A stretch of 64,000 bases of DNA, taken from the NCBI GenBank assembly GCA_046292385.1, contig JBKBRF010000005.1, positions 1 to 64,000 on the forward strand. The letters run 5' to 3'. Under the pieces are notes generated by a model that saw nothing but the letters and a program-made list of their open reading frames with translations, did no database searches and had not been told where the DNA came from. Positions 1-64,000 of this stretch are shown here, piece by piece (within the stretch, counting starts at the first letter, position 1; each line of letters starts with the position of its first letter). Source of the stretch: Armatimonadota bacterium (GTDB lineage Bacteria > Armatimonadota > SYMT01). The translations under genes and the position numbers were made by a program.

Positions 1-130
1 CGGCCTCCTTCGCGCAAGCGAGCGATGCGGCAAAACCTTCCTGCGCCACCAGCGGCGTAACTTTACAGCGTGTGACACTCGCCACCGCTTCCCCGCCAGG
101 GGAATCTCGCCGGAGTGCTCGGTCGCTTTC

Positions 131-181
131 GCCTCGGACTAAAGTCGAGGCTACCCGGAGCGAAGCCCGCCTGCGCGGGCT
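131..181. repeat. REP-like double palindrome
   Basis: Two adjacent short hairpins, GCCTCGGACTAAAGTCGAGGC (131-151) and AGCCCGCCTGCGCGGGCT (164-181), resembling RAYT-associated REP elements. Confidence 0.55.
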
Positions 182-538
182 CAGAACTCCACTGGAAGAC
201 GTGTCAGTGACTTCCCGCAACCCCCTAGCTGGCAGCGTGCCCCTCCGCAATGCGGAGAGATGACCGGGTATGGAGCGTGTCTTCGACGAGTGGCGCTTCC
301 ACCCGGGGCGCAGGCGTCCGGAGGACGCGTGGCCGCAGGCCGACGAGCGAGGTATTTCCAATGCCTCGCGGCTCCACCGGCACCTCAGCTTGCTACCCGT
401 TTCGCGCGTCAAGCTTTCCACCCGGTCGACTTTCAGGCGGGTAGTCGGCGCCAGGGCATCGTTCTGCGAGAGCCTCAGTCGGGTTGTTCACCGTCTGGAC
501 CTTAGACTCTGGCTCGACCCCCACCCCTGTGTTCTGCG

Positions 539-568
539 TTGCAAAGGCTCAGATCGGTATGCTATGAT
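539..568 (+). promoter_or_regulatory. sigma70-type promoter of rplS
   Basis: TTGCAA (539-544), 18-bp spacer, extended -10 TGcTATGAT (560-568); GAGGAG RBS precedes ATG 591. Confidence 0.55.
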
Positions 569-590
569 GGCGCCCGAGGAGGAGCCTCTG

Positions 591-950
591 ATGAATTTGA
601 TCCAGAGCATCGAGCAGGAGCAGCTCAAGGACAACGTCCCCGAGTTTCGTGCCGGCGATACGGTCCGCGTTTACGTCCGCGTCATCGAAGGGAACAAGGA
701 GCGAATCCAGCCGTTCGAGGGCGTGGTGATCACCAAGCGGAACGAAGGCCTCAAGTCGAGCTTCACTGTTCGCAAGATTTCCCATTCGATCGGCGTGGAG
801 CGCAGCTTCATGGTGCACTCCCCGCGGATCGACCGGATCGAAGTGGTTCGCCACGGCGCTGTGCGCCGCGCGAAGCTCTACTACCTCCGGAACAAGGTGG
901 GCCGCGCGGCCCGCATCAAAGAGGACCGGAACCGCCGCAGCAGCCAGTAA
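591..950 (+). CDS. rplS: 50S ribosomal protein L19
   Basis: [29 protein letters not shown]...GVER...[10 protein letters not shown] signature; start placed at ATG 591 after strong RBS. Confidence 0.98.
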
Positions 951-1152
951 CCTGCTCCGGCTGCAGCGGTCGGCCGCTCCCTGGGGCGGCTGCGGGCGAT
1001 GGATGGCTCCAAGCTCTGGACTCGCCTCCTTCTCCGCCCGGACGCACCGCAGAGGGCTCGGAACCCCGGGCCTGACCGGAACGTAAGCGATGATGAGCAC
1101 GGGTGCGTCTAACGCCCCGTGCTCTTGCTTTTGTCGGGAGAACGGCTATCGG

Positions 1153-2202
1153 ATGATGGAGTGGCTGGCGAACATCAGCGTCAAGTGGGTGCTCGTGGCG
1201 GTGGGACTGCTCATCGTGGCGCGCGGCCTGCTGGGACGCGATGGCCGCCGCGACTCGGCCCGCGCTGCCTCGCGAGACTTCATCGAAGCGGCGCTGGTGG
1301 CGACGGTGGTGGTCTTTCTCATCATCCGACCCTACTTCATGCAGGCCTACTTCATCCCGACGGAGAGCATGCGCCCCACCCTGATGGAGAAGGACCGCAT
1401 CCTCGTCAACAAGCTCGCTTACCGGTTCGACGGGCCGCGCCGGGGCGAGATCGTCGTCTTCCGTCCCCCGCCGGCCCTGGTGCCGGACCAGCAGGACTAT
1501 ATCAAGCGGGTGATCGGCCTTCCCGGCGACGTGGTGGAGGTGGTGCCGCCGCGCCTGCTGGTGGATGGGAAGACGCTGATGCGCTTCACCCGGCTCTCCG
1601 CCTCGGAGATCCGCGGCGAGAGCTTCCGGCCGGAGGCGGACCCGGGGCTCAGCTACCCGCTCGCCGGCGGCAGCGTGACGGTGAAGGGGGACACGGCCTC
1701 CGTGAGCAACGGCCCCCGGGAAGACCTGAAGGTGGTGCTCTACCGGCCCGGAGACGTGCTGCGGACCGAGCGGGACTTCATCTACCTGAACGACCAGCCG
1801 ATCCTCTCGATCGTCTTCGGCCCCCTGGAGGTATCGCACGACCTCTCCGGCTGGGGCGGCGACGAGGACCTCGTCGGGCGGGTCTACTCGCTCAACGGAG
1901 AGCCGCGGTTGATCCTGGTCCGCGGTAAGAAGCTGACCCAGGACGAGGGTCACGTGCTGGTCAACGGGCACCGCCTGGAAGAGCCGTACCTGGCCGAGCC
2001 GGCCGCTTACTCGATGCCGCCGGTGGAGGTCCCGGCGGACCATTACTTCCTGATGGGCGACAACCGGAACCGCAGCTCCGATAGCCACGTCTGGGGTCCG
2101 CTGCCGGAGGAGCGGGTCCTCGGACGCGCGGAGGTGCTCTTCTGGCCGCTCAATCGCTTCCACTTCATTCACAGCCGAGATGCCGCGCCGCACACCGATT
2201 AA
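1153..2202 (+). CDS. lepB: signal peptidase I with large internal insertion
   Basis: N-terminal TM segments; AYFIPTESMRPTL (catalytic Ser), YIKRVIGLPGD (catalytic Lys), GDNRNRSSDSH box; follows rplS. Confidence 0.93.
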   Translation: MMEWLANISVKWVLVAVGLLIVARGLLGRDGRRDSARAASRDFIEAALVATVVVFLIIRPYFMQAYFIPTESMRPTLMEKDRILVNKLAYRFDGPRRGEIVVFRPPPALVPDQQDYIKRVIGLPGDVVEVVPPRLLVDGKTLMRFTRLSASEIRGESFRPEADPGLSYPLAGGSVTVKGDTASVSNGPREDLKVVLYRPGDVLRTERDFIYLNDQPILSIVFGPLEVSHDLSGWGGDEDLVGRVYSLNGEPRLILVRGKKLTQDEGHVLVNGHRLEEPYLAEPAAYSMPPVEVPADHYFLMGDNRNRSSDSHVWGPLPEERVLGRAEVLFWPLNRFHFIHSRDAAPHTD

Positions 2203-2869
2203 CCCGCCTGTCCTCACCCAACCGACCTGGGAGCCGGAGCGCGCCGCCTGGACCGGGGGGTGGCTCCGCGTGGCCGGCGTGGACGAGGCGGGGCGAGGGC
2301 CCCTGGCGGGACCGGTGGTCGCCGCCGCCGTGATCCTCCCGCGCGAGGTGGAGCTTCCCGGCCTCGACGATTCCAAACGCCTCGACGCCGGGGAGCGGCA
2401 GCGGCTCTACGACCTGGTGGTGTCGCAGGCGGAGGCGTGGAGCGTGGCGGCGGTCGACGTGGAGGAGATCGACCGCGTGAACATCCTCCGCGCCACCCAC
2501 CTCGCCATGGCGCGGGCCCTCTCGCAGCTGGCGCCGCTGCCGGACGGGGCGCTCGTTGACGGGCTGCCGGTGAGCGGCCTCCCCTGCCCCCACCGGGCGC
2601 TGGTCGACGGCGACGCGCTCTGCATCTCGATCGCGGCGGCCTCCGTCGTCGCCAAGGTGACGCGGGACGCGATGATGCTGGAGCTCGACAGCCGGTTTCC
2701 CGGCTACGGCTTCGCGCGGCACAAGGGCTACAGCACGCCGGAGCACCAGCGGGCGCTGCGGGAGCTCGGGCCGGCTGCGTGCCACCGCCGCTCCTTCCGG
2801 CCCGTGGCTCAGCTCAGCGGGCTCTCGCCGGAGCTGCCGCTCTGGGACGAGCCTCCCCAGGCGGGCTGA
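2180..2869 (+). CDS. rnhB: ribonuclease HII
   Basis: AGVDEAGRGPLAGPVVAAAV, DSKRL, IAAASVVAKVTRD, HKGYST, HRRSF motifs. Confidence 0.97.
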   Translation: MPRRTPINPPVLTQPTWEPERAAWTGGWLRVAGVDEAGRGPLAGPVVAAAVILPREVELPGLDDSKRLDAGERQRLYDLVVSQAEAWSVAAVDVEEIDRVNILRATHLAMARALSQLAPLPDGALVDGLPVSGLPCPHRALVDGDALCISIAAASVVAKVTRDAMMLELDSRFPGYGFARHKGYSTPEHQRALRELGPAACHRRSFRPVAQLSGLSPELPLWDEPPQAG

Positions 2870-3375
2870 TCCGCAGGCTCCGGTGAGGGTTCGGCCGGGG
2901 GAGCGGGCGCGGCGGCAGGCGGCTTCGGCAGGCGCTCAGCCAGCGCGGGGAAGAAGAAGTTGCCGCGATTGGGGAGCACCATCGGCCCGCTGTAGGCTTC
3001 AATCCGCAGCAGCCGCCGCGGAACCGTGAGCGAGCGGTAGAACCCGATTCCGAGCAGCAGCACGGCGGAGACCGCCAGGGCCAGCCCCGCCACCCCGGTG
3101 CCGATCGCTTCGAACGCCAGCAGCATCAGGACCACGAAGCCGACACAGGCAATGAAGCCGATCGAAGCCCCCAGCGGGCCCCAGTCTCGCACCTCGTACT
3201 GGTAGGCGGCGCGGATATCGGCGTAGGGGATCACGCGGGCGCGCGCCCAGTAGCTGCCGCTGCGCACCTCCAGCACCAGGCCCTCCGGCGCTAGCAGCAG
3301 CCGCCGGTTGCCGCTGATCGGCATCATTGTCTCCCGCTGCTGCGGCGGCGGGGTGGTAACCGGGGCCTCGGTCAT
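2809..3375 (-). CDS. hypothetical membrane protein (2 TM)
   Basis: Start MTEAPVTT overlaps upstream stop (ATGA coupling at 3372-3375); two hydrophobic helices; Pro-rich tail. Confidence 0.7.
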   Translation of the reverse strand: MTEAPVTTPPPQQRETMMPISGNRRLLLAPEGLVLEVRSGSYWARARVIPYADIRAAYQYEVRDWGPLGASIGFIACVGFVVLMLLAFEAIGTGVAGLALAVSAVLLLGIGFYRSLTVPRRLLRIEAYSGPMVLPNRGNFFFPALAERLPKPPAAAPAPPAEPSPEPADQPAWGGSSQSGSSGESPLS

Positions 3376-4118
3376 TCCGTGCTCGCTCCGGAGATCCACA
3401 GGAAGATCCAGGCGGCGAGCACCAGCACCACCGTCGCCACCCCGAGCGAGAGCCCCGCGATCGAGACCCCGCGCCGCGGCAGCTCCGGGCGCAGGCGGTG
3501 CTCCCGCATCGCGCGCGCGCCGACCGCCAGCCCGGCGATCCCGAGTGGCAGCGTCATGATGCCGGTGAGCCCCGCGAGCACCGGTCCCGCGGCCGGAATC
3601 GGCACGAAGCACCAGGTCACCAGCGCTCCCAGGAATCCCAGGATGCTGAGGCTCAGGCTGGTGCTCGGCAGCGTGAACTGGCGCTGGACCGTCTGCAGCG
3701 CGCCCCGCTGGTGGAGCAGCTCGAAACAGCGCGGGCAGTAGCCGTGGCCCTCGATCCGGGTGGTGCAGAGGCGGCAGATAAAGTCGCCGCACCGCTCGCA
3801 CGAGCCGACTGCCGCGTTGCTCGGGTGGTTCGCGCACGGCGCGCCCAGCTCCGTCGCCGGCTGCGGCGCGGCGGGCGGCGCGTATCCCCAGGCGGCGCCG
3901 GGTGGGGCATAGCCGGCCACTCCCGCGGCTCCGAACCCCGGCGGCACGGTGCCGGCGGCCGCGTAGCCGGGGGCGCCGTACGCGGGATAGCCGACCGGGA
4001 CCGGCGGCGTGGGTGAGCCGAGCGCGACCTCAAACCGCTTCCGGCAGCGGTCGCACTCGTACGCGCCGGACTCGGGCAGATCGAGGCGCACGTGGCAGTG
4101 GGGACAGAGACCTTCCAT
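3372..4118 (-). CDS. Zn-finger (zinc ribbon plus B-box-like) membrane protein
   Basis: CPHC..CDRC at N-terminus, Pro/Gly/Tyr linker, CANH..CERCGDFICRLC..CPRC, then about 3 TM helices. Confidence 0.75.
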   Translation of the reverse strand: MEGLCPHCHVRLDLPESGAYECDRCRKRFEVALGSPTPPVPVGYPAYGAPGYAAAGTVPPGFGAAGVAGYAPPGAAWGYAPPAAPQPATELGAPCANHPSNAAVGSCERCGDFICRLCTTRIEGHGYCPRCFELLHQRGALQTVQRQFTLPSTSLSLSILGFLGALVTWCFVPIPAAGPVLAGLTGIMTLPLGIAGLAVGARAMREHRLRPELPRRGVSIAGLSLGVATVVLVLAAWIFLWISGASTE

Positions 4119-4203
4119 CGGGGCTTGAGCTAACGGCAGAACGGCGCGGGCTACGCGTTACGGGTTCCGCGGGAGGGCCGCTTCTCCCTCTGCGGCCATA
4201 GGA

Positions 4204-5457
4204 TCAGGCGGCGCCGAGCCGCAGCCGACCTGCCAGAAGATCCCGGCGGCTCCGCACGTGCGGGGCCTGCTCGTTCTCCGGATAGCGGCGGAGGAAGTCT
4301 TCCAGGCATTCCAGCGCGTCGAACGGACGGTCGAGCTGCTCTGCGTAGAGCTCCGCGAGCCGCAGCAGCGCCTGCTGGCCCTCCGGCCGGCACCCGTAGC
4401 GGCGGGCGAGCGCGCCGTAGGCGGAGACGGCGCGGGCGAGGTCCCGTTCCTCCAGCATCCGCGCGAGCAGCAGGCAGGCGCCGGGTGGGAGGAGGTCGGC
4501 CGCCTGGTACTCCGCCAGCTCCAGCAGCTCCAAGTAGCCTTGCAGCGCCGCCGAGTGCTGCCCGGCCGCCACCAGGCTCTCGACCGCCTGCGCGTACAGG
4601 TCCGCGGCGCGGCGGCACTCGCCCGCATGGAGCCGGGCGCGCGCGCAGTGGAGCAGCAGCTCCGGGTCGTGCGGCGTCGCCTTCAAGCGGCGCTCGAGCT
4701 GGTCCGCGGCTTCCCCGCGGCGGAGGTATTCGACGTTCGTCTGCGGATCGTCGGTCACGAACTCCCGCCGCGCCGCCTGCGCTCCGCCGAGGAGCACCGC
4801 GACCAGTGCCCCGGCCGCGAAGCCGCCGACGTGAGCCCAGTGGGCCACTCCGCCCGGCCCGCGCCCGATGACGGCGTCCCAGATGCCGGTCACCACCTCC
4901 AGCGCCACCCAGTAGCCGAGCGCCCAGCCGGAGCGCACCCAGACGGCGGCGCGGGCGCGGCCCGGCAGCGCGACCGGCAGCCCGAGCTGCAGACGCGTGC
5001 GGTGGAAGCGGAGCAGGAAGAGTCCCATCACGGCGGCGATAGCGCCGGAGGCGCCCACCATCGGCACGGCCTCGCCCGCTCCGAGATGCTGCGCGACCAC
5101 CAGGTGGGTCGCGGCGGCCGCCAGTCCCCCCGCCAGGTAGAGCGTCAGCATTCCCGCGGGACGCAGCGCGTCCTCGATCAGGCTGCCGAAGATCCAGAGG
5201 AAGAGCATGTTCCCCACCAGGTGCGGCAGGTTGCCGTGGAGGAACATGTGGGTGAAGAAGCTGTACCAGCGGGGGCTGCTGCCGTGGAGCCCGAGCTCCC
5301 ACACCAGCCGCGGCGCCGCCGGACCAGCCTCCCCACCTCCGCCGGAAAGCTCCAGCAGGCAGGCGAACAGGAAGATCCCCACGTTCAGCGCGATGAGCGC
5401 CAGCGTGAGATACGCCGGACGGAGCCGGGGCCGGTCTGTGCGCAGGGGGATCAGCAT
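4204..5457 (-). CDS. rhomboid intramembrane serine protease with C-terminal TPR region
   Basis: HMFLHGNLPHLVGNMLFLWIFG, GASG catalytic Ser, AHWAHVGG catalytic His; helical repeat C-terminus. Confidence 0.93.
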   Translation of the reverse strand: MLIPLRTDRPRLRPAYLTLALIALNVGIFLFACLLELSGGGGEAGPAAPRLVWELGLHGSSPRWYSFFTHMFLHGNLPHLVGNMLFLWIFGSLIEDALRPAGMLTLYLAGGLAAAATHLVVAQHLGAGEAVPMVGASGAIAAVMGLFLLRFHRTRLQLGLPVALPGRARAAVWVRSGWALGYWVALEVVTGIWDAVIGRGPGGVAHWAHVGGFAAGALVAVLLGGAQAARREFVTDDPQTNVEYLRRGEAADQLERRLKATPHDPELLLHCARARLHAGECRRAADLYAQAVESLVAAGQHSAALQGYLELLELAEYQAADLLPPGACLLLARMLEERDLARAVSAYGALARRYGCRPEGQQALLRLAELYAEQLDRPFDALECLEDFLRRYPENEQAPHVRSRRDLLAGRLRLGAA

Positions 5458-5653
5458 ACGGCTAGAAGAGCGGGCGCCTTCTGGGAGGTTACCTGGTAAA
5501 CGACCGGAGCCCGGCTGAAGTTCCGCTCAGTCGAAGCTCTTTTCTATCAACCCCTACCGACGGTGTTGCACGCCGCCGGTGCAGTTCAAGTGCGGCATGC
5601 AAAACGGGGGATGGCGCACCGCCACCCCCCGCCTGCTCGAGCGCGGACGCGCG

Positions 5654-6628
5654 CTACTTCTTCTCCAGCACCCAGACGTTCCGGACGTGGACCGGGTTGC
5701 CGTGATTCTGCACCTGGAACGGGCCGGGCCCGGCGGCCTCCGGCCGGCCGCCGGGCGAGGCGTTGGGAAGCTCCACCCGGTCGTGAATGACCACGCCGTT
5801 GTGCTTCACGGTGACGAGCGCGTTCTGCGTCTTCTTGCCGGCGTCGTCGAACCGGGCGGCCTGGAAGTCGATGTCGTAGGTCTGCCAGGCGAGCGGTGGG
5901 AAGCACATGTTCTGGTCCGGCTCCCTGAAGGAGTAGAAGCCGCCGCACTCGTTGTTCTTGCCGTCGAGGCCGAACGAGTCGAGGATCTGCAGCTCGTACC
6001 GGTCCTGCAGGTAGAGCCCGCTGTTGCCGCGGCCCTGGCCGCGCGCCTTCGGCATGAACGGGGTGCGGAATTCGAAGTGGATGGTGAAGTCGCCGAACGC
6101 CTGCTTCGTGCGGGCGCCCGCGTCGAGCAGCCCGTCCGCGGTCATCCGCCCGCCCTGCCACGCGTCGGCGCTCGTGCCGTCGAAGAGCACCACCGCGCCC
6201 TGCGGCGGCTTCGCGCCGAGCGTGAGGCTCTTGCGCTCCACGCGGCGCAGCCGGAAGCTGGCGCCTTCCGCGGTCTGGCCTTCAAAAGTGCCGTCGGAGA
6301 TCGTGCCCTTCCAGCCGCTGCCCTCGAAGCGCGTCGCGGAGCCGTCCGCGCGGCCCTCCACGCGGATCCGGGTCTTCTTGTCCCAGCCGGCGCCGGGAAG
6401 CCCGCCCGGGTGGAATACCGCCTGGAAGGCGCCGTCACCGAGGACGATCACCTGCACGCCCAGGTCCCGATCGCCCGCGCGGCCGGTGTACTCGCCCTGG
6501 ACGCGGTAGTCCGGCCCTGCCTCGGCCACGTTGGTCACGGCGTCCCCGGGCGCCAGGGCCCAGCAGGAGACCGCCCCGCCCGCCAGCACCGCGCCCACGG
6601 CGCCCAGGAACAAGATTCGTCGCCTCAT
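5654..6628 (-). CDS. secreted DUF1080 (3-keto-disaccharide hydrolase family) protein
   Basis: Signal peptide; LFDG, GNSGLYLQDRYELQILDS, WQTYDI, QNHGNPVHVRNVW motifs. Confidence 0.9.
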   Translation of the reverse strand: MRRRILFLGAVGAVLAGGAVSCWALAPGDAVTNVAEAGPDYRVQGEYTGRAGDRDLGVQVIVLGDGAFQAVFHPGGLPGAGWDKKTRIRVEGRADGSATRFEGSGWKGTISDGTFEGQTAEGASFRLRRVERKSLTLGAKPPQGAVVLFDGTSADAWQGGRMTADGLLDAGARTKQAFGDFTIHFEFRTPFMPKARGQGRGNSGLYLQDRYELQILDSFGLDGKNNECGGFYSFREPDQNMCFPPLAWQTYDIDFQAARFDDAGKKTQNALVTVKHNGVVIHDRVELPNASPGGRPEAAGPGPFQVQNHGNPVHVRNVWVLEKK

Positions 6629-6976
6629 TCTACTCCTCACTCCTCTCTCTACCCGGGAGCCGGCAATCACGGAGGAATTGTTGGTCCCAGGTGAGCGCGA
6701 CTCCTGCCGCTGGGCGTGCGTTGCAGGTTGGCAGGTTGCAGGTTCCGAACCCGCCTGTCGGCGGGCCGCCGGCAACACGGCGACCTCGGGTGAACGCCGG
6801 CCCACGGGCTCGCCCTTTCTTCCGGAGCAAGCTCTGTACTACTCACCGTGAGGATCGTGCCGGGAATGCGCAGATTCTGCCGGCGGTATCGCGTGCGTGG
6901 ACCTAGCGAAGCGGGAGGGGCCAGTTTTGAGGCCTGTTTGCTTCTTTTCGAGATGCACCATCTATCCCGCGACCCG

Positions 6977-7552
6977 ACCCCGCGCCCTTGTGCCGGAAGG
7001 CAGCCCTCCCGCGACTTGGCCCTCCGCGGCCTTTTCACACTCCGCTGCGCTCCGTTAGCAGGCCGCTACGGGAGTTCCCGCCGAGAAGCTCTTCCCGCGT
7101 CACTGCGTTGCACCGCCACAAGAGCAGGGTTCACGGGCTACCTTCCGACCCTTCGAGCGACCACCCCTGGACTCAGGGGTGGTCACAACTGGCGCCCTCC
7201 GGGCGCCCCGGGTCCGGGCTCGGTCCGCAGCCGACGAGTGTTGCCGCAACCCGGTGCAGCACGACCGGCTTCGCCCCCGCTAGCGTGGGGACCTGCGGAG
7301 CCCGGAGGCTCTGCCAAAGGCAGGGCCGGAGGGGTCCACTTGTGAATCCCCCGGGCGAGGGGGATTCACTTGAGCCGCCCGGAGCGGCCCGTGAACCGTC
7401 GCCTCGCTGCAGGCGCCGCCTGCGGACGCGGAACGTAACGCGCCGGGGAGCACGCCCGCAGCGCCCGCTAACGCAGGCGAAGCCGGAGCGTGAAAGGGCG
7501 GCGGAGGGCCACCCACGCGGGAGGGCCGCTCCGCGAGGTGAGGGCGGGGGGT
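6977..7552. ncRNA. candidate large structured ncRNA or long imperfect inverted-repeat element, unassigned
   Basis: Continuous long-range complementarity between 6977-7230 and 7293-7552 with opposed internal hairpins; no credible ORF; strand unresolved. Confidence 0.55.
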
Positions 7553-7674
7553 GGACTCCCGGAGCGATGACAGTCTCGCCGAGAGAATCTTTCTCCCGCC
7601 GCCTTGAGTTTGGTTGCGGCATCAGCCACGCTTTGTTCTCTGTGCGCTCCGTGGTGAGTCGGGGTTCGAGACCG

Positions 7675-8316
7675 TCAGGCGAGGGGCGAGACGCGCTCGG
7701 CGAGGAGCAGCGCCTCGGCGATAGCGCGGAGGGAGCGGCCGGTACGCTCCGCCTGGCGGCGGAGGCGCTGGTAGGCTTCCGCCTCCGGGATGCCGTCCCG
7801 GCGCACCAGGATCGCCTTGGCGCGGCGGACCAGGGCTCCCGTTTCCAGGCGGTCGCGTGCCTCCGAAAGCTCCCGCTGCAGCCGCGCGAGCTCCCCGGCG
7901 TGGGCCAGCGTCATCTCGACCGCCGCCAGGAGGTCCGCCGGTCGGGGCGGGCGCTGCAGGAGCGCGGAGGCACCGGCCTCGCAGAGGGCGCCGACCCAAC
8001 GCCGGTCCGGGACGGGAGAGAGCGCCAGCACCGCGGCGCCGGCCGCGCGCACCGCGGCGACCAGGCGCAGCAGCTCCTCGTCCGCGGTGGGGGCACCGCA
8101 GATCACCAGCGCGGGCTGCAGCTTCCGCGTGAGCGCCGGCACGGAATCGAGGCGGTCCTGCTCGCCGGCCAGAGCGGTGCCGCCGTGCCGGAGCGCTTCG
8201 AGCACTCCCTGGCGGACGCTCCCCTCCGGGTCGGCCACCAGGACTGACGAAAGCGCGGCGCTCTCCGACGAAGGAGGCGCCGCCGGCGCACGATGGAGCG
8301 TCTTGAAACGGGTCAT
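7675..8316 (-). CDS. ANTAR-domain regulator with degenerate receiver domain
   Basis: C-terminal LVRRAKAILVRRDGIPEAEAYQRLRRQAERTGRSLRAIAEALL ANTAR signature; REC-like N-terminus VLVADPE; start uncertain. Confidence 0.88.
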   Translation of the reverse strand: MTRFKTLHRAPAAPPSSESAALSSVLVADPEGSVRQGVLEALRHGGTALAGEQDRLDSVPALTRKLQPALVICGAPTADEELLRLVAAVRAAGAAVLALSPVPDRRWVGALCEAGASALLQRPPRPADLLAAVEMTLAHAGELARLQRELSEARDRLETGALVRRAKAILVRRDGIPEAEAYQRLRRQAERTGRSLRAIAEALLLAERVSPLA

Positions 8317-8461
8317 GGTTACCACTTCCGGCGCGCGCATCGGGCCGAAGTACCCGGCCTCCGTGCCTCGCACCTCCGAATGATAACCGTGCCGCGTTTC
8401 ACTTCCGTGTCCGCGCAATGAACGCTGCGTTACGGCCCCGCGGACAAGAAGTAGCTGAACT

Positions 8462-8551
8462 GAGTGGGAGAAAGGGCGAGTGGGGGAGGGGGAGAAGCCA
8501 TTGGAGTGAGGTTCGGATCACCCACTCTCCCTTGCTCCCACTCCCCCACTC
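8462..8551. repeat. GAGTGGGAGA/TCTCCCACTC inverted tandem-repeat element (family A)
   Basis: Purine-rich arm then complementary pyrimidine-rich arm; related copies at about 19257-19466, 50785-50870 and 56449-56605. Confidence 0.7.
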
Positions 8552-8565
8552 CGGTCCTGGGAGAG

Positions 8566-10221
8566 TTAGATCTCCATAATCACCGGCACGACCATCGGGC
8601 GGCGGCCGGTCTTGCGCTGGAGCAGCTTGTTCACGGTGCGGCGGACGTCCTGGCGGACGGCGCTCCAGTCGCGGCCGCTGTCTTCGTCGAGGCCTTCCAG
8701 GAGCGCGGCGACGCTCTCCTTCGCCTCGTCGTAGACATGCTCTTCCTCGGTGGTCAGGATCGCGCCCCGGGAGATGCAGTCCGGGCCGGCGATGATGCGG
8801 CCGGTGGTGGCGTCGACGCTGCAGACGACCACGAAGATGCCGTCCTGGCTCAGGTGCCACCGGTCCCGGAGCACGATGTCCTCGATGCCGGAGGTCCCGC
8901 TGCCGTCCACGATCACGTCGCCGGCCGTGACCCGCTCCGTCACCCGCGCCTTCTCGCCCTGCAGCTCCAGTACGTCGCCGTTTTCCAGCCGCGTGACCGA
9001 GTAGCCCATCGGCTCCGCCATGCGCTGCCAGAGCACCTGGTGGCGGTGCTCGCCGTGGACCGGCACGATGTGCCGCGGCTGCACCAGGTTGGCGAGCATC
9101 TTCAGCTCTTCCTGGTTGCCGTGGCCGGAGACGTGGATGTTCGGGTGGCTCTGCGAGTAGATGACGTTGGCGCCCAGCCGGAACAGGTTGTTGATCACGC
9201 GCCAGACGGTGTCCTCATTGCCCGGGATCGGCGAGGAGGAGAGGATCACGGTGTCACCTTCCTCGATGCGGACCTGGCGGTGGTCCCCCATCGCCATCCG
9301 CGTGAGGGCGGAGAGCGGCTCGCCCTGGCTGCCGGTGGTGATGATCGTCACCTCGTCCGCGGGGTACGAGCCGACGTCGTCGAGGCGGATCATCGTGTCA
9401 TCCCCCACCTCCAGGTAGCCGAGCTCCCGGGAGACGTCGACGTTCTGCTGCATGCTCCGGCCGGCGAGCGCGACCTTGCGGTCGTACCTGCGGGCGATGT
9501 CGATCACCTGCTGCACGCGGGAGATGTTGGAGGCGAAGGTGGCGACGATGACGCGGCCCTCCGCCTCGTGGAAGACGGCGTCGAGCGCGTCGGTCACCAC
9601 CGCCTCGGATTTCACGTAGCCGGGCTTGTCGACGTTGGTCGAGTCGGTCACCAGGGCCAGCACCCCTTCCGCTCCGGCGCGGGCGAAGGCGCCGATGTCG
9701 GCCACGCGACCGTCCACGGGGGTCTGGTCGAACTTGAAGTCGCCGGTGTGGACCACGGTGCCGGCCGGCGTGCGGAGGATCAGGCTCACCGCGTCCGGGA
9801 TGCTGTGGTTGACGTGCACGAACTCCACTTCGAAGTGGCCGATCTTCACCCGCTCGCCCTGCTCCGCCAGGTGCCAGTCGGTATCGGCCCAGAGCCCGTG
9901 CTCGTGCAGCTTCCGCCGGATCAGCCCCAGCGTGAGGCGGGTGGCCCAGATCGGCACCGGGAGCTGCTTCAGCACGTGCGGGAGCGCTCCGATGTGGTCC
10001 TCATGGCCGTGGGTGAGCACGAAGCCGACCACCTGCTCCTTGTGCCCCAGCAGGTAGGAGATGTCCGGGATCAGGAGGTCGATCCCGAGCTGATGGTCTT
10101 CCGGGAACTTCACGCCGCAGTCGACGACCAGGATCTGGTCGCCCACGCGGTAGGCGTACATGTTCTTTCCGATCTCGGTGGCGCCACCGAGCGGAATGAT
10201 CGAGAGCGTTTCGTTTGCCAT
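8566..10221 (-). CDS. rnj: ribonuclease J
   Basis: PLGGATEIGKN, THGHEDHIG, HTGDFKFD, GSQGEP, HVSGH, PVHGE metallo-beta-lactamase/beta-CASP motifs. Confidence 0.97.
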   Translation of the reverse strand: MANETLSIIPLGGATEIGKNMYAYRVGDQILVVDCGVKFPEDHQLGIDLLIPDISYLLGHKEQVVGFVLTHGHEDHIGALPHVLKQLPVPIWATRLTLGLIRRKLHEHGLWADTDWHLAEQGERVKIGHFEVEFVHVNHSIPDAVSLILRTPAGTVVHTGDFKFDQTPVDGRVADIGAFARAGAEGVLALVTDSTNVDKPGYVKSEAVVTDALDAVFHEAEGRVIVATFASNISRVQQVIDIARRYDRKVALAGRSMQQNVDVSRELGYLEVGDDTMIRLDDVGSYPADEVTIITTGSQGEPLSALTRMAMGDHRQVRIEEGDTVILSSSPIPGNEDTVWRVINNLFRLGANVIYSQSHPNIHVSGHGNQEELKMLANLVQPRHIVPVHGEHRHQVLWQRMAEPMGYSVTRLENGDVLELQGEKARVTERVTAGDVIVDGSGTSGIEDIVLRDRWHLSQDGIFVVVCSVDATTGRIIAGPDCISRGAILTTEEEHVYDEAKESVAALLEGLDEDSGRDWSAVRQDVRRTVNKLLQRKTGRRPMVVPVIMEI

Positions 10222-10885
10222 AAAGAGAGAGCTATTCAGTCCTGTTCAGATCGAATCTTGTGGCGCCGCGAAGCCGGTCCTGCGCAGGGGCGCTCGCGCC
10301 GCGAGGCCGGCAGCGGAGATTATGGTGGCGGAGCCAACCTTGCTCATCTTATCCGCTCCACCCACCGGAGTAGGAGCGGCGAGACCGGGGCGGCAGGCCG
10401 GTCAAGAGGCAGGGCACATGGATGCACCGACAAAGCTCACCCGCTACCCTCCCCTCGGACGAACATCGCCTCCGAAGGGAACCGGAAGATCGTCGTGCCT
10501 TCCGAGCAGGCTACCGGGCCGCTGCCTCGTAACGCACCCTGCTCCTCTAGCGCAGACTCGGATCTCGGTTCTCTCCCGGTAGAGAGCGTCCACGCGCCGG
10601 AGACGAGAGCGTGCCCGGGGCAACAACCGCCGAGGCTTTCTGTCAGGGATGGGGCAAAGATTACTGTGAAAGACCTTCTGGACATGGCCCTGACCTAGGT
10701 ATATGTACGGATATTCTTTGTGCGGGAGAAGGATCTCGCCCGCATCCGGTCAAACAGAAGTCCAGCCCGGCAGCCGGTGAGGGCTCCTCTACTATGAAGC
10801 CAGGCGGGCCGACGGCTGGTATGGTCGTGGGGTGGCTCGGCAACCGGCGCCCGCGGCTACTGTGTCTCCAACCGGGAGCGAAACA

Positions 10886-13312
10886 ATGTTGCCCGCGAAC
10901 TATCAATCCGGATCCCAAGGAAACCCCACTCCAAAGGCGCGACACACTCTTGTCTGCGCCATCGCACTCTGGGGCGCGCTGCTCACCAGCGTGGCAACGG
11001 CAGCCGATCCTGCCGGCAGGGGCGGATCGGAACCCGGAAATGCCGGATTCTATTCTCAAACCGCAGCTGCCCCCGCCAAGGCGTCCGACCGTTTCACCCC
11101 CGCCGGTAACGGCATCTCGATCGGGCAGATCAAGCTGTACGACGAACGGGCTCTCCGGGTGATGCTCCGCCAGGCGGAAGCAAGCCTCGCCGCGCTGCGA
11201 GTTTACCAGCAGGACACCTTGACGGGGGCGCTCGGGCGCACGCAAGGGGTTACGGTAGACGAGCGTACCCTGGCATTACAGGTGATGCAGCCGCCACTTG
11301 CGGGCGCGGACGGCGCAGCACCGAACCCAGTGCCGGCTCCGGCTGTCGCACCCAGCACCTTGTCCGCCACAGGTACGGTCGGCATCGGCTCGCAGGACTT
11401 GCTGATGGAGCAAGAGGCCCTGAATTATCAGATCACGAACCTGCGCCTTCTATTGCAGGGCGCCATATCGGATCGAGTGGCGAGAACGACCAGCGGGCCC
11501 AGTCGCACTGAATCAGCACGATTCCAGGCGATTCTCGGGTTCCAGATCAGCATCGATACCCCGGAACGTTATAAGAACCGGGTAGCCGAAGTAGAAGTCA
11601 CCCTGCCCTCTCCGTCGAAGACGGCGCGATCCGAGGGGCAGGACCGGGTGCAGATCGCCAGCCTGGCGGCTCCCCCCATCTCCGAGCGCACTTTGCACGA
11701 TGACTGGTCCTTGGTGTCGTTATTGCCGAAAGAAAAGACCTACAACGTCGCAGCACTCCGGAGGGACGCTACGTCGATCGGCTTCGGCGTGGTAACGAAC
11801 GTAATCAGTCTGGGTGGGCAGGGCGGTCGCGCTCGCGAGACCCTCTATCTGGTCAAGGACACGGACACAGTGGCGTTAGAGCGTTCCACGCCCTCGGGTA
11901 AAGGTGAGCCGCTGAAGTTCGCCTGGCAGTTCCGCCCAACACTCGGGCGTAGTGCCGTGGAGCCGGGCATTCGGCAGGTATATGTCGTCCTATCGATCCC
12001 CGACAAAGGCGAGGATTACCATTATTACGAAACTCTCGCCGACATTCGTACTTATTGGCGAGAGTTCAAACGCAAGACCGGGATTGTAGGTGATGAGATC
12101 ATTTCCTCCGGAGGAGCCGAAACGCAGCGCTCCGTATCGGTACCAGGCATCGCCAAATCCGACGAGTTGCTTGAACCAAGAAAACTGCGCGTCGCCCAGA
12201 TTCAGGATCTCGGAACTGGCCACATCCGGGTCACCGTCGACGGAGAGAACCTGATCCCCGAAACCCGGGTCCTACTTGGCGGCACGGCCTTAAGTCCGGA
12301 CCAGGTGACGTTCCAGGGAGACCGGCGGATCATCTTCGTGGCCCCAAATCCGATGATTGCGTCCGGCGACGTACATCTGGTGGGTCCTTATGGGAAACCC
12401 GTGCGCGTCGAACGTAAGGAAACAGACCTGGCGAGCTTCACAGTCGATCTTCCTGAAGTAACTCAGCTCGACTCGGAACGCTGTGAGCTCGAGATCGGGG
12501 TGCGGGTACCGTCGGGTAAAGTTGACGAGATTATGGACGATTTGATCGTCGATCTTGGCCGCGGGAATCCCTACGGCTTCCGTGACCGTCCCATACGCCG
12601 CAGATCCGCTGGGAAGGATGGCTTGCCCGACATCTTGCTCACCCTGCACGTCCCGACCACTGTGCTCCGCTCTGTCGACGAGATTCGAGTGCTCCGACCG
12701 CTCTCGCCGACAACACGGGTGGCTACGGAAAAGCTCAACATGGGGCCGATCTTCTCTGTCTCCCGGGTTACGACTCGCCCCTCCAGCACAGGAGGAAAGT
12801 ACTTCTGGGTTGACGGGGTCAACTTCACCGAATGGATGTACTATCAGGGCAAGAAGGAACCGATCAAGGCTACGACCGAGCTTCCAAAGGGAGAGGGCGA
12901 GACTAAACCGCGCCTTACCCTCTTGCACAAGGGGCAACTGCTCCTGTTCCTTCCCGCCGAGGAGCACAAAGGAATCGATCAACTGGTGTTCATCCAGGAG
13001 AAGGATAAGAAGAGAAGCACCGTAATCGCGCCGCTCGTGCCGCCCCCGGGGCCACTTCCGACCGTCAACGCCCTGCCGGCGGTCCGCGTCAATGAAAGCA
13101 AAGAGATCGAGGTTCGTGGCGAGCATCTGGACTCGATTGCCGCGGTGAAGTTCGAAAACCTCGATCTGGTTTTCCAGATTGCTCCCGATGGGAAGTCGAT
13201 GAAGGTGCGAATTCCTTCGGAGTTGACCAAGACGGCCTCACCTCGCCGGCAGATCGACTTCATCACGAAGGACGGCAAGAAGGTCTCACGTGACCTGGAA
13301 GTCAACTCGTAG
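10886..13312 (+). CDS. large secreted hypothetical protein with probable IPT/TIG-like beta-sandwich domains
   Basis: Signal-like hydrophobic stretch; VTVDGENL, WVDGVNF, IEVRGEHL motifs typical of IPT/TIG; visibly lower GC than flanks. Confidence 0.75.
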   Translation: MLPANYQSGSQGNPTPKARHTLVCAIALWGALLTSVATAADPAGRGGSEPGNAGFYSQTAAAPAKASDRFTPAGNGISIGQIKLYDERALRVMLRQAEASLAALRVYQQDTLTGALGRTQGVTVDERTLALQVMQPPLAGADGAAPNPVPAPAVAPSTLSATGTVGIGSQDLLMEQEALNYQITNLRLLLQGAISDRVARTTSGPSRTESARFQAILGFQISIDTPERYKNRVAEVEVTLPSPSKTARSEGQDRVQIASLAAPPISERTLHDDWSLVSLLPKEKTYNVAALRRDATSIGFGVVTNVISLGGQGGRARETLYLVKDTDTVALERSTPSGKGEPLKFAWQFRPTLGRSAVEPGIRQVYVVLSIPDKGEDYHYYETLADIRTYWREFKRKTGIVGDEIISSGGAETQRSVSVPGIAKSDELLEPRKLRVAQIQDLGTGHIRVTVDGENLIPETRVLLGGTALSPDQVTFQGDRRIIFVAPNPMIASGDVHLVGPYGKPVRVERKETDLASFTVDLPEVTQLDSERCELEIGVRVPSGKVDEIMDDLIVDLGRGNPYGFRDRPIRRRSAGKDGLPDILLTLHVPTTVLRSVDEIRVLRPLSPTTRVATEKLNMGPIFSVSRVTTRPSSTGGKYFWVDGVNFTEWMYYQGKKEPIKATTELPKGEGETKPRLTLLHKGQLLLFLPAEEHKGIDQLVFIQEKDKKRSTVIAPLVPPPGPLPTVNALPAVRVNESKEIEVRGEHLDSIAAVKFENLDLVFQIAPDGKSMKVRIPSELTKTASPRRQIDFITKDGKKVSRDLEVNS

Positions 13313-13455
13313 CGATCCAGGAATAGAACCGGAGATTGCGATCCGGCCAGAGCGTGCCGAAGTCTCGTGCGGCGGCGTGGACGTGAGTCTCCAGCACAGC
13401 AGTAGGCGGGAAGGCGAGGTGGGGGAAGCTCCTCGTCTTCCTGCCACTGCGCCAG

Positions 13456-14754
13456 CTACAGTTCCCAGCCCTTGCGGTACGGCTTGCGGATGACGTGGGC
13501 TACCTCCGGCGCGTTCGTCGCCTTCAGGTTCTTGGCGTCCCACTCCACCTTCTTGCCGTTGGCCCAGACTGCCAGGTTGCCCAGCAGCACCGTCTCGGTC
13601 ATCGGGCTGGCGTAGCCCGGGAAGTTGCTCATCGCCGGTTCCCCACCGCGGATGGCGCGGACCCACTCCTCGAAGTGGCCGGGCGACTGCGGATAGCTCA
13701 CCTCCACATCCCGGACGCCGCCGAGCAGGACGCGGTTGTTGCCGGAGTCGCCGGGGGAGTAGAGCTTCCCCTTCTCCCCGATCACGAGCGCCCCGCTCGA
13801 CTCCTGCTTCTGCCCCTCGAGGAGGTCGGCGGACGGCATCTTGCCGCCGTCGTACCAGAAGAGCGTGAGCGCGGGGCGAGCCTCGGTGGCCGGGAACTCG
13901 TAGCCGATCACCGACCACTTAGGGTAGCTGTCCTGGTTGTGGCCGGAGGTCTCCGCCTGGACGGAGATGGGATGTCGCAGGTCGAGCGCCATGAACGGCA
14001 TGTTCATCGTGTGGCACGCCATGTCGCCCAGCGCGCCGGTGCCGAAGTCCCACCAGCCGCGCCAGCCGAAGGTGTGGTACCCCTTCCCGTACGGCCGCTC
14101 CGGCGCCGGGCCCAGCCACTCGTCCCAGTGCACCGTCGTCGGCGGGGTCTCCGCCTGCGGGCGCGGCACGCCCTGCTCCCAGATCGGGCGGTTCGTCCAG
14201 ACGTGCACCTCTCGCACCGGGCCCAGGATGCCCGCGCGGATGAGGGCGGCGTTCTTACGCAGGTCGCCGCTCGCGGTGCCCTGGTTGCCCATCTGGGTGG
14301 CGACCTTGTGCTGGCGAGCGAGTTCGCCAAGGGTGCGGGCCTCGTAGATGTCGTGGGTGAGCGGCTTCTGGCAGAAGCAGTGCTTGCCCATCTTCATCGC
14401 CATCGCCGCGGCGGGCGCGTGGGTGTGGTCCGGCGTGGAGACGGTCACCGCGTCGATGCTCTTGCCCATCTCCTCCAGCATCTTGCGGAAGTCGGTGTAC
14501 TTCCTGGCGTTCGGGTACTTCTGCGCGGCGCGGTTGAGGATGTTCTCATCCACGTCGCAGATCGCCACCAGGTTGCCGCTGCGCGCCGCGTCCGCGGTGT
14601 CGCTCTCGCCTTTGCCGCCGACGCCGATCGCGGCAAAGTTGATCTTCTCGTTGGCCGACTTCGCCTGCGCCCACGCCCCCTGCTCCGCGGCCAGGATCCC
14701 CAGCCCCGCGGCAGTCGTGGTCTTCAGGAAGTCGCGCCGGCTCCGGTTCGACAT
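13456..14754 (-). CDS. Tat-exported Gfo/Idh/MocA oxidoreductase
   Basis: SRRDFLK twin-arginine motif; IGVGGKG; TPDHTH; CQKPL; GDMACH. Confidence 0.95.
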   Translation of the reverse strand: MSNRSRRDFLKTTTAAGLGILAAEQGAWAQAKSANEKINFAAIGVGGKGESDTADAARSGNLVAICDVDENILNRAAQKYPNARKYTDFRKMLEEMGKSIDAVTVSTPDHTHAPAAAMAMKMGKHCFCQKPLTHDIYEARTLGELARQHKVATQMGNQGTASGDLRKNAALIRAGILGPVREVHVWTNRPIWEQGVPRPQAETPPTTVHWDEWLGPAPERPYGKGYHTFGWRGWWDFGTGALGDMACHTMNMPFMALDLRHPISVQAETSGHNQDSYPKWSVIGYEFPATEARPALTLFWYDGGKMPSADLLEGQKQESSGALVIGEKGKLYSPGDSGNNRVLLGGVRDVEVSYPQSPGHFEEWVRAIRGGEPAMSNFPGYASPMTETVLLGNLAVWANGKKVEWDAKNLKATNAPEVAHVIRKPYRKGWEL

Positions 14755-14842
14755 GTTCTCTACTCCTTCCGGCGAGGGAGACGCCAGTGGGAGAGCCTCG
14801 CCACTACCAGGATGGAAACCACGCGTACTGTGAGGTTTCGGG

Positions 14843-15829
14843 TTATCGGGTGCCCGGCGTCACTCCCGGAAGCGCGTAGACGTCTCCCGGCAGCGGCTCC
14901 TGGAGCTCTCCGACCTTCCGAAAGCGGCGCTCTTGCGGGAGGCGGGAATTCAGTATCGGAAAGAGCTGCCGCGCCGGTCCCGCGCCGGGCGACTCCGGTG
15001 CGACTTCCGTGCCGGTGAGCCGGCCTACCAGCTCCGAGAGCAGCTCCGGCGTGAGATCGTCGTGGATGTAGACGAGCTGCGCGTCCGCCATCAGCACCGG
15101 CCCGGCGGAATCGCCGCCGCCCGGCAGCCGCTTCCGCAGCGTCGTGTTGAGCGACCGCATCGCCTGTTCGAACTGCACTTTGCGGCTCTGCGCCACCACT
15201 TCCGCGGGGTAGCTCCTCCCCTGCGCCTCCGCCATCGCCAGGATCTCCGCCGCCGTCGGGCCGCCGCGGCTGCTGCGCCAGAGCATCTCGTCCGCGTAGT
15301 CGCGCTGGACCAGCTCCTGCACCCGCCGCGTGTCGAGCGGCGGAATCTCGCCCAGCGGGCGGTCGCGCACCAGGCGGTGGAACAGCTCCGCCGCGCTGAG
15401 ACCGGGCAGCCGGACCTTCCGCCGCCCGGGAGGGTCTTCCTGTCCGATCCCCTCTTTGGACGTCGTATAGGTCACGCTCGTCCCGTCCGCGTAGTGCGTG
15501 TCGAAGTCGAGAATCGTGCCGACCAGCGGCGCCTCGTAGATCGCCGCGTAGACCCGCTCCTCGTGGTGAAAGAGAAGCTGCAGGGTCATGCCGGGGATCT
15601 CGAGCACCCGGAAGTGCGGCCCTTCCTCGAAGTCGAGCCCGCGCAGCTCCCCCAGGAGCGCTTCCACCCGTCCCGCGTGACGCCAGGCGGGACGGGACAG
15701 CGGCTGGAGCCGGATCTCCGCCGGCGCGCCGAGGCGAGAGAAGCGCACCAGGATCCGGGCCATGCTCAGGAGGTCGAACCGGACCGCCAGCCACCCGAAG
15801 CCTACCAGCGCAATGATGAGCCAGACCAT
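14843..15829 (-). CDS. hypothetical membrane-anchored protein
   Basis: N-terminal hydrophobic helix MVWLIIALVGFGWLAV; protein-like composition. Confidence 0.7.
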   Translation of the reverse strand: MVWLIIALVGFGWLAVRFDLLSMARILVRFSRLGAPAEIRLQPLSRPAWRHAGRVEALLGELRGLDFEEGPHFRVLEIPGMTLQLLFHHEERVYAAIYEAPLVGTILDFDTHYADGTSVTYTTSKEGIGQEDPPGRRKVRLPGLSAAELFHRLVRDRPLGEIPPLDTRRVQELVQRDYADEMLWRSSRGGPTAAEILAMAEAQGRSYPAEVVAQSRKVQFEQAMRSLNTTLRKRLPGGGDSAGPVLMADAQLVYIHDDLTPELLSELVGRLTGTEVAPESPGAGPARQLFPILNSRLPQERRFRKVGELQEPLPGDVYALPGVTPGTR

Positions 15830-15985
15830 CCCTCTCCCTACTCTGCTCCGCCCGCGAGGAGGAGCTCCGCCGCGGCGCATCTGACGAAGTAACGGTTCCC
15901 TGCCACTTTCGGAGGCGGGTGCAGCGGGCTCCTTTCACATGGGTGAGGAGCCGCCGGAGACACCGCCGAGGAGAATCCCTGCTCC

Positions 15986-16645
15986 ATGGCGAGCCAGCCG
16001 CTGAGCGAGCTCCTGCAGCAGCTCGAGAACCCTCGGGGACTGGCGCGTGCCCGGGCGGCTTCGGCGCTGGGCGCCGCGGGTGGCGGGGACGCGGCGGTGC
16101 TCACGGCATTATGCAACGCCGCGGCCTCCGACCCGTGGTGGTACGTGCGGCGCACGGCCATCGAAGCCCTGGCGGCGCTCGGAGACCCGGCCGCGGTGCC
16201 GGCGCTCATCCAGGCGCTGGAGCGCGACGGAACCCCGGGCGTGCGGCGGCAGGCGGCGGTGGCGCTGCGGGCCTTCGGCGGCCCGGAGGCGGTCGGGGCT
16301 CTTCGCCGGGCGCTCGTCGACCGGGACGTCGAGACTGCCTACCGCGCAGCAGATGCCCTTCTCGACCTCGCCCCGGGGCGCACCTCCGTGGAGTGGCTGC
16401 GGCGAGCCCTGGCGATGAAGCGCGCCTGGATGCTGCCCTCCGCCAGGGCGCTGCGAGGTCGGCTGCAAGAGCTGCTGAAGGAGCGCGAGGATCGGGAGCT
16501 CCGCTTCCTGCCAATCCCCTCTTCTCCAGAGCGGTCCCCAGACCAGCTTCCACTCCCGGCCGAAGCTCCCGCCCCCGATCCCGGGAGCCTCCCGCGCCCC
16601 ACGCGCGTCGTGAAACCCCGGCCCCGCCACCGCCCACCCCATTAG
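15986..16645 (+). CDS. HEAT-repeat (PBS lyase-like) protein
   Basis: Repeats VRRTAIEALAALGDPAAVPALIQAL and VRRQAAVALRAFGGPEAVGALRRAL. Confidence 0.85.
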   Translation: MASQPLSELLQQLENPRGLARARAASALGAAGGGDAAVLTALCNAAASDPWWYVRRTAIEALAALGDPAAVPALIQALERDGTPGVRRQAAVALRAFGGPEAVGALRRALVDRDVETAYRAADALLDLAPGRTSVEWLRRALAMKRAWMLPSARALRGRLQELLKEREDRELRFLPIPSSPERSPDQLPLPAEAPAPDPGSLPRPTRVVKPRPRHRPPH

Positions 16646-16744
16646 GGCCCGCAACGTAGACTGCGGTACTCTCTCAACAAGTTTGCCAGCTATCTCTAGC
16701 GTGCCGCCATCAACCGGAGGCGGGGTTCTGGGGACTAAGAGAGT

Positions 16745-17770
16745 ATGCGGCAGAACGGAAACACTCTCCGCCTGGCCGCGGCTGCCGTCATCGCAATGGG
16801 CGGCGCCGCCTGGGCGGGTAACGTATATCTTCAACCGGTTCCCGAGGAGGGACCCGATCCAGAGCAGCTCCGCGCGCTGGCGGAGCGCCTGCAGTCGAAC
16901 CCGGCGCAGCCTTCGTTCGAGCTCGAGCTGCACCGGGACGGCACCCGGCGCGCCACTGTTACGCTTCCCCCTCCGGAGCGGACGTCCGGAAGGCGGAAGA
17001 GCCCTGCTCCGTCCGCGGACCAGCGGTCGGCCCCCGCGACGCAGCCAGCGGCAGTGGAGCCGCCGGTCCCCGCCGCTGCGGGGCCGGAGGAATCGGATCC
17101 GGTCAAGAACATCGCCCTGATGGGGGTCACGAACGGCGGGGCAGGCGAGCGCGCCTGGCTGGTCGATCTCCAGACCAAAGACCGCGATCCGTTCGAAGAG
17201 GGCCAGGAAGCGTACGGCTTCACGGTAGGCGACATCGAGCGGAACCAGGTCGTCCTCGTTCGGGACGGGAACGAGTACGTCGTCCGCCTGGGCGAGAAGC
17301 CGATCCCCTCCGCCTACGGTGACGCCCAGGCTCCCGTCACAACCGCCTCCGCGGCGGAGGCGAACAACCGCGGCGGGCGCGGGCAGATGCGGCGCGGTCC
17401 GCAGCAGCCGCAGAATCGCGGCAACCGCCGGCGCTCCAACAACCGGCGCGGCAACAACCGGCGCTGGGGCGGCAACAACCGCGGCGGGGTCAACCCGCGT
17501 GACGTGATGCGGAATGCCGCGAACGCCGCGCGGCGGGGTGGCGGCTTCGGCGGTAACTTCAACCGCAACTTCAACAACTCCGGCACGCAGCAGCAGGTCT
17601 CCTCGAATCCGCAGACGGCGCGCCGACGCGGAGTGCGGCTGGTGGGAGACGCGGAGCCGATCCCGCAGCCGCCGCAGGTCAACAACCCGCAGACGCAGCG
17701 GCGGCGCGGTAACACCAACGGCGCGGCGTTCGGTGCCCCCAACAACGGCAACCAGCAGCGACGCCGGTAA
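16745..17770 (+). CDS. secreted protein with GspC/PilP-like beta domain and N/G/R/Q-rich low-complexity tail
   Basis: Signal peptide; IALMGV...AWLVD...GFTVGDIERNQVVLVRDGNEYVVRLGE resembles the T2SS-C homology region. Confidence 0.7.
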   Translation: MRQNGNTLRLAAAAVIAMGGAAWAGNVYLQPVPEEGPDPEQLRALAERLQSNPAQPSFELELHRDGTRRATVTLPPPERTSGRRKSPAPSADQRSAPATQPAAVEPPVPAAAGPEESDPVKNIALMGVTNGGAGERAWLVDLQTKDRDPFEEGQEAYGFTVGDIERNQVVLVRDGNEYVVRLGEKPIPSAYGDAQAPVTTASAAEANNRGGRGQMRRGPQQPQNRGNRRRSNNRRGNNRRWGGNNRGGVNPRDVMRNAANAARRGGGFGGNFNRNFNNSGTQQQVSSNPQTARRRGVRLVGDAEPIPQPPQVNNPQTQRRRGNTNGAAFGAPNNGNQQRRR

Positions 17771-17774
17771 GCCC

Positions 17775-17811
17775 GGGTGGAGGCGCGGCCCCACTTCCCG
17801 CGCCTCCACCT
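17775..17811. terminator. GC-rich hairpin between convergent genes
   Basis: GGTGGAGGCGCGG/CCGCGCCTCCACC stem immediately after stop 17770; no clear U-tract. Confidence 0.5.
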
Positions 17812-17961
17812 ACCGCAGCGAACGGTTACTCCGGAGTGAGCGCTTCCGAACGCCTCGCGGGAAGAACTCAGTCGCCGAGAGTTGCTTCCGGCTCGGCTAC
17901 CCGCTGGAGTAAGAGTCCCCGTGTACGAGGGGGTTCGGATTCATCCCTCACCCTTCATCCC

Positions 17962-19185
17962 TCATCCTTCGAGACATCCCCCTATCCCCTTTTTTACACT
18001 CTCCCCCAGGGCTCGAAGACGCTGCTCGGCTTCGGCGAGCGTCGCGTCGCGCTTGGGGAAGGCGAAGCGGATCAGGCGGCGGCCTTCCGGGTCGCCGGCG
18101 GGGTAGAAGCTGCTCCCGGGAACCACTGCCACGCCGACCTCCCGGATCAGGTGCATGGTGAACGCCACGTCGTCCGGGAAGTCGAAGCCGCCGATCTCCG
18201 CCAGCGTGTAGTACGCGCCCTCCGGAGAGTAGGCGCGCAGGCCGGCGGCGCGGACCATCGACACGGTGCGGTCCCGGCGCCGCTGGTACGCGGCGGCGAG
18301 GTCGTGGTAGTAGCTTTCCGGCAGCTCCAGCGCCGCGACGGCGGCCTCCTGCAGCGGGTGTGGCGCGCCGACCGTCAGGAAGTCGTGCACCCGGCGAATG
18401 CCGACGCTGATCTCCTTCGGGGCCACCGCCCAGCCCAGCCTCCAGCCGGTCACGCTGAAGGTCTTGCTGGCACCGCTGATGGTGACGGTCCGCTCCCGCA
18501 TGCCGTCGAGCGCTCCGAGCGAGAGGTGGCGGCGATCGTCGTAGAGGATGTGCTCGTAGATCTCGTCCGTGATGGCAAGGCAGTCATGCCGCTGGCACAG
18601 CTCCGCGATCAGCTCCAGCTCGGCCCGGGAGAAGACGTGGCCGGTCGGGTTGTGGGGCGTGTTGACGATGACGGCGCGCGTTCGGTCCGAAAAGGCCGCG
18701 CGCAGCTCCCCGGGATCGAAGCTCCACGCCTCCCCCTCCGGCCCGCTCGGAGCGCCGGTGGGCGGATGGAGCCGGACGTAGACCGGGCGGGCGCCGGAGA
18801 GGACCGTGTCCGGCCCATAGTTCTCGTAGAACGGGGTGAAGATGATCACCTCGTCGTCCGGGTTGCAGACCGCCATCAGGGTGGCGATCATCGCCTCCGT
18901 CGCGCCGCAGCAGACGGTGACGTTCTCGTTCGGATCGGTCGGGATGCCGTTGAACTCGGTGGCGTGGCGGGCGACGGCGGCTCGCAGGCGCGGCGTGCCC
19001 CAGGTGATGGCGTACTGGTTGTAGCCGTCGCGAAGCGCGCGACAGGCGGCTTCCAGGATCGCGGCGGGAGGATCGAAGTCGGGAAAGCCCTGCGCCAGGT
19101 TGACCCCTCCGTGGAGGGCGTGGAGCCGGGTCATCTCCCGGATGACCGACTCCTGAAAGCTGGCGGCGCGGCGTGAGATCTGCAT
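17962..19185 (-). CDS. PLP-dependent aminotransferase class I/II
   Basis: NLAQGFPDF, NTPHNPTG, DEIYEH, SKTFSVTGWRLG (PLP Lys). Confidence 0.96.
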   Translation of the reverse strand: MQISRRAASFQESVIREMTRLHALHGGVNLAQGFPDFDPPAAILEAACRALRDGYNQYAITWGTPRLRAAVARHATEFNGIPTDPNENVTVCCGATEAMIATLMAVCNPDDEVIIFTPFYENYGPDTVLSGARPVYVRLHPPTGAPSGPEGEAWSFDPGELRAAFSDRTRAVIVNTPHNPTGHVFSRAELELIAELCQRHDCLAITDEIYEHILYDDRRHLSLGALDGMRERTVTISGASKTFSVTGWRLGWAVAPKEISVGIRRVHDFLTVGAPHPLQEAAVAALELPESYYHDLAAAYQRRRDRTVSMVRAAGLRAYSPEGAYYTLAEIGGFDFPDDVAFTMHLIREVGVAVVPGSSFYPAGDPEGRRLIRFAFPKRDATLAEAEQRLRALGESVKKGIGGCLEG

Positions 19186-19507
19186 ACGCCATTATTCGCC
19201 GCGCCGCCGTCCCTTTCCGCATTGCCAGGAGCGCGACCGGGGGGCCTCGTGGAACTGAGTGGGCGAGTGGGCGCAAGGGGGAGTGGGAGAGAGCGTCTCC
19301 GGGAGCGTTGGTCTTTTGCCCGAAGCAGTGGTCGTCCCGGCGAGCCATCAAGTAAGAGCAGGCGAACGAGTAGGAGTAGGAGTGTCCGTACCGGGAGGTT
19401 CGGATTCATCCCTCATCCTTCCGCCCTCATCCCTCTAGCTCCCCCACTCCCCCTTTCGCCCACTCAGTTTCCGGTCGGTGTCCGGGCAGAAGTAACCGGG
19501 TCGGTCG

Positions 19508-20725
19508 CTAGAACAGCCCCTTGAGCATCCGGTCCCAGTAGAGCCGCGGCAGCACGTGCTTTTTCGCCATGTAGAGGCTCCACCGCTCCTTGCGCTGGTC
19601 TACGGGGAACGTCTCCCGCGGCAACTTCTCGTAGTCGAACTCCGCCAGGATCAGCTTGCCGTAGCCGGTCACCAGCGGGCAGGAGGCGTAGCCGTCGTAG
19701 CGCGCGGGGAGGGGCCGGGCGTCGAGGAAGGCGAGCAGGTTCTCCACCACCACCGGCGCCTGCTTCCGCACGGCGGCGCCGGTCTTGGAGGTGGGGGCGC
19801 TGCTGGCGTCTCCCAGTGAGAAGACGCTGGCGAACGACCGGTGCTGCAGCGTGTGCGGGTCGACGTCGATCCAGCCGCCGGCGCCCGCGAGCGGGCTGCG
19901 CTTCACGAAGTCCGGCGCGCTCTGCGGGGGCGTGACGTGGAGCAGGTCGTACTGGAGCACCACTCGCTCCTCCGTGTCGAGCCGGCGGAAGACCGCCTGC
20001 CTCACGTCCGGCCGCAGCTCCGCCAGCTCGTGACGGTAGCGCGCGTCGATTCCCTTCCGCCGCATCACCGCCTCCAGCGCGGGCGCGTAGTGCGCCACCG
20101 CGAAGAGGCTCGGCATGCCGGAGGCGAAGATCAGCTGCGTCTTCTCGCGGACCCCGGAGCGGCGGAAGTAGTCGTCCGCCAGGTAGGCGATCTTCTGCGG
20201 CGCGCCCGCGCACTTGATGGCGCTGCCGGGCTGGGTGAAGATCGCCGTGCCGCCGCGGAAGCCGCGCAGGAATTCCCAGGTCCGCTCCACCGCGTCGTAG
20301 GAGTAGTTGCTGCAGACTCCGTCCTTACCCAGGCTCTCGCGCAGGCCGGGAATCGCGTCCCAGTCGAGCTGGATTCCCGGCGCGGCGACGAGCGCGCGGT
20401 ACTCCACGCGGCGTCCGTACCGCGTGAGCACGGCATGCTCCTCCGGCGCGAACTCCGTCACCGCGTCCTGCAGCCAGGTGACGCCAGGAGGGATCACCGA
20501 CTTCTGCGACCGCCAGCTCGCCTCGCGCGGCGCTTCGCCGGCGCCGACCAGGGTCCAGATCGGCTGGTAGAAGTGCTTCTCGGAAGGCTCGATCAGCGCT
20601 ACGGAGAGCTCGGGGCGCATCCGCCGCGTCCGGGCCGCCACGGTAACGCCGGCGGTCCCCCCGCCCACGATCACGACGTCGTACCGCAGTCCCTTCCGCG
20701 CACCGGTCCGCTCGCTCCGCGCCAT
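19508..20725 (-). CDS. sqr: sulfide:quinone oxidoreductase (type II-like)
   Basis: GGGTAG FAD motif, HFYQPIWTLVG, IKCAGAPQK and YDGYASCPLVT active-site cysteines, LAEFDY. Confidence 0.9.
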   Translation of the reverse strand: MARSERTGARKGLRYDVVIVGGGTAGVTVAARTRRMRPELSVALIEPSEKHFYQPIWTLVGAGEAPREASWRSQKSVIPPGVTWLQDAVTEFAPEEHAVLTRYGRRVEYRALVAAPGIQLDWDAIPGLRESLGKDGVCSNYSYDAVERTWEFLRGFRGGTAIFTQPGSAIKCAGAPQKIAYLADDYFRRSGVREKTQLIFASGMPSLFAVAHYAPALEAVMRRKGIDARYRHELAELRPDVRQAVFRRLDTEERVVLQYDLLHVTPPQSAPDFVKRSPLAGAGGWIDVDPHTLQHRSFASVFSLGDASSAPTSKTGAAVRKQAPVVVENLLAFLDARPLPARYDGYASCPLVTGYGKLILAEFDYEKLPRETFPVDQRKERWSLYMAKKHVLPRLYWDRMLKGLF

Positions 20726-20863
20726 CGCTCGTTCCTCCGTCGCCTCGCGCCGGAGCCATCACTCAGCTCCGGTCACACGGGGACACGGAGAGTCAGGACG
20801 CGCTAAAAGGCCCGGGATGACGCAAGAGTTTGCTGGGAGAGTGAGCGACCGCGCCGGCGGGGG

Positions 20864-22255
20864 CTACGCGGCGGCGCGGCGGCGGGCCGGCACCGCCCGC
20901 GCGGGGGTGACGGCTTCCCAGGCGGCGAGGAGATCTTCCTCCAGCACGCGGCGCCAGGTCGGCAGCCGGCGCTCGGCCTCGCGACGGGCGGCCCGCCGCA
21001 TCAGATCCAGCCGCTCCGGCACCTGCAGCAGCGCCTCCAACTCCGCCGCCCACGCTTCCGGGTCGCTGCTCTCCACGAGCAGCCCATCGACGCCGGGACG
21101 GCTCACCGCGCGGGCCGAGCCGCCCTCCGTGGAGAGGACCGTCGGCAGCCCGGCGGCCCGCGCTTCGTTCACGACGTTCGGATTGACCTCCGTGGTGGAA
21201 GGGAGAACGAAGAGGTCGGCGCTGGCATAGACAGGCGGCAGCGCTTCCTGCGGCACCGGGCCGACGCAGGCGCCGTGCGGACCGAGCGCCGCCGCGACTT
21301 CCTCTCGCTGCCCGCCGCGGCCGGCGAAGAGCGTGTAAACCGGGAGCCCCCGCGCTCGCAGGATCCGGGTCGCTCGCGCCAGGACCAGCGGGCTCTTACT
21401 CTCGTCGACGCGGCCCACGTAGAGCAGCACGAACGCGCCCCGCGGGACCTGATACCGGTCTTCCAGCAGCGCGCGGCTGCGGAAGCGGGGATGGAACCGG
21501 TTCAGATCGACGCCCCGCCGCAGCCGGCCGATCCGCTCCGGCGGCAGCACCTCCAGCGCCCGTGCGTAGTCCTCGTCGCTGGAGGCGAGGACGCGGACGC
21601 ACAACCGGAAGTAATGCTGCATCCGCCGCTCCAGTCGCCGCGCCAGGCGGTCGGGCAGCCGGAGCCGCTCCACCAGCAGCCGCGGCAGCATCGTCTCCCC
21701 GAACAGGTTCCGCAGCGCCCGCTCCGCGAAGATCCGCGTGTAGCGCGGGATAGCGGTGTGGGTGGAGGTGACGAGCGGCGCCTGGTGCCTGCACGCGTAG
21801 TCGCGCACCGTATCGGCAAAGGCGAAGGTCGTTTCCGCCGTGTGCAGCACGTCGTAGTCCGGCAGATACTCCTGGAGGCCGGGGTGGCGCGGCGCGAGGT
21901 CGCTGTGGTCCGGCGCCCCCTGCAGGAACCAGAGCCGCCGGCTGCTGAAGACCGGCGGGTGCAAGAAGAAGCGGGCGTTCGCCCCAAGCCGGCGGCACTC
22001 CGGCCGGTCCCTCAGGAAGTGCACGCTGAGGTCGAGTCGCCCTTCGAGATCACACGCCGCCTCCGCGAACCGCTCCCAGCACTTCACGTGGCCGCCCGCC
22101 TCCGGAGTGAGCGCCAGGTTGACAAAGACGCCAACCCGCAGCGGGGCTTCTCCCGTCCCGCCAGGTAGTCGGGAACCGGCTCGGCCTCGCGGGCGCCTTT
22201 CCACCCGCAGTGGGATGGCGCGGGTCCGGTGTTCCGCAGTAGACCTTGCTCTCAT
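20864..22255 (-). CDS. glycosyltransferase family 4 (GT-B)
   Basis: YVGRVDESK, YASADLFVLPSTTE..NVVNEARAAGLP; true start may be further downstream (about 22140). Confidence 0.88.
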   Translation of the reverse strand: MRARSTAEHRTRAIPLRVERRPRGRAGSRLPGGTGEAPLRVGVFVNLALTPEAGGHVKCWERFAEAACDLEGRLDLSVHFLRDRPECRRLGANARFFLHPPVFSSRRLWFLQGAPDHSDLAPRHPGLQEYLPDYDVLHTAETTFAFADTVRDYACRHQAPLVTSTHTAIPRYTRIFAERALRNLFGETMLPRLLVERLRLPDRLARRLERRMQHYFRLCVRVLASSDEDYARALEVLPPERIGRLRRGVDLNRFHPRFRSRALLEDRYQVPRGAFVLLYVGRVDESKSPLVLARATRILRARGLPVYTLFAGRGGQREEVAAALGPHGACVGPVPQEALPPVYASADLFVLPSTTEVNPNVVNEARAAGLPTVLSTEGGSARAVSRPGVDGLLVESSDPEAWAAELEALLQVPERLDLMRRAARREAERRLPTWRRVLEEDLLAAWEAVTPARAVPARRRAAA

Positions 22256-22456
22256 CCGCGCTCTCCGCCGGGGGTGAGCTTCGCCCGGGCTCTTATGCCC
22301 CTCTCGCGCACAGGCTACCCCTCGGTACGTGACATGCCGCCTCGGAAAGCTGACTGCCAGTGAGCCGCGCCACTCGCTCCAGCGGCGGTGGTGGTGGTCG
22401 CCCGCTCCACGTCCCGGTTACACTCGGGCTGAAGGCGAGCAAGCGCGAGGTGTGAC

Positions 22457-23485
22457 GTGGAGTTGCGAAGCTTGGGGGAGTTCGGTCTGATCGAGCGGCT
22501 GGCGCGCGCGCTGGCGGAGCGCGGAGTGGAGCCTGCCGCCGGCTCGCTGCCGCTCGGCATCGGCGACGACGCCGCGGTCCTGCGCCTGCCCCCGGACCGC
22601 GACCTGGTCGCGACGATCGACGCGCTGGTAGAGGAGACCCACTTCCGCCGGGACTGGTCCCGCCCGGAGGAGCTGGGATGGAAGGCGCTGGCGGTCAACG
22701 TGAGCGACCTGGGCGGGATGGGCGCGCGGCCGCTGGGAGCGCTCGTCACGCTGGCCGCGCCGGCGGACACCCCGGTCCGGTGGATCGACCGGCTCTACCG
22801 GGGGCTCGCGGAGTGCGCCGCCCGCTACGGCTGCCCGGTGGTCGGCGGGGACACGGTAAAGGCCTCCCGGCAGATCGCCCTGTCGGTCGCGGCGCTCGGC
22901 AGCGTCCCGACCGGCCGCGCGGTCACCCGCGGCGGCGCGAGCGCGGGCGATCTCGTCTGTGTCACCGGGGTGCTGGGAGAGAGCGGTGCGGGCCTGGCGC
23001 TGCTGGAGCAGGGTTCGTCACGCGGCCTTACAGGCTTCAAGCCGCTGCTCGACTGGCACCGCCGCCCCGAGCCTCCGGTCGAGGCCGGCGCCGTGCTGGC
23101 GGAGCGGGGGCTGGCGACGGCGATGCTGGACCTCTCGGATGGTCTCGCCAGCGATCTCCGGCATCTCTGTCGCCGCAGCGGAGCCGGCGCCCGCGTAGAA
23201 GCGGCGCGGCTGCCGATCTCGGATGCCACCCGCCGGGCCGCCGCGGAGCTGGGCCGGGATCCGCACCATTTCGCCCTCCACGGCGGCGAAGACTATCAGC
23301 TCCTCTTCACGGTGCCGCCGGATCGCTTCGCCGAAGTGCCCCCCGCTCTCGGGCCGCTCGGGGTGACGGCCACCATCGTCGGCGCCGTCACCCGCCGCGG
23401 CATCACGCTCGTCCAGCCCGACGGACGCACGGAGCCGCTCCGCCCGAAGGGATTCGCGCACTTTGCGGCCGCGCCTGAACGCTAA
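22457..23485 (+). CDS. thiL: thiamine-monophosphate kinase
   Basis: GEFGLI, GIGDDAAV, VNVSDLGGMG, GGDT, DLSDGL, GGEDYQL. Confidence 0.96.
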   Translation: MELRSLGEFGLIERLARALAERGVEPAAGSLPLGIGDDAAVLRLPPDRDLVATIDALVEETHFRRDWSRPEELGWKALAVNVSDLGGMGARPLGALVTLAAPADTPVRWIDRLYRGLAECAARYGCPVVGGDTVKASRQIALSVAALGSVPTGRAVTRGGASAGDLVCVTGVLGESGAGLALLEQGSSRGLTGFKPLLDWHRRPEPPVEAGAVLAERGLATAMLDLSDGLASDLRHLCRRSGAGARVEAARLPISDATRRAAAELGRDPHHFALHGGEDYQLLFTVPPDRFAEVPPALGPLGVTATIVGAVTRRGITLVQPDGRTEPLRPKGFAHFAAAPER

Positions 23486-23770
23486 AGGGGGAACCGTTCG
23501 TGTTCGGGGCCGCCGACCTCGTCGAGCCGCTCCTTCCCCACTGCCGCCCCACGTGCCGCACGTTACGTGGAGCGCTCTGCCAGGCGCGGTGTGGCAAGCG
23601 ACCGTGCGCTGGGGGTGCCGGCAGCGGGGCGCTTAAATAGGGGTTTCGTGGGGCGCTGCAACAGGTACGTATAAGCATACGAGCTTCATCGCCGCGGGGC
23701 GCCCACCCGGGGTGTTCCGCGGTGCGCTCCGGCAGCGTGGCCGGGCCGCGGCGAGGCTCAAGGACCGGCC

Positions 23771-24145
23771 GTGATGTCTCCCGGCTGTGAGCTGGTGAAC
23801 GTGCATGTAGGCCGCGAGGGAGCGGACTACACCTTGGTCCACGTGGAGGGAGAGCTCGACGCGTGGACGACGCCGGAGTGCGAGGGTCGCCTCTTCTCCT
23901 ACTGCGAGGAGAGCTGCGGCCCGGTGGTGGTCGACCTCTCCAGCGTCGGTTTTATCGACAGCACCGGCGTGCGGATGCTGCTCCAACTGATCGCTCGCAA
24001 TCGTCCCCATCGCCAGATCGTGCTGGTGGAGCCGGAGCGTCCAGGTCCTCGGCGCGCGCTCCGGCTGCTGGGAATGGACCGCGTCTGCCCGCTCGTCGCG
24101 AGCGTGGAAGAAGCGGTAGCCGCCCCGACTCACCTCACGGACTGA
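23771..24145 (+). CDS. STAS-domain anti-sigma-factor antagonist
   Basis: VEGELD, VDLSSVGFIDSTG with phosphorylatable Ser. Confidence 0.88.
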   Translation: MMSPGCELVNVHVGREGADYTLVHVEGELDAWTTPECEGRLFSYCEESCGPVVVDLSSVGFIDSTGVRMLLQLIARNRPHRQIVLVEPERPGPRRALRLLGMDRVCPLVASVEEAVAAPTHLTD

Positions 24146-24250
24146 CCCGCAGACCCGACGCAGCAGGCTGGAAGGCGAACAGGTTTCAGGTTGCCCCCGC
24201 GTCCACGGTGGGAACCTGAAACCTGCCTGCTGCTCACGCCTTCGGCGGAG

Positions 24251-25357
24251 CTACTTCTTGGGGACCTCGCACGAGACGAAGGTGAACGAGTAGATCCCCA
24301 TACCCGGGGTCGTGGGCGCGAGCTTCAGCTTGCGCTGCCCGAACTTCGCGTTCTTGATGATGTTGTACATCCGCGGCTCGTCGACCAGCAGGTAGGTCTG
24401 CCCGTTCGAGTCGGCCTTGATGTCCGCGCCGCGGTCCGCTTGCGCCACGGGGCGGCCGTCGTGGAAGACGAGCACCTTGACCGGCTTCCCCTCCTCCGGG
24501 CGCAGCACGCTGTTCACTTCCAGCGCGTGGTACTTGATCGCCACGTAGTCGGTCGGCGCGTTGGTGGCCCGGGTGCTGATCACCGCCTCCATGGTATTGT
24601 TCCAGGCGCCGGAGAGATAGACGTAGCCGTCCTCCCAGTTGCCCGGATCCCGGTAGGTCACGGTCTGCCCGGGGCGGTAGCCCTCGCGGTTGGCGAGCGT
24701 CCCCTCGAAGCCGCCTCGCTCCGCGCCGAGGTAGAGCTCCGGGGTGACCGGATAGCAGACTGCGCCCGGCTTGTCCGTGCCTCGCAGCGCCGCGGTGATG
24801 GCGGGAAGCTCCACCTGCGGGTTTGCCGCCTTCAGCAGTCGCTGGATCTGCTCCTCCGTCGCCTCATAGGCACCTTCGCCGAAGTGGAAGTAGCGGACGA
24901 AGCCCTGGTGGTCGATCAGGTACTTGGCCGGCCAGTAGCGGTTGCCGTAGGCGTTCCACACCGCGTGCTGGTTGTCGTTGATGATCGGCCAGCTAAGCCC
25001 GAAGTCCTTCGCCGCCTTCGCCACGTTCACGTCTCGCTTGGCGAAGTGGAACTCCGGCGTGTGCACTCCTATAATGACGAGGCCCTTATCTTTGTACTTC
25101 TCGTGCCAGGACTTGAGGTACGGGAAGGTGCGGATGCAGTTGACGCAGGTGTACTCCCAGAAGTCGATCAGCACTACCTTGCCGCGGAGCTTCTCCATGG
25201 TGAGCGCGGGCGAGTTGAGCCACTGCTGCCCCGCGGGAAGATCCGGCGCCGGCACCTTAAAGTCCCGGCTCACGTTCTGCGCGCCCGCACCCACGGCCGC
25301 GGCCAGGGGGAGCAGGGCGAGCATGGAAAACAGAAAGAGGCGTCGGAGAGTTCGCAT
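24251..25357 (-). CDS. secreted redoxin with DipZ-like C-terminal domain
   Basis: LRGKVVLIDFWEYTCVNC, GVHTPEF, NRYWPAKYLID, TPELYLG. Confidence 0.92.
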   Translation of the reverse strand: MRTLRRLFLFSMLALLPLAAAVGAGAQNVSRDFKVPAPDLPAGQQWLNSPALTMEKLRGKVVLIDFWEYTCVNCIRTFPYLKSWHEKYKDKGLVIIGVHTPEFHFAKRDVNVAKAAKDFGLSWPIINDNQHAVWNAYGNRYWPAKYLIDHQGFVRYFHFGEGAYEATEEQIQRLLKAANPQVELPAITAALRGTDKPGAVCYPVTPELYLGAERGGFEGTLANREGYRPGQTVTYRDPGNWEDGYVYLSGAWNNTMEAVISTRATNAPTDYVAIKYHALEVNSVLRPEEGKPVKVLVFHDGRPVAQADRGADIKADSNGQTYLLVDEPRMYNIIKNAKFGQRKLKLAPTTPGMGIYSFTFVSCEVPKK

Positions 25358-25686
25358 GGCTCTACTTCTCGCACGAGCGGCGCGTGATCGCGCGGCGGAG
25401 TGGGCTGCGCCGGCTCCTGAAGCGGCTAGAGCTTCGGACGTTGCAACTGTTGTCATTGTACCACGCCGGTTTTTCAGACCGCCAGCGCGGGGGTGACAGC
25501 CGTGCGACCCTCCTCCTGTGAATTATTAGAGCGAACACGGCGGGTGACAAGAGCCGGCGCGCGTCAGCCCGCTTCCGAATGGCGTTTGAGACCCGCCGGG
25601 ACCGGGTGAAGTGCCGATGGAGCCTTTCCGCGCGCGGAGACCGGAGACCGCCGGGGTGCGCGGCCGTGTGAGATACTACGCAGCGT

Positions 25687-26922
25687 ATGAGCCTGGTCGT
25701 GCAGAAATATGGTGGCAGCTCCGTGGCGAACGCGGAGCGGATCCTCCACGTCGCCCGCCGCGTTGCCCAGTGCAAGACGGCGGGTCACGAGGTGGTGGTG
25801 ACCGTCTCCGCCATGGGAGACACCACCGATGAGCTGATCGAGCTGGCGCAGCGGGTCACGCGGAACCCCTCCGACCGCGAGATGGATCTGCTCCTCTCCA
25901 CCGGCGAGATCGTCTCCTGCACGCTGCTGGCAATGGCGCTGCGCGACCTCGGAGTCGCCGCCGCCAGCTTTACGGGTGGCCAGGCCGGGATCCTGACCGA
26001 CTGCGCTCACGGCCGCGCCCGGATCCTGAGTGTCGATCCGAAGCGCATCCGCGCCTGCCTCTCGGAAGATCAGGTGGCGATCATCGCCGGCTTCCAGGGG
26101 ATCAACTCCCAGACCGACATCACCACCCTGGGCCGCGGCGGCAGCGATACCACCGCGGTCGCGCTCGCGGCGGCGCTCTCCGCCCAGTGCTGCGAGATCT
26201 ACACCGACGTGGAGGGCGTCTACACCTGCGACCCCCGGCTGGAGCCGCGGGCGCGGAAGCTGGCGGAGATCTCGTACGAGGAGATGCTGGAGATGGCGAG
26301 CCAGGGAGCCCGCGTGATGCACCCCCGCGCGGTGGAGCTCGGGAGCCTCTACCGCATCCCGATCCTGGTGGCCAGCAGCATGGTCGAGGCCCCGGGAACG
26401 CTCATCCATGGCGACTGCGAGGGGAACTTCGAGATGGAACCGGCCAACAAGGTACGCGGCATCAGCCACGACGCGGGCATCGCCAAGGTGACGGTGCTCG
26501 GTGTTCCGGACCGGCCCGGCGCCGCGGCGGAGATCTTCCACGCGCTGGGAGAGGCAAACCTGACCGCCGACACGATCGTGCAGAACGCCAGCGCCCACGG
26601 CGACGCGACCGATCTGAGCTTCACCATCTCGGCCTCGGACCTCTCCCGGGCCCTCGAGGTCATCACGCCCGCCGCCCAGGAGATCGGCTCCGCGGGCGTG
26701 ATTACGGACGACCGCCTGGGCAAGGTGAGCATCGTCGGCACCGGCGTGCTGAATACCCCCGGCTACGCTCCCAGGATGTTCAAGACGCTGGCCGACGCCG
26801 GGATCAACATCGACCTGATTACGACCAGCGAGATCCGGATCACCTGCATCATCAAGCAGGACCGCATCCCCGAAGCGGTGCGGGCGCTCCACCGCGCCTT
26901 CGAGCTGGAGAAGGCGGACTGA
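25687..26922 (+). CDS. lysC: aspartate kinase
   Basis: VQKYGGSSV, TTLGRGGSDTTA, YTDVEG, two ACT domains (PDRPG, TSEIRI). Confidence 0.97.
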   Translation: MSLVVQKYGGSSVANAERILHVARRVAQCKTAGHEVVVTVSAMGDTTDELIELAQRVTRNPSDREMDLLLSTGEIVSCTLLAMALRDLGVAAASFTGGQAGILTDCAHGRARILSVDPKRIRACLSEDQVAIIAGFQGINSQTDITTLGRGGSDTTAVALAAALSAQCCEIYTDVEGVYTCDPRLEPRARKLAEISYEEMLEMASQGARVMHPRAVELGSLYRIPILVASSMVEAPGTLIHGDCEGNFEMEPANKVRGISHDAGIAKVTVLGVPDRPGAAAEIFHALGEANLTADTIVQNASAHGDATDLSFTISASDLSRALEVITPAAQEIGSAGVITDDRLGKVSIVGTGVLNTPGYAPRMFKTLADAGINIDLITTSEIRITCIIKQDRIPEAVRALHRAFELEKAD

Positions 26923-27060
26923 CTCCCGCAGTCGCGGATTCGTAGCATTTTTCGGTTTTCCCCTATTCAGAAGCGGACCGATCGCGCCGATAACAGCCCG
27001 GGAAGGGGCGGAAGTAACGCCGGAAGTCGTTCCGGAGCCCCTCCGCCGCTGTAGGTTGCG

Positions 27061-29934
27061 ATGGCAGTATCCAGGTCGCTCTTCGTCCCTTCCGTCCTGC
27101 TCCTGGCGGGACTCCTCTCCCTCAACGCTTCCGGAAGCACGCCCGTTCGGGCCGCCGCCACGGCGCCCGCCTTCCGGCTCACCGATCTCAGCAAGACTTC
27201 CGGTGCCGCAGGCGTGGCGATGGGGATCAGCCCCGCCGGGCAGGTTACCGGGCTCATTCTCGTCGGGCGGCAGCAGCAGCTCTTCCACTGGAGAGACGGC
27301 GTCCAGACCGGGCTCGGCACCCTCCGGGGCGCTTACGGCTACGGCATGGACGTGAACGACGCGGGGAGCGTGGTCGGCTACGTGGAGGACGACGAAGGGT
27401 ATCAGACCGCCGTCATCGCCCGCGCCGGCACCCTCAGCGCGCTGGAGCTGCCGGAGGCGGTCTCGAGTACCGCGGTCGGCGTGAACGCGCAGGGTGCGAT
27501 TGCCGGACGGCTCGACACCAACACCGGCAGCTGGGGTTATCTCAAGTCTGAAGCCGGGGTAGAGCTCCTCCCCCAGGATACCGATCCGCAGGCCCTGAAC
27601 GATCGGAGTGAGATCGTCGGGGAGCTGTATACCGGTCGCACGACCGAGCCATTCCTGTGGCGCGACGGCGTGCTGACGCGGCTCGGCCGCCTGGGGGGCG
27701 CAGAGGCGAGCGCCTACGGGGTGAGCTCCACCGGGCTGGTGGCCGGGGTTTCCGATACGAGCGCTGCGGACGCTGAGGGCGATCCGGTGCGGCACGGCTT
27801 CCTGTGGGATGGAGCGCTGCGCGACCTCGGCACGCTCGGCGGGCCGCTGCTGAACAGCCTCGCCGCCGACGTGAACGCAGCCGGCCTGGTGGTCGGCCGC
27901 TCCGCCGTCAATTCCGGCGCCGAGCGGGCGGTGCTCTGGCGGCGCGGGCGGATCTTCGACCTCAACTCGCTCGTCTCGGCTTCGAGCTGGACGCTGGTGG
28001 CCGCCTACGGGATCAACGACGGCGGCAGCATCGTCGGCGGCGGCCTGCTGAATGGGAGCTGGCGGCCGATCCTGCTCACCCCCGTATCGGCGGACCTCTC
28101 CGTCACCGGCAGCGCGACTCCGGCGGCGATCGAGATCGGTGAGACGGCCACCTACCGGTTCACCGTGCGCAACGCCGGCGGCGACACTGCCCCGCAGGTG
28201 CTGTTCCGCGTACCGGCGGCTGCCGGCGGCACGATCGTCTCCACCTCGGCGAGCCAGGGAACGAGTGCGGTCGGCGCCGACGGAGTCGCGTGCGAGCTGG
28301 GCGACCTGGCGAAGAATGCCTCCGCCACCGTGACGGTGGTGGTCCGCGGAAGCTCCGCGGGAGCGCTGACGCTGAACGCGGCGGTCGAGAGCCTCGGCCG
28401 GGATCCGCAGCCGCAGGACAACACGCTGGCGGTGGCGACCGGAGTCCGCGCTCCCCGTGCCGACCTCGAAGTCACCCAGAGCGCCACGCCCGATCCCGCG
28501 GCCACCGGCGAGAACGTAACCTATACGCTGACGGTGAAGAACCACGGCCCCCACCCCGCGACGGCCGTGACGCTGGTCCACCAGCTCCCCTCGGCCGCGG
28601 TCTTCGTCCGCGCGGAGCCGGCCCAGGCGAGCCGGAGCGGCGACCGCCTTACCTTCGCGCTCGGAAGCCTCGCCAGCGGCGCCAGCGGCTCCGTCCGGGT
28701 GACGGTGCTGACCGACGGCACCGGCGCGCTGGTGAGCGGCGCCTCCGTCTCCGCCGCGGAGACGGACGAAGCTCCGGAGAACAACAGCTCCGAGCTGCGG
28801 ACTTCCGTACGCGGACCGGAGGCCGACCTCGGCGTCACGGTCCAGGCCAGCACCGCGACGCCGGCACTGGACGACCGGGTCACCCTCACCTACCGCATCA
28901 CCAACTACGGGCCGAACCCCGCGGTGGCAGTGGAGCTTCGGCAGCCGGTGCCGTCGGCGCTCTCCGTCGTCTCTGCGACGGCGTCCCAGGGCACGGCCTC
29001 GATCCTGGGTGGCGAGCTGGTGGCCGTTCTCGGCAGCCTGGCACCGGGAGCCTCCGCGCAGGTGATCGTCACGGCCGACGTACGCGCGCCCGGCGTCGTA
29101 ACCGTCTCCGCGTCGGTGGACGGGGTCGTCTCGGACGGGAACGCCGCCAACGACAGCGCGGGCGTGGAGCTTCAAGTCGCCGCTCCGGTGACCGATCTCG
29201 CTCTCGCGATCTTGAACGAGGCGGCGCGAGTGAGCACGCAGTCCGGGTCGCTCCTCCGGCTCACGGTCCGCAACCAGGGCGCGCGCCGGGCCGTGGAGCC
29301 GGTCCTGCGCCTCACGCTCCCGGAAGGGGTGGAGCTGCGCGAGAGCAGCGTGCCGGCCGAGCAGGAGGGAGCGCTCTACCGTCTCTCCCTCTCCGGCGAG
29401 ATCGCGCCCGGGGGCAGCGCCGAGGTGCAGGTCCGGCTGGCGACTCCCACCGCCGGCAGCCGGGTGATCACGGCGCGGGTCGACGCCGCCGTCGTGGAGA
29501 GCGACCCCGGGGACAACGAGCAGTCGGTCACGCTGCAGGTCGTCGCCGCCGCGGCCGACCTCTCCGTGACGGCGCAGTTCGCCGCAAAGTCCGCTGCGCT
29601 CGGGAAGCCGCTGACGCTCACGGCGAAGGTCCGCAGCGCGGGGCCGGATCCGGCGAGCGGCGCGACTCTAACCGTGAAACTCCCGGCCGGCTGCCGCTTC
29701 AAGAGCGCGGACGTGCCGGTGGCCGGGACCGGCAAGGGAACGGTGACGCTGGACCTCTCCGCGCTGGCGGCGAGCGGCGAGCGCACCGCGGCGATCCAGC
29801 TCGTGCCGAAGAAAGCCGGCAAGCTGGTCTGCCGGGTGACGGTCGCCGCGGCCGAAGCCGACCCGAGCGCCGCCAACAACCAGGCGACGGTGACCGTCAA
29901 GGTGAAGGCCGCGCGCAAGCGATCGGGGAAGTAG
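27061..29934 (+). CDS. secreted protein with HAF-type extracellular repeats and five DUF11-like Ig domains
   Basis: LGTLGG..A..VN..G.VVG repeats; five xDLxV...N.GP..A...D....NN units; Lys-rich C-terminus. Confidence 0.88.
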   Translation: MAVSRSLFVPSVLLLAGLLSLNASGSTPVRAAATAPAFRLTDLSKTSGAAGVAMGISPAGQVTGLILVGRQQQLFHWRDGVQTGLGTLRGAYGYGMDVNDAGSVVGYVEDDEGYQTAVIARAGTLSALELPEAVSSTAVGVNAQGAIAGRLDTNTGSWGYLKSEAGVELLPQDTDPQALNDRSEIVGELYTGRTTEPFLWRDGVLTRLGRLGGAEASAYGVSSTGLVAGVSDTSAADAEGDPVRHGFLWDGALRDLGTLGGPLLNSLAADVNAAGLVVGRSAVNSGAERAVLWRRGRIFDLNSLVSASSWTLVAAYGINDGGSIVGGGLLNGSWRPILLTPVSADLSVTGSATPAAIEIGETATYRFTVRNAGGDTAPQVLFRVPAAAGGTIVSTSASQGTSAVGADGVACELGDLAKNASATVTVVVRGSSAGALTLNAAVESLGRDPQPQDNTLAVATGVRAPRADLEVTQSATPDPAATGENVTYTLTVKNHGPHPATAVTLVHQLPSAAVFVRAEPAQASRSGDRLTFALGSLASGASGSVRVTVLTDGTGALVSGASVSAAETDEAPENNSSELRTSVRGPEADLGVTVQASTATPALDDRVTLTYRITNYGPNPAVAVELRQPVPSALSVVSATASQGTASILGGELVAVLGSLAPGASAQVIVTADVRAPGVVTVSASVDGVVSDGNAANDSAGVELQVAAPVTDLALAILNEAARVSTQSGSLLRLTVRNQGARRAVEPVLRLTLPEGVELRESSVPAEQEGALYRLSLSGEIAPGGSAEVQVRLATPTAGSRVITARVDAAVVESDPGDNEQSVTLQVVAAAADLSVTAQFAAKSAALGKPLTLTAKVRSAGPDPASGATLTVKLPAGCRFKSADVPVAGTGKGTVTLDLSALAASGERTAAIQLVPKKAGKLVCRVTVAAAEADPSAANNQATVTVKVKAARKRSGK

Positions 29935-30011
29935 CCCTACCGCCGGGGTTGGCAGGCTGCAGGGTAGCTCCCCTTGCCGGGAATCGCTGTTTGCCTGCCA
30001 ACCCCGGCCCG

Positions 30012-30809
30012 CTATCGCGCGCCGCAGGCCTGAAGGCTCGCCTGCATGTGTCCACGCGCTTCCGCGGCGATGACGCAGCACTGTTCCACGGAGTAGCCTT
30101 TCGCGCCGATCACCTCCAGATCGACCGGTCCGGTGTAGCCGTGCTCGTGCAGCACGCGGAAGTAGCCGAGCAGGTCGATGTCGCCCCGGCCGTTCGCCTG
30201 GTCCTCCGGCTTGCCCGGGTTCTGCTGGCGCCCCTTGCAGTCGCGGATGTGGACGTGCCGGACGCGGGAGATCACCGCCGCGATCGCCTCCACCGGGTTC
30301 TCCCCCGCCCGCCAGATGTGGGACGGGTCCATGTCGATCCCGAACGAAGGGCTGCCGATCGCCTCCATCAGGCGGAGGGTGGTCGGCGTATCGTGGATCG
30401 CGGCGCCGACGTGGGCCTTCACGCAGAGCGTGACGCCGTAGCGGCCGGCGAGATCGGCGAGGCTGCCGAGGGAGTCGACCGCCTGCTGGAACGTGGCCTC
30501 GTCGCCGGTCTTCCCGCCCGGGCCGCAGTTGACGACCGGGATCTCCAGCTCGCTCGCCGCCTGGAACGCCTTCTCCATCTTCTCCCGGTCCTGCGACGGC
30601 TGCTCGATCGCGAGCAGCTCCAGCCCGTACTCCGCGCGGAGGCGGCGGATCTCCGGGACCAGCTCCTGCGCCCGCTCCAGCACCAGGTGCTCGCTCATGC
30701 CTTCGATGGCGGAGAGCTCGATGCCGTCGTACCCCGCCATCGCCAGGTACCGGAAGGCGGTCTCCAGATCGTGCCCGCCGAAGAGAACCGAATTCGCGCC
30801 CAGCTTCAT
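30012..30809 (-). CDS. sugar phosphate isomerase/epimerase (xylose-isomerase-like TIM barrel)
   Basis: GYDGIEL, DMDPSH, HVHIRD, GYTGPVDLE. Confidence 0.9.
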   Translation of the reverse strand: MKLGANSVLFGGHDLETAFRYLAMAGYDGIELSAIEGMSEHLVLERAQELVPEIRRLRAEYGLELLAIEQPSQDREKMEKAFQAASELEIPVVNCGPGGKTGDEATFQQAVDSLGSLADLAGRYGVTLCVKAHVGAAIHDTPTTLRLMEAIGSPSFGIDMDPSHIWRAGENPVEAIAAVISRVRHVHIRDCKGRQQNPGKPEDQANGRGDIDLLGYFRVLHEHGYTGPVDLEVIGAKGYSVEQCCVIAAEARGHMQASLQACGAR

Positions 30810-30994
30810 GTCTGCTCCTGTCCGCGCCCGCACCCCGGGTAGTCCCGCACCGGCCAGGCACCCGCCCGCCCGCGCGCCATCCCGTTCGGTCCGCGAGTAC
30901 AGGGTTCCTGTGCGATCCTGCCGCGAATCGGAGGAGGCGGACGGAAGACGCGGAACGGTATGGTAGCTACCCCGTCACCGCCCGCGCTCAGCCC

Positions 30995-32071
30995 ATGCCG
31001 CACGACCCCTCCCGCCAACCCACCCCGTCACGCGCTCCGTGCGCCGTCTGCGGATTCTGGCTGGATACGGACGACTTCTGCCCGCGCCGGGGCTCCCGCC
31101 TGAAGCAGCGCACCTGCCCCAACTGCGGGGTCGTGACCCCGCTGGACCGTGACTTCTGGCAGCGCAACTCCCGGGAGCACGGCAGCGGCGATTACAACGT
31201 CGCGTTCGTCTCGGTCCTGTTCGGCCTGGGAATGGCGTGCGCTCTCTGGGCGACGCTGCTGACGGCGGAGCTCTACCAGCTCGCTTTTCCCGTCAGCTCG
31301 GCGATCGGCCTGGGGGTCTTTGGCCTGTTTCTCACCCTCGGGGTACGCGGTCTCGAGCGAGCCTCCGGCTACCGGGCCGAATGCTTCCGGCAGATCGAGG
31401 AGGCGCTGCGGGACGAGCGGACCGCCTCTCCGGAGCTGCTTGGCTCCGCGGCGCAGCTCAAAGCTCGAGTGGCGGAAGCCCGGCGGGAAGGGCGCGATGC
31501 TTCGGCGCTGGAGAGAGCGCTCGCGGCCGTGCTCGCGGCGGCGAGCGCCGAGGAGGAGCGGGCTGCAAAAGCACGGGTCGTGCAGTGCCGGATCGACATG
31601 ATCCGGTGGCAGAACCAGCTCGAGCCGCTGGTGCTCGACCGGACCGGGATCCGGGAAGTCTCGGAGTGGCAGCGCCGCATCGAGCGCGTTCGGGAGCTGC
31701 GAGGCGAGGGCGAGGCGCGCCTCCGCCGGCTGCAGGAAGATTCGGTCCTGAGCGAGCTGCCGGAGGGAAAGCGGCTGATTGCCGCCTGGACCGAATTGCT
31801 TCCCGGCTGCAGCCGGCTGGAAGATGAGCTGCTGGCAGAGCAGGCGCTCTGCGCCGTCGAAGCCGTCCAGCCGCTGCACGAGGGCGTCGTCGCGCGGAAC
31901 CTCGCCCAGGCCGCCCTCGACTCCGAGTCAGTCTTGCGCCACGTCCTGATCACCCACGACTTCGGCGATCTGGACCGGGCCGTCGCCGATCTTCGCGCGC
32001 AGCAGTCGCGCATCCACGCCGAGCGCGAGGCCGCGGAAGAGCTGGTCCGCGTCGGCGCCGGTGTCTCCTAG
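30995..32071 (+). CDS. hypothetical zinc-ribbon, 2-TM, coiled-coil protein
   Basis: CAVC..CPR..CPNC N-terminus, two TM helices, long helical region. Confidence 0.7.
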   Translation: MPHDPSRQPTPSRAPCAVCGFWLDTDDFCPRRGSRLKQRTCPNCGVVTPLDRDFWQRNSREHGSGDYNVAFVSVLFGLGMACALWATLLTAELYQLAFPVSSAIGLGVFGLFLTLGVRGLERASGYRAECFRQIEEALRDERTASPELLGSAAQLKARVAEARREGRDASALERALAAVLAAASAEEERAAKARVVQCRIDMIRWQNQLEPLVLDRTGIREVSEWQRRIERVRELRGEGEARLRRLQEDSVLSELPEGKRLIAAWTELLPGCSRLEDELLAEQALCAVEAVQPLHEGVVARNLAQAALDSESVLRHVLITHDFGDLDRAVADLRAQQSRIHAEREAAEELVRVGAGVS

Positions 32072-32093
32072 AAGCTGAAAGGACCCCCACCGC

Positions 32094-33332
32094 ATGCACC
32101 GCTGGACCGTTCCCGCCGCCCTGACCCTGCTCTCCGCCGCCCTCCTGGTGCCGGCCGTTACCGGCGCGCAAGCCGGCCCGCGGGACCGCCTCCCCTCCTG
32201 GAAGCCCCTCCCGGTGGTCCAGCCGCAGGGGAAGAAGGAGTTTACCGGCTCGTACGTGGTCGAGGCGCCGGAGAAGGCGGGCTGGAAAGACCCGAAGCTT
32301 CCCTACAACGCCCGCGCGGCGACCGGACGGAAGCACGCCAAGGTGGTGGTGCTGATCTACAACCCGGTGCTGGAGAAAGAGGGCGGCAAGCGCCTGATCG
32401 ACTTCGTGAACGGTGCCGACCCGGTGGAGTACTCCCACATCCTGGCCAACGTGATCCGCGAGGCGAGCTGGGGCTACGTGAACTACGAGATCGTCGACTT
32501 CATCGAGGTCGACGGCTTCCCGAAGAAGGTCGACGGCTTCCGCTACACCGACGACAGCTTCCTCGCGGCCCGGAAGGCGCAGAAGTGGCAGCCCGCCACC
32601 TCCTCTTACCGGGGCATGTTCGAGGAGAACGGGCTCCTGGAGCGGTTCAAACGGGAGGGGATCACGGAGCTGTGGGTCTGGGGTGCGTCCGGGATGCACA
32701 TGGACGAGTTCGCGATGTACATCCCGAACCGGTACGCGCGCTTCGCCCCGACCGACAACCCCTGGTTCTACCGCCCGTACGACATCCCGGAGGAGCTGGG
32801 CCGCACCACCTGGGTGATGGGGTTCAACTACGAGGTGGGGCCGGACAACATGGTCCACAGCTACACCCACCGGGTGGAGAGCATGGCCGCCCTGGGCCTG
32901 GGCAAGGGCATCTGGGATACCCACGCGAAGCGCGACCCGTGGAACGTCTTCTCCTGGCTGGAGATGGACCACCCCGGCACGCCGTCCCAGGTCGGCAACT
33001 GTCACGTGCCGCCCAACGGGCAGGCCGGCTACGACTACAACAACAAGCGCCGCGTGGAGAGCTGGGCCGACAACTGGGCCCGCTACCCGGACCTGCGGGG
33101 CAAGCCGCGCCTCGTCTCCAGCCAGGAGTGGGGCAACAGCCAGTTCGGGTACCAGAAGTGGATCCTGGAGCACCTCCCCAAGTTCGAGGGAGCCACCCCC
33201 TACGGCTACAACAACTGGTGGGTCTACGTCGCCAACACCGACGAGGATCTCCCCGAGCTGAAGCTCCCCGACCCGGCGAAGCTCCGCCTCCCGGAAGGCA
33301 TGCCCGCCCCGGCGCCCAAGCCGGGCCGGTAA
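32094..33332 (+). CDS. secreted hypothetical protein (aromatic-rich, possible metallo-hydrolase)
   Basis: Signal peptide; strongly biased GC3 codon usage; HSYTHRVE and GNCHVPPN motifs. Confidence 0.8.
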   Translation: MHRWTVPAALTLLSAALLVPAVTGAQAGPRDRLPSWKPLPVVQPQGKKEFTGSYVVEAPEKAGWKDPKLPYNARAATGRKHAKVVVLIYNPVLEKEGGKRLIDFVNGADPVEYSHILANVIREASWGYVNYEIVDFIEVDGFPKKVDGFRYTDDSFLAARKAQKWQPATSSYRGMFEENGLLERFKREGITELWVWGASGMHMDEFAMYIPNRYARFAPTDNPWFYRPYDIPEELGRTTWVMGFNYEVGPDNMVHSYTHRVESMAALGLGKGIWDTHAKRDPWNVFSWLEMDHPGTPSQVGNCHVPPNGQAGYDYNNKRRVESWADNWARYPDLRGKPRLVSSQEWGNSQFGYQKWILEHLPKFEGATPYGYNNWWVYVANTDEDLPELKLPDPAKLRLPEGMPAPAPKPGR

Positions 33333-33346
33333 GCTCCCGAACGATT

Positions 33347-33563
33347 TCACCACAGAGCGCACAGAGGACACAGAGAGGAACCGAACGGGGAATCACCGCA
33401 GAGAGCGCAAAGGACGCAGAGAGGAACCAGAAGCGATAAACCCCGGGGCCGCTGTCCGGCACTCGTGAGGAGAACCAGGCCCAATCCTCTTGGCGAGCTT
33501 GGCGCTCTTGGCGGTGAAGGCTGGTTCCGGTTCTCTCCGCGCTCTCCGCGTCTCTGCGGTGAA
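33347..33563. repeat. nested inverted CACC(A/G)CAGAG tandem-repeat element (family D)
   Basis: CACCACAGAGCGCACAGAGGACACAGAG and CACCGCAGAGAGCGCAAAGGACGCAGAG, then complementary CTCTTGGCG...GGTGAA and CTCTCCGCG...CTCTGCGGTGAA. Confidence 0.7.
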
Positions 33564-33677
33564 TCCGGTTCGGACCGGGGTCGCGGTGAGACCAGGTTCG
33601 GAGTCCGGCGGCGTGGTTTACAATACGTGAGGGACGTCTCCCCTGCGCGCGCCCGAGAGAGAGCGAGTCTTCGAGCG

Positions 33678-35078
<1,401 letters not shown>

Positions 35079-35118
35079 GCGGGGTCCTTTACGAACTCGC
35101 GCCCCGGGACAAAGGGCG

Positions 35119-35312
35119 GCGAGGGAATGAATTCCCTCGCTGGACGGCCTTCGGCCACGCGTCCTCCGGACGCCGACATACCGCTAGCGGCAGCCGCGTC
35201 TCGAGGGGCCAAACTCCTGGTCGCCGGGACCTCTTGCTCCGACAGCAAATCGGACCATCAGCGCCCTTCAGGGTGCTTCAGAAACAAGCAGCCGGCTCCT
35301 TCAGGGGCCGGC
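35119..35312. repeat. cluster of REP-like palindromes
   Basis: GCGAGGGAATGAATTCCCTCGC (35119-35140), AGCGCCCTTCAGGGTGCT (35260-35277), GCCGGCTCCTTCAGGGGCCGGC (35291-35312). Confidence 0.55.
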
Positions 35313-35344
35313 GTACGTTGGGAGCCGTACAGCCCCCGATGCGC

Positions 35345-35373
35345 TTGACAGGCCGCGGGGTTTCCCTTAAGAT
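35345..35373 (+). promoter_or_regulatory. sigma70 promoter of tRNA-Arg
   Basis: TTGACA-17 bp-TAAGAT, 14 nt before the tRNA. Confidence 0.8.
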
Positions 35374-35387
35374 AGTCGAGCTTGCCC

Positions 35388-35459
35388 GCCCTCGTAGCTC
35401 AGCGGATAGAGCATCGGCCTCCGGAGCCGGGAGCGCAGGTTCGATTCCTGCCGAGGGCG
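35388..35459 (+). tRNA. tRNA-Arg(CCG), CCA not encoded
   Basis: Acceptor GCCCTCG/CGAGGGC; D arm GCTC/GAGC; anticodon loop CTCCGGA; T loop TTCGATT. Confidence 0.96.
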
Positions 35460-35468
35460 CTTACCGAC

Positions 35469-35498
35469 GAAGCCTCGCCATCGCGGCGAGGCTTTTCT
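35469..35498 (+). terminator. intrinsic terminator after tRNA
   Basis: AAGCCTCGCC/GGCGAGGCTT stem followed by TTCT. Confidence 0.75.
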
Positions 35499-35580
35499 AC
35501 TCAGCACCCTCTCCATCGACGAGGGGCGGGGCGCGTTTGGGCACCCCGCCCCTCGTGACGCTCTACCGCCGGTCAGCGGC

Positions 35581-38500
35581 TCAGGTGCGCGCCTCCTCGG
35601 CTTCCGCTTCCACCTGCTCGCCGCGGACCTCGTCCCCCGCTGCGGGGGCGTCCTCCACCTGGCCATTCGCCACTTCGGGCTGCTGCCGGCCGGCGATGTA
35701 GACGTCCGCTACGCTCTTCCCGGCGATGGCCCGCGCCTCCCGGATGGCGGTGCGCCGGCGCGCGAAGGCGTCCCGCTGCGGCCGGAAGCGGGAACTGCCG
35801 AGATAGCGGATCGCGTCGTGGAGCAGCACCGTGGCAACGGGATCGTCTCCGAAGCCGTTGTGGAGGCGCAGGGTGCTCACCAGCAGCTTGCCCTCTCCCC
35901 AGCGGCACTGCGCCACGCAGGAGATCGGGGCGTGGACCCACCCGACCACCATCCCGCAGTGGATGTCGCTGAAGTCTTTCTCCCCGCTCCAACCGACCAC
36001 CACCTGGTTCGGAATGACGCGGTAGTACTGCATGTCGAGCAAGTCGCCGGCGAAGGGGCTGTCCGAGGAGCGCGGGATGCGCTGGAAGAGCGGCTCGTGC
36101 TTGATCCAGGTGTAGGTGGAGACCCAGTCCCCCTCCCACGGGTTCTTCTCCCGCTTCTCTTCGTCCAGGCGCGCGCGCCGGTCGCGCACGCGGATTCCGG
36201 TGCGCTGCTCCAGCTCCGGATCGATATCGGCCGGGGAGTGCGCCAGGAAGAGGACGCTGCCGCCCGCCTGCATGAACTCCGCCACCGCCGGGTCGAGCCG
36301 GCTCACGATGGCGAACCGCGGCCGGGTGCCGTCCGCTTTCGGATGCAGCACCACCTCGTAGCCCGCGTCGGCCAGCGTGTCCTCCAGGTCCCAGAGGTCG
36401 TACGGATCGTAGACCCACACCGGCTCCTTGGTCACCGCCTTGCGGTACGCCGCCGGGAAGAAGGAGAGGTACTGGATGTTCCGCGAGACGATCCGCCCTT
36501 CGGGATCGCGCAGGCGCATGTGCAGGCGCGTCCGCACCGCTTCGGTGAGCGGCGGCACGACGAAGCTAATGCGGCCCACCTCCCGGCTGTCGCCGCGCGC
36601 GACCTCCACGTCCGGGATCGAGCCGGAGACGCCCAGCTCGCTGATGTTCCACTCCACCGTGTAGCCGCGCAGCTCCAGCCGGCTCCAGTGGGAGACGACG
36701 ACCGGCACGGAGCAGCAGTCTCCTTCCCAGTAGTTGAGCCGGTTCCAGTGGGCCAGCACCACGTCGTCCGACTGGAACTGGTGCAGGTAATGGTAGAAGA
36801 CCTTGGGGCGCCGCCAGATGTTGAGCAGGCCGTTCGCCTCCCAGTGCAGGTCGGTGAACTCCGTGATGATGTAGCCGGAGATGCTGGGATACCGGTGCAT
36901 CTCCTCGATCTGGTGCTTCAGCGCGAAGTACTGCTGCCACTGCGTGGCGATCGCGAACGCGTCGTAGCTGCCGAAGATCTCGTCCAGGTGCAGCCGGTTG
37001 AAGCGGCGCTGCACGCCGTGGGGCATCGTGATGTCGACGCCGGTGCGGAACCACGCCGGCACCTCGCCGTAGTCGGTGATCAGGTCTTTCAGCGTCGGCA
37101 GGCCCCAGTTGCCGAACTCGGAGACGACCAGCGGCTCGTCGCCGGAGCGCTCCGCGTCGCCGTTCGGGCTGAAGGTCCAGGACGGATGCTGCGCGAAGTC
37201 GCGCAGCCAGCTATTCCACTTCAGGTAGTGGTCCGGAATGTGGAAGTAGATGTGGAAGTCCTCGATGTCGGTCTTCAGGTGGAAGTTGCGGCCCCCCGGC
37301 ATGTTGCAGGGCGAGTTGTCGACCACCAGCCGGGTCGGATCGAGCCGCTTGACGTAGTGGTACATCTGCTTGAGCCAGCGGCGGTCGCGCTCGCTGCCGA
37401 TCAGGTCCGCGCCCCAGCTCTCGTTGATGATCGTCCAGATGATGGTGGAGGGATGGTTGAAGTCGCGCTCGATCATCTTGGTGATCGTCTCGCGGCCGCG
37501 GGCCATGGAGGCCTCGGTCAGCTTCAGCCAGTTCGGCAGCTCCTCCCACACCAGGATGCCGCGCTCGTCCGCCACGTCGAGGTAGCGGGGATCGGGCGCC
37601 TTGATGTGGCAGCGAAGCATGTTGAGGCCCATGTGCTTCGCCTTCTCCACCTGGTCCGCCAGGAACTCCTCGGAAGGCGGCGTGTAGCTCGTCTCCGGGT
37701 AGAAGTCCTGGTCCAGGGCGCCGCGCAGGTAGAGCGGGTACTCGTTCAGGAGGATCTTGCCGCCGCGAGTCTCCACCTTACGCATCCCGAAGCGGACCGT
37801 CAGCGCGTCGCGCTCTTGCCCGCGCTCCTCCAGTCGCACCTCCAGACGGTAGAGGTGCGGGTCGTGCAGCTCCCAGAGCCGCAGGCCCTCGATGCCGACT
37901 TCCACGAACGGCGACTGCATCGGCCGGCCCGGCGCGGAGCTCTCGCCCAGCGCCTCCGAGAGGGAGACCTCCCGCCGCTCCCCCACCTGCGCTCCGTCCT
38001 GGCCCAGGATCCGGTAGTGCAGCCGCAGCGTCTCGGCGTGGAGCTCCGGCTCGTGCAGACCCACGCGGATCAGCGCCCGGCTGCGGTCGATGTCCGGGGT
38101 TACGAGCGCCTGCGTGAAGAAGGTGGGGTAGACCGCCTCCAGGTAGACCTCCTGCCAGATGCCGCCGACCGTGCCGTACCAGTTCTGCTTCCCCATCGGG
38201 ATCTCGCCGATGGCGTAGCCGAACTTGTCCTGCAGGAAGCCGGCGATCTCCTGATAGGAGAACTCCGGGAAGCTGGGAGTCGCGTGCGCCGGGTGGACCA
38301 CCTTGACGATGATCTCCGCTTCCGGACCTTCCAGATACGGGTCGATCCGGAAGCTGAACGGCGTGTAGCCGCCCTCGTGGTCGCCCACGAACGATCCGTT
38401 CACCCACACCTGGCAGTAGTAGTTCACCGCGCCGAAGCGCAGGAAGACGGCCCGTTGGGACCAATCGGTCGGGATCTCCAGGGTGCGCCGGTACCAGGCG

Positions 38501-38658
38501 CGCCCGAAGACGCCCTCTTCCGCGGGGAATTGCGCCTCCCAGTTGCCGGGGACGGTGATCGCGCGCATTCGCTCCGGCAGTGCGTCCGGTCGGAATTCGT
38601 CTTTAGGGTCGGGAAGGAAATCCCAGGTGCCGTTGAGGGAGAGCTTGATTCGGGACAT
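35581..38658 (-). CDS. glycoside hydrolase family 2
   Basis: SLNGTWDF, FGAVNY, HEGGYTPF, RFGMR, LDQDFYP, RCHIK, WTIINESWG (acid/base), VSEFG (nucleophile). Confidence 0.94.
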   Translation of the reverse strand: MSRIKLSLNGTWDFLPDPKDEFRPDALPERMRAITVPGNWEAQFPAEEGVFGRAWYRRTLEIPTDWSQRAVFLRFGAVNYYCQVWVNGSFVGDHEGGYTPFSFRIDPYLEGPEAEIIVKVVHPAHATPSFPEFSYQEIAGFLQDKFGYAIGEIPMGKQNWYGTVGGIWQEVYLEAVYPTFFTQALVTPDIDRSRALIRVGLHEPELHAETLRLHYRILGQDGAQVGERREVSLSEALGESSAPGRPMQSPFVEVGIEGLRLWELHDPHLYRLEVRLEERGQERDALTVRFGMRKVETRGGKILLNEYPLYLRGALDQDFYPETSYTPPSEEFLADQVEKAKHMGLNMLRCHIKAPDPRYLDVADERGILVWEELPNWLKLTEASMARGRETITKMIERDFNHPSTIIWTIINESWGADLIGSERDRRWLKQMYHYVKRLDPTRLVVDNSPCNMPGGRNFHLKTDIEDFHIYFHIPDHYLKWNSWLRDFAQHPSWTFSPNGDAERSGDEPLVVSEFGNWGLPTLKDLITDYGEVPAWFRTGVDITMPHGVQRRFNRLHLDEIFGSYDAFAIATQWQQYFALKHQIEEMHRYPSISGYIITEFTDLHWEANGLLNIWRRPKVFYHYLHQFQSDDVVLAHWNRLNYWEGDCCSVPVVVSHWSRLELRGYTVEWNISELGVSGSIPDVEVARGDSREVGRISFVVPPLTEAVRTRLHMRLRDPEGRIVSRNIQYLSFFPAAYRKAVTKEPVWVYDPYDLWDLEDTLADAGYEVVLHPKADGTRPRFAIVSRLDPAVAEFMQAGGSVLFLAHSPADIDPELEQRTGIRVRDRRARLDEEKREKNPWEGDWVSTYTWIKHEPLFQRIPRSSDSPFAGDLLDMQYYRVIPNQVVVGWSGEKDFSDIHCGMVVGWVHAPISCVAQCRWGEGKLLVSTLRLHNGFGDDPVATVLLHDAIRYLGSSRFRPQRDAFARRRTAIREARAIAGKSVADVYIAGRQQPEVANGQVEDAPAAGDEVRGEQVEAEAEEART

Positions 38659-38765
38659 GACTGGCTATTTCTGCGGGGTCGAGACGCCTTCTGGAGGGGA
38701 GCCGATGGAACGGTCCTTATATACCCCGCCGGCGACCCCAACCCGCCACTCGCCAGAAAAACGCA

Positions 38766-38799
38766 GGCCGGCGGGGTGCTTCGGAGCACCCCGCCGGCC
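38766..38799 (-). terminator. intrinsic terminator
   Basis: Perfect 15-bp stem GGCCGGCGGGGTGCT/AGCACCCCGCCGGCC, followed on the minus strand by TGCGTTTTT. Confidence 0.7.
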
Positions 38800-38824
38800 A
38801 TGGCTGCGTGGATTGCCGCCCGAG

Positions 38825-39931
38825 TTACGGGTTCACGATCACGTCGACCGTCTGCACGATCTTCTTCTTGGCGCCCGCCACGTCCTGGACGGTAAGCGTC
38901 ACCACGTACGGCTGGAGGTCATACTGGCTGCCGCCCGGCACCGGCTCGCTCGGCTTGCGGAAGGTGTGGACCACCACCGGGCCGGTATCCTCTTCCTGGA
39001 TGCCGTCCGCCTTGTTGAAGTCCCACTGGTACTTCAGCGGAGATAGCCCGCCGTTGGCGGTGGCGTAGAACTCCACCGGCTCGTTCACCGAGACCTCGAG
39101 GTTCTCCAGCGGGTCGACGGTGATCGGCTCGTCGTCGACGATCGTCTTGATGTCGCCGATCCAGAAGGTGTCCTTATTGTCGCCGAAGACGCGGATCTCG
39201 CGGAGATTGGCCGTCTTCGCCTCGGGCAGACCCTTAAAGGCGACGAACGGCACTGCCACGGAGTACCAGCCGTCCTCGCCGGAGGGAACCAGCGGCTGCA
39301 CCGGGTAGTTGGTCGCCACGAAGCTCCCCTCGTCGCACACCAGGATGATCTTCATCTTCCGAGTATCCGGCGTGATGGAGCCGGACGAGTCCCCGAATCC
39401 ACCCGGACCACCGGGGTAGCCGCCCGGACCGCCGGGGTAGCCGCCCGGACCGCCCGGATAACCCGGGCCGCCGCTGCTGCCGCCGGAGCCACCACCCGGG
39501 TAGCCGGGGCCGCCGCTGCTGCCGCCGGAGCCGCCGCCCGGGCCGCCGGGATAGCCGCCGTAGGTGCCGCCACCCCGCTGGGGCTTGGGGCGACCCGGCT
39601 GGAACCGGACCGTCATCCCGAGATAGTTGTGCGGATCGTTCTTAGCAGCGGTGATATCCCGCGGCTGGTTATAGATCAGGCGGGCACCGGCGTAGTAGCC
39701 GTTCGTATCGACCTTAATGGAGGCCTCGCCGCCCGCGGTGCGGTAAGTGCGGTCTTCCGCCGCCGACCCGCTGCCCCACGCCGCGAGCCGCAGGCCAGAC
39801 GACTGGACCGGCGCGCCGGAGTAGAAGTCCAGCCCCAGCGGACCCTGCGCCGAGCCGGGCGCGGAGCAGACGACCAGGCCTGCCGCTCCGGCGAGCACGG
39901 CGCCCCAAATCGGTGCATGATTCCGTCGCAT
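38825..39931 (-). CDS. secreted protein with Gly-Pro-Tyr repeat insert and C-terminal PKD-like domain
   Basis: Signal peptide; (GGPGGYP)n tract; YQWDF...HTF..P...YVVTLTV PKD pattern. Confidence 0.8.
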   Translation of the reverse strand: MRRNHAPIWGAVLAGAAGLVVCSAPGSAQGPLGLDFYSGAPVQSSGLRLAAWGSGSAAEDRTYRTAGGEASIKVDTNGYYAGARLIYNQPRDITAAKNDPHNYLGMTVRFQPGRPKPQRGGGTYGGYPGGPGGGSGGSSGGPGYPGGGSGGSSGGPGYPGGPGGYPGGPGGYPGGPGGFGDSSGSITPDTRKMKIILVCDEGSFVATNYPVQPLVPSGEDGWYSVAVPFVAFKGLPEAKTANLREIRVFGDNKDTFWIGDIKTIVDDEPITVDPLENLEVSVNEPVEFYATANGGLSPLKYQWDFNKADGIQEEDTGPVVVHTFRKPSEPVPGGSQYDLQPYVVTLTVQDVAGAKKKIVQTVDVIVNP

Positions 39932-39989
39932 ATATCTCACCTCAAAAATGGGAACGGGAGCGTGCTCCCGACGAATAGATACGTCACCC

Positions 39990-40769
39990 TTACGCGGCGC
40001 GTTCCTGCACCCGTTTGAGCCAGACCGCCTTCCCGGTGGCGGGGTCCAGCTCGGCCAGGACCCCGCAGAGCACCGCCTCGCGGTCCGGCACCTCATAGCG
40101 CGCGGGCATTCGACTGAGAAATCGCTCGATTACGATCTCTTTCGAGACGCCGATCACGCTGTCCTCCGGGCCGGTCATGCCAATGTCGGTAATAAAGCCG
40201 GTACCGCCCGGGAGCACGCGCTCGTCGGCGGTCTGCACGTGGGTATGCGTCCCGAAGACCAGGCTCGCGCGCCCATCCGCGTAATGGGCGAGCGCCGCCT
40301 TCTCCGCGGTGCTCTCCGCGTGGAAGTCGACCACTACCAGGCGCGTCTCGGCGCTGGCAAATTCGTATGCGTCGTCGAAGGCGCGGAACGGGCACTCCAG
40401 GTGGTCCAGCCCGGCCAGGCCCATCAGGTTGATCACCGCGATCTCGCCGCCGGCCCAGGGGTAAAGGCCGAACCCGCGCCCGGGCGCGCCCTCCGGAAAG
40501 TTGGCGGGGCGCAGCAGCCGCGGCTCCTGATCGATGAACTGATAGATCGAGCGCTGCTTCCAGATATGGTTGCCGCTGGTCAGGCAGTTGGCGCCCTGGT
40601 CCAGCAGCTCAACGGCGATCTCCGGGGTCACTCCGAATCCGGCGGCCGCGTTCTCGCAGTTCACCACCACGAAGTCGGCGCGGTGCGCCCGCGCCAGGTC
40701 CCGGCCAAGCTGCGCGAACGCCCGCCGCCCCGGCTTACCGACGATGTCTCCGATTGCGAGGACTCGCAC
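39990..40769 (-). CDS. ymdB: YmdB-like metallophosphoesterase (TIGR00282 family)
   Basis: IGDIVGKPG, NCENAAAG, TSGNH, DFHAE.TAEK, GTHTHVQTAD. Confidence 0.94.
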   Translation of the reverse strand: MRVLAIGDIVGKPGRRAFAQLGRDLARAHRADFVVVNCENAAAGFGVTPEIAVELLDQGANCLTSGNHIWKQRSIYQFIDQEPRLLRPANFPEGAPGRGFGLYPWAGGEIAVINLMGLAGLDHLECPFRAFDDAYEFASAETRLVVVDFHAESTAEKAALAHYADGRASLVFGTHTHVQTADERVLPGGTGFITDIGMTGPEDSVIGVSKEIVIERFLSRMPARYEVPDREAVLCGVLAELDPATGKAVWLKRVQERAA

Positions 40770-40826
40770 TCACGAACCACACTTTCCTATTGGACGCATT
40801 CGCGCGTCCCGTTGTTTCGCCAGAGC

Positions 40827-42920
40827 CTAGCGGCCCGCCGGAGCCGCTTCGCCGGCAACCGCGGGCATCGCCGGGCCGCCCCGGTAGCGCTGCAGCGGCC
40901 ACTGCAGGCGCGCTTCCAGGTCCTTCTCCAGAGCCTCGATTTGCCGGCTGATCTGGTTCAAGCGGCCGACGTCGTTTGCGCGAGCCGCATCGACCCGCGC
41001 CCGCTCCAGCAGGCGGATGCGCAGTGAGGTGTCGGTCGCCAGCGTGAGCAACTCGGCGCGGACCTTCTCGGCGTCGCCGGGCGACTTCAGGTCGAGCTCG
41101 TAGATCCCCACCATGCTGATGAGCGCCGCCTCACGCCAGGCCGTGTCGGAGTACTTCTCCGCCACCTTGCGGAGCTCATCGACTGCTTGCCGCGGCAGGC
41201 CCCGACGATGCAGCTCCGCCGCCGCGGAGAAGTCCTCTTCCGCCCGCCGCAGCCGCTCGCCGCGAGGACAGAGCTGTACGCCGTAGGTCGGCTCCGCGCC
41301 CAGCGTCACCAGGGCCACGCTGTTCGGCGGCAGCGCCAGCTCGATCACCGCCTCTCCGCCGCGAATCTCGTGCGCGAAGTTCTCCACGTTCGGCTCCAGC
41401 GGCCGCATGCCGAGCAGAGAGGCCGCCAGCTCGTCCGGCGCGGGGAACGGGCTACCGGCCGCGGTCCAGACCGCGTGCGGATCATAGGTTCCCGCGTCGA
41501 TCCGGTAGATCCGCATCGGCAGGCGCAGCAGCTCCGTGGGCAGGCCGGAAACCCGGAGGCGCACCGCGCGAGCGCTCCCCTCTCCGGGCGCTGCCGAGGG
41601 CTCGTGGCGGTAGAGCAGCACCTGGGTAGCATTCCGCAGCGCCTTCACGCCGGAGCGGGTCGCCACCACCCCAATGCCGTCCGGTCCGGTCGCTTCCAGC
41701 CGCTCGCTCGCCATCTTCGCCAGGAGCATGTAGAGCCGGAACGCGGGGAGCGGCACGGAGCTGCGGCCGAGCCGGGTGATCAGCGCGTGCCCGCCGTCGA
41801 AGTGGTCGTCCGCCAGGTCGCCTTCGCGGAAGATCGCGTCGACTCCGCTCTCCGAGCGCGCGTTGGCGTCGAAGAGCGCCGCGAGCCGGGCCGCCTCGTA
41901 GGGGCTGTTGCTGTGCGGAGCTTCTCCGGGGCCCGCGCCCCATTCGGAGAGGTGGAGCTCCGCGTCCTTCAGCTCTGGAAAGCCCTTTACCAGGGCGCGG
42001 AGCTCCGCGTTCCGCTTCGCGACCTCCGGGCCGGTGCCGTAGGCGGACCAGCTCACGAAGTCGAGCCGGGAGCCCGGCTTGCCGGTGACGTGGTTGGCGC
42101 CCCGGGCGCAGTGCTCCAGGAAGCGCCGGAAGAAGCTGGTGTCGCCCGCCAGTCCCGGCCCGCCGACGCGCAGCTTCGAGTCGACGCCCAGTACGCCGGC
42201 GGCGAAGTGGTCGTACAGCTTCAGGAACGGCTGCACCGCCGACGCGGAGACCTCACCTTCCCACGGCACGGGCCGGGCGCCGTCCCAGGAGCCGGCGTGG
42301 TCCGGATGGCTCCACGCCTCGAAGTACCAGCTGCGGACCTCCTTCGCGCCGTAGGTCTTCACCAGCCGGCGGACCATCTGCGCGATCATGTCCTGGTACT
42401 GCGCGTAGTCACGCGGGGGATTCACGGCGGCGCCGGTCTCGTTCCGCTGCGGCGCTCCCTCGATCAGCGCGTCCGGCAGCCCGCCGCAAACGATGACCGG
42501 CTTCACGCCGGCCAGCACCAGCGAATCGAGCACGCGCTCCAGCCCGTCCCAGCGGTACTCCACCGTGCCGTCCGCCGCCCGTCTCGCCACGCGGGCGCCG
42601 CTGAACCAGTGGGGACGGTCCTTCGGAACCCCGTCGCCGAGCCAGTTGTAGCAGCGCACGTAGGAGAGCGCGTTCGTGGCGCGGACCCAGGTGAGCGCGC
42701 CGTCCACCACCGAAGAGGAGAGCTGGCCGTAGGAAGAGCCGAACGCGGCGTTCGTCACGCGCTGCGTCACGAAGCGCCCGCTCGTGCGGTCGGTGCGGAC
42801 CACTACCTCGGCTTCCTCCGCGGACCGTGCCGGGGTCGCCCCCGCCGCGGCCAGGCAGAGCGCCGCCAGTGCCAGCCCTCGCGCGATCCACCCTCTCCCG
42901 TCTTTGATCCCAGCTACCAT
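40827..42920 (-). CDS. GH39-like secreted protein with C-terminal TPR-like helices
   Basis: YVRCYN, YRWDGLERVLD, PRDYAQY, EVRSWYFEAW, LRVGGPG, LDFVSW, LSEW; helical C-terminal region. Confidence 0.82.
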   Translation of the reverse strand: MVAGIKDGRGWIARGLALAALCLAAAGATPARSAEEAEVVVRTDRTSGRFVTQRVTNAAFGSSYGQLSSSVVDGALTWVRATNALSYVRCYNWLGDGVPKDRPHWFSGARVARRAADGTVEYRWDGLERVLDSLVLAGVKPVIVCGGLPDALIEGAPQRNETGAAVNPPRDYAQYQDMIAQMVRRLVKTYGAKEVRSWYFEAWSHPDHAGSWDGARPVPWEGEVSASAVQPFLKLYDHFAAGVLGVDSKLRVGGPGLAGDTSFFRRFLEHCARGANHVTGKPGSRLDFVSWSAYGTGPEVAKRNAELRALVKGFPELKDAELHLSEWGAGPGEAPHSNSPYEAARLAALFDANARSESGVDAIFREGDLADDHFDGGHALITRLGRSSVPLPAFRLYMLLAKMASERLEATGPDGIGVVATRSGVKALRNATQVLLYRHEPSAAPGEGSARAVRLRVSGLPTELLRLPMRIYRIDAGTYDPHAVWTAAGSPFPAPDELAASLLGMRPLEPNVENFAHEIRGGEAVIELALPPNSVALVTLGAEPTYGVQLCPRGERLRRAEEDFSAAAELHRRGLPRQAVDELRKVAEKYSDTAWREAALISMVGIYELDLKSPGDAEKVRAELLTLATDTSLRIRLLERARVDAARANDVGRLNQISRQIEALEKDLEARLQWPLQRYRGGPAMPAVAGEAAPAGR

Positions 42921-43612
42921 CCGCTACTCCAACTTCTCGAGCGCTTCAGACGATCCCGCGAGATCTCTGGCCCGCCTTGCCCCAGAGGCGCTCTGCCGAA
43001 GGGACCCATTTCCGCCCAATCCCGCACGAACCGGCACTGCACTTCCCGCTCGGGAGCTTTCCGGCTTCCCCGCACGCGGTCCAGCGTCCGCAGCTCGGCG
43101 AGCTTCCCGAACACATCTTGTGCCGAGGCCACCCCTCGCGTCAGCAGCCAGCAGGCGGCGAAGGTGCCGGTGCGCCCCACGCCGCCGAGACAGTGCACGT
43201 AGACGCGGCCGCGGGCGAGCGCGGTCTCCGTGAACCGGATGCACTCGGCCATCAACTCCATCGTCGGCACGTTCAGGTCTTCGATTGGAAACCGCCGGCA
43301 GGTGACCTGCAGGCCGCGCTCCCGCGCGAGCGCGGCGACCGTCTCCTCGTACGGACGCAGGAGCTGCCCGCGGTGCTCCTCCCCTGCCTCCGTGAGGTCC
43401 ACGAACGTCCGTACTCCACAGTCGAGGAGGCGGCCTACCTTTCGCCGCTCCTTGGCCGCCTCCAGAGCTCCCGGATAGCAGCCGCCCAGGACCCTACCCG
43501 GCTCGATCCAGTATGACCGGGCAGGTGGCTCGACCTCCCGCCCGCTCTCCGGGAGGGATTCGGTCGCCAGGCCGACGAAGCACCCGCGCAGGCGGTCCAG
43601 TCCTCGGTCCAT
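42914..43612 (-). CDS. protein-tyrosine/dual-specificity phosphatase
   Basis: SYWIEPGRVLGGCYPG, FVDLTE, FPIED, HCLGGVGRTG CX5R motif. Confidence 0.88.
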   Translation of the reverse strand: MDRGLDRLRGCFVGLATESLPESGREVEPPARSYWIEPGRVLGGCYPGALEAAKERRKVGRLLDCGVRTFVDLTEAGEEHRGQLLRPYEETVAALARERGLQVTCRRFPIEDLNVPTMELMAECIRFTETALARGRVYVHCLGGVGRTGTFAACWLLTRGVASAQDVFGKLAELRTLDRVRGSRKAPEREVQCRFVRDWAEMGPFGRAPLGQGGPEISRDRLKRSRSWSSGW

Positions 43613-43641
43613 CGCTTCTTCTCCTCCGCGGCAGGGGCCGC

Positions 43642-44595
43642 TCAGTAACCGGCGGCGGGATCGACCTGGTTCCGGAGCGGCTCGCCCGCCACGTAGCGCC
43701 GGAGGTTCTCGAGGAAGATCTCCGCGGCACGGGCCTCGTACTCCGGCTGGCGACCCGCGTAGTGCGGCGTGACGTAGACGTTCTCCATCGTCCAGAGCGG
43801 ATGGTCCGCCGGCAGCGGCTCCGGGTCGGTCACGTCGAGCAGGGCGGCGGAGACGCGCCCTTCCCGCAGCGCGGCGACTAGCGCCTCCGTATCGATCGTC
43901 CCGCCCCGGCCGGCGTTGCCGACGATGGCGCCCGGTTTCAGCGCGGCAAATTCGCCCCAGCCGAGGAAGCCGCGGGTGGAGTCCGAGATCGGGAGCAAGT
44001 TGAACAGGACGTCGCACTCCGAGAGGAACGCCGCGCGCTCGGCCGGCGCGTAGATCCGCTCCGCCAGCGGGTGGGGCTCGCCGCTCCGCCGCAGGCCGAT
44101 CACGCGCATGCCGAACGCGGCGCCGACCCGCGCGCACTGCGCCCCGATGGCGCCCATCCCGAGGATGCCGAGCGTCTTCCCCCGCAGCTCGCCCAGCTCC
44201 CCGTTCGGCCCCTCCCACCAGTGGGAGCGGCGCTGGTGGTCCCACGCCTGCGGCAGCCGCCGGAGGTGCCCCAGGAGCATCCCGAAGAGGTGCTCCGCGA
44301 TCGGGTCGGCGTGAATGCCGCTGGCGTTAGTGAGCAGAATGCCGCGCTCCCGCACCGTGGGAGTCAGGAAGCTCTCCACCCCCGCCCCCTGCGTCTGGAT
44401 CCAGCGGAGCGCGGTCGCCTCCGGGTGACGCTCCGGCGGGAGCCCGCCGAATGCCACCTCGACGGCAGCCAGCAGCTCCGGACGCTCGCGCGCTTCCTCC
44501 GCGGTGACCAGCTCGATCCGGTCCGAGACGGAGCGGACGCGGGTGTGAAAACCGGGATCAGACGACCCCACCAGGACTCGGATCGGCGACGGCAT
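43642..44595 (-). CDS. D-2-hydroxyacid dehydrogenase
   Basis: GILGMGAIG, NAGRG, LDVTDPEPLP, TPHYAG. Confidence 0.94.
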   Translation of the reverse strand: MPSPIRVLVGSSDPGFHTRVRSVSDRIELVTAEEARERPELLAAVEVAFGGLPPERHPEATALRWIQTQGAGVESFLTPTVRERGILLTNASGIHADPIAEHLFGMLLGHLRRLPQAWDHQRRSHWWEGPNGELGELRGKTLGILGMGAIGAQCARVGAAFGMRVIGLRRSGEPHPLAERIYAPAERAAFLSECDVLFNLLPISDSTRGFLGWGEFAALKPGAIVGNAGRGGTIDTEALVAALREGRVSAALLDVTDPEPLPADHPLWTMENVYVTPHYAGRQPEYEARAAEIFLENLRRYVAGEPLRNQVDPAAGY

Positions 44596-44878
44596 GGGGG
44601 AGGCAGCGCTCGCAGGGAGACGGGCGCCGCGACAAGCCGGGACGCCCGGCGACAGTTCGCCGGGTGTAGGCGCGATCCATTCCTGCGCGCTGCGGGAACC
44701 GGTGTAAAGAAGGAGATATGGGGATGACTTGGGGATGAGGAGATGAAGAGCCTTCCGGGTTTAGCTGCTACGCCTTCTCGTGCTCATTCCCAAAGACCAG
44801 CCGGTCCGGAGCCGCCTCTCGACGAGCAAGAGCATCCCCGGGCTGGAAGTTCGGGTTTCATCCCTCGTCCCTCAGCCT

Positions 44879-46486
44879 TCATCCCTTCCTGGGTCCCGCC
44901 TCCAGGATTTCGCGATCGATCTCCCCGGCGTAGCGCTCGTTCACCCGCTGGTGGAAGGCGGCGATCAGCTCCCGGGCGGCCTCCTGGTAGGTGCGGCCGC
45001 CGTCGCTCCAGCTCTCGGCCGGGTTCAGCAGCTCCCTCGGCACGCTGCCGCACTGCTGGGGGACGCGGAACCCGTACTCCGGGTGCTCGCGCAGCTCGAC
45101 CTCGCGCAGGGCGCCGGTCTGCGCGAGCCGGAGCAGCTCCCGGGTGGCATCCAGCGGCGGGCGGCGGCCGCCCTCGCCGTAGGGGCCGCCGATCGAGCCG
45201 GTGTTCATCAGGACCACGGTCGGCTGGTGGCGGCGCAGGTAGTCGCGGAACAGCTCCACGTACTTCCGCGGGTGCCACGGCAGGAACGGCGCCCCGAAGC
45301 AGGCGCTGAAGGTCGGCTCCGGCCGGCTTCCCAGGCCTCGCTCGGTGCCGGCGACCTTGGCGGTGTAGCCGGCCAGGAACCAGTAGAGTGCCTGGCACTC
45401 ATCCAGCACGGAGACCGGGGGCAGCGTGCCGCTGGCGTCGAAGGTGAGGAAGACGACCGTATTCGGATGCCCTCCGAAGCCGTCCTCGTCGACGTTCGGC
45501 AGTACGTCCAGCGGATAGACGCCGCGCGTGTTCTCGATGGTGCCGTCTTCGAAGTCGGGATGGCCGTTGGTGAGCGTTACGTTCTCCATGATCGAGCCGG
45601 GCCGGTTCACGGCGTTCCAGATCAGCGGCTCGCCGCTGCGGGAGAGGCGGATCAGCTTGGCGTAGCAGCCTCCCTCGAAGTTGAAGACCCCCTCCGGCCC
45701 CCAGCCGTGCTCGTCGTCGCCCAGCAGGCTCCGGTCCGGGTCCGCGGAGAGCGTGGTCTTGCCCGTGCCGCTCAGGCCGAAGATGACGCTCACGTCCCCC
45801 TGGCGCCCGATGTTCGCGGAGCAGTGCATCGGGAAGACGCCCTCCAGCGGCATCAGGTAGTTCATCAGGTAGAAGAAGAACTTCTTCTCCTCGCCGCCGT
45901 AGAAGGTGCCGCCGATGACGCCGAGCTTCCGCTCCAGGTCGCAGAGCACCACCGTGTCGCTGGCGGTGCCGTCGGTCTGCGGATCGGCCCGGAACGACGG
46001 CGTGTAGAGGAGCGTGAACTCCGGCTGCAGCGCGGCCAGCTCCGCTTCCGTGGGGCGGACATACATATGCCGGCCCATCAGGGCATGCCAGGCGTACTCC
46101 GTCACCAGCGCCACCGGCACCCGGTGCGAGCCGCGGCCGATGAATCCCTGGAAGCCGTAGAGCGTGGGGAGCCGCAGCGCGGAGGCGACCGCGCGCGCCG
46201 TCATCCGCTCCGCCGGCTCCGGCTCCAGCGGCAGGTTGAAGCGGCTGCTCCAGTCGACGTGGGCGGCGCTCGGCTCCCGGCGGACGGTGAACTTATCCTG
46301 CGGGGAGCGGCCGGTGAACTTCCCCGTGCGGACCACCAGCGCGCCGTCCGGAGTGAGCTCCCCTTCCCCGCGCCGCACCGCTTCCCGGACCAACTCGTCC
46401 ACCGGCAGGTTCCAGCGCACTCGCGAGCGGAAGGTGTCGAACATCGAGGCGCCGGTATAGGGGGACGGGGAGATCGTTGAGCTCAT
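44879..46486 (-). CDS. pckA: phosphoenolpyruvate carboxykinase (ATP)
   Basis: TGRSPQDK, MHCSAN, GLSGTGKTTLS, GDDEHGW, FEGGCYAK, ENTR, FSACFGAPF. Confidence 0.96.
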   Translation of the reverse strand: MSSTISPSPYTGASMFDTFRSRVRWNLPVDELVREAVRRGEGELTPDGALVVRTGKFTGRSPQDKFTVRREPSAAHVDWSSRFNLPLEPEPAERMTARAVASALRLPTLYGFQGFIGRGSHRVPVALVTEYAWHALMGRHMYVRPTEAELAALQPEFTLLYTPSFRADPQTDGTASDTVVLCDLERKLGVIGGTFYGGEEKKFFFYLMNYLMPLEGVFPMHCSANIGRQGDVSVIFGLSGTGKTTLSADPDRSLLGDDEHGWGPEGVFNFEGGCYAKLIRLSRSGEPLIWNAVNRPGSIMENVTLTNGHPDFEDGTIENTRGVYPLDVLPNVDEDGFGGHPNTVVFLTFDASGTLPPVSVLDECQALYWFLAGYTAKVAGTERGLGSRPEPTFSACFGAPFLPWHPRKYVELFRDYLRRHQPTVVLMNTGSIGGPYGEGGRRPPLDATRELLRLAQTGALREVELREHPEYGFRVPQQCGSVPRELLNPAESWSDGGRTYQEAARELIAAFHQRVNERYAGEIDREILEAGPRKG

Positions 46487-46668
46487 GAATTCCTGCCGGG
46501 GTTCTGCGGCCGCGCCGCGCGAGCCGTTCGTTTCCGGAGCCGGCGCCGACATAAGGGCGTCAAGGTCGTGTTACCGTGGCTATATAGCCAGAAAGCGCGG
46601 AACGATAACGGCGCGCCGCCGGCCGGAAGATCCAGCACGCCCGTTTCAAGCTGACGCAGCTCGCCGCC

Positions 46669-47307
46669 ATGCACCCCATTTCCCACTCAATCTCCACGCC
46701 GGACTCTCCGGAGAGGCAGTTCTGGAGCTGGTTCGAAGCGCACGCGGAGGAGCTGGCGGAAGCCGACCAGGGCACGCCGGCCCTGGCGGAGCTGCGGCAC
46801 CGGCTGCGGCGGGTTGACGCCGGTCTGACGTACGAGCTGGGGGTCGGCATCTCCCCCTGCGAGCTGGTGATCAGCGCGGACGGCATCGCCGGCACCTTCC
46901 CGGCGGTGCTGCGGCTCGTGGCCGCCGCCCCGGAGCTGCGGAACTGGCGCATCATCGCCTTCCGGCAACGAAGCGCCGTCGTCCCCTCCATCCGCTTCGG
47001 CGACCTCGACCTCGATACGGACGGAATCTGGTTCCTGGCCGTCCCCGAAGCTCCGCGAGACAATGAGGAGGAGCGGGTCTCGCTCACGCTCTGCGTGCGC
47101 GGACTGACCCCGGAGAACGAGACCTCGATTGCCGGCGCTACTTTTATCCTGCTCGACCATGCCCTGGGAGAGTACGACGTGGTGACTCGCATCGGGCAGA
47201 TCTCCTGGGAGCCGCTCCCCCCGGACCCCGGCAGCCTCGGCCTGCAGCCGTTCCGCGACCTGCCCCAGGCCATCGACGCCTTCTTCAAGGAGATGCCGCG
47301 CGCGTAG
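46669..47307 (+). CDS. hypothetical protein
   Basis: FWSWF, ELVISADG, WRIIAFR, FILLDHALGEYD; resembles a conserved uncharacterised family. Confidence 0.8.
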   Translation: MHPISHSISTPDSPERQFWSWFEAHAEELAEADQGTPALAELRHRLRRVDAGLTYELGVGISPCELVISADGIAGTFPAVLRLVAAAPELRNWRIIAFRQRSAVVPSIRFGDLDLDTDGIWFLAVPEAPRDNEEERVSLTLCVRGLTPENETSIAGATFILLDHALGEYDVVTRIGQISWEPLPPDPGSLGLQPFRDLPQAIDAFFKEMPRA

Positions 47308-47341
47308 CCCGTGTGCGCCCCGGCGTCTCCCTCAACTCGCC

Positions 47342-47959
47342 ATGACCGAACCAGCACCCGCCCCCGGCACGCCCGGCACCCTGATCCTCGCCTCCGCCTC
47401 CCCCCGCCGCCAGGAGCTCATCCGGCTCCTGCGCATCCCCTTCGAGGTGCTTCCGTCCGCCTACGAGGAACACCTTCCGGAGCGACACCCCAGTCCTGGC
47501 GCCCTGGCGGAGCACCTCGCCGCCGCCAAGGCGATCGACGTGGCGCGGCGGCACCGGCAGACGTGGGTCCTGGGCGCGGACACGGTCGTCGCGCTGGGCG
47601 ACCGGATCTACGGCAAACCGGCCGACGAAGTGGACGGCGCGCGGATGCTGCGCGAGCTTTCCGGCCGGACCCACCAGGTGATGACCGGCGTGGCGCTGGT
47701 CCGGCTCGACGAGCGAGACCCGGTGACGCGCACCTTCCACGCCGTCACGGACGTGACGTTCCGGGAGCTCGCCGAAGAGGAGATCGCCGCCTACCTCCGC
47801 ACCGGCGAGCCCTCCGACAAGGCGGGAGCCTACGCGATCCAGGGCTACGGCGGGCTCCTGATCCGCGAGATCCGGGGCGACTACCCCAACGTCGTCGGAC
47901 TGCCGCTCACCCCCCTGGCGCTGCTGCTGAGAGAGCTCGGGTGGAGCATTCTGGAGTAG
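47342..47959 (+). CDS. maf: Maf family nucleoside triphosphate pyrophosphatase
   Basis: LILASASPRRQEL, GADTVV, GKP, DKAGAYAIQG, NVVGLP. Confidence 0.96.
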   Translation: MTEPAPAPGTPGTLILASASPRRQELIRLLRIPFEVLPSAYEEHLPERHPSPGALAEHLAAAKAIDVARRHRQTWVLGADTVVALGDRIYGKPADEVDGARMLRELSGRTHQVMTGVALVRLDERDPVTRTFHAVTDVTFRELAEEEIAAYLRTGEPSDKAGAYAIQGYGGLLIREIRGDYPNVVGLPLTPLALLLRELGWSILE

Positions 47960-48217
47960 GGGTCGCCAGGGCCGGGTGAGGCCGCGTTAGGGGCAGCAAA
48001 CACCGAGGTTTATACCTCTCAGGTGCTCGTAGCGGCATCCGCAACCCTGCGTAAGTACAGCCGGCTTCAGCCGGTTTGCGAGAGAGACAGGGTGCTCCGT
48101 CAGGGGCACCCGTCGCGAGAAGGCACCCGATTCTCGGCAGGCAACCACCCCCCGTAGGGCGAAACCCATGCCGAATCGTCTCCGGCGCCTCGTGCCGGGA
48201 TCTGGGAGAGTATCAAC

Positions 48218-49270
48218 GTGAACGTGGGAATCATCGGCGCCGGCGGCATCGCGCAGAAGCTGCACCTTCCGCAGATCGCGGCGATGGACGAGATGCGAGT
48301 GACGCACCTTTGCGGTCGCAAGCCGAACCGGCTGCGGATCCTGGCCGAGCGCTTCGACGTGCCTCACTGGACGCACGATCACCACGAGCTGCTGGACGAC
48401 GACAACCTGGAAGGCATCATCGTGGCGCTCCCCCACCCGCTCCACGTGCCGGTGGGGCTGGAGGTACTCGCCGCCGGGAAGCACCTGTTGATGCAGAAGC
48501 CGCTCTGCGGCGACATGGGGGAAGCGGACGAGTTCGTCCGCGCCGTGGAGGGGAGCGACCGCACCGTGCTGGCGATGCCGCACTTCGCGCCGGAGGTGTA
48601 CCGGACCCGCGAGATCGTGGAGGGCGGGGAGATCGGCAAACCCTCCGGAGCGAACTGCCGCACCAGCCACGGCGGCCCCGAGGTCTATTACGCGGAGGTT
48701 CTGGACGGCTTCCACGAGAAGGGCGAAGAGCTCTGGTTCTTCGATGCGAAGCAGGCCTCCGTCGGCGCGCTCTTCGACATGGGCGTCTACGCGGTGGCGA
48801 ACCTGGTGGCCGTGCTCGGCTCGGTCCGCAGCGTGATGGGCCAGGTGGCGACGCTCGACAAGCCGACGGAGCTGGAAGACACCGCCTCGCTCCTCCTGCA
48901 GTTCGAGAGCGGCGCCGTGGCGACCGCCGAGACCGGCTGGTGCGACCCGGCCCGCACCTGGCAGCTCCGGGTCCACGGCACGCGGGGGAAGGTGACCGCC
49001 CCGGGCGAGGGCGGCAGCCCGCTCACCCGCTGGGAGCCGGGCAGCTACACCCGGGAAGACCTGCCGCCGGTGCCGCACGCCGTCGATCCGAGCGGGTCGG
49101 CGCGCGGGAACGTGCACGAGCACTGGCTCCAGTGCATCCGCGAGCAGCGACAGCCGGAGCTGAGCCACGCCTGGGCCGCGCGCCACGTCACCGAGATCCT
49201 GCTGGCAGGCCTGGAATCATCGCGCACCGGCCGGCGGATCGAGCTCCGCTCCCGCGCAGAGGCCGGGTAA
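48218..49270 (+). CDS. Gfo/Idh/MocA oxidoreductase
   Basis: GIIGAGGIA, PHPLH, QKPL, GALFDMGVY. Confidence 0.93.
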   Translation: MNVGIIGAGGIAQKLHLPQIAAMDEMRVTHLCGRKPNRLRILAERFDVPHWTHDHHELLDDDNLEGIIVALPHPLHVPVGLEVLAAGKHLLMQKPLCGDMGEADEFVRAVEGSDRTVLAMPHFAPEVYRTREIVEGGEIGKPSGANCRTSHGGPEVYYAEVLDGFHEKGEELWFFDAKQASVGALFDMGVYAVANLVAVLGSVRSVMGQVATLDKPTELEDTASLLLQFESGAVATAETGWCDPARTWQLRVHGTRGKVTAPGEGGSPLTRWEPGSYTREDLPPVPHAVDPSGSARGNVHEHWLQCIREQRQPELSHAWAARHVTEILLAGLESSRTGRRIELRSRAEAG

Positions 49271-49277
49271 TTCGTAA

Positions 49278-49504
49278 GGAACGTGTAAGAAAGGAGACGT
49301 CTCGAGGGATGAGGGCGGAAGGATGAGGGATGAATTCCGAACCGCCGATCCGCGGGAGCCAACAGCTTGCCGGGAAGCTGCTCCGGCTCGCCTGGCCGCT
49401 GGAGAAAGAGAAGGAGAACGAGAAGGAGTAGGAGCCAGAGCCCGATGGGCGGTTCATCCCCTTATCCCCAATCCATCCCCCTGATCTCCTTTCTTACACG
49501 TTCC
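49278..49504. mobile_element. MITE-like element with perfect 20-bp terminal inverted repeats
   Basis: GGAACGTGTAAGAAAGGAGA (49278-49297) and its exact reverse complement TCTCCTTTCTTACACGTTCC (49485-49504); internal GGGATGA/TCATCCC repeats. Confidence 0.55.
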
Positions 49505-49521
49505 GCTCGCGGCAAGCGTCG

Positions 49522-50724
49522 TCAGGCGTGCTTGTCTCCCGGGCAGGAGATCACCCCGGCGCCGGCGGCGGCGCGGGTGACGTAGAAAGCGGCCTCGGTG
49601 CCGCAGTCCCGCTGGTAGGTCTCGCGGACGGCGCGGATGAAATCGTCGACCCGGAGGCAATCGACCAGGCTCACCGTGCACCCGCCGAATCCCGCTCCGG
49701 TGAGGCGGCTGCCGAGACATCCGTTCTCTGCCCGCGCCGCGTTGACGAGCGTGTCGAGCCCGCGGGAGCTGACCTCGTAGTCGTCGCGCAGGCTATCGTG
49801 GCTGGCGTTCATTAGCGCCCCCATGCGGGGCCAGTCGCCGGCGCGGATCGCCTCTACCGCGGCGAGGGTGCGCTCGTTTTCGGTGACCACGTGCCGGGCG
49901 CGGCGGTAGATCAGCGGATCGAGGAGCCCCTGGTGCTCCTCCAGCTCCGCCGCGCTGACGTCTCGCAGGGCCCGGATCTCCGGCAGCGCCTGGCGAAGGC
50001 CCCGCACCGCCTCCTCACACTGGGTGCGCCGCTCGTTGTAGGCGCTGCCAGCCAGCTCCCGGCTCTGCTTCGAGTCGGCCACTACCCACAGGTAGCCGGG
50101 CGCGTCCGCGGAGATCAGCTCGAACTCCAGCGTGCGGCAGTCGAGGAACAGCGCGCACCCGGAGTGCCCCAGGCGGGAGACGAACTGGTCCATGATGCCG
50201 GAGCGGACCCCCATGTACTCGTTCTCCGCCGCCTGCGCCATCAGGGCCAGGTCCCGGGAGTCGACCACCTGCTTGCTGGTGGCGCAGAACGCCATCCCGG
50301 AGGCGACTTCCATCGCGGCGGAGGAGCTGAGGCCGGAGGCGATCGGGACGTTGCCCTCCACCACCCCCTCCATGCCGTGGAGCAGCAGGCCCGCCTTCAG
50401 GAGCTGGACCGCCATCCCGCGGATGTAGTTGCCCCAGTCGTGCTGCTCGTCCCGCCGGATGTCGTCCAGGTCGAACTCGGTGTCAGTGTCGAAGTTGAGG
50501 CTGTGGATCACCACGCGCCGGTCCGTACGCGGGCGCACCGCGAAGCGGACGTCCTGATCGATGGCGATCGGCAGCACGAACCCGTCGTTGTAGTCGGTGT
50601 GCTCTCCGATCAGGTTCACGCGACCCGGCGCGCGCACCACGGTCGGCTCTCCCTCAAACCGGTGATTGAACTCGGTGTGCAGCCGGACCGTGCGGTCCCG
50701 GTTCTCCGCCGTCTCGGATTGCAT
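49522..50724 (-). CDS. galK: galactokinase
   Basis: APGRVNLIGEHTDYNDG, GLSSSAA, GIMDQ, RLTGAGFGG. Confidence 0.97.
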   Translation of the reverse strand: MQSETAENRDRTVRLHTEFNHRFEGEPTVVRAPGRVNLIGEHTDYNDGFVLPIAIDQDVRFAVRPRTDRRVVIHSLNFDTDTEFDLDDIRRDEQHDWGNYIRGMAVQLLKAGLLLHGMEGVVEGNVPIASGLSSSAAMEVASGMAFCATSKQVVDSRDLALMAQAAENEYMGVRSGIMDQFVSRLGHSGCALFLDCRTLEFELISADAPGYLWVVADSKQSRELAGSAYNERRTQCEEAVRGLRQALPEIRALRDVSAAELEEHQGLLDPLIYRRARHVVTENERTLAAVEAIRAGDWPRMGALMNASHDSLRDDYEVSSRGLDTLVNAARAENGCLGSRLTGAGFGGCTVSLVDCLRVDDFIRAVRETYQRDCGTEAAFYVTRAAAGAGVISCPGDKHA

Positions 50725-50897
50725 AGCGTCTCCTGTCCCCGTCCTGGTAATCTGTCAAGCCGGGCTTGCTGGGTGGAGGTGGCAAGGGAGAGTGGGAGAA
50801 AGGGCGAGCTTGAGTAGCGGCTTACGAGAGCGGCTCTCCCACTCCCCCACTCTCCCTTTCTCCCACTCCACCACACCAGGCGTACCTGGACACACCA

Positions 50898-51890
50898 CTA
50901 GATACCCGTACCCGGAAGCTCCGTCGGCTCGGCTGCCCGCAGCTCCGCGGCCTTCTCCTCCGCCAGCGTGTCGTTGATGAAGGTGCCGGCGCCCGACTCC
51001 ACGCTCGCCAGGAACTTCAGCTTCGTGCTGGTGCGCATCGGCGGGTAGAACTCGATCCGGAAGTGGTCCGCCTCGGAGCCGCGGCCGTCGGTGGGAAGCT
51101 GCTTCAGGATCATCAGGTACGGCATCGACTGGTTCCACAGGCCGTCGTACTTGCAGAGGACCCCCTTCAGCACCCGCGCCAGGTCCCGGATCTCCGCGCC
51201 GCTCAGCTCCGCCAGCGAGGCGCGGTGCTCCTTCGCCCAGATGTGGACCTCGTATGGCCACCGGGCGTAGAACGGGAGGCCGGCGTAGAAGTGCTCTCCT
51301 TCCAGCACGCGGCGGCGGCCGTCGGACCGCTCCTCGCGCACCACGTCGCAGAGCAGGCAGCGTCCCGTCTTCTCGCGGTGCTCCCGCACCGACTCCAGCT
51401 CCCGCTCCACGCGGGGCGGGATGAACGGGAAGGCGTAGAGCTGCCCGTGCGGATGGTGCAGCGTCACCCCGATCGCTTCCCCTTTGTTCTCGAAGATGTA
51501 GACGTAGTCGATGAAGTCGAGACCGGAGAGCTCCACGTAACGGTCGCGCCAGAGGTAGACCAGCTCCTCGATCTCGTCGACCGTCGCGTCCGCGAGCGTC
51601 CCCTCGTGGCGAGGGGTGTAGACGATCACCTCGCAGACCCCCTTCGCCGGCTCGACCGGGTAGAGCTCGGAGCCCTCCACCGCCGGCTCGGGCGGGTTGG
51701 GGCGGAGGCTGGGGAAGCGGTTCTCGAAGGCCACCGCCCGGTAGTCGGTGGGGATCTCCGTCGGCACGCCGCCCGGACGCTGCGGGCAGAGGGGGCAGTA
51801 ATCCTTGGGCGGCAGAAAGGTGCGGTCCTGGCGCTCGGTGGACGTGATCACCCACTCGCGCAGCAGCGGGTGCCAGCGCAGCTCGGACAT
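50898..51890 (-). CDS. galT: galactose-1-phosphate uridylyltransferase
   Basis: MSELRWHPL, CPLCP, FENKG.AIGVTLHHPHGQ (HPH nucleophile). Confidence 0.96.
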   Translation of the reverse strand: MSELRWHPLLREWVITSTERQDRTFLPPKDYCPLCPQRPGGVPTEIPTDYRAVAFENRFPSLRPNPPEPAVEGSELYPVEPAKGVCEVIVYTPRHEGTLADATVDEIEELVYLWRDRYVELSGLDFIDYVYIFENKGEAIGVTLHHPHGQLYAFPFIPPRVERELESVREHREKTGRCLLCDVVREERSDGRRRVLEGEHFYAGLPFYARWPYEVHIWAKEHRASLAELSGAEIRDLARVLKGVLCKYDGLWNQSMPYLMILKQLPTDGRGSEADHFRIEFYPPMRTSTKLKFLASVESGAGTFINDTLAEEKAAELRAAEPTELPGTGI

Positions 51891-52027
51891 GGATCCGGAT
51901 TCCTCCCCCGACCCGGCTCCTGAAGAATCCGGGCTCAGTCGGTTGCCTGTTCGCGGCGAGTATACCACCCGCGCGGAGCGCTGCAAACGGCGGCCGGCCC
52001 TGGGATGGCGGATGGAACGACGAACCG

Positions 52028-53221
52028 TTAACCGCGTAACAGGAGGAGTCCGAGCGCCGCCGCGGCGACGATCACCCAGGCGCTGTTGACCTTGAAACGG
52101 AAGACGGCGAGGGCGGCGACCGCGAAGATGGCCCACGCGCTCCATCCCTGCAGCGCCGCGGCGGCGAGCTGGATCAGGACCCCCGCCATCAGCGCTACGG
52201 AGCCGGCGTTCAGGCCGTCCATGAACCCGGCGCTCCAGGGCGCGGAGCGCAGCCGGCGGACTACCCCGTGCGTGGCCCAGACCGCGAGGAACGACGGCAG
52301 GAAGATTCCGAGCGTCGCCGCCAGCGCCCCTTCCCAGCCGCCGAACCCGGCCTGCCGTCCCACCACGTATCCGACGAAGGTGGCGGTGGTGAAGAGCGGC
52401 CCGGGTGTGAACTGACCCGCGGCGACCGCGTCCATGAGCTGTCGCTCGGTGAGCCAGCCGAGGTCCTGCACCAGCCCCTGCCGGATGAAGGCGAAGAGCA
52501 CGTAGCCGCTGCCGAAGAGCGCGGAGCCGATCTTGAGGAAGTAGAGGAAGAGATCCCAGGCTCCGGGCGCCGCCAGGCCCGCCACCCCGGCGCCGGCCGT
52601 GCCGCCGGCGGGCAGACCGAGCCAGACGAGTGCCGCGGGCGGTGGCGACTGCACCCACGGCCGCGCGAGGAGGATTCCGGCCGCTCCCGCGCCGAGCAGG
52701 AGCGCAATCTCGGAGACGCCGGCCAGGTAGAGCGCCAGCACGATTCCGGCCAGCACCACGAGCGGCGCGCTCTTCATCGCGGTCCGCGCGAGCTGGAGCA
52801 CCGCCGCCAGGATCAGCGCCGCCACTGCCGGCTTCACGCCGAGGAGCAGCCCCTCCAGCGCCGGGGTCTGGCGCAGCTCCACGTAGGCCCAGGCGATAGC
52901 GAGGGTGATGAGCGCCGCCGGCCCGATGAAGCAGATCCCCGCCAGCCAGAGCCCCGGCACCCCGGCCCGCGTCAACCCGAGGTGGATGCAGAGCTCGGTG
53001 GAGGTCGGGCCCGGTATCAGGCCGGAGGCTCCCAGCAGATCGAGGAACTCCTGTTCCGAGATCCAGCGCCGCCGCTTCACCACCTCGTCGTGCAGCAGCG
53101 CGATGTGCGCGGCCGGCCCGCCGAAGGCGGTGCAGCCGAGCCGCAGCATCAGCAGTGCCACCTCCCGCAGCCGCGCTCCCCGCGGTGCCTGGCCCGCTAT
53201 CTCTTCCGGTTCGGTACTCAC
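52028..53221 (-). CDS. chrA: chromate ion transporter (CHR family)
   Basis: LGCTAFGGPAAHI, IPGPTSTE, FGSGYVL, GQFTPGP. Confidence 0.94.
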   Translation of the reverse strand: MSTEPEEIAGQAPRGARLREVALLMLRLGCTAFGGPAAHIALLHDEVVKRRRWISEQEFLDLLGASGLIPGPTSTELCIHLGLTRAGVPGLWLAGICFIGPAALITLAIAWAYVELRQTPALEGLLLGVKPAVAALILAAVLQLARTAMKSAPLVVLAGIVLALYLAGVSEIALLLGAGAAGILLARPWVQSPPPAALVWLGLPAGGTAGAGVAGLAAPGAWDLFLYFLKIGSALFGSGYVLFAFIRQGLVQDLGWLTERQLMDAVAAGQFTPGPLFTTATFVGYVVGRQAGFGGWEGALAATLGIFLPSFLAVWATHGVVRRLRSAPWSAGFMDGLNAGSVALMAGVLIQLAAAALQGWSAWAIFAVAALAVFRFKVNSAWVIVAAAALGLLLLRG

Positions 53222-53309
53222 AGAGCGGGTATTGGCACGCCTGCCACGCAATTCCTTGCCGCGGTAGCTTAAAACCAGGACCATCACCCCCGGTGGAGGA
53301 ACGCCTACA

Positions 53310-54227
53310 GTGAGCCGAGGAGGGGCTGATCCGGTGAGAGAAGTGCGGTGGGAGCGGATGTTTCCGGACGAGCTGGAGCGCGCCTTTGCGGCGTGCCCGG
53401 TCGTCTACTTCAGCTACGGCCTCTGCGAGCCGCACGGGCCGCACAATGCCGTGGGGCTCGACTCGCTGAAGGCGCACGGCCTCGCCTGCGCGGCGGCGCG
53501 GGAGCACGGGGGAGTTGCCGCGCCGCCCGACTACTGGCATATCCACGAGTTGGGCGGCTTCGGCGCCTGGGCGGAGCGGCACGTGGGCCAGATAGAGCGG
53601 GCGTGGCTCACGGCCGTACCGCCGTGGCACCACTTCAAGACCGTCCTCTACCACCTGCGGGTGGCCGACCGTCTCGGCTTCCACGCCGCCATCCTGCTCA
53701 CCGGTCACTACGGCCCGAACTGGGAGGACCTGAAGCGGCTCGTGGAGCTGGTGCAGCCTCACGTCGGCACCCGCCTCTACGCGCTGCCCGACTTTGAGGC
53801 GAACGTCCCCGGCTTTCCCGGCGACGGCAAAGGGGGCGATCACGCCGGCAAGGTGGAGACCTCCCTGCTCTGGGCGCTGGAGCCGGGGTGCGTCGACGTT
53901 TCCCGCCTGCCCGCGCCGGACGCCCCGGGCCCGCACTTCGCGATGGGAGTCGATGCGGCGGAAGCGAACCGGCGCGTCGGCGAGCGGATGGTCGCGGACG
54001 AGGTCCGCTGGCTCGGCGCGAAGGCCAATGATCTGCTCGCCGATTACGAGCGGCTGCGTCCTGCCCACACGCTGCGCACCTTCGAGGACGTGGAGCGGCT
54101 CTGGGAGACGGTGGTCCGCCCGCACGTGCGAGACTTCAAGTCGATGCGCCAGGAGGTGCCGGGCCGAGAGCCCCCCGCCCCCGGCTCCGTCTGGCGAGAG
54201 AACTGGCCCGTCCCGGACCGGAGCTGA
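53310..54227 (+). CDS. creatininase family amidohydrolase
   Basis: EPHGPHNAVGLD, TGHYG, DHAGKVETS metal motifs. Confidence 0.88.
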   Translation: MSRGGADPVREVRWERMFPDELERAFAACPVVYFSYGLCEPHGPHNAVGLDSLKAHGLACAAAREHGGVAAPPDYWHIHELGGFGAWAERHVGQIERAWLTAVPPWHHFKTVLYHLRVADRLGFHAAILLTGHYGPNWEDLKRLVELVQPHVGTRLYALPDFEANVPGFPGDGKGGDHAGKVETSLLWALEPGCVDVSRLPAPDAPGPHFAMGVDAAEANRRVGERMVADEVRWLGAKANDLLADYERLRPAHTLRTFEDVERLWETVVRPHVRDFKSMRQEVPGREPPAPGSVWRENWPVPDRS

Positions 54228-55445
54228 TCAGTGTTCTCCTGCCACGTGCGGCAACTTCCAGAGTCGCTGTCCCGGGCCAAAAGTGTAGCTGATCTCGTGC
54301 CACAGCACTTCATCGCCAATCGCCCACGCCTGGCCGCGGCCGGGTACCGGCTCGAGCAAGTCCACGGCTCCCGCCTCCGGTCGCGCCCGCGCGCCGGTCT
54401 TCAGGTCGAGGGTCAGGTGATAGCGACCATCCTGACCGTGAACGTAGAGTGCTTTCCCGTCTGCTTCTGAAAGCGACCAGCGAAGGTTCCACGTGGTGAA
54501 GAACTCCGGGTAGTACGCGATCGCCCGGTGAGGCTGCCGCAGCACGATGCCGGCGTCCGCGGTGCGGGCGATCAGATGGTCCGTGCTCGCGCTGGCGCCG
54601 AAGAGCAGGTAGAAGTACTCGCCGTTAGGGCTCAACTTCAGGTCGAGATAGTCGTAGGTGTATTCCCAATCGTCCACCAGCGGGCCCGTCAGCGGCACGC
54701 GCAGCAGCGGCGGGCCGCCGTCCAGGGGCATCGCCACCATCTCTCCGTGGTGGTTGTGCCGAGGCGTATCCCGGTGGTAGCTGACGCAGAGCCGGTTGCC
54801 AACCGGAAAAACGGAGTGGATCGCCTCGTAGTCGCGCGCTCCCGGCAGCGGAACGGACCGCCGGCTGATCCGGCCGCTGCCTACGTGCATCTCGATCATC
54901 CGCCGGTGGCCCTCGGTGATACCGACCAATCTCGCAGGCGGCGTGGGATGCCACTGAAGCTGATAGACCTCATCGGGCACGTCAAACTGCCCGATCCTCT
55001 TCCCGTCACGGCTGAGTAACACCACCAGCCTGCCGCTGCGGGAGCTGACCGCCACCCGCTGCCCATCCGGGGACCAGACCGCTTCCGTGCCGGCGCCGAG
55101 GAAGGAGCCGCGGCGCAGCTCTCGTCCGCGCACCAGATCGAAGAGAACGTAGTCCTGGTGGCTGCCGCGGCCGGTAGGGAGCACGAGCAGGCGCGTGCCG
55201 TCCGGCGATGCCGCGATCGCACTGAACGATGGCTCGGGCCGGCTCGGCGGGGGCTCTGCCTCTGCCTGCTCCGGCTCGGCGGGGGGCGGCGCCGGATCCG
55301 CATTCTCCGCTTCGCGCTGCGGTTGAGAGACCGTCACTCCGCTCCCCTCACGGGGGTACTCTCGTCCCAGGAGGAACGAGAGGCCGCTCACCAGCAGTAC
55401 GCCGCAGGCCCAGAACACCTGCCAGCCGATCCCGGGACGCCGCAT
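54228..55445 (-). CDS. membrane-anchored beta-propeller-like hypothetical protein
   Basis: N-terminal TM helix; SPDG, WSPDG, LSPNG repeats. Confidence 0.72.
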
Positions 55446-55638
55446 GGAAGTGCCCTCCACCCGGTTGGTGGCGCCGGGACGGGGAAGCGTTCAGCAATTC
55501 GGGCTGCCGTTCTCATCCTTCCGCCACACAATCGCTGCGAGTGCGAGGAGGAGCCGCTGCTTGCCTGGCGTACCTGAGAGCGTCCAGCGCCGGAGTTTCC
55601 TGGCGAGCTCCGGCTCGCTCCGTTGGAGGTCTGCATTC

Positions 55639-56412
55639 ATGCTCCGCTCCTCTCGCTCTCGATCCCCGCGCGGCTTTACGCTGATCGAGCTGCTCGTGGT
55701 GATCGCCATCATCGCCATCCTCGCCGCAATCCTCTTCCCCGTCTTCGCCCAGGCCCGCGAGGCGGCGCGCGCCACCAAGTGCGGCTCCAACATGCGGCAG
55801 CTCGCGATGGGCGTGATGATGTACGCGCAGGACTACGAAGAGACGCTGCCGATGACCGTCAACTTTGCAGCGCCGGCGAACGCGCCGGACCGGATGTGGA
55901 TGGCGACGGTCCAGCCGTACATCAAGAACACCGGGATCTTCGTCTGTCCCAGCGCGGAGAATTCCCGGTACGCGCCGGACTGGGCGGGGAGAAGCTGGCT
56001 CTCGATCGGCTACAACGCCACCGCCGGCTACGATCCCGCCGGGCGGGAGGGGCCGACGAGCGTCCTGCCCCTGCCGCTGATGGACGAGCCGAGCCGCACC
56101 GTGCTCTTTGCGGAGACCCCCTCCGGCGACGTGGCGCTGAAGTACCGCGGCTACACCTTCGAGCCGAACGTCGGCAAGTGGAACACGGCGGACCCCCGGC
56201 TCTCCACTCCGCTCACCGCCGATCGCGACCTGGTAGCCGGCAGCCCGCTGCCGCCGGGAAGCCTGAAACCAGTCTACTGCCGCCACTACCGGGACGGCCG
56301 CAACGGCGGACGCAGCTACCTGGTGATGGCGGACGGCCACGCCAAGAGCTACTCTGCCTCCAGCATTCTAGGGCAGGAGCGCGGCGCGAACCTGATCTGG
56401 CGCATCCACTAG
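55639..56412 (+). CDS. prepilin-type N-terminal cleavage/methylation protein (DUF1559-like, C-terminal H...DGH)
   Basis: [52 protein letters not shown]. Confidence 0.93.
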
Positions 56413-56632
56413 CACTCCGTTAGTCCGGGATCAACGGGCGGATTGGGCAAGGGAGAGTGGGAGACGGTAGTTGCAGGTTCGCAAGTTGGCAGGTTGCAGG
56501 TTGGCGCCCCGACACGCAGGGCTCGGAGCCTGAAACTTGCTAACCTGCGAACCGCCGCGAGAGAGCGGCTCTCCCACTCCCCCACTCTCCCTTGCTCCCA
56601 CTCCCAGACAGCAGAGGTACCTGGCTCCACCG

Positions 56633-58102
56633 TTAGAGCGGTGGGGTGCCGCCGCGGCCGGAGAGGGTGGGCAGGCTCCACGCCAGGCTCTCCCGCCTCG
56701 CCTTCAGGCTCTCCCGGTAGTGGCCGGTGCGCAGCGCGGCGGCGTTGAGGGTCCTCCAGGCGGTGCCGGAATAGGGGATCTCCTCCGTGGCTTGCCGTGC
56801 CAGGCGGTACTGCCGTTCCCACTCCTCGAGCTGCCCCGCCACTTCGGAAGCGAGCAGCAGGAACATCCCCCGATGGATGCGGAGCTCACTCCGGCGACCC
56901 GCCTCCCGGAAGTAGGAGAGCGCTTCTCGGAAGAGCGATTCGGCCTGTTCGGGGTCCTCTCCGGCGGTCCGGCGCGCGACCTCCACCAGCGCGCCTCCGA
57001 GAGCCTCCACTACGTGCGGATCGTCCGGCCGCCTTCGGAGCTCCCGTCGCAGCGAGGAGGGGTCTGTCGCAGGTAGAAGCTGCGTGCTCCCCAGCATCCT
57101 GCCCGAGCCTCCAAACCGCTCCGCGGCCTGCGGCCGCATTCCGGTACTGTCATTCGGCCCGACGGGTAGGGTCTGTTCGGAGCTGATCATCGGGAATGGG
57201 CTCATGCGGCCGTCATTGCTGTTGGCGCCACCCCCCGGGCCATTCACCCCGGCCATGGCCGCATTTCCGCCGCCCATCATCGGGCCGTTGGGCCTGCCGA
57301 GGGGGCCTCCCTCTCCGAAACCGGGATGGCTGCCGCCCCCTCCCGGGCCGACCAGCGCGCTCGGAGGCGCCACTCCCGGCTGCAGCGCCTCTGGGGCGAG
57401 GCCGTAGACCGGGCCGGACGACTGAATGGGAGCCCCTCCGAGCTGCGGTGTAGCAGAGGGGACGACGGGGGAGAATTGACGCGCGGTCGTCATGTTCAGC
57501 CCGACCGCCCCGCCCCGGGGGGGCCCGGAGAGAAGGTCGCGAGCCGTGGTTCGCGGCGGCAGCATCCAGACGAGCCGCCGTAAGCTCTCCAGGTCGTGCT
57601 CCACCCAGACTGCCTGGGTGGGGTCTACCTCGCGGAGCCGCTCCGCGTACCTGCGGGCCAGGCGGGCGTACCGCGCCTCCCCGGGGCCCCCGACCCTCTG
57701 CTGGTGTCCGGCCAGGTTCAGGTAGCCTCGCGCAATGGTGAATAGGAGATCCCGGTGGCTCGGACGAAGGCGGAGATCCTCTTCCAGGTAGCGGATCTTC
57801 GTGAGCATCCGCTTCTCGTAGTCCTCGGCCGGAGTGACCGGTGTGGAGAGGATCGACGGTCGGGAATCGCGCCCCGGCATCGGGAAGCGCCGGCGGTTGG
57901 CGATGCTGGCGACGACGGCGATCAGCGCCACGCCCACCAGCGCCGAGGCGACCCACGCCAGCGGCAGCCCCAGGCGCAGCGACGGGCGCCCGTGGAGAGG
58001 CCGGAGGCAGACGGGGCAGAGATGCTCCCGCTCCCACATCGGCTGGCGGCACGCGTTTCCACAGTGCCGGCACCGCACCTGCTCCTCGATCGTCTCCGCC
58101 AT
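56633..58102 (-). CDS. hypothetical zinc-ribbon, TM, helical-repeat protein with Gly/Pro-rich insert
   Basis: CRHC...CPVC, one TM helix, two helical regions split by a low-complexity linker. Confidence 0.7.
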   Translation of the reverse strand: MAETIEEQVRCRHCGNACRQPMWEREHLCPVCLRPLHGRPSLRLGLPLAWVASALVGVALIAVVASIANRRRFPMPGRDSRPSILSTPVTPAEDYEKRMLTKIRYLEEDLRLRPSHRDLLFTIARGYLNLAGHQQRVGGPGEARYARLARRYAERLREVDPTQAVWVEHDLESLRRLVWMLPPRTTARDLLSGPPRGGAVGLNMTTARQFSPVVPSATPQLGGAPIQSSGPVYGLAPEALQPGVAPPSALVGPGGGGSHPGFGEGGPLGRPNGPMMGGGNAAMAGVNGPGGGANSNDGRMSPFPMISSEQTLPVGPNDSTGMRPQAAERFGGSGRMLGSTQLLPATDPSSLRRELRRRPDDPHVVEALGGALVEVARRTAGEDPEQAESLFREALSYFREAGRRSELRIHRGMFLLLASEVAGQLEEWERQYRLARQATEEIPYSGTAWRTLNAAALRTGHYRESLKARRESLAWSLPTLSGRGGTPPL

Positions 58103-58265
58103 CGCTCCTCCGTTCTCCGGTAGTTGAGACGACTCGCTCTCGGGACCAGTTCGTTCATAGAGCGGCCCCGCTCCTTCTCAGCGAGGGCAGCTCCCAGACG
58201 CAGCGAAGCCCGACCCCGCGAAAAGGGGATCGGGCTTCAACGGTGCCGTCTCTACGAGGTGAAGC

Positions 58266-60140
58266 CTACTTCGGCCCGAGCACGATGGTGCCGCGCTTCA
58301 CGTCGTACTCCGCCTTCAGTTCCAGGGCCTTCTCCAGGAAGGAGATCGGGACGATGGTGCGGCCGCTGTCGATGTAGGCCTCTTTGTCCATCACCACGAC
58401 CACCTGGTTTACCCGGGCTTCCTTGCTGCCGATGACCAGCTTGATCTCGCGCAGGTCATTGGCGGCGCGGACCTCCTGGGTCTCGGGGTACCACACCACC
58501 ACGCCCCCGGTCTGCTCGAAGATCTGGCGGAACGGCGCGAGCGGCAGGCCGTTCTCGATGCGCGGGTTGACGTCGAACGCCACCTGCTGGTTGTTCATCA
58601 CCACTTCGAAGCTGCCGGGCACCTTGATCGTGGCGCCGGCCTGCAGGCTGCGGGCCTGCCGGATCCCGTTCGCCACCATCAGGGAGCGGGTGGTGACCCC
58701 CAGCTTCCGGGCCACGCCGGTCAGCGTGTCGCCCTTACGCACCTGGTAGGTCCGGTCCTTCGGGAGGGCCGGGCGCTTGGTTGCCGGGTTCACCTGGTAG
58801 ACTTCCACCGGAACGCGGCCTTCCTTGTCCGGCTTGGCATCCGGGTCTACCATCATCACCACCGGCGCGGAGCTCTCGATCCGCGGGCTCGGCAGGGCCG
58901 GCTTCGCCGGGATCGCCTTCGCCTGGAGGGTCGGCTTCGGCTTCACCGGAGCGGTCTCCTCCGGCTTGCGCTCGACGGGGGCCGACAGCACGGCCGGCTC
59001 GGCCGGCTCGACCTTGATCGCCGGCTCCGGCTTCACCGCCTTCTCCGGCGCGGCCGGCACGGTGGGCACCTCCGCGTTGGGGACGGAGGCGCGCGGACCG
59101 GCTAGACCGCTGCGCGAGCCGGGGCCGAACGGAACGAATTCGGGGCTGATCCCCTGGACCCGGTTCTTCGCGACGAGCGGACCGAGCGGCCGGTCGCCCG
59201 GAACGCGCACGCCGGGCTCGATGACCGGGCTGCCCGCGCCGCTGCCGGTAACCGGCTCGCCGTTCAGGCTCGGCGCACTCTTCAGCGGCATCTCGGCGCG
59301 CATCGAAGAAGGCGTGCCGCCCATCGGGATCGTGGCGGGGACCGGCTCGCCCTTCAGGTCCGCGTCCGGGAACGCCGGGCCGGCGCCGGGCTTCGTCGGG
59401 TCCGGCAGCGCCGGGGTGAGCCGGCCGGAGGTCGCCGGAACCACGTTCAGCGTCAGCGGACGGGCCGTGCCCTGGTTGTCGCTGCCGTCTACGGCAAAGG
59501 CGTCAAGCCGGAGCGTGCCGGTGCCCGTAGCCGGGTCGAGGAACTCCGCGGTGTTCAGGCGCAGGATGTAGGGGCGCTTGTTGGCGAAGAAGCGCGGCTG
59601 GCGGTTCACGAAGAGCGAGACGAGCGGCGCGCGCACGTCGTTGTCTTCCGCCAGCAGCTGGATGTCGATCTCGCCGGAGACGGTCTGACCGTCGATCAGG
59701 TCCTTGAACTGGAGCAGCGGCGGCACCAGGTCCGGCCCGCCCATCAGCCCGTTCTTCACCGTCACGCGGACCTCGTCCACCGCCAGCCGGCCCCGTGGGC
59801 CGTTGGCGACGATCTTGATCATGTGGACGCCGTCCGCCAGCATCCGGGTGTCGAGCTCCAGGTACTGAATGCCGCGCCGGCCGGGGCCGCTGAAGTCTCG
59901 GCTGTACTGGATCACGTCGTCCACGAAGACGGTGAACGCGTTGATCGGCATCCGCTCCGTGTTGTAGGCGATGCCGAGGGTGATTCGGCCGGCTACTAGG
60001 CTGTTGGGAACGGGCGTGCCGATCGCAATCTGCACCGGCGCCTCGCCGGGCGCGGCGTATGCCGGAAGGCCGCAGCCTATCGAGAGAAGCAGACCTGAGA
60101 CAACTGACCAGCCGTGCTTCCCCAAAGCTTTTCGGGGCAT
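58266..60140 (-). CDS. secreted LysM and copper-amine-oxidase N-terminal (stalk) domain protein with Ig-like N-terminus
   Basis: YQVRKGDTLTGVARKLGV LysM; PRIENG..LAPFRQIFE and GRTIVPISFLEKAL stalk repeats; LDTRMLADGVH Ig-like motif. Confidence 0.9.
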   Translation of the reverse strand: MPRKALGKHGWSVVSGLLLSIGCGLPAYAAPGEAPVQIAIGTPVPNSLVAGRITLGIAYNTERMPINAFTVFVDDVIQYSRDFSGPGRRGIQYLELDTRMLADGVHMIKIVANGPRGRLAVDEVRVTVKNGLMGGPDLVPPLLQFKDLIDGQTVSGEIDIQLLAEDNDVRAPLVSLFVNRQPRFFANKRPYILRLNTAEFLDPATGTGTLRLDAFAVDGSDNQGTARPLTLNVVPATSGRLTPALPDPTKPGAGPAFPDADLKGEPVPATIPMGGTPSSMRAEMPLKSAPSLNGEPVTGSGAGSPVIEPGVRVPGDRPLGPLVAKNRVQGISPEFVPFGPGSRSGLAGPRASVPNAEVPTVPAAPEKAVKPEPAIKVEPAEPAVLSAPVERKPEETAPVKPKPTLQAKAIPAKPALPSPRIESSAPVVMMVDPDAKPDKEGRVPVEVYQVNPATKRPALPKDRTYQVRKGDTLTGVARKLGVTTRSLMVANGIRQARSLQAGATIKVPGSFEVVMNNQQVAFDVNPRIENGLPLAPFRQIFEQTGGVVVWYPETQEVRAANDLREIKLVIGSKEARVNQVVVVMDKEAYIDSGRTIVPISFLEKALELKAEYDVKRGTIVLGPK

Positions 60141-60466
60141 CGTCTACCTCCTGCCTTGGGATGTCCGCCACCGGCGGACTTCGTTGAAAACTCGCACTCG
60201 AGCACCGTTCCGCGACCTGCGCCGGGCAGGCGCGAGGAGACCGGCGCGGGACTTCTGCGAAGGGGAAGGCGCTAGCGCGGAGAGGGAGACTCTCCGGATT
60301 AGAAGCGCCACTTCCGCCTGTTGTTCCTTACCGAGCGGCCAAACTCCTGCTCGTCCACCGAATAAACCCTCGATTTTTGTCGTATGGTTCGCTGCAGGTT
60401 CAGCAAAGGTTGCGAAGTGGGTAGCTCTTATGGAATCCGAGGCGCCGCGCTCCAGGTCCCGCCAGA

Positions 60467-61267
60467 ATGCCCTCGAAGGCTCCGCGCAAGCCGCCCGTCC
60501 CGAAGCTTCCTCGCTTCAGTCCCACGCGGCTCAATCTCTATCGCTTCTGCCCGCGCGCCTACTACTTCTATTACGTTCGTCGGCTCAGGTGGGGCGGAAT
60601 TACTGCCGGACATGCGTTCGGCGGCCACCTGCACCGCTCGCTCCAGGTGTTCCACGAGCGGGGCGGCCTCGATTCGGTCAGCCTGGAGGAGCTGGTGTCG
60701 GACCTCCGCTCCCGCTGGTCCGCAGCCGGATTTGCGGACCCGCAGGAGGCGCAGGCCCACCTGGAGGCCGGAGAGGAGGTTCTGCGCCGCTACTACTCGG
60801 CGGCCGCGGAGCCGGGGCGGGAGACGCTCTGGACGGAGCGGACGGTTCAGCACCGGTACGACGACTTCGTGCTTTTCGGGAAGGTCGACCGCCTCGACCG
60901 CCGCCCGGACGGCGGGCTGGAGGTGGTCGACTACAAGTCCGGCCGGCTCTCCGTCTGTGAGGAGGAGGTCCGCGAGAGCCTGGCGCTCCTGGTGTATCAG
61001 CTCCTGGTGGCGCGCGCCCATCCCGGCATGCCGGTCTACGCCGGCATCCTCTGCCTCCGCAGCGGCGCCGCGGCGGCGGTGCTGCGCACGCCGGAGGAGC
61101 TGGACGCGGCGGAGGCGGAGATCCAGGAGCTGGTGCGGACGATCCTGGCGGACGAGCGGATGGCGCCGATCCCGGGAGAGCAGTGCCGCGAGTGCGTTTA
61201 CCCACGGATCTGCCCTCCCGGCCGGCGGTGGCTGGAGACAAGCCGGAAGACGGAAGACGGAAGATGA
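60467..61267 (+). CDS. PD-(D/E)XK nuclease, RecB/AddB/Cas4-like, with four Fe-S cysteines
   Basis: FSPTRL..Y..CP, GGHLH, GKVDRLD, VVDYKSG, CRECVYPRIC. Confidence 0.9.
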   Translation: MPSKAPRKPPVPKLPRFSPTRLNLYRFCPRAYYFYYVRRLRWGGITAGHAFGGHLHRSLQVFHERGGLDSVSLEELVSDLRSRWSAAGFADPQEAQAHLEAGEEVLRRYYSAAAEPGRETLWTERTVQHRYDDFVLFGKVDRLDRRPDGGLEVVDYKSGRLSVCEEEVRESLALLVYQLLVARAHPGMPVYAGILCLRSGAAAAVLRTPEELDAAEAEIQELVRTILADERMAPIPGEQCRECVYPRICPPGRRWLETSRKTEDGR

Positions 61268-61297
61268 AAGAACCCTCTTCCCGGCGCGGCCTCGCGG

Positions 61298-61612
61298 CTA
61301 GCGTGCGCCCACGAGGGTGCGAATGTCCCGCTCCAGCTCGTCGGCGGCCCAGAGTCCGGAGTCGATCAGGCGGTCCAGGTCGTCGGTCTCCGGCTCCTGC
61401 GCGATCCGCTGCAGTGCCTCGCGCAGCTCCCCCAGCCAGCCGTGACGGTCGGCTTCGTTCGGCCGCGCGACCATCGACCAGGGCGCCGTCGCCACCTGCT
61501 GCAGCGCCTGCTGCGCGATCTCGCCGCGCTCTTCCCCCTCGACCCCGCGGATCTGACGGAACGCTTGTTGGGCCGCGTCGATCGCCTGGAGTACCTTTGC
61601 TTCTGCGTTCAT
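61298..61612 (-). CDS. small helical hypothetical protein
   Basis: GAGGAGG RBS before MNAEAKVLQ; amphipathic helices. Confidence 0.7.
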   Translation of the reverse strand: MNAEAKVLQAIDAAQQAFRQIRGVEGEERGEIAQQALQQVATAPWSMVARPNEADRHGWLGELREALQRIAQEPETDDLDRLIDSGLWAADELERDIRTLVGAR

Positions 61613-61751
61613 AGTCCCTCCTCTCGAGTACGAGAGTCCTCTTCCCCGCACGGCGCCAACCCACACGGGGAGCCCGCCTCCGCCGAAGGAATCGCGGCGT
61701 GCGGCCGTCAAGCTGGTGGTAGCAGCCCCTCGCCCGCCTTCTCGCCGATCT

Positions 61752-62765
61752 ATGTCTGCCTTCACGCTCCTTGTTACCGCCGCCGCGTTCCGGAACAGCG
61801 GCGCCCTCGTGGAAGCGCCGGTCCGCTCCGCCGGCGGCGAGCTGCTCTACCCCACCCGCATGGGACCGCTCTCCGCCTCCGAGCTGGCGCCGTGGCTGGC
61901 GCAGGCGGACGCCGTGATCGCCTCTACCGACGCCTACGTGGCGGACGCGCTCGACGCCGCGCCGCGCCTGCGAGCGGTCGTCCGCTGGGGCACGGGCTAC
62001 GAGTCGGTCGACGTAGCGGCCTGCACGGAGCGCGGCATCGTCGTCTGCAACACGCCGGGCCTCAACGTGGAGGCGGTGGCGGACCACGTCTTCGCGCTGA
62101 TGCTCTCCGCGGCGCGCCGGCTGCCGCACCAGTTCGCGGTGATCCGCTCCGGCGGCTGGGAGGAGGTGCGCGGGGTGGAGCTCTGGCGCAAGACGCTGGG
62201 GCTGGTTGGCTTCGGCGCGATCGGGCGCGCCGTGGCCCGGCGGGCGCGCGGCTTCGACTGCCGCGTGCTGGCCTACGACCCGCTCGTCCCGCCGGAGCGA
62301 CTGCGGGAGCTGGGCGCCGAGCCCGCCCCTCTGGACGAGCTGTTCTCGCATTCCGACTTCGTCTCGCTCCATGCCTCGCTCACGCCGGAGACCCGCGGGA
62401 TGGTGAACGAGGCGCTGCTGGCGCGGATGAAGCCGACCGCCTACCTCATCAACGCCTCGCGCGGCCCACTGGTGGAGGAGACGGCGCTGGTGCGGGCGCT
62501 GGAGGAGCGGCGGATCGCCGGCGCGGCGATCGACGTCTACACGCACGAGCCGCTGCCGCCGGAGCATCCGCTGCGGCACCTGCCGAGCTGTGTCGCCACG
62601 CCGCACAGCGCCTACAACACGGAGGAGGCATGCGCCGCCATCAACCGCGCCGTGGTGGAGCAGGCCCTCTCGGCGCTGCGCGGCGAGCGCCCCTCCTGCG
62701 CCCTGAACCCCGAGGTATTCGACCTCCCCCACTGCCGCGTCCGGACACCGTTGCTCAGCGCGTAG
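61752..62765 (+). CDS. phosphoglycerate-dehydrogenase-like 2-hydroxyacid dehydrogenase
   Basis: GLVGFGAIG, INASRG, DVYTHEP, TPHSA. Confidence 0.93.
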   Translation: MSAFTLLVTAAAFRNSGALVEAPVRSAGGELLYPTRMGPLSASELAPWLAQADAVIASTDAYVADALDAAPRLRAVVRWGTGYESVDVAACTERGIVVCNTPGLNVEAVADHVFALMLSAARRLPHQFAVIRSGGWEEVRGVELWRKTLGLVGFGAIGRAVARRARGFDCRVLAYDPLVPPERLRELGAEPAPLDELFSHSDFVSLHASLTPETRGMVNEALLARMKPTAYLINASRGPLVEETALVRALEERRIAGAAIDVYTHEPLPPEHPLRHLPSCVATPHSAYNTEEACAAINRAVVEQALSALRGERPSCALNPEVFDLPHCRVRTPLLSA

Positions 62766-63006
62766 CAGGGCCGGCAGGCAACGAAGCAGGTGCATGCGGC
62801 TCGTCGAAAGGGAGCGCGCACCGAGAGGGAGGCCGCGCAAGCTCGCGCGGCTCTTCCCTCGTGGTGATACTTCGTTCGTGAGGCATCCGGAGCACAGCGG
62901 GAGCCCTGCCGGAGAAAACCGGTGGAACCGGACCACTCCCGTTCGGTTCTAGCTCCCGGAAGCGGCCGCTTCCCGCCCCTCGGCTCGTCTCCCGGAGAGT
63001 CAACCA

Positions 63007-63600
63007 ATGAAACGCACCACCCTCATCGCCGCTCTCGTCGGCCTCGCCTGTCTCGTCCCCGCCGGCCTGCGGGCCCATGCCCAGGCGAAGGAGCAGCACG
63101 CCCGCAAGATGCTCTCGCGCCTGGCGCAGCGCCTGCCGAAAGCCTCCCTCTCTGCGGCGGCGACCGGCGGCCCGAGCGCGCAGCGCCACCGGAGCCGTGT
63201 CGGCACTGTCGCGCTGGAGATCACCGCCAGCGTCTTCGTCGACAGCGACGGCAGCGGCGACGACCTGACGTTCGGCGACACCTTCTCGCTCTTCGGCGCC
63301 ATCCTGAACAGCTCCGGCGCGGAGCTGGGTACGTGGGAGGCGACCGTCACGCTGACCACCGACTCGACGCCGCTGGGGGTCACCAACATGACCCTGCGCT
63401 TCTGGAACCAGGGCACGGTAGTAGTCTGCGGCTCGCCGTACCCGGACGGCGCCCGCCTGCGCGATTCGGTCGGCGACCGCGTCCCGCTCGCGCCGATCGT
63501 CGGGGCTACCGGCAAGCTCGGCTACCTCAAGAACACCGCCGCCGGCTTCGCCTTCGACGACAAGACGGGCCTGATCATCGTCGCCCTCGGAGCCCGCTAG
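63007..63600 (+). CDS. secreted hypothetical protein, possible dirigent/allene-oxide-cyclase-like beta barrel
   Basis: Signal peptide; GDTF.L.G.I...G.ELG and PIVGATG pattern. Confidence 0.65.
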   Translation: MKRTTLIAALVGLACLVPAGLRAHAQAKEQHARKMLSRLAQRLPKASLSAAATGGPSAQRHRSRVGTVALEITASVFVDSDGSGDDLTFGDTFSLFGAILNSSGAELGTWEATVTLTTDSTPLGVTNMTLRFWNQGTVVVCGSPYPDGARLRDSVGDRVPLAPIVGATGKLGYLKNTAAGFAFDDKTGLIIVALGAR

Positions 63601-63733
63601 AGGGCGCTCCGCTCGTCCGCGGCTGCGGTCGAGGGGAACGGGCCCAAACCGCAGTCCGGCTGCGGCGCGACAGGAGTAGAGTGACATCCAAGCGAACTGC
63701 CGCCTGGCTCTGACGGTCGAGGAGGCGCTGCGG

Positions 63734-64000
63734 ATGGCACGAAAGATCACTCCGTTTCTGATGTTCGAAGGCTCTGCGGAAGAGGCGATGACGTTCTACG
63801 TCGGCCTCTTCCCCCGCTCGGAGGTCCTGCAGATCCAGCGCTACGGTCCCGGCGAGGCCGGGGCCGAGGGAAGCGTGCACCTGGCCCGCTTTGTCCTGGC
63901 GGGCCAGGAGATACTCTGCATCGACAGCCCGGTCCCCCACGCCTTCACCTTCACTCCGGCCACGTCGCTCTTCGTCGACTGTGAGAGCGAGGCAGAGCTG
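63734..64000 (+). CDS. VOC/PhnB-like (3-demethylubiquinone-9 3-methyltransferase family) protein, truncated by window end
   Basis: MARKITPFLMFEGSAEEAMTFY...FTFTPATSLFVDCESEAEL. Confidence 0.9.
   Translation, partial: MARKITPFLMFEGSAEEAMTFYVGLFPRSEVLQIQRYGPGEAGAEGSVHLARFVLAGQEILCIDSPVPHAFTFTPATSLFVDCESEAEL

Follow-up and report, generated by a model that had tools for sequence, protein, structure and literature searches.

An apparent 575-base rod in an Armatimonadota genome is two inverted copies of a dispersed repeat, each with its own preserved fold

The window, that is, the whole 64,000-nucleotide stretch of DNA analysed here, contains a gap flanked by genes encoding a PF06439 protein (formerly DUF1080) and an ANTAR protein, both assigned by Pfam. 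The initial annotation saw no credible open reading frame in this gap and described it as a rod of about 575 nt pairing end to end. The three reading frames that span the gap (6988-8247 on the + strand, 6848-7345 on the + strand, and 7173-7622 on the - strand) have no Pfam match, in agreement with that view. The end-to-end pairing of 6970-7560 is also genuine, since an inverted-repeat search recovered a co-linear series of repeats joining the two arms: 7000-7013 with 7516-7529 (93% complementary), 7017-7044 with 7484-7511 (28 nt, 89%), 7050-7063 with 7463-7476 (86%), 7128-7138 with 7387-7397 (100%), and 7176-7202 with 7326-7352 (78%), in addition to the inverted repeat 7196-7215 with 7289-7308 (85%). 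Folding of both strands against shuffled controls placed this region far beyond chance: the + strand reached -369.8 kcal/mol (z -8.79), which none of 100 shuffles equalled, and the - strand -386.8 kcal/mol (z -8.80). The same search also gave helices lying within single arms (6994-7006 with 7135-7147, and 7375-7390 with 7523-7538), and the two perfect 11-bp hairpins that had been noticed at 7159-7184 and 7342-7369 are present in the sequence. The apparent 575-base rod is in fact made of two back-to-back, opposite copies of a repeat of about 290 bases, each with its own preserved fold, and is part of a longer composite element with the following features:

6834..7635, no strand: whole composite element, 802 bp, with sharp homology limits against about 11 other copies and both end motifs present
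6834..6952, - strand: left outer segment, comprising the left end, a subterminal hairpin, and the 3' tail of the A-type unit
6953..7227, - strand: A-type unit, whose folding strand is - (nhmmer match 6968-7212; member L026 of alignment A1)
6994..7147, - strand: P1 long-range helix of the A-type unit, 6994-7006 with 7135-7147 (inverted repeat I18, 13 nt, 92% complementary)
7159..7184, - strand: P2 hairpin of the A-type unit, 11 bp, read from the sequence, with double changes at 5 of 10 pairs across A1
7228..7285, no strand: spacer separating the 5' ends of the two units, previously taken for a multibranch cap closing the rod
7286..7577, + strand: B-type unit, whose folding strand is + (nhmmer match 7301-7562; member L027 of A1)
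7342..7369, + strand: P2 hairpin of the B-type unit, 11 bp, read from the sequence, at the same alignment position as 7159-7184
7375..7538, + strand: P1 long-range helix of the B-type unit, 7375-7390 with 7523-7538 (inverted repeat I9, 16 nt, 88% complementary), identified also by P1 covariation
7578..7635, + strand: right outer segment; 7 nt before the right end lies its subterminal hairpin (7611-7628), flagged as terminator-like

The composite thus places one A-type and one B-type unit with 5' end towards 5' end and encloses them between a fixed left end and a fixed right end, both provided with a subterminal hairpin; on the left, as read from the sequence, 6851-6856 pairs with 6873-6878 with one G-T. 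Folded alone, the A-type unit (6953..7227) reaches -151.5 kcal/mol (z -4.10) and the B-type unit (7286..7577) -177.6 kcal/mol (z -5.01). Conservation of the spacer is limited to composite copies (73-82%). The outer segments have a wider distribution: the 140-nt left segment was found attached to about 20 units, its first ~60 nt also heading solo elements of 401 bp, and the 67-nt right segment to about 27 units. They always occur next to units and never around a longer ORF-bearing stretch.

In the genome from which the window comes (hereafter G000), nhmmer detected 146 matches to the ~260-290-nt unit, with a median length of 254.5 nt. Eighty-two of them are solo and the others include 29 doublets in the '+-' arrangement, against one '-+', one '--', and one '++'. 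The gaps between the nhmmer matches of a doublet range from 34 to 88 nt, mostly ~82, and 21 of 26 typed doublets are heterotypic (A+B), four being ambiguous and one A+A. Fragments are rare (5, 1, 0, and 8 segment matches outside known units), and 131 of the 146 units overlap no called gene by more than 60 nt, according to crude GC3-based gene calls. Orientation relative to the flanking genes is even (36/35/33/31, plus 11 units at contig edges), which led us to reject a cis-regulatory role, and orientation relative to local GC skew shows only a weak, non-significant trend (51 versus 33, p 0.08). We did not find any recurrent neighbour gene around the units of G000, of the two related genomes described below (G005 and G006), or of metagenome contigs; two tandem arrangements with 1.1-1.3-kb gaps (on contigs C37 and C40) were considered as possible carriers of a protein partner and contain ordinary genes. 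Pairwise identity among copies has a median of 66%, and the nearest-neighbour median is 83.5%. Such identity is low for a recently active element, so that the copies do not look recent.

Despite this divergence, the fold of the unit is well defined: a 5' hairpin, the 11-bp hairpin P2, and a 15-bp long-range helix, P1, closing an inner domain of ~135 nt that contains further helices. RNAalifold applied to 40 diverse units (alignment A1) predicted 54 pairs, 21 of them with double changes, and double changes occur at 30 pairs in alignment A3. Paired cells amount to 96.4%, compared with 85.2% in shuffled alignments (0 of 500 as high) and 38-47% in slid ones, and double-change cells to 238, compared with 79 in shuffles. 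A structure-blind mutual-information scan of 125 units recovered the same helices, with up to five pair types per position. P1 is the most strongly covarying helix of the family (double changes at 11 of its 15 pairs); P2 covaries across the 125 units as well, so that the compensatory change suspected from the comparison of the two 11-bp hairpins proved right. The 39 core pairs are kept at a level of at least 79% in every unit, with a median of 97%. The same constraint is visible between nearest-neighbour copies, which differ at 9.3% of positions in paired columns versus 16.8% in unpaired ones and in which 213 of the 235 pairs changed on both sides still pair, against 50 +/- 10 in a re-paired null. 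The folding strand is the G-rich one. It was assigned by counting G-U against A-C combinations (+ for the right arm, - for the left arm): in the '+' orientation of the unit A-C is far commoner than G-T, and G-U pairs are conserved (for example, in 40 of 40 and 16 of 16). Rfam 15 returned for 6400-8000 of the window L31-Firmicutes as its best match, at 21.1 bits versus a gathering score of 33.3 (E 0.14), and for 20 further units eight scattered weak matches with no recurrent family. The family is therefore absent from Rfam, yet its members keep a large multi-helix fold, with compensation pervasive even between the closest copies. The structured RNA suspected at this locus survives in altered form, as a unit of ~290 nt with a well-supported fold rather than as a 575-nt rod.

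What holds for each arm does not hold for the two arms together. In 26 doublets the median identity between partner arms is 0.624, compared with 0.657 for random pairs of units, and mutual pairing of the partner arms is not under selection. Because two diverged inverted copies of one sequence are necessarily complementary, the rod is a by-product of their arrangement. Among the readings offered by the initial annotation, a pair of inverted paralogous RNAs comes nearest, the G-U and A-C counts placing the fold of the right arm on the + strand and that of the left arm on the - strand.

The limits of the elements were examined in older and younger subfamilies of G000, the ends of solo A-type units being less well defined. 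Twenty elements carry both end motifs, including the window copy, which starts with CTGTAC and ends with GCTTTG (GCTGTG in the family consensus). They fall into lengths of 401-417 bp (6), 549-642 bp (3), 790-822 bp (10), and 889 bp (1). In these 20 elements there are no terminal inverted repeats, as the left CTGTAC and the right GCTGTG are not reverse complements, and their flanks contain no matching direct repeats; the CTGT present at both ends could have arisen as a 4-bp duplication at a specific target or could belong to the element itself. In 15 of the 20, a T immediately precedes the left end. A ~45-nt repeat gives a direct view of the insertion sites, since 10 of its 15 copies are intact and the other five adjoin the end of an element, at a TCTGTG motif; insertion thus occurs at TCTGTG motifs. 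The CTGT common to both ends is compatible with site-specific recombination and with HUH cleavage alike. Older units do not have the left and right ends of the 20 elements. A miniature inverted-repeat element (MITE) had been named as an outcome that would overturn the interpretation as an undescribed RNA; many dispersed genomic copies were found, but clear target-site duplications were not.

A covariance model built from the units was used to search other genomes. Only two of the 60 searched, both from the same family as G000, contain unit matches (at least 13 in G005 and at least 8 in G006, compared with 146 in G000), so that copy number varies widely, and no unit was found in G001-G004. In metagenomes, 14 of 25 loci yielded 16 matches, whose paired cells amount to 93.4% versus 73.0% when shuffled. 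The fold is thus common to three genera of one bacterial family and to environmental relatives, and certain G-U pairs and single-stranded blocks are invariant in all three genera and in the metagenomes. A motif scan of species-representative genomes gave 19 stretches, six of which were already confirmed G005 regions; the covariance model was applied to the other 13, and all seven loci from other taxa failed it and were discarded as chance matches. The positions of the units are not conserved between genera: none of eight proteins flanking units in G005 or G006 and having a match in G000 has a unit within 2 kb there, and the PfkB and NIF3 genes that flank a doublet in G005 lie 154 nt apart without a unit in G000, as an empty orthologous site. 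Four units flank two CRISPR arrays in G005; in G000, no unit lies within 12 kb of either of its two arrays, and we consider this adjacency incidental. No RNA run containing window positions 5700-8400 was found. Two soil runs that are labelled metatranscriptomic, and are probably DNA, cover small shares (0.08 and 0.07) of these positions, and a few read-sized soil contigs align to 6566-6854 and 7309-7628 with at most one difference, which indicates the presence of the same or a very close strain only and says nothing about transcription.

These data suggest to us, with slightly better than even confidence, that 6834-7635 is one copy of a non-autonomous, mobile, dispersed repeat whose single-stranded fold is under selection. 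Movement, present or past, would be of DNA by way of a single-stranded intermediate and would depend on an enzyme acting in trans, most likely an HUH transposase (Y1, of the IS200/IS605 or RAYT type) encoded elsewhere in the genome, and only copies that keep the fold would propagate or persist. The points against this reading are that no transposase is linked to the units, that the ends leave the mechanism unsettled, that so large a fold is unusual in a transposase substrate, and that the divergence of the copies does not suggest recent activity. The three genomes with the repeat have Y1_Tnp genes (five in G000, among them C51:25920-26261, C22:55627-55965, and three longer frames, nine in G005, and six in G006), as do family members without it (one in G001, four in G002, and one in G004). 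A covariance-model search found no unit beside the five Y1 or the two IS110 genes of G000, the best score (15.4 bits, E 0.0046) lying near a weak Y1-like frame on contig C83, and no cognate TnpA with matching ends was found among the Y1 loci of this genome. The flanks of Y1/RAYT genes contain hairpins that differ from the units; next to the Y1 gene on contig C51, for instance, lies another short hairpin repeat. A retroelement (retron, group II intron, or SINE-like) was likewise rejected: no reverse transcriptase (PF00078) was matched in G000, whose completeness is 98.45%, and 3'-end fragments are not in excess (5 versus 8).

Elements of the IS200/IS605 group have no terminal inverted repeats or evident target duplication, carry subterminal hairpins, insert at short motifs, and depend on strand-specific single-stranded structure. 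The repeat resembles a derivative of such elements in its subterminal hairpin at each end (6851-6878 and 7611-7628), the lack of terminal inverted repeats and of any evident target duplication, the insertion at a short motif, and a single-stranded structure specific to one strand; it differs in that no cognate TnpA or TnpB was found, the same CTGT is present at both ends, and the interior is a large conserved fold and not a gene remnant. It shares with classical MITEs its small size, the absence of an ORF, the many dispersed intergenic copies, and the long hairpins possible upon transcription. However, its ends are not mutual inverted repeats, no target-site duplication is evident, no related autonomous element with the same ends was found, and the inverted symmetry is internal, resulting from two diverged whole units and entirely missing from solo units. 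Flanking stem-loops of IS200/IS605 elements are mentioned in PMC3184786, which also describes bcr1 of the Bacillus cereus group as a transcribed repeat of ~155 bp flanked by 5-bp direct repeats. Like bcr1 (as described there), our family is a dispersed, non-coding repeat restricted to a genus or family, with non-conserved positions and with compensatory changes that keep a fold at the RNA level (PMC3184786); unlike it, the unit is ~290 nt long and includes a long-range helix as well as an inner domain, clear direct repeats are absent, and doublets have a fixed orientation. REPINs, according to PMC3337134 and PMC3116915, are non-autonomous, mobilised by RAYT, present in tens to hundreds of copies, and persistent in lineages for a long time, and they occur as singlets and as inverted doublets of fixed orientation with a short spacer. 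The 29 '+-' doublets against one '-+', together with 82 solo units, recall this organisation. REP units are, however, ~20-40 nt long (PMC3733652) and the two arms of a REPIN jointly make its hairpin, whereas the ~260-290-nt arms studied here each fold on themselves and are not preferentially complementary, and units flank no Y1 gene at the five Y1 loci of G000. We know of few bacterial interspersed repeats that combine a conserved structure of ~290 nt, ~146 nearly all full-length copies, heterotypic doublets of fixed orientation, ends without inverted repeats, and no linked protein.

The main rival to the mobile repeat is that the ~146 copies are paralogous genes for non-coding RNAs, or RNA modules, in the service of the host or of an RNA-protein machine. 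Transcripts of the individual ~290-nt units would then function as folded RNAs, and duplication or hitch-hiking with mobile DNA would account for the spread of the copies. To our knowledge, a ~250-nt multi-helix fold with invariant loops and G-U pairs goes far beyond any known substrate of a single-strand transposase in complexity, and a fold this elaborate is typical of functional RNA. The covariation in A1 and A3, the G-U pairs and single-stranded blocks invariant across genera and metagenomes, the mainly compensated differences between nearest-neighbour copies, the near-universal full length, and the clear marking of one strand all speak for such a role. By contrast, solo units have no conserved promoter-like sequence upstream, the window copy has no sigma-70-like site (a consensus that may not apply to this organism), and doublet spacers of 34-40 nt are too short for two divergent upstream promoters. 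The even orientation, the lack of recurrent neighbours, the shifting positions, the uneven copy number with no unit found in G001-G004, and, in young copies, the sharp transposon-like ends and preferred insertion motif also argue against it. On balance, we regard host RNA genes as unlikely, though as a serious alternative.

More speculatively, and in our opinion improbably, the ~290-nt unit may represent a new structured-RNA class and, by itself, provide the activity of a mobile element that encodes no protein, either as a guide- or bridge-like RNA recruiting a host recombinase to TCTGTG or as a catalytic or priming RNA or single-stranded DNA. Its guide or bridge variant, in which the unit would steer a recombinase or nuclease encoded elsewhere to TCTGTG and to the element's own ends, is in itself a still fainter prospect. 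The CTGT core at both ends of the 20 elements and insertion at TCTGTG are the expected trace of recombination at a shared core; furthermore, the element is almost entirely a structured RNA-like module, read in the direction from left end to right end, and G000 has two IS110-family genes. However, G005 has the family without any IS110 match (97% completeness). In addition, no unit lies near the two IS110 genes of G000, a difference from IS110 bridge RNAs, and P1, the hypervariable segment, is a compensated helix and not a free loop; the ends are missing from older units. Nor does the unit compare well with the omega-RNA of TnpB or IscB, as RNA-guided nuclease domains were not found in G000 (PF07282 and PF01385) or, for PF07282, in G005, G006, and G001.

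A single rod RNA of ~575 nt, perhaps viroid-like or circular, or a DNA cruciform acting through arm pairing, as first proposed, is already largely refuted and scarcely credible: the region pairs end to end on both strands, is somewhat more stable as a rod than as units apart, and recurs in one relative orientation in 29 doublets, but its arms are independent members of the 146-match family that are no more complementary than random ones, 82 matches keep the fold while solo, covariation backs helices within and not between arms, the G-U evidence assigns the arms to opposite strands, and the Rfam search detected neither a self-cleaving ribozyme nor another family.

The earlier picture of the locus is thereby corrected, the rod being an artefact of two inverted repeat copies, and the covariance model offers a means of annotating these regions and of keeping doublets from being taken for large RNAs. 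If the units were host RNAs, they would constitute a new multi-copy class of non-coding RNA. Should they instead be the active part of a protein-less element, this genome would hold a self-sustaining population of ~146 folded replicators whose fold is selected at the level of the element. For the mobile repeat that we favour, a need for the fold in propagation would make the family a tractable system in which to study how selection works on non-coding replicators within a genome.

Between the PF06439 (former DUF1080) gene and the ANTAR gene lie the co-linear inverted repeats, from about 6977 to 7552, that the initial annotation had described. Its two perfect 11-bp hairpins are present in the sequence, none of the three ORFs tested there had a Pfam match, in agreement with a gap lacking any credible ORF, and the end-to-end pairing of 6970-7560 exceeds chance on either strand: the single-strand fold has free energies of -369.8 kcal/mol (+ strand, z -8.79) and -386.8 kcal/mol (- strand, z -8.80), equalled by none of 100 shuffles in either case. 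An equal z-score on both strands suggests an inverted duplication at the DNA level rather than a strand-specific RNA, and when the left arm is aligned to the reverse-complemented right arm, the two prove to be diverged copies of one sequence. The feature is a composite copy (6834-7635, 802 bp) of a structured repeat family that is non-autonomous and undescribed; what had been read as a single ~575-nt rod-like RNA is a genuine sequence feature but consists of two repeat units, arranged as follows.

Features of the window copy
6851-6856 with 6873-6878: left subterminal hairpin
6953-7227, - strand: left unit, A-type
6994-7006 with 7135-7147: long-range helix P1 of the left unit (from the inverted-repeat listing)
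7286-7577, + strand: right unit, B-type
7375-7390 with 7523-7538: long-range helix P1 of the right unit (from the inverted-repeat listing)
7611-7628: right subterminal hairpin

In G000, the genome that contains the window (91 contigs totalling 7.04 Mb, completeness 98.45%), about ten stretches match the region over its full length at 80-87% identity, and dozens more match its left or right half only. Three nhmmer rounds yielded 146 matches to a 264-position model, with a median length of 254.5 nt, of which 82 are solo; fragments of units are rare. Twenty-nine doublets are oriented '+-', their two units lying 34-88 nt apart (238 nt in one doublet), and the '-+', '--', and '++' arrangements occur once each, the two tandem cases merely flanking ordinary genes. 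Doublets usually combine an A-type and a B-type unit (21 of 26; four ambiguous, one A+A). Full-length units (n = 125) have a median pairwise identity of 66%, rising to 83.5% between nearest neighbours. The two arms of a doublet, by comparison, share a median identity of 0.624 (26 doublets with both arms full length) versus 0.657 for random unit pairs. Since identity within doublets is not above that of random pairs, the complementarity along the rod reflects mere family resemblance; the arms are not under selection for pairing with one another, and it is very improbable that the rod is one molecule. Near C3:165047, C8:71160, and C14:104876, one or more extra tandem copies of the last ~40 nt of the unit are present.

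The single unit, in turn, has a conserved fold. A structure-blind mutual-information scan detected Watson-Crick covarying column pairs in a 15-bp long-range helix (P1), an 11-bp hairpin (P2), several inner helices, and a pair joining both ends of the core. RNAalifold applied to 40 diverse G000 units aligned in one orientation predicted 54 pairs, of which 21 show changes in both partners, and its main helices agree with the structure-blind scan. Standard pairs occupy 96.4% of 2151 cells, compared with 85.2% in shuffles (none of 500 as high) and with 38-47% when partners were slid, a control against which a structure predicted from the same alignment is favoured. Double-change cells (238 versus 79 in shuffles) and the covariation score (0.347 versus 0.149) are likewise elevated. 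Folded alone, the window units reach -177.6 kcal/mol (right, z -5.01) and -151.5 kcal/mol (left, z -4.10). Neither the window region nor 20 other units came near threshold for any Rfam 15 family.

Among 104 distinct nearest-neighbour unit pairs, differences affect 9.3% of paired columns and 16.8% of unpaired core columns. Base pairs differing on both sides number 235, of which 213 are still paired (50 +/- 10 with re-paired columns), and of the 269 with one-sided differences, 132 remain paired in either copy. No unit retains less than 79% of the 39 core pairs (median 97%). The fold has been under selection recently and across the units, and these kept pairs and compensated changes rule out that the units are decaying relics: either every copy is under selection, or folded copies alone seed new ones and old ones vanish. 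In an arbitrary unit orientation, the non-Watson-Crick cells of the covarying helices are mostly A-C and almost never G-T, which implies G-U pairing on the opposite, G-rich strand. Several G-U pairs never vary among the 40 aligned units or the 16 aligned metagenome matches. Therefore, the folding strand is + for the right unit and - for the left unit, their 5' ends pointing at each other across the spacer, and these opposite strands account for the balance of G-T and A-C mismatches reported for the rod.

Of 61 genomes searched with a covariance model of the unit, three gave matches: G000 and two members of the same family from other genera (at least 13 matches in G005 and at least 8 in G006, among the 30 candidates scored per genome). 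There was no match in the four other family members searched or in the 54 genomes from outside the family. Scanning one genome per species for a conserved motif gave 19 stretches, the model confirming only those in records corresponding to G005 and G006; all seven loci from other taxa failed it. Proteins flanking the units carry planctomycete-type domains (e.g. PSD3, PSCyt1, and DUF1501). The same motif occurs in 25 stretches of metagenome contigs, 14 of which hold 16 model matches; there the fold is kept (93.4% of cells paired versus 73.0% shuffled, double changes in 30 of 54 pairs), in an alignment that, being fitted to the model, leans towards the structure. Three head-to-tail units in a row, an arrangement not seen in G000, occur in a metagenome contig (L131, 1-694) and at G006:C47:3660-4978.

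Mobility of the family is suggested by sharp element ends, an insertion motif, and positions that differ between genera. Twenty elements, including the window copy, start with CTGTAC and finish with GCTGTG, with CTGT at either end. Six elements of 401-417 bp consist of the left end, a single B-type unit, and the right end; ten of 790-822 bp have in addition an inverted A-type unit with its tail after the left end; and the others measure 549-642 bp (three) or 889 bp (one). These 20 elements have neither inverted repeats between their ends nor direct repeats in their flanks. A ~45-nt repeat with several TCTGTG-like motifs followed by a run of A is found at 15 places in G000 (e.g. C15:103560, C2:68306, and C52:19882); ten are intact and five abut an element end exactly at TCTGTG (three left, two right). 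The genera do not share unit positions: in G005 a doublet occupies the 1133-nt gap between the PfkB and NIF3 genes, which in G000 lie 154 nt apart without a unit, and of the eight G005 or G006 unit-flanking proteins that have a G000 match, none is within 2 kb of a unit in that genome. The units sit between genes (against crude gene calls, 131 of 146 show an overlap of at most 60 nt), adjoin varied housekeeping genes, and show no orientation preference against neighbouring genes (36/35/33/31).

In the window copy, the right-end hairpin and the T-rich run behind it (7611-7636) look like a terminator. Most other copies lack the run, so here it may end a transcript that leaves the B-type unit in the direction of the ANTAR gene, which is convergent. 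In G005 (L091, C3:824000-843000), four units (6659-7704 and 12332-12889) lie beside two CRISPR arrays of 61-nt period (8110-10460 and 12985-14847) with a cas1 gene between them; no unit occurs within 12 kb of the G000 CRISPR-like arrays (C28:80940-81964 and C58:23081-24110). A second, unrelated G000 repeat family (~270 nt, ~25-nt terminal inverted repeats, often at contig ends) is present at C6:73995-75293 and more than 50 other places (e.g. C35:70137-70399); part of it is similar to the unit around its 5' hairpin, and one copy is interrupted by an IS110-family element.

The absence of inverted ends and of duplication, the subterminal hairpins, the motif-directed target, and the one-strand fold favour a route of HUH type through single-stranded DNA, by which the elements would move. 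The CTGT core common to both ends would fit site-specific recombination just as well. We found no TnpB domain or reverse transcriptase in G000, which has five Y1_Tnp matches and two IS110 genes; no unit lies beside these loci, where the best model score (15.4 bits) falls close to a frame on C83 that is weakly Y1-like. On both sides of the Y1 gene at C51:25920-26261, a short G+C-rich hairpin occurs in inverted copies (L066, 1423-1449 and 1972-1996). This arrangement is RAYT-like and has a REP of its own, separate from the present family, and another Y1 gene is flanked by unrelated hairpins. No IS110 match was detected in G005, a carrier of the family. Y1 genes occur in all five relatives tested, and their higher numbers in the two carriers (9 and 6, versus 1, 4, and 1 in the others) are at best a weak hint.

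On balance, we lean towards a mobile element with a selected single-stranded fold. A multi-copy non-coding RNA family is a less probable candidate, to which the size and conservation of the fold lend weight, as they look more like those of a functional RNA than of any known transposase substrate; a guide or bridge-type RNA is improbable. A limited, keyword-based search retrieved no published description of the family, which does not imply its absence from print. Among described repeats, bcr1 of the Bacillus cereus group comes closest; it is dispersed and transcribed, and its RNA fold is kept by compensatory changes (PMC3184786). For the population structure of doublets and singlets, the closest analogue is the REPINs.
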